Position numbers and translations under genes: made by a program | Shown here: piece by piece, positions 1 to 17,723 of the stretch | Numbering within the stretch: position 1 is the stretch's first letter | Layout: each line of letters starts with the position of its first letter | Origin: Paraspadella gotoi | Taxonomy: Eukaryota; Animalia; Chaetognatha | Length of the DNA stretch: 17,723 bases | Direction of reading: 5' to 3' | Assembly (NCBI GenBank): GCA_051294375.1 | Contig: JBJCIZ010000061.1 | Coordinates: 1-17,723 of the forward strand | The notes under the pieces: generated by a model | Seen by the model: only the letters and a program-made list of their open reading frames with translations | What the model was told of the DNA's origin: nothing | The model's database searches: none

Positions 1-36
1 ATTCGTGGAGGATTTATCTCGGGTTCAAATCCCACA
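1..36 (-). repeat. First 36 nt of element 1 3' LTR
   Basis: 1-36 matches 5753-5788 at 33/36. Reads TGTGGGATTTGAACCC on the minus strand, directly after the PPT. Confidence 0.9.
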
Positions 37-45
37 TCCCCCCCT
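37..45 (-). other. Polypurine tract of element 1
   Basis: Minus-strand AGGGGGGGA immediately before the TG of the 3' LTR; element 2 has AGGGGGA at the same place. Confidence 0.88.
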
Positions 46-186
46 GACGAAAACATCGCGGTTTGCGGAAAGTATGGGCTCAATTAGGTAAGCAAAAGTG
101 ATTTGAGGACTAGATATAAATTCGTAACTAATATATACATATATTACATTAATAAATAAAGGAAAGGAAATGAATTAAATTCAAAC

Positions 187-3100
187 TCACTCGATATCCA
201 AGAGGTGACGTATCACTGCGTTGTAATTTGGTTTCGAGATATTGTTTATAGTTTTGTAAGAAAAATCCGAAGGTTGGGGGCGTGAAAAACGCTCGAATCG
301 AGGGCGTGGCCGCTCGTCCGTTTCTTCCGTTGGCGCTGACGCCGGAAATGACGCCGGGGATGGCGGCGGTGCGCCGAAAGTTAGCGTCGGAGCAGTGGAG
401 GATTCTCCAGAGACGCCGTCGCGTGGAACGGAAGTAAAAGGAGGAGCTTCTGGTGGCGCTGCTGGTTGTGACGTATTGGGGAATGCATCGTCGAGGTTCT
501 GAAGCATCTCTGCATCTTCATCGTCGTCTTCCTCGAGGTCCTCGTCGATAATTTGTCGATTTTGTTGTTGGCGAGTTTCTGATCGAGTTTGCCTCGTCGT
601 CGGAGGAGGTCGACGGTTCGTGGGCCCGGACGCCGGCCTGGAGGAGGAGGTGACGGAGGAGGTGAGGGCTGAGATGCTCGTTCTTCGCCTGTTTCGTCCC
701 TCCAAAGCGTCGCTGGCTTTATTCTGGCGATGGCAATCGTCTCGATCCCTCGGCCGGGAATTTCGACTTTAAAGTTTAAGTTATCGCGCTCGACCACTCG
801 ATAGGGTCCTTGATAGGGCGCCGTTAGCGGAGGATTGACGCCGGAGCGTTGAACAAACACGTGTGTTGCATCGGCGAGAGTGTCTGGGAGGTAGAGGCGA
901 GGGACTCGATGTGTAGAGGTTTCTATGGGTTGAAGGCGCTCTACTTCTAGTCGAAGATTGTCGCGTAATATCCGGCGGCTCTCATGGAGTTGTTCGTCGG
1001 CTACTGGGGGAGGAAGAAGGTCCCCTGGCACTGCTAGGCCCTCTCCGAATACCAATTGTGCTGGAGAGGCGCCGATGTCGGGTTTAAGTGTCGTACGGAT
1101 CGCTAGGAGTGCCGAGGGTAATCTCCAGAACCATTGGTTGGGTTAGAGTCATTGAGCCGAGAGAGGCATAAGGAGCCTCTTTTAAGTGCCGATCGGATCT
1201 TCCGAGACTAATCCATTGGATTGTGGATGGTAAGCGGCTGTCTGATAATGTTTGATTCCCCACGTTTGTGTGAGTTGAGTCCAAATGGCCGTCGAAAACT
1301 GAGCGCCTCTATCTGTGGTAATTGCCGCTGGAATGCCAAACTGGGCGATCCATCCATGTGCGATGGCGTCAACAACGGATGTAGTTGACATGTCCTTCAT
1401 GGGAATTGCGGCTGGCCATCGAGAGAACCTGTCGACGACTGTGAGAAGGGAGCTGAAACCGNNNNNNNNNNGCATGAGCGTGATATCCACGTTCAGGTGA
1501 TGAAATCGTTTGGCAGGGACCTCGAATTCTCCTATATTTGGAGTCACGTGACGCGTGACTTTCGCGCGTTGACATTGGAGGCACTCTCGTGCCCAACGGG
1601 TAGCGTCTGCCTTTAAAGATGGCCATACGAATTTGGCGGCGATCGTTTCACGCGTGCGAGCGACGCCGGGGTGGCCCAGGCCGTGAATGGCGTCAAATAT
1701 CTTTTTCCGCCAGGATTCTGGCACGAATGGTCGCGCTGGGCCATTGGAGACGTCCACAAATAGTTCTTGATCGCCGACGCTGACCTTGCGGAATTGAAGA
1801 CCCGTTCTGGCGTCGTTTGAGNNNNNNNNNNAATCGCGATCGAGTGTCTGGTGGCGCGCCATTGCTTGGAGGTCAACGCCCTCTTGCCCGATGGCGTTGA
1901 CGGTCGCCTGGAGGTCTTGGGACTTCTCCTGAGGAAGCGGACGGTCGACTGCTGCGATCGGAGGCGGATTGGGTCGTGATAGCGCATCCGCGACCACATT
2001 GGCCTTTCCGCGGATATGGCGTATGTCGGTCGTAAATTCTGATATTACGGATAGCTGGAAATTGTGGCGTGTCGTCTGTGGTTCGGCGCGCTTATGTAGG
2101 GCGTGGATTAACGATTGGTGGTCCGTATAGAGGGTAAAAGACCTACCCTCTAGCCAATGCCGAAAGTGACGGACCGCTCGAAAGGCGCCATAGAGTTCCC
2201 TGTCGAACGGTGGCCATCTACGCTGTGAGGCGTCGAGTTTGGCGGAGAAGAACGCCAGGGGTTCCCACCCCTGTGGCGTTCTTTGTTCGAGGACCGCGCC
2301 CACTGCTATATCTGAAGCGTCGGTAGTGAGCGCTAGTTGGGCGTTTGTTCGAGGGTGACGAAGGAGGGCGGCGTTGGCCAGCGCCTCTTTAATGGCGTCG
2401 AAGGATTTGGAGCAAGCTTCCGACCAGTTAAGTTGCTTAGGCTTGCCCGCGAGGATGTCGAAGAGGGCCGCGGCATGGTGAGCGGCATGTGGTATAAACC
2501 GGCGATAATAATTCACCATGCCCAGGAAGCGTTGCAACTCTTTGACGGTTGTGGGCGGGTTGGTGGCGCGAATAGCGTCGACTTTTTGAGGGAGAGGTTT
2601 CACTCCAGTGGCGTCGACCAAATAGCCTAGGAATTCGAGTGATGGTTGGCCCAGAATACATTTTTTTCTGTTGATGACTAACCCGTTGTCGGCGAGAGAG
2701 TCGAAAACGGCCTTCAGGTCACGAAGATGCTCCGCTTGATCNNNNNNNNNNACGAGGATATCGTCTAAATAGACGTAAGTGTGCGGTATATCACCCAAGA
2801 TTTCGTCCATCATCCGCTGGAAATCTTGCCCCGCATTTTTGAGGCCGAAGGGGGTGCGGAGAAAGACGAAAAGGCCGAATGGGGTGATAACCGCCGTCTT
2901 GGGTATATCCTCTTCCGCCACGGGGATCTGGTGATACCCCTTCAAAAGGTCTATTTTGGAAAATACTTTTTTGCCTGCTAACTCGGCGTTAAAATCCGCC
3001 AATAATTTTACAGGATATTTGTCATCCTTCGTGTTGGCGTTCAGTCTGCGGAAATCTCCGCAACATCTCCATCCACCATCGGCTTTGGGGACGCAGAGGA

Positions 3101-3782
3101 GCGGAGACGACCAGGAACTCTTTGCTCTCTTTGCGACGCCCAGCGCGACGAGTTTTTCCAACTCCGCTTTTGCCACCGCCAGTTTCTCTGGGGGCAGGCG
3201 TCGTGCTCGTGCCTGACAAGGTCGACCGAAGGTTGGAATATGGTGTTTGACACCGTGCTTCGGCTCCTTGATCTCGAAGGTAGGCGTGGCCAGCGTTGGG
3301 TACTGATCGAGGAGTTGGTAGTAGGCGTTATCTTTCTCCTCGACGAAATTCACATGGGAAGGAGGAGTAACGTCGGATATATCGCAGGAAATCGTTGACA
3401 AGTCTCTAAGATCGATGAGAGTTCCATCTCGGTGATTCGGAGCTAGATAGAACTCCGCTAAAAAATCCGCTCCTAATATACTTTGTGTGACATCTGCCAC
3501 AAGGAAGTCGAATGCAAATACTCTCGTGCCAAGTACCACTCGGCGGCGGACATTACCGTAGGCATTAATTGGCGTTCCGTTAGCTGCTTGAAGCTTTGGG
3601 CCGATTGGGCCCGCCACTCGCTGGGCGGTCGTCGGTGGAACTAACGATACAAGGGCGCCTCCGTCGACGAGCCAGTGGCGACCGTCGGTGGCGTCCTTTA
3701 CGCGCAATAAGAAGTTGTCCGGTGAATCTGCATTGGCGCGGGGCACAGCGTTCNNNNNNNNNNGCCCGCGACGCCATTTCCC
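187..3782 (-). CDS. pol: Pol polyprotein of element 1 (protease, RT, RNase H, integrase with GPY/F motif and long tail); split by indels near 1200-1060 and ~615
   Basis: ORF 1182..3746: WLVDGGA (PR), FSKIDLLKGYHQ/PFGLKNA/YLDD (RT), TDASD/TDHQ/NVVADALSR (RH), HGLGH...CLQC, NVD and TDRG (IN). ORF 381..1055 has PYQGPYRV. ORF 187..705 holds the tail homologous to element 2. Indels may be sequencing errors or decay. Confidence 0.93.
3738..3782 (-). promoter_or_regulatory. Putative -1 ribosomal frameshift signal of element 1
   Basis: G GGA AAT in the gag frame (3782-3776), 6-nt spacer, then GCGGGC...[N gap]...GTGCCCCGC stem; same layout as elements 2 and 3. Confidence 0.7.
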
Positions 3783-4884
3783 GATGTCGTGTCCTTGCGG
3801 TCACGGCGTTCTCCCTTGCGGGCGCATCCGCGTTCACAACGAAAGGCGGCGTCGCCAAACTTGAGGTGCCACCTGCAGATTTGTTTGAGGCGCGCGTTGG
3901 GCGGTCGAGTCGATGTCGACGATCCGTTTGAGGCGCTCTGGCGCCACGTGTTTTGCTGAGGACGGCCTTTATCGCGGCGCTGTCCCTGGATTGCGTTGAC
4001 GCCGGCGTCGGCGTCGCCTTCTGAGTCGCTCGTTGACGAGTCGATTGGCTTATCCAGTGTAGCGGCGTTTATTGTCGAGCTCGGCGTCGCGAGAGTTGGG
4101 CGACCTTCAGCGTCGAAGAACTTGTCGGCCGCCTCTGCTAGTTGGGCCGCCGTCCAGTCGTCGACTTTGTCTTCGAGAGATCGCCTCACCTCTATAGGTA
4201 AACCTCTAATTATCGTCTCTTTCTTTAGATCGTCGATTGTGACGGTTTTCGTCTTCTCCTCCAATCGAGCAAGATGTTGAGATGGCTTGAGACCGTCTCT
4301 GGCGAAGCCGTCGAGAAAAATCGCCGCCTGTTGGCGTGGCGTAGTGCCATATCTTTACGTAAGTAGGCGATGAAAGCCGTCCAATTTGCTTCGGTAGGTT
4401 CTCCATAAAGGTAGGAGTTAATACGTGGATTAGCGTCAACGCTAATTTTAGATTCAAGGTGCGCAAATTTCTCGCTTGCCTCTTTAATGTTGGCGCGGAT
4501 GTACGCGGCGTCGACCCTTCGAATCCATATCTCTATGTTTTTTGGGTCGAACGCCGGCAACTCGGGTTTCTTCTTCTTTTCCAGAGCTTTCAACGCCGTG
4601 GCTAATGCTGAACGGAGCGCCTCTGTTTCGTCGGCACCGGAAGCAGTTGCCATCTCTTCCTTGGCGTTGTTAAAGGCTCGGAGGTTCGGTGACGTCGGTG
4701 GAAAGGCGAAGAATCTGCCAGGAGACGCCGGCGGATAAAGAAAAGCTGAGCCGCCTGCTGAGGTACTGGGATCGCTTGGTGAAGTCTCACGGGAGATGCG
4801 GCCTCGGCCGGCGCCTTTGGGGACGTTGAGTGTAGCCTGTTGACGCTGGCGGGAAGCTTGGCGCGTCTCCCTGGGCTCGCTCAT
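3752..4884 (-). CDS. gag: Gag of element 1 (one 1-nt frameshift near 4352; stop inferred at the edge of the N gap)
   Basis: ATG at 4884 (MSEPRETRQ) just downstream of the PBS. KPELPAFDPKNIEIWIRRV aligns to the Gag of elements 2 and 3. Continues in ORF 3698..4264 with the CRWHLKFGDAAFRCERGC knuckle. Confidence 0.88.
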
Positions 4885-4920
4885 CGATAGATTGGGCGTG
4901 TGTGGTTGGATTGGTTCGTC

Positions 4921-4933
4921 GTCGGGATTACCA
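4921..4933 (-). other. Primer binding site of element 1 (tRNA-Trp-like)
   Basis: Minus-strand ...TCTACA-T-TGGTAATCCCGAC; 11/13 to TGGTGACCCCGAC, the complement of the metazoan tRNA-Trp 3' end (recalled). Confidence 0.8.
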
Positions 4934-5579
4934 ATGTAGATGATAGCGAATAAACTCACTTTGGAAGCAGCTTGAATGTCGAAGTGCTTATGACGAGGCT
5001 GTTGGAGGTTCGTATGGGGAAGTCCTGAGGGGCGCAGAGAGGGAACTCGAAGGTTCGAAGGACGTCCACAAGAAGTACACGAAGATTGGCGCGCGTGGCG
5101 TGGAAGAAATCGCGTGACGTAAGCTTCGACCAAAAAGTTTTTATTTTTTCGAGTAGTTTTTCTGGACTTGATAATAAAAGTTCGAGTAACCAATTAATTT
5201 GGTTATTAAGTAAATATCAGGACCTTAATAAATAATCAACAGCATATAGATATTCATACTGCTTTTGTCAGCAAGCAATGAGAATATCTATATGTATAAA
5301 ATGCAATGGAATCAGTATTGATTATTAAGCAATAATAAGTATTAATAGAGCAATTGTTGAGACTACTATAGGCTTAGTAATTCGCGAAGGTTTTTATAAG
5401 TAAATGAATTGTAGAAAAGATTAAGCTGGATTTAGTCAATAAGTAGAACAAGTAGAATCAGCTGATGAATCCTGTTTGGATCAGATTGCTCTTTTGTTTA
5501 TGATAAACAAAAGGTAAACAAATAATAAAAGTGATGTTCAATCTAATATAAAGATTAACAAGTAAAAATAATCTTTGTT

Positions 5580-5655
5580 ACCAGAGTGGCGACATTGGTT
5601 GAGGCTCGGCAATGGATACAGGGTCCGAGTTCGAGACTGAGTCGCTGCTCCTTTT
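5580..5655 (+). ncRNA. Degenerate tRNA-like Pol III unit in LTR 1, antisense to the element
   Basis: A-box-like TGGCGACATTGG at position 8 (5587), B-box GTTCGAGAC (5629-5637), ACCAGAG/CGCTGCT ends pair 5/7, 71 nt, followed by TTTT (5652-5655). Cloverleaf is poor, so not a functional tRNA. Confidence 0.5.
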
Positions 5656-5722
5656 ATTTATTTTATAATTTAATTATAATCGATTCTAAAACATAACGAA
5701 TTGTTTTAGAGTAAAAATATCG

Positions 5723-5788
5723 ATCGGCCTGGCCGTCGGCAATCATCAAATAATTCGTGAGGAATTTATCTCGGGTTCAAATCCCACA
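5723..5788 (+). promoter_or_regulatory. Second tRNA-like A/B-box unit at the outer end of LTR 1
   Basis: A-box-like TGGCCGTCGG at 5730 and consensus B-box GGTTCAAATCC at 5774-5784, 44 nt apart; the B-box is also present in the 3' LTR copy (22-32). Confidence 0.5.
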
Positions 5789-5935
5789 GGGTTAGGGTTA
5801 GGGTTAGGGTTAGGGTTAGGGTTAGGGTTAGGGTTAGGGTTAGGGTTAGGGTGGTTAAGGGTTAGGGTTGGTTAGGGTGGGTTAGGGTTAGGGGGGTTAA
5901 GGGTTAGGGTTAGGGTTAGGGTTAGGATTTAGGGT
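5789..5935 (+). repeat. Telomeric (TTAGGG)n tract, ~24 units
   Basis: Perfect GGGTTA units 5789-5852, then a mix of perfect and variant units (TTAAGGG, GGTTGG, GGATTTA). Confidence 0.97.
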
Positions 5936-6606
5936 TGTAGGCGATTCCGACCGACTTATTGTTACAGAAAAAAATCGTCCCCGACAGGATTCGATCCTGG
6001 GATCGGAGGCCTTGGGAGTCTGGATTTACAGCTCAGAGCTAACCAGACAACCGATCGATTCCTTTTCAGAACTCCTATTTTAAACTTTAATAGAAACAGA
6101 AACTTTTGTTTATTCAAGATTGAAACAAACCCTGAAGATGGCTCAGTAGTATTATCTGTTTTTGTTTCTGATATGTTTTCTTTGAACTTGTTAACTGAAT
6201 AATTCAGTCTCGATTCCTGTGCTTTATCTCAATGATAATAAATACTTTATCACATAAACTGCTTTTAATTAATTCATCTCAATGTAAAGACATACATTAT
6301 ATGAAAGATGAAATGAACAAAAATGAATCGAGTGAATTGTTTTTATCTTCTCATACTTCATTAATGAAACAAAGATATTCAACTACATGAAATTAATCTC
6401 TCATTAATATCGACTTAATAATAATTCATTAATTAATCATTAATCGATCTCGAAGTGAAAAGAAACAAATCTCTAACTACACTCTACATTTTCCCTGCAA
6501 CGCAATACATAGAATGCTCTCAGTATTGTAAACGTCTTAGTACTGTATCGTTCAGTCTGGCCAACACTCCGTCACGCTTGTGGCTGGCCTCATATGTCTG
6601 GCCACA
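5936..6606 (+). repeat. 5' LTR of element 2 (~671 bp; may end at 6608)
   Basis: Starts TGTAGGCGATTCCGAC (repeated at 11938) and ends GCCACA(CA) before the TGG of the PBS. Confidence 0.85.
5968..6048 (-). ncRNA. Degenerate tRNA-like Pol III unit in LTR 2, antisense to the element
   Basis: Minus strand: GTCTGGT-TAGCTC...CAGG-ATCGAAT-CCTG-TCGGGGACG, 73 nt (6048-5976), with a T-arm hairpin, B-box GGATCGAATCC 44 nt after the TAGC A-box start, then T7. Confidence 0.55.
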
Positions 6607-6608
6607 CA

Positions 6609-6621
6609 TGGTGAACCCAAC
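6609..6621 (+). other. Primer binding site of element 2 (tRNA-Trp-like)
   Basis: TGGTGAACCCAAC right after the LTR end; 11/13 to TGGTGACCCCGAC. Confidence 0.75.
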
Positions 6622-6713
6622 TACGAAGCAAACCAACCAAGTAACATCAAACGAAGGGGATTCACAACGAAAGATTACCACTTCTGAGACGGAGATAAAA
6701 GGCGACGCTACTC

Positions 6714-7784
6714 ATGAGCGGCTCAGAGCTCCGGTCTCGACTCCGCTCGGCCCAACGCGACGCCGACGACGCAGCTAAACTACAGCTACCAATTGGATTC
6801 GGACGGGGTCACAGATCCAGATCGACCTCGCCAGCTTTTGCAGACGCCGTCCCCGCTTTCAGCTATCCAGTAGGCAACGCGAATAACGAGGACGTCAACA
6901 TGGCGACCGGCGGCGCTGTCGAGCGCGATATTCATGACGAAAACGCGGAACTGCGCGCCGCGCTGGCCGCCGCGACTCGCGCCCTTGAACGAGCGGCTAA
7001 TCGCAAGCCAGATCTCCCGGAATTCGACATAACGAACATCGAGATATGGATAAAGAGAGTCGAGGCGGCGTACACTCGAGCAGGAGTGACGGCGCCCAAA
7101 AGCAAATTTGCGCACCTCGAAAGCAAAATTGGAATCAACGTCGACGCTAAGATTAACCAATATCTATATGGCGACGCCAACGAAGCGACATGGTCTCAGT
7201 TCCTCGCGTATCTGAGGCAAGAATATGGATTTACCAGGCGGCAGCAGGCCGCCACCATCTTGGATCCGCTCGACGTCGACGGCGTCAAGCCGTCAAGGAT
7301 GCTTGCACAGCTAGAGGAGAAAACTAAAACGTTATCTCTCGACGATGTGCGAAAAGAAAAAGTATTAAGAGAACTGCCAAACGACATCCGCCGGCAACTT
7401 GAGGAAAAGGCCGACGAGTTGACTGCCAGTCAACTATGCCAGCTAGCCGATCGCCATTTCGAAAACGACGGAAGCTTGAAACTCCGCCAGACGACATCAC
7501 TCATCAGCAACGTCGAGAGAGGTCATCAAGGTCGAGTAGAGTCGGATTCAGACGACGAGGAAGGCATTAACGCCGTCGACAGACATCACCGAAAGAACGC
7601 AGGCGGAAAACGGCGCCAAAATCAGAATCCAAAGGCCAAGAGCAAAAACAAGCTGACAACACTCTGCGCGAAACACGTCAAATTCGGCGACGAGGCCTGG
7701 TCTTGCGACCCAGGTTGCGCCAGGTTTGACGAGGTCCAAGCAAAAAAGAAAGAGGGAAACTCCAAAGGGGGGCGCCGCAAGTGA
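6714..7784 (+). CDS. gag: Gag of element 2, 356 aa, intact
   Basis: Open ORF downstream of the PBS; CAKHVKFGDEAWSCDPGC is a C-X2-H-X9-C-X3-C knuckle; homologous to the other two Gags. Confidence 0.93.
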   Translation: MSGSELRSRLRSAQRDADDAAKLQLPIGFGRGHRSRSTSPAFADAVPAFSYPVGNANNEDVNMATGGAVERDIHDENAELRAALAAATRALERAANRKPDLPEFDITNIEIWIKRVEAAYTRAGVTAPKSKFAHLESKIGINVDAKINQYLYGDANEATWSQFLAYLRQEYGFTRRQQAATILDPLDVDGVKPSRMLAQLEEKTKTLSLDDVRKEKVLRELPNDIRRQLEEKADELTASQLCQLADRHFENDGSLKLRQTTSLISNVERGHQGRVESDSDDEEGINAVDRHHRKNAGGKRRQNQNPKAKSKNKLTTLCAKHVKFGDEAWSCDPGCARFDEVQAKKKEGNSKGGRRK

Positions 7785-7799
7785 ACGCCGCCGTCCCCC
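7754..7799 (+). promoter_or_regulatory. Putative -1 ribosomal frameshift signal of element 2
   Basis: G GGA AAC in the gag frame (7754-7760), 6-nt spacer, stem GGGGGGCG (7767-7774)/CGTCCCCC (7792-7799); pol is in the -1 frame. Confidence 0.82.
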
Positions 7800-10700
7800 A
7801 GGAGCCACTCAGTTCATCGGCCACAAACGACCTCATATTCATTCGTGACGCCGGGAACAAGACAAAATGGCTGGTAGATGGAGGCGCCCTCCTATCAATA
7901 GTTCCACCGACTCCTTATCAACGCAGCAAAGGGCCTGATCAAATCATGAAGCTCCAAGCGGCAAATGGATCGGCAATCGATTGCTATGGAACTGTAGAAA
8001 AAACTGTGAGATTGGGAAATAGACAATTCGAATATACATTTGTAGTAGCAGACGTGAAACAAAATATACTCGGAGCAGATTTCTTGGCCGAAAATTATTT
8101 GGCCCCCAATCACAGAGACGGCCTCCTCATCGACTTGCGAGACTACTCGACAATAGCGGCGTCGACCTCGAAGGAAACGGCCGCCCACGTCAATTTCGTG
8201 GATCGCAAGGGCGAGAAATTTTACAAGCTGTTGGACTCTTTCCCATCGTTATCAACTCCCACGTTTCAGCTGAAAGAACCTCGTCACGGAGTTACTCACT
8301 CAATCCCCACCGAAGGACGCCCGTGTCAGTCGCGTGCAAGACGCCTAGACGCGGAAAAACTCGCCGTGGCAAAGAAGGAATTAGAGAAAATGGTTTCTCT
8401 GGGTATTGCGAAACGTGGGAAGTCCGAATGGTCATCCCCTCTGCACGTGGTGGCGAAGCCAGATGGGGGTTGGAGATGTTGTGGCGACTACCGGCGTCTA
8501 AATGCTCAAACTATAGACGACCGGTACCCAGTCAAGCTATTAACGGATTTTAATAGCCAACTCGAAGGGAAAACAATCTTTTCCAAAATAGATTTACTGA
8601 AGGGATACCACCAAATCCCGGTAAATCCCGACGACATAAAGAAAACGGCAGTAATCACGCCGTTTGGGCTTTATGTATTTCCACGCTGCCCTTTCGGTCT
8701 CAAGAATGCTGGTCAGGACTTTCAGCGCCTGATGGACCAGATTCTTGGAGATATTCCACATACTTTCGTCTACTTAGACGATATATTGGTGGCATCGAGT
8801 TCCCCAGAAGAACACCTGAAAGATCTGAACGTGTCTTTAAGGCACTAGATGAAAATGGTTTGGTTGTCAATACCAAAAAGTGCCTCCTTGGGCAAGATTC
8901 ACTGGAGTTCCTAGGTTTTCTGGTTGATCGAAACGGCGTGCGACCACTTCCGGCGAGAGTTCAGACGCTGAGAGAAACAACGAGGCCGACATCCATCAAG
9001 GAGTTGCAGCGATTCCTTGGGATGATAAACTACTACCGTAGGTTCATCCCAAGGGTCGCACACCGATGCTCTCCTCTCTACGAGGCCCTCAGCGGCAAAC
9101 CGAAGTCCCTGGAATGGACAGAAGACTGTGAGCAAGCCTTCAATGCCATCAAAGAGGGTTTAATCTCCGCGGCGCTGCTTCACCACCCACGCACTGGAGC
9201 CCAACTTTGCATCACTACAGATGCATCGGATCACGCTGTAGGCGCAGTCTTGGAACAGAGAGGACCCAAAGGTTGGGAACCTTTGGCGTTTTTCNNNNNN
9301 NNNNTCGCCAAAAATCAAAAGTTGTGGCCCCCGTTCGATCGGGAGCTCTATGGAGCTTTCCGAGCAGTAAGGCACTTTCGCCACTGGGTAGAAGGCCGCG
9401 CGTTTACGATCTACACAGATCATCAAAGTCTAGTCTCCGCGATTCGAAAAAAATCTGAACCACAGACTTGTCGTCAGTCTTACCAATTATCGGTAATAGC
9501 CGAATTCACGACGGATATTCGCTATTTGAAGGGAAAGGCCAATGTAGTGGCCGATGCCTTGTCTCGGCCCAATAATCCACCAATCGCGGCATCGAAAGGC
9601 GCTATTTCGACTAAAAACACAAACGCGGCCATCGAAACCTGCCAAAAGGCAAATACCGCAGCAAAAGTTCCAGTCGCGAGCGAGAAGAGGAACGACGAGG
9701 ACGCAGCTACCACTTCCGGTCCAATAGCACCTACCTCATCCTCAGCCTCAGCCCCTGCGCAACTCGCGAATAAAAAAACTGAAACCGAAGCCAGCGAGGC
9801 CTGCCAAATAGCACCTACCGCGGGAAAAAATAGCAATTCAAGCGAAAAAGCGGAAAAAAGCGTCAAAGCGAATCGATTAGAGGACATTAACGCCGTCATA
9901 GCGTCCCTTACTTCCTTCGACATCGACTTTGAGCAGATGGCTCGAGAGCAAGCTCTAGATAGCGATTTCCAGAGGATAGCAGAAGACGCAAGATCGGGCT
10001 TAACTTTCAGAAAAATTCGCGTGGGAAATCAAGATCTACTCGCCGATATTTCTAACGGCCCGGCCCGCCCGTTCGTCCCAGCGGCTTGGAGGAAAAAAGT
10101 CTTCAACATCATCCACGGATTAGGACACCCAGGAGTTGAAGCTACGCGTAAAGCCATGGCATCAAAATTCGTGTGGAACAATATGCGTCAAGACGTGACC
10201 CGCTGGTCACGTGACTGCATCGACTGCCAAAAAGCAAAAGTTACCAGGCACACAGTTCCCGATATTGGGGAATTTAAAATTCCAGCCAAACGCTTTCAAC
10301 ACTTAAACCTCGACCTGGTAAAAATGCCTCGATCGAATGGCTTCTCTCATCTACTTACCATAGTCGATAGGTTTTCCCGCTGGCCGGCTGCGATTCCTTT
10401 GCAAGATACACTTACCCCAACGATCATCGACGCTTTGAGCCTACATTGGATCAGCACCTTTGGCACACCAGCAGTGATAACTACTGATCGAGGGAGCCAA
10501 TTTACCTCGACCTTGTGGCGTCAATTGACCAAGCAATGGGGCATCCGCCATCAGACAACTACAGCCTACCATCCACAGGCCAACGGCCTCGTGGAGAGGT
10601 TCCATAGAAGACTGAAAGAATCTCTGATAGCTTTAGCGAGAAACGAGAAAGAAAAATGGTTTTGGAAACTCCCCCTTACTCTACTAGCGATTCGCACAAC

Positions 10701-11643
10701 AGTGAAGGAGGACGTCGGCGCCTCAGCGGCCGACCTTGTCTTCGGCGAGGGACTCGGCGTACCTGGCGCCCTACTTGGCGACACTCAAACAAACGAAAAC
10801 GTCACCAATCAACAACGACGAAACCATTTATCAAATCTCAGAGTGGAGGTCGCTCGGCTACAAACAAAACCAACCTCCGCCCACCGTCAACCGGCTATTC
10901 ACATCCCCGACAATCTCGACGCCGCCAAATATGTCTTTATTAGGCGCGCAGGAGTCCAACCTCCTTTAGTCCCACCTTACGAAGGCCCANNNNNNNNNNT
11001 AAGCAAAAGTGGATTAAATATGACCGTCGAGATACCCAGTGTCGGCAGAGAAGTAATAAATATCGCTCGGGTGAAACCCGCCTGGATTAGCGACGAGGAC
11101 GTTGACGAGGAGATTGACGACCCAGAGGCACGCCCAGAGAGGCGGCCCGGCCGTCGTCCAGGAATTCGAACGAGACAACCAGCGCCATCAAATCGTCAAA
11201 CGCGCTCAATGAATCAGCGAGCGAGATCTCCTTCTCCAGCGCTTGCTCCTCCTCCTCCTCCTTCTCCTCCTCCTCCTCCTCCNNNNNNNNNNNNNNNNNN
11301 NCCCACTCCCAACCCTTCCCCCGAACCCCCAAATTCGCCTTTGCATTTTTTGCCATGTTTTTCCCCTTCTCCCAGGCCTCCACGCTCAGACGCATCATCA
11401 TCGAACGAGAGGAACAACAACAACAACAACGAGAAGCTTGAGAAGAAAAAATTTGAGCCAACGTGTCGATTCTCAAGACCAACGAGTGAAAACTTTTCTA
11501 ATAAGGCATATAACGTCAACACTCGTCCTACTTATGCTGTCGTCCTCAAAGAACTCATTCAGCGTCAAAAGGAGGAAAACAACAACAAAGGCGAAAACAA
11601 AAACAAAATTCCCTTGAAACCAACTGCCGGAGACGGTCTTTGA
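7754..11643 (+). CDS. pol: Pol polyprotein of element 2; one 1-nt deletion near 8827 splits ORFs 7781..8848 and 8860..11643
   Basis: WLVDGGA, YLDD, TDASD, NVVADALSR, HGLGH...CIDC, NLD/TDRG/VERFHR, PPYEGP. Adding one base near 8827 restores DLERVFKALD, as in element 3. Confidence 0.95.
11247..11282 (+). repeat. (CCT)n microsatellite encoding poly-Pro in the integrase tail
   Basis: CCT repeats running into an N gap; equivalent tract at 16661-16711 in element 3. Confidence 0.85.
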
Positions 11644-11930
11644 TCTCTTCCTCCATCAGCATCCTCGGCGGTGTCTCCGACAGTGATTATCCCCTTAATC
11701 CCTTATTATAGTAGTATTTTACAAATTTTGACAATTTTGAATATTTTCGATTTTACATGGAGTCAAGTCAAGTCAAATTNNNNNNNNNNATGAAAAACCC
11801 TTTTACAAATCATCGATTTTGAATATTAGTATATACTTGTATATATTAGGCATCATTCTTACAATCATTCCGACGACAACAATTTATTTTGTAAATTTTT
11901 ATTGAAATATTAGTTGTAATATTTAAACAC

Positions 11931-11937
11931 AGGGGGA
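11931..11937 (+). other. Polypurine tract of element 2
   Basis: AGGGGGA immediately before the TGT of the 3' LTR. Confidence 0.85.
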
Positions 11938-11953
11938 TGTAGGCGATTCCGAC
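11938..11953 (+). repeat. Start of element 2 3' LTR
   Basis: 16/16 identical to 5936-5951, then N gap. Confidence 0.9.
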
Positions 11954-11981
11954 NNNNNNNNNNCCGGAGACGCGCCACACT

Positions 11982-11994
11982 TGATGATCCCGAC
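11982..11994 (+). other. Primer binding site of element 3 (tRNA-Trp-like)
   Basis: TGATGATCCCGAC two nt after GCCACA; 11/13 to TGGTGACCCCGAC. Confidence 0.65.
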
Positions 11995-12146
11995 ATCGAA
12001 CCCAGCCAACCTTCAAGAAGGGGTCCCACTCAACGAATACTTCTCTGAGGTAAGATTGGGCGAAGCATTGAGATAAATTAAATCGCCCAATTCGCTGACA
12101 CCCTTTTCATTTCCTTCACGACGAATCTGACGACGTCGACGTCTCC

Positions 12147-13219
12147 ATGAGCGATCCCGATCTCCGCTCCCGCCTCCGCTCGGCCCAGCGCAACTCGGAG
12201 GATCAACGAGAACCTCCAACAAGCCTACAAGTCCCTGGAGGATTCGGAAGAGGTCAGAGATCGAGATCAGCGTCTCCAACGTTCGTCGACGCCGCCCCCG
12301 CTTTCCAATTCCAGCGGGCATACGAGGAAAATTTCGCCGACGCCGACATGGCGACCAACGACGCCGCCTCTAGGGGATTACGCGACGAGAATGAAGAGCT
12401 TCGAGCGGCGCTCGCCGCTGCCACGCGCGCATTGGAACGAGCGTCCAATAGAAAACCGGAACTGCCAGATTTCGATACTGCAAATATCGAGATATGGATA
12501 AAGCGTGTCGAATCGGCTTACACTCGCGCCGGAATTAGCGCCGCCAAATCAAAATTCGCCCATCTCGAAGCGAAAATCGCCGTCAAGGTAGACCCTAAGA
12601 TAAATCAATATCTATATGGCGAAACAACGGAGGCCACGTGGCAAGAATTTCTGGCGTACCTAAGAAAGGAGTATGGACTCACCAGGCGCCAACAGGCCGC
12701 CACAATACTCGACGCCATCGACGCCGACGGCCTCAAGCCTTCAAAACTTCTCGCTCAGCTAGAAGAAAAAACTAAATCGTTGACTCTCGATGATATTAGA
12801 AAGGAAAAGATTCTCCGGGAACTTCCGATCGAGGTGCGCCGCCAATTGGAGGAGAAAGCCGACGATTTGTCGGCAAGCGACCTCTGCCAGATGGCGGACC
12901 GGCACTTCGACAATGAGGGAAACCTGAAGATCAAGACCTCGTCAACGATCAACAACGTCGAACAATTCCGCGGCGAACAAGGCGACTCAGAGTCAGAGGA
13001 CGACGGCGTCAACGCCGTCAACATCTCCAAAAGAAGCTTCAACGGGAAGAAGAGAACCAACCCGGCTCCAAAGGGAAAACCAAAGTCGAAGCTGTTGACT
13101 CTGTGCCAGAAGCATGTCAAGTTCGGCGACGCCGCTTGGTCATGCGAACCTGGATGCTCCAAGTCGACGACATGCCCAAGAAACGTGAGGGAAACGCGAA
13201 AGGGGGACGACGTCGGTGA
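12147..13219 (+). CDS. gag: Gag of element 3; true stop inferred at 13217-13219 (a 1-nt deletion near 13164 falsely extends the ORF to 13487)
   Basis: CQKHVKFGDAAWSCEPGC knuckle. Restoring one base gives KFDDMPKKREGNAKGGRRR*, matching element 2 RFDEVQAKKKEGNSKGGRRK*. Confidence 0.9.
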
Positions 13220-13231
13220 ACGCCGTCCCCC
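13189..13231 (+). promoter_or_regulatory. Putative -1 ribosomal frameshift signal of element 3
   Basis: GGGAAAC (13189-13195), 6-nt spacer, perfect stem GGGGGACG (13202-13209)/CGTCCCCC (13224-13231). Confidence 0.8.
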
Positions 13232-16200
13232 ACGCGTCCAGCAGTTCACCGACGCTCAACAACCTCTCTTCATTCGCGACGCCAAGGCAAGACCAAGTGG
13301 CTCGTCGACGGAGGAGCGTTGCTATCTATCGTTCCGCCGTCTCGGGAACAGCGTCAACGGGGTCCTGACCCATCAATCAAACTGCAGGCGGCAAACGGCT
13401 CGTCAATCAGCTGTTATGGAACGACCAATCGAACCGTTCAACTGGGAAATCGTCAATTCTTCTACAAGTTTGTCGTCGCGGATGTAAAACAATCGATACT
13501 TGGTGCCGATTTTCTAGCTGAAAATTTCCTGGCGCCAAACCACCGCGACGGGCTGCTATTAGATCTACGCGACTACTCGACAATCGCGGCGTCAACAGCA
13601 ACAGAAGAAACGTCCCACGTAAATTTTGTAGATCGACAGGGCGAAAAATTCTACAAACTCTTGGAATCGTTCCCAAATCTCTCTACGCCAACATTCGAGG
13701 TCAAAGAACCTAAACATGGCGTCACTCACGCAATACCAACAGAGGGAAGGCCCTGTCAATCTAGAGCGAGGCGCCTCGATCCTGAAAAACTCGCCGTCGC
13801 CAAACGAGAACTAGAGAAGATGGTCTCGTTGGGCATAGCGAAGAGGGGCAAGTCGGAATGGTCCNNNNNNNNNNACGTCGTCTCCAAGCCAGACGGCGGA
13901 TGGAGATGCTGTGGGGACTACCGACGGCTGAACGCTCAAACTGTGGATGACAAATATCCTGTGAAACTGCTTACTGACTTTAATTCGCAACTCGAGGGCA
14001 AAACAATCTTTTCGAAGATTGATTTGTTAAAGGGATATCATCAGATCCCGGTAAGCCCAGAAGATGTAAAAAAGACAGCAGTTATCACACCATTTGGCCT
14101 CTACGTCTTCCCTCGTTGTCCATTTGGACTTAAGAACGCAGGGCAAGATTTTCAGAGGCTAATGGATGAGATCCTAGGCGAAATCCCACATACCTTCGTC
14201 TACTTGGACGACATACTCGTAGCGTCATCGTCCGAGGAGGAGCACTATCACGACCTGGAACGAGTCTTCAAGGCTCTCGATGCCAACGGACTGGTAGTAA
14301 ACACAAAAAAATGTTTACTCGGTCAAAAATCACTCGAGTTCCTAGGTTTTTTAGTAGACGAAAACGGCGTCAGACCGCTGCCCGAACGAGTCAAGACATT
14401 ACAGGAGACGACGCGGCCAACGACGATCAAGGAGCTTCAACGCTTCTTAGGGATGATTAATTATTATCGAAGANNNNNNNNNNAGGTCGCTCACCGCTGC
14501 GCCGCCCTGTATGAAGCACTAAGTGGGAAACCGAAACATCTCAACTGGACTAGCGAGTGTCAAGAGGCCTTTGAAGCGATCAAAGAAGGCTTAGTCCAAG
14601 CAGCGCTACTCCATCACCCCAGAACGGGCGCTAAACTCTGCATTACTACTGATGCATCCGACCAGGCAGTTGGAGCTGTCCTGGAACAACGGGGACCACG
14701 ANNNNNNNNNNCGTTGGCGTTTTTTTCAACAAAACTGGCAAAAAACCAAAAGCTCTGGCCACCGTTCGATAAGGAACTACTTGGAGCTTTTCGAGCGGTC
14801 CGTCACTTCAGACATTGGGTAGAGGGTAGAGCCTTTACACTCTATACCGACCACCAAAGCTTGGTAACCGCGATACGAAAAAAAGCTGAGCCACAAACCG
14901 TGAGACAATCCTACCAGCTTTCGGTTATAGCCGAGTTCACAACGGACGTCAGATACCTGAAAGGTAAAGCCAACGTAGTGGCTGACGCCCTATCGAGACC
15001 CAACGCCACGCCAAAAACGCCAACAACGTCGTCAGCAAACTCGTTACCCGCCTCGTCGTCATCGTCGTCCTCATCGTCGTCGTCAACGTCGACGTCACTC
15101 ANNNNNNNNNNTCAATCATCGTCAACAACGTCAACGTCGACGCCACTCAATTCAGAGTCTCCATCGTCCTCCTCAGCGTCGTCGCCGTCACCGCCGCTGA
15201 TCGCAACGGCGTCAAATTCGACAAAAACAACAACGCCGACGAACGAGGAGAAAAGCGAGACAACAACAACAACGACAACGACAAAGACGATAAAAAACAA
15301 TCGCCTAGAGGACGCACAGGCTGTAATCGCCTCTCTCACAAACTTCGAAATTAACTTCGAACGCATGGCTCAAGAGCAGACACTGGATCCTGACTATCAA
15401 AAGATAGCAGACGACGCAAGGTCAGGCCTGACTTTCAGAAAGATTCGAGTCGGCAACGAGGATCTATTAGCCGACATCTCCAACGGACCAGCCCGACCTT
15501 TCGTCCCGGCGTCATGGAGAAGAAAGATTTTCGATGTAATTCATGGCTTGGGACATCCCGGCGTCGAAGCGACCAGGAAAGCAATAGCAGCCAAGTTTGT
15601 GTGGACCAACATGCGCCAAGAAGTCACTAAATGGGCAAGAGAGTGCGTAAGTTGTCAAAGAGCAAAGGTAACGCGTCATGTAATTCCAGAAATCGGTGAG
15701 TTTAAAGTCCCACAGCGAAGATTTCAACATATTAACCTTGACATAGTCAAAATGCCTAAATCGAATGATTATTCTCATCTTTTGACAATAGTAGATCGAT
15801 TTTCGAGATGGCCGACGGCTATACCAATCAAAGATACGCTAACGTCAACTATACTCGACGCGTTGAGCCACGAATGGATCTGCATATTTGGAGTCCCGTC
15901 AACCATCACCACAGATCGAGGCACTCAATTCAGCTCCGGACTTTGGCGCCAACTCGTCAAACATTGGGGAATCAAGCATCAAACGACGACGGCTTACCAC
16001 CCCCAGTCGAACGGACTAGTTGAGCGTTTTCACAGGCGATTAAAGGAGTCATTAATCGCCTTAGCAAACGAGAATCGACAGCAATGGTATTGGAAACTCC
16101 CAATGACTTTATTAGCTATCCGCACAACCGTGAAAGAAGACATCGGCGCCTCTGCGGCCGACATGGTCTTCGGAGAAGGAATCAGCATCCCTGGAACTAT

Positions 16201-16711
16201 CCTCGACGATCCACAACTCGACAACGTAGCACTACAGCGCCAACGTCAACGCCAATTGGCGAAACTTCGAGTCGAGGTAGCTCGATTGCAACCCACTCAA
16301 ACTTCAGCCCACTGTCAACCAAACGTACACCTACCGAGCAACTTGGAAACGGCCCAGTACGTCTTCGTGAAGAGAGCAGGAGTAAATCCCCCGCTGGTCC
16401 CGCCATATGAAGGCCCATACAAGGTAATAAGTCGAAACGGCCTCAACATGACGGTGGAAATCCCTAGCAGCGGGCGCGAAACAATAAACATCGCAAGAGC
16501 AAAACCAGCGTGGATTAGCGACGAGGCGCTGGAGGTGGACCAGGACCACCCTCAGCGGCGCCCAGCAGGTCGCCAACCAGGACTCAGAACGAGGCAGGCA
16601 CCTCCCACAACAAGAACAACACGATCAGAGAACCAACGCGCCGCCTCGCCTGAATCGAATCCTCCTCCTCCTCTTTCTCCTCCTCCTCCTCCTCCTCCAT
16701 CTTCCCCCCCC
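13189..16711 (+). CDS. pol: Pol polyprotein of element 3 up to the N gap (small indels within ~13220-13290)
   Basis: ORF 13319..16798 has YLDD, RNase H, HHCC, DDE and PPYEGPYKVI; KTKWLVDGGA is in frame just upstream of 13319. Residues after the gap are not homologous to element 2. Confidence 0.94.
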
Positions 16712-16738
16712 NNNNNNNNNNNNNNNNNNNNNNNNNCG

Positions 16739-17705
16739 CATCGAAAAATCCAAAATTCCAAAAATATCAAAAACAAATTAAAATCCAACCATTTCTAAAA
16801 TTCAAAAAATTGGCGCAAAAAATAAGTATTTAAAAATCGATAAAACAAGGGGTAAATGTACACGGCAGTCGGAGCTTTTCGGGAGGAAGACCGAGATGCT
16901 GTGGAAGAAGGCGCTCCGGCTGTCGATTAGGCTAAAACTGGGGATTTTGTCAATTTTTGTTTGTTGTCATTTTGTTCTTTTTTGTCGTTTTAGCATTTCT
17001 TTTAGAACAATGAATAAGTGGGCCTGTTGTTGTTGTTGTTGTTGTTAATATTTGTATTCGGGTCGATTCGTAAAAGTTTTCTGGTGTCAGGCCTTGAAAT
17101 CGTTCCAACGTTGGCTCAGTCTCGGCTTTTTGTGATTGTTGTTGTGTTGTTATTCTCTCGATCTTCGATTAGCGGACATCGTCTGCGTGGAGGCGCGGAG
17201 AAGAGAAGACGGGAGCAAAAAAGCGTTAGCGGGTAGTGGGTGGGTCGGGGGAAACTGGGGGTGCGGGGGTGAAAGGGGGGAGAGAAGATCGAGAGAATAA
17301 CAACAACAACAACAATCAACAAAAAGCGAGAACTGAGCCAACGATGGAACGATTTTCAAGGCCGACACCAGAAAACTTTTCGAATCGAACCCGAATACAA
17401 ATACCTAACAACAACAACAACAACAACAGGCCCACTTATTCAATTGTTCTAAAAGAAATGCTAAAACGACAAAAAGAACAAAATGACAACAAACAAAAAT
17501 TGACAAAATCCCCAGTTTTAGCCTAATCGACAGCCGGAGCGCCTTCTTCCACAGCATCCTCGGTCTTCCTCCCGAAAAGCTCCGACTGCCGATGTACATT
17601 TACCCTTGTTATCGATTTTTAATACTATTTTTGGCAATTTTTGAATTTTAGAAATGTTGGATTTTAATTGTTTTTGATATTTTGAATTTTGGAAATTTTT
17701 CGATG
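16739..17705. repeat. Long inverted duplication (arms 16739-17166 and 17284-17705)
   Basis: The left arm is the reverse complement of the right arm, differing mainly in homopolymer lengths. Confidence 0.92.
17284..17526 (+). CDS. pol: Displaced C-terminal end of element 3 integrase
   Basis: ERFSRPTPENFSN...RPTYSIVLKEMLKRQKEQ aligns with element 2 CRFSRPTSENFSN...RPTYAVVLKELIQRQKEE. Confidence 0.82.
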   Translation, partial: EDRENNNNNNNQQKARTEPTMERFSRPTPENFSNRTRIQIPNNNNNNNRPTYSIVLKEMLKRQKEQNDNKQKLTKSPVLA

Positions 17706-17723
17706 GTCAAATATCGAGTCAGT

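Follow-up and report, generated by a model that had tools for sequence, protein, structure and literature searches.

Two Gypsy LTR retrotransposons joined to one telomeric tract in Paraspadella gotoi and their possible preference for TTAGGG repeats

Structure of the window and its telomeric tract

The window, the whole stretch of DNA analysed here (17,723 nt from Paraspadella gotoi), is made up of three related Gypsy elements: E1 (1–5788) on the minus strand, and E2 (5936 to ~11953) and E3 (~11964–16800) on the plus strand. Pfam domains of protease, reverse transcriptase (RT), RNase H and integrase follow each other in Gypsy order in each of them, which together with the polypurine tracts and LTR starts gives the Ty3/Gypsy layout LTR-PBS-gag-pol(PR,RT,RH,IN)-PPT-LTR. 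In PDB the best matches were to Ty3, namely its RT (E 7.5e-48) and its Gag-Pol (E 4.6e-47).

E1 is cut by the window start, so that only the first 36 nt of its 3′ LTR are present (1–36, 92% match to 5753–5788), next to a polypurine tract (37–45). Its pol (1182–3800) encodes protease, RT, RNase H and integrase (PF00078, PF17919, PF17921, PF00665). The C-terminal part of the integrase with the GPY motif occupies a separate frame (381–1142), and the frame of the integrase tail (187–768) ends in a conserved motif. The gag of E1 (3698–5193) carries a CHCC motif and is read in two frames (4225–5193 and 3698–4354). The 5′ LTR (4935–5788, TGT...ACA) measures 854 nt, with an inner end placed by the primer binding site (PBS, 4920–4933) only. 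This PBS appears to be of a degenerate tRNA-Trp type, with 2 of 14 positions mismatched to the PBS of the outgroup locus L017, which we take to be of the tRNA-Trp type.

On the plus strand, E2 begins with a 5′ LTR of 671 nt (5936–6606, TGT...ACA) and a degenerate PBS (6609–6622, 3 of 14 mismatches to that of L017). Its gag (6699–7784) is DUF7041-like with a CHCC motif, and its pol (7730–11643; frames 7730–8848 and 8557–11643) overlaps gag in the −1 frame. The integrase tail motif, a candidate tether, lies at 11455–11571, and the polypurine tract with the first 16 nt of the 3′ LTR at 11931–11953. E3 follows with the last 16 nt of an LTR and a PBS again mismatched at 3 of 14 positions (11964–11995), gag (12099–13487) and pol (13220–16798); its protease-RT region is 85% identical to that of E2. 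Runs of N within the window ORFs preserve frame and length, and frame breaks are present in E1 and E2. A fold-back of the 3′ region of E3 (16739–17705, arms 92.7% identical) has a noisy centre and is probably a long-read or assembly artefact. At the E2/E3 join (11938–11979) only ~16 nt of the 3′ LTR of E2 and ~16 nt of the 5′ LTR of E3 remain, on either side of 10 N. Telomeric repeat is not visible between the two elements, and the join reflects a deletion, a collapse of the join or a tract hidden from view.

A (TTAGGG)n tract of 147 nt (5789–5935, plus strand) separates E1 from E2. It contains 18 copies of TTAGGG and none of CCCTAA, runs in one orientation and has GGGT at both ends. Its first 60 nt are perfect repeats, and its middle third is degenerate (81% matches in TRF). 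The E1 junction at 5788/5789 reads ...CCCACA|GGGTTAGGG, and the E2 junction at 5935/5936 reads TTAGGGT|TGTAGG. Both are outer ends of 5′ LTRs, with the two elements oriented away from each other. Since the start of each element's own 3′ LTR after its polypurine tract is known (36/37 in E1 and 11937/11938 in E2), both boundaries of the tract are fixed to the base. The earlier note had described two Gypsy LTRs joined base-precisely to (TTAGGG)n at the same GGGT phase, dissimilar and pointing in opposite directions, and this description was confirmed on each point: LTR1 and LTR2 share chance matches of 10–16 nt only (E ≥ 0.24). In the Pol frames, identity between E1 and E2 is 58–69%. With unrelated LTRs and this degree of Pol identity, E1 and E2 belong to different families. 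The visible junctions number two, come from one locus, are both 5′ ends, and both show the GGGT phase; no 3′ flank of E1–E3 was seen in the window or among the run contigs listed. The tract does not reach an end of the window; 11.8 kb of element DNA lie distal to it. The telomeric-junction feature of E1 and E2 is real and unusual.

The outer ends of both LTRs also carry a motif resembling a B-box, at 5773–5785 (+) and ~5987–5999 (−), antisense to the element in each case, with a T run after it in LTR2. The assignment follows the B-box consensus, and a Pol III promoter or an insulator is possible. ARAGORN predicted no tRNA gene at these LTR ends, and their folds did not surpass those of shuffled sequences (z −0.03 to −0.95); tRNA-gene identity was ruled out. 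A search of the tRNA-like motifs in Rfam gave only a 13-nt T-arm match (E 0.44).

CsRn1 affinity and the integrase tail

Searches with RT-RNase H gave 3706 matches, the best 120 of which comprised 119 unnamed ENA proteins (63–69% identity) and one jellyfish protein (44%). The Gag matches (n = 78) were all unnamed proteins, 75 of which have the CHCC motif. This motif, CX2HX9CX3C, is a hallmark of the CsRn1 clade and occurs in all three window elements. The protease active site was mostly D-G-G instead of D-T/S-G, both in 95 of 107 matched proteins (P0002–P0120) and in the window pol frames.

A quick tree of 113 rows and 225 columns, rooted at the midpoint, was built in IQ-TREE with 30 of the 119 ENA proteins and 79 of the 80 related loci, L064 being too short; named CsRn1, Kabuki or Boudicca sequences were not among its rows. 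E1–E3 grouped together (SH-aLRT 92) and formed one clade with the ENA proteins and the loci L001 and L002 (SH-aLRT 100, branch 0.56). Under the midpoint root this clade was nested among metagenome rows with CHCC Gag and a canonical PBS. E1–E3 appear, from sequence comparison, to be CsRn1-like, and they belong to a distinct clade whose other members, among the sequences compared, are known only as unnamed metagenome proteins. The CsRn1 affinity that the earlier note had assumed is supported by the Gag motif in three of three elements and by this tree.

The CsRn1 clade (CsRn1, PwRn1 and AgCR1-14) is characterised in the part of PMC2582038 used here by CHCC Gag and 4-bp target site duplications (TSDs) of varied sequence. 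E1–E3 share with it the CX2HX9CX3C Gag, the PR-RT-RH-IN order, the −1 frame overlap of gag and pol, TG..CA LTRs and probably a tRNA-Trp-like PBS and a 4-bp TSD (PMC2582038). Compared with that description, the PBS of E1–E3 is degenerate (2–3 of 14 mismatches), the protease is mostly of the D-G-G type, and the LTRs of E1 and E2 are longer (670–850 nt versus 146–407) (PMC2582038). The integrase tail of the E1–E3 lineage is also about five times longer and ends in a helix motif.

Viral contigs yielded no relative in two scans, and prokaryote genomes a single distant match (L080, 27%). Gypsy RT in bacterial metagenome-assembled genomes (P0121 and L080; SAR324 and Proteobacteria) is probably eukaryotic contamination. 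Scanning 48 of 64 parts of the metagenome contigs confirmed 363 stretches, and the best 80 of these gave 79 loci. No telomeric doublet of eight telomere motifs was found in these 79 loci; the result is uninformative because the only close relatives (L001, L002 and L064) all stop short of the outer LTR end.

After GPY/F, the integrase tail measured in 101 of the 119 clade proteins had a median length of 256 aa, against 55 aa in 42 outgroup tails closed by a stop. A motif at the tail end was present in 81 of the 101 clade tails and in 3 of the 42 outgroup tails (shuffled tails: mean 1.9, maximum 7), a contrast that is partly by construction because clade tails had served to define the pattern. 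All three window elements have it, and conservation peaks at the motif (0.63) compared with 0.03–0.26 in the linker. The motif is not exclusive to the clade, since a similar RPTYAEV-type motif occurs in the outgroup tails of L008, L010 and L014.

The AlphaFold2 model of the homolog P0033 (60 sequences; mean pLDDT 69.7, pTM 0.44) predicted no chromodomain and a tail that is disordered apart from a single low-confidence helix at 1170–1180. A Pfam chromo match, as in chromoviruses, was likewise absent from the integrase C-termini of E1–E3, and the tail motif had no match in PDB at E ≤ 10. The TRF-binding-like motif F/YxLxP occurred in only 3 of 102 tails and was set aside. The conserved tail motif is a candidate tether only.

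Support from sequencing runs

Words of the E2 sequence were present at 0.83–0.89 in eight DNA runs of one organism, which represent five samples and two studies; the run richest in them may be the window's own source. No RNA run with E2 words was found among the runs listed. Contigs were compared for four runs (X3, X4, X5 and X7), from which human-matching contigs, possibly including telomeric ones, had been dropped. The window differed from the contigs of all four runs by eight small indels and by one stretch with 100 letters in place of 9, and is error-rich.

LTR2 formed a single contig stopping at 6606 in each of the four runs, which confirms the LTR end of E2. The LTR2 contig of X3, X4 and X5 was joined to the polypurine side, with no 5′ flank among the matches listed. 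In X7 (sample S4, study P2; record 21) an LTR2 contig of 685 nt aligned from 5929. All seven aligned bases of the telomeric flank matched, three further letters were unaligned, and the three substitutions all fell inside the LTR. As X7 repeats 7 nt of the telomeric flank, the E2 junction, which recurs in one of the four runs and there in a separate sample, is genomic and not only noise of the window. It may be the same inherited insertion as that in the window. This independent support covers the E2 junction only.

The ratio of LTR to internal contig depth was 2.0 in X3 and X7 and 1.3 and 1.0 in X4 and X5, depths that are not taken as copy numbers. The low LTR2 depth in X4 and X5 could be related to tandem copies sharing LTRs, to circles or to library bias. 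Other contigs of the same organism matched the PBS, the gag start and the gag-pol junction, which indicates several further families of the E1–E3 clade.

Proposed insertion at the telomeric repeat and its alternatives

Among duplication lengths of 2–7 bp, only 4 (GGGT) makes the right flank of E1 equal to the left flank of E2. A 4-bp duplication at E1 and E2 is deduced from this agreement, one side of each element being visible. Related loci with both flanks resolved had duplications of the same length, namely AAGG (L046 and L051, probably one insertion), ATTT (L068) and GAAT (L070); the other LTR pairs among the 80 related loci had no resolvable flanks. The outgroup element at L046 (7985–12163) and L051 (1818–5967) has inserted in the middle of a near-palindromic sequence, with a 4-bp duplication. 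The insertion sites of L046, L051, L068 and L070 contained no telomeric DNA. Of the six 4-bp sites in the repeat, TA[GGGT]TA has the highest dyad symmetry (4/10 versus 0–2/10).

The interpretation given in the earlier note was partly supported, and its three arguments on this point were upheld. The 4-bp duplication in relatives agrees with these loci and with the CsRn1-like elements described in PMC2582038, in the part drawn on. The symmetry of TA[GGGT]TA was found as expected, although that argument cuts both ways, and we agree that a shared phase, taken by itself, has a 1-in-6 chance. The shared phase is consistent with insertions made by an integrase. It is weak evidence for sequence-specific recognition because a generic two-fold integrase would favour the GGGT phase by whatever route it came to the tract. 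The stronger evidence is that two families, with Pol only 58–69% identical, end on one tract of 147 nt, with a third relative adjoining.

At this locus the lineage appears to act like a telomeric-repeat invader, and a preference is a likely reading. We put the probability that it inserts preferentially into TTAGGG arrays, with the phase set by integrase symmetry, at roughly 0.55. The elements would replicate by copy-and-paste through Gag particles and tRNA-primed reverse transcription. The integration complex would then reach telomeric chromatin, perhaps because the disordered tail binds a protein of the telomere, much as the Ty5 integrase binds Sir4 (PMC4700185). The integrase would choose TA[GGGT]TA for its symmetry, the highest in the repeat, and could thereby insert in both orientations, and repeated insertions would build clusters of element, tract and element like the TRAS/SART or MoTeR arrays. 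A bolder version is more tentative, and we would not wager on it: the whole clade (more than 100 metagenome sequence clusters) would be telomeric-repeat-specific, with a motif-tethered integrase cutting TA[GGGT]TA in either orientation, and would be the first LTR counterpart of TRAS/SART.

The strongest competitor of a preference is passive accumulation, with broad insertion, survival in a subtelomeric or interstitial repeat cluster, and a phase due to chance (1 in 6) or to a generic symmetry preference. The non-telomeric flanks of the resolved outgroup loci fit this account, as do E3 following E2 with no visible repeat and the selection of the window for its oddness. The TSDs of 14 Anopheles CsRn1-like elements are likewise varied and include AGGG and GGTT; one is ACCC, which is GGGT read on the opposite strand (PMC2582038, Table 1). 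Passive accumulation nevertheless requires two families to land no more than 147 nt apart inside the repeat. A unique 5′ flank of LTR2 was also absent from the four runs, a point tempered by the fact that short overlaps may escape alignment. Telomeric repeat is normally a tiny share of a genome. We consider passive accumulation unlikely, though a serious competitor.

A second possibility is a chimera, in which read or assembly pieces were joined through the telomeric repeat and one or both junctions are false. The discrepancies between the window and all four runs, the fold-back (93% identity), the frame breaks in E1 and E2 and the odd E2/E3 join with ~16 nt of each LTR all fit a faulty assembly, and the E1 junction has none of the independent support that the E2 junction has. 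Such a chimera would have to break exactly at LTR termini, and the E2 junction is repeated in X7. A false join within the repeat would moreover spare both LTR-telomere junctions and remove only the claim of a shared tract. We judge a chimera improbable.

Healing by telomerase is less probable still. The tract would have been added at the E1 LTR terminus, on a broken chromosome or a linear cDNA, and E2 joined or inserted later. The polarity of the E1 junction (a 3′ end ...CCCACA and then the G-strand) and the 60 nt of perfect repeats that follow fit de novo addition, but the break would have to fall precisely at the end of the LTR and the phases would have to agree by coincidence. The polarity of the E2 junction is left unexplained, and healing is apparently excluded there by the G-strand leading into the start of the LTR. 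A telomere-telomere fusion was ruled out because the tract, free of CCCTAA, has a single orientation.

The invaders of telomeric repeats named in the reviews used here are of another kind. Reviewed telomeric elements include SART, TRAS, GilM/GilT, Zepp1, MoTeR1, Tx1-1_ACar and the Drosophila HTT array (PMC10088271, in the part used), to which the non-LTR FoTeRs can be added (PMC12857005, likewise). E1 and E2 resemble TRAS/SART, MoTeR1, FoTeR, Tx1-1_ACar, GilM/GilT and Zepp in lying within telomerase-type repeats and in clusters split by short tracts (PMC10088271, PMC12857005). In contrast to TRAS/SART-type elements, which are non-LTR and use an endonuclease and target-primed reverse transcription (PMC10088271), E1 and E2 have LTRs and an rve integrase, and the non-LTR structure with a target-cutting endonuclease typical of TRAS, SART and MoTeR is found in none of E1–E3. 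FoTeR orientation is fixed (PMC12857005), whereas E1 and E2 show both orientations.

Ty5 of Saccharomyces is also an LTR element, and its integrase targeting domain, which directs it to chromosome ends, is a model for the proposed tether (PMC4700185). It differs in belonging to the Copia group and in entering silent chromatin with no fixed repeat phase. Ty5 is tethered by Sir4, and yeast LTR targeting rests on cellular factors and not on DNA sequence; the Ty5 tether is demonstrated, whereas that of E1 and E2 is hypothesised (PMC4700185, in the part drawn on).

The GGGT at the tract also contrasts with the varied TSDs of CsRn1-like elements, for which the portion of PMC2582038 used reports no telomere association; Saci2 has 4-bp TSDs with no consensus (PMC12471100, in part). 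Telomere targeting of the bdelloid TelKA is not reported in the portion of PMC5408684 used. Our literature search, whose scope left out most subscription journals, Repbase Reports and supplements, found no Gypsy or other LTR element specific for telomeric repeats, and an earlier description of such Gypsy elements is possible. The phrase "telomere-specific LTR" occurs in two of the sources, seen in part: it is a slip for TRAS1 in PMC13535481 and denotes the human subtelomeric LTR10b/MER61 repeat in PMC5580475.

The telomeric-repeat invaders reviewed are non-LTR elements, and an integrase-type element in the same safe harbour would, if the preference is true, be a new solution to target choice. 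The lineage would then provide a short tether motif open to testing, which may mimic an interaction of telomere proteins, as well as a natural integrase for a defined site present in many copies. Chromosome ends in the host would be a mosaic of LTR elements and telomerase repeats, with consequences for the assembly and interpretation of its genome.
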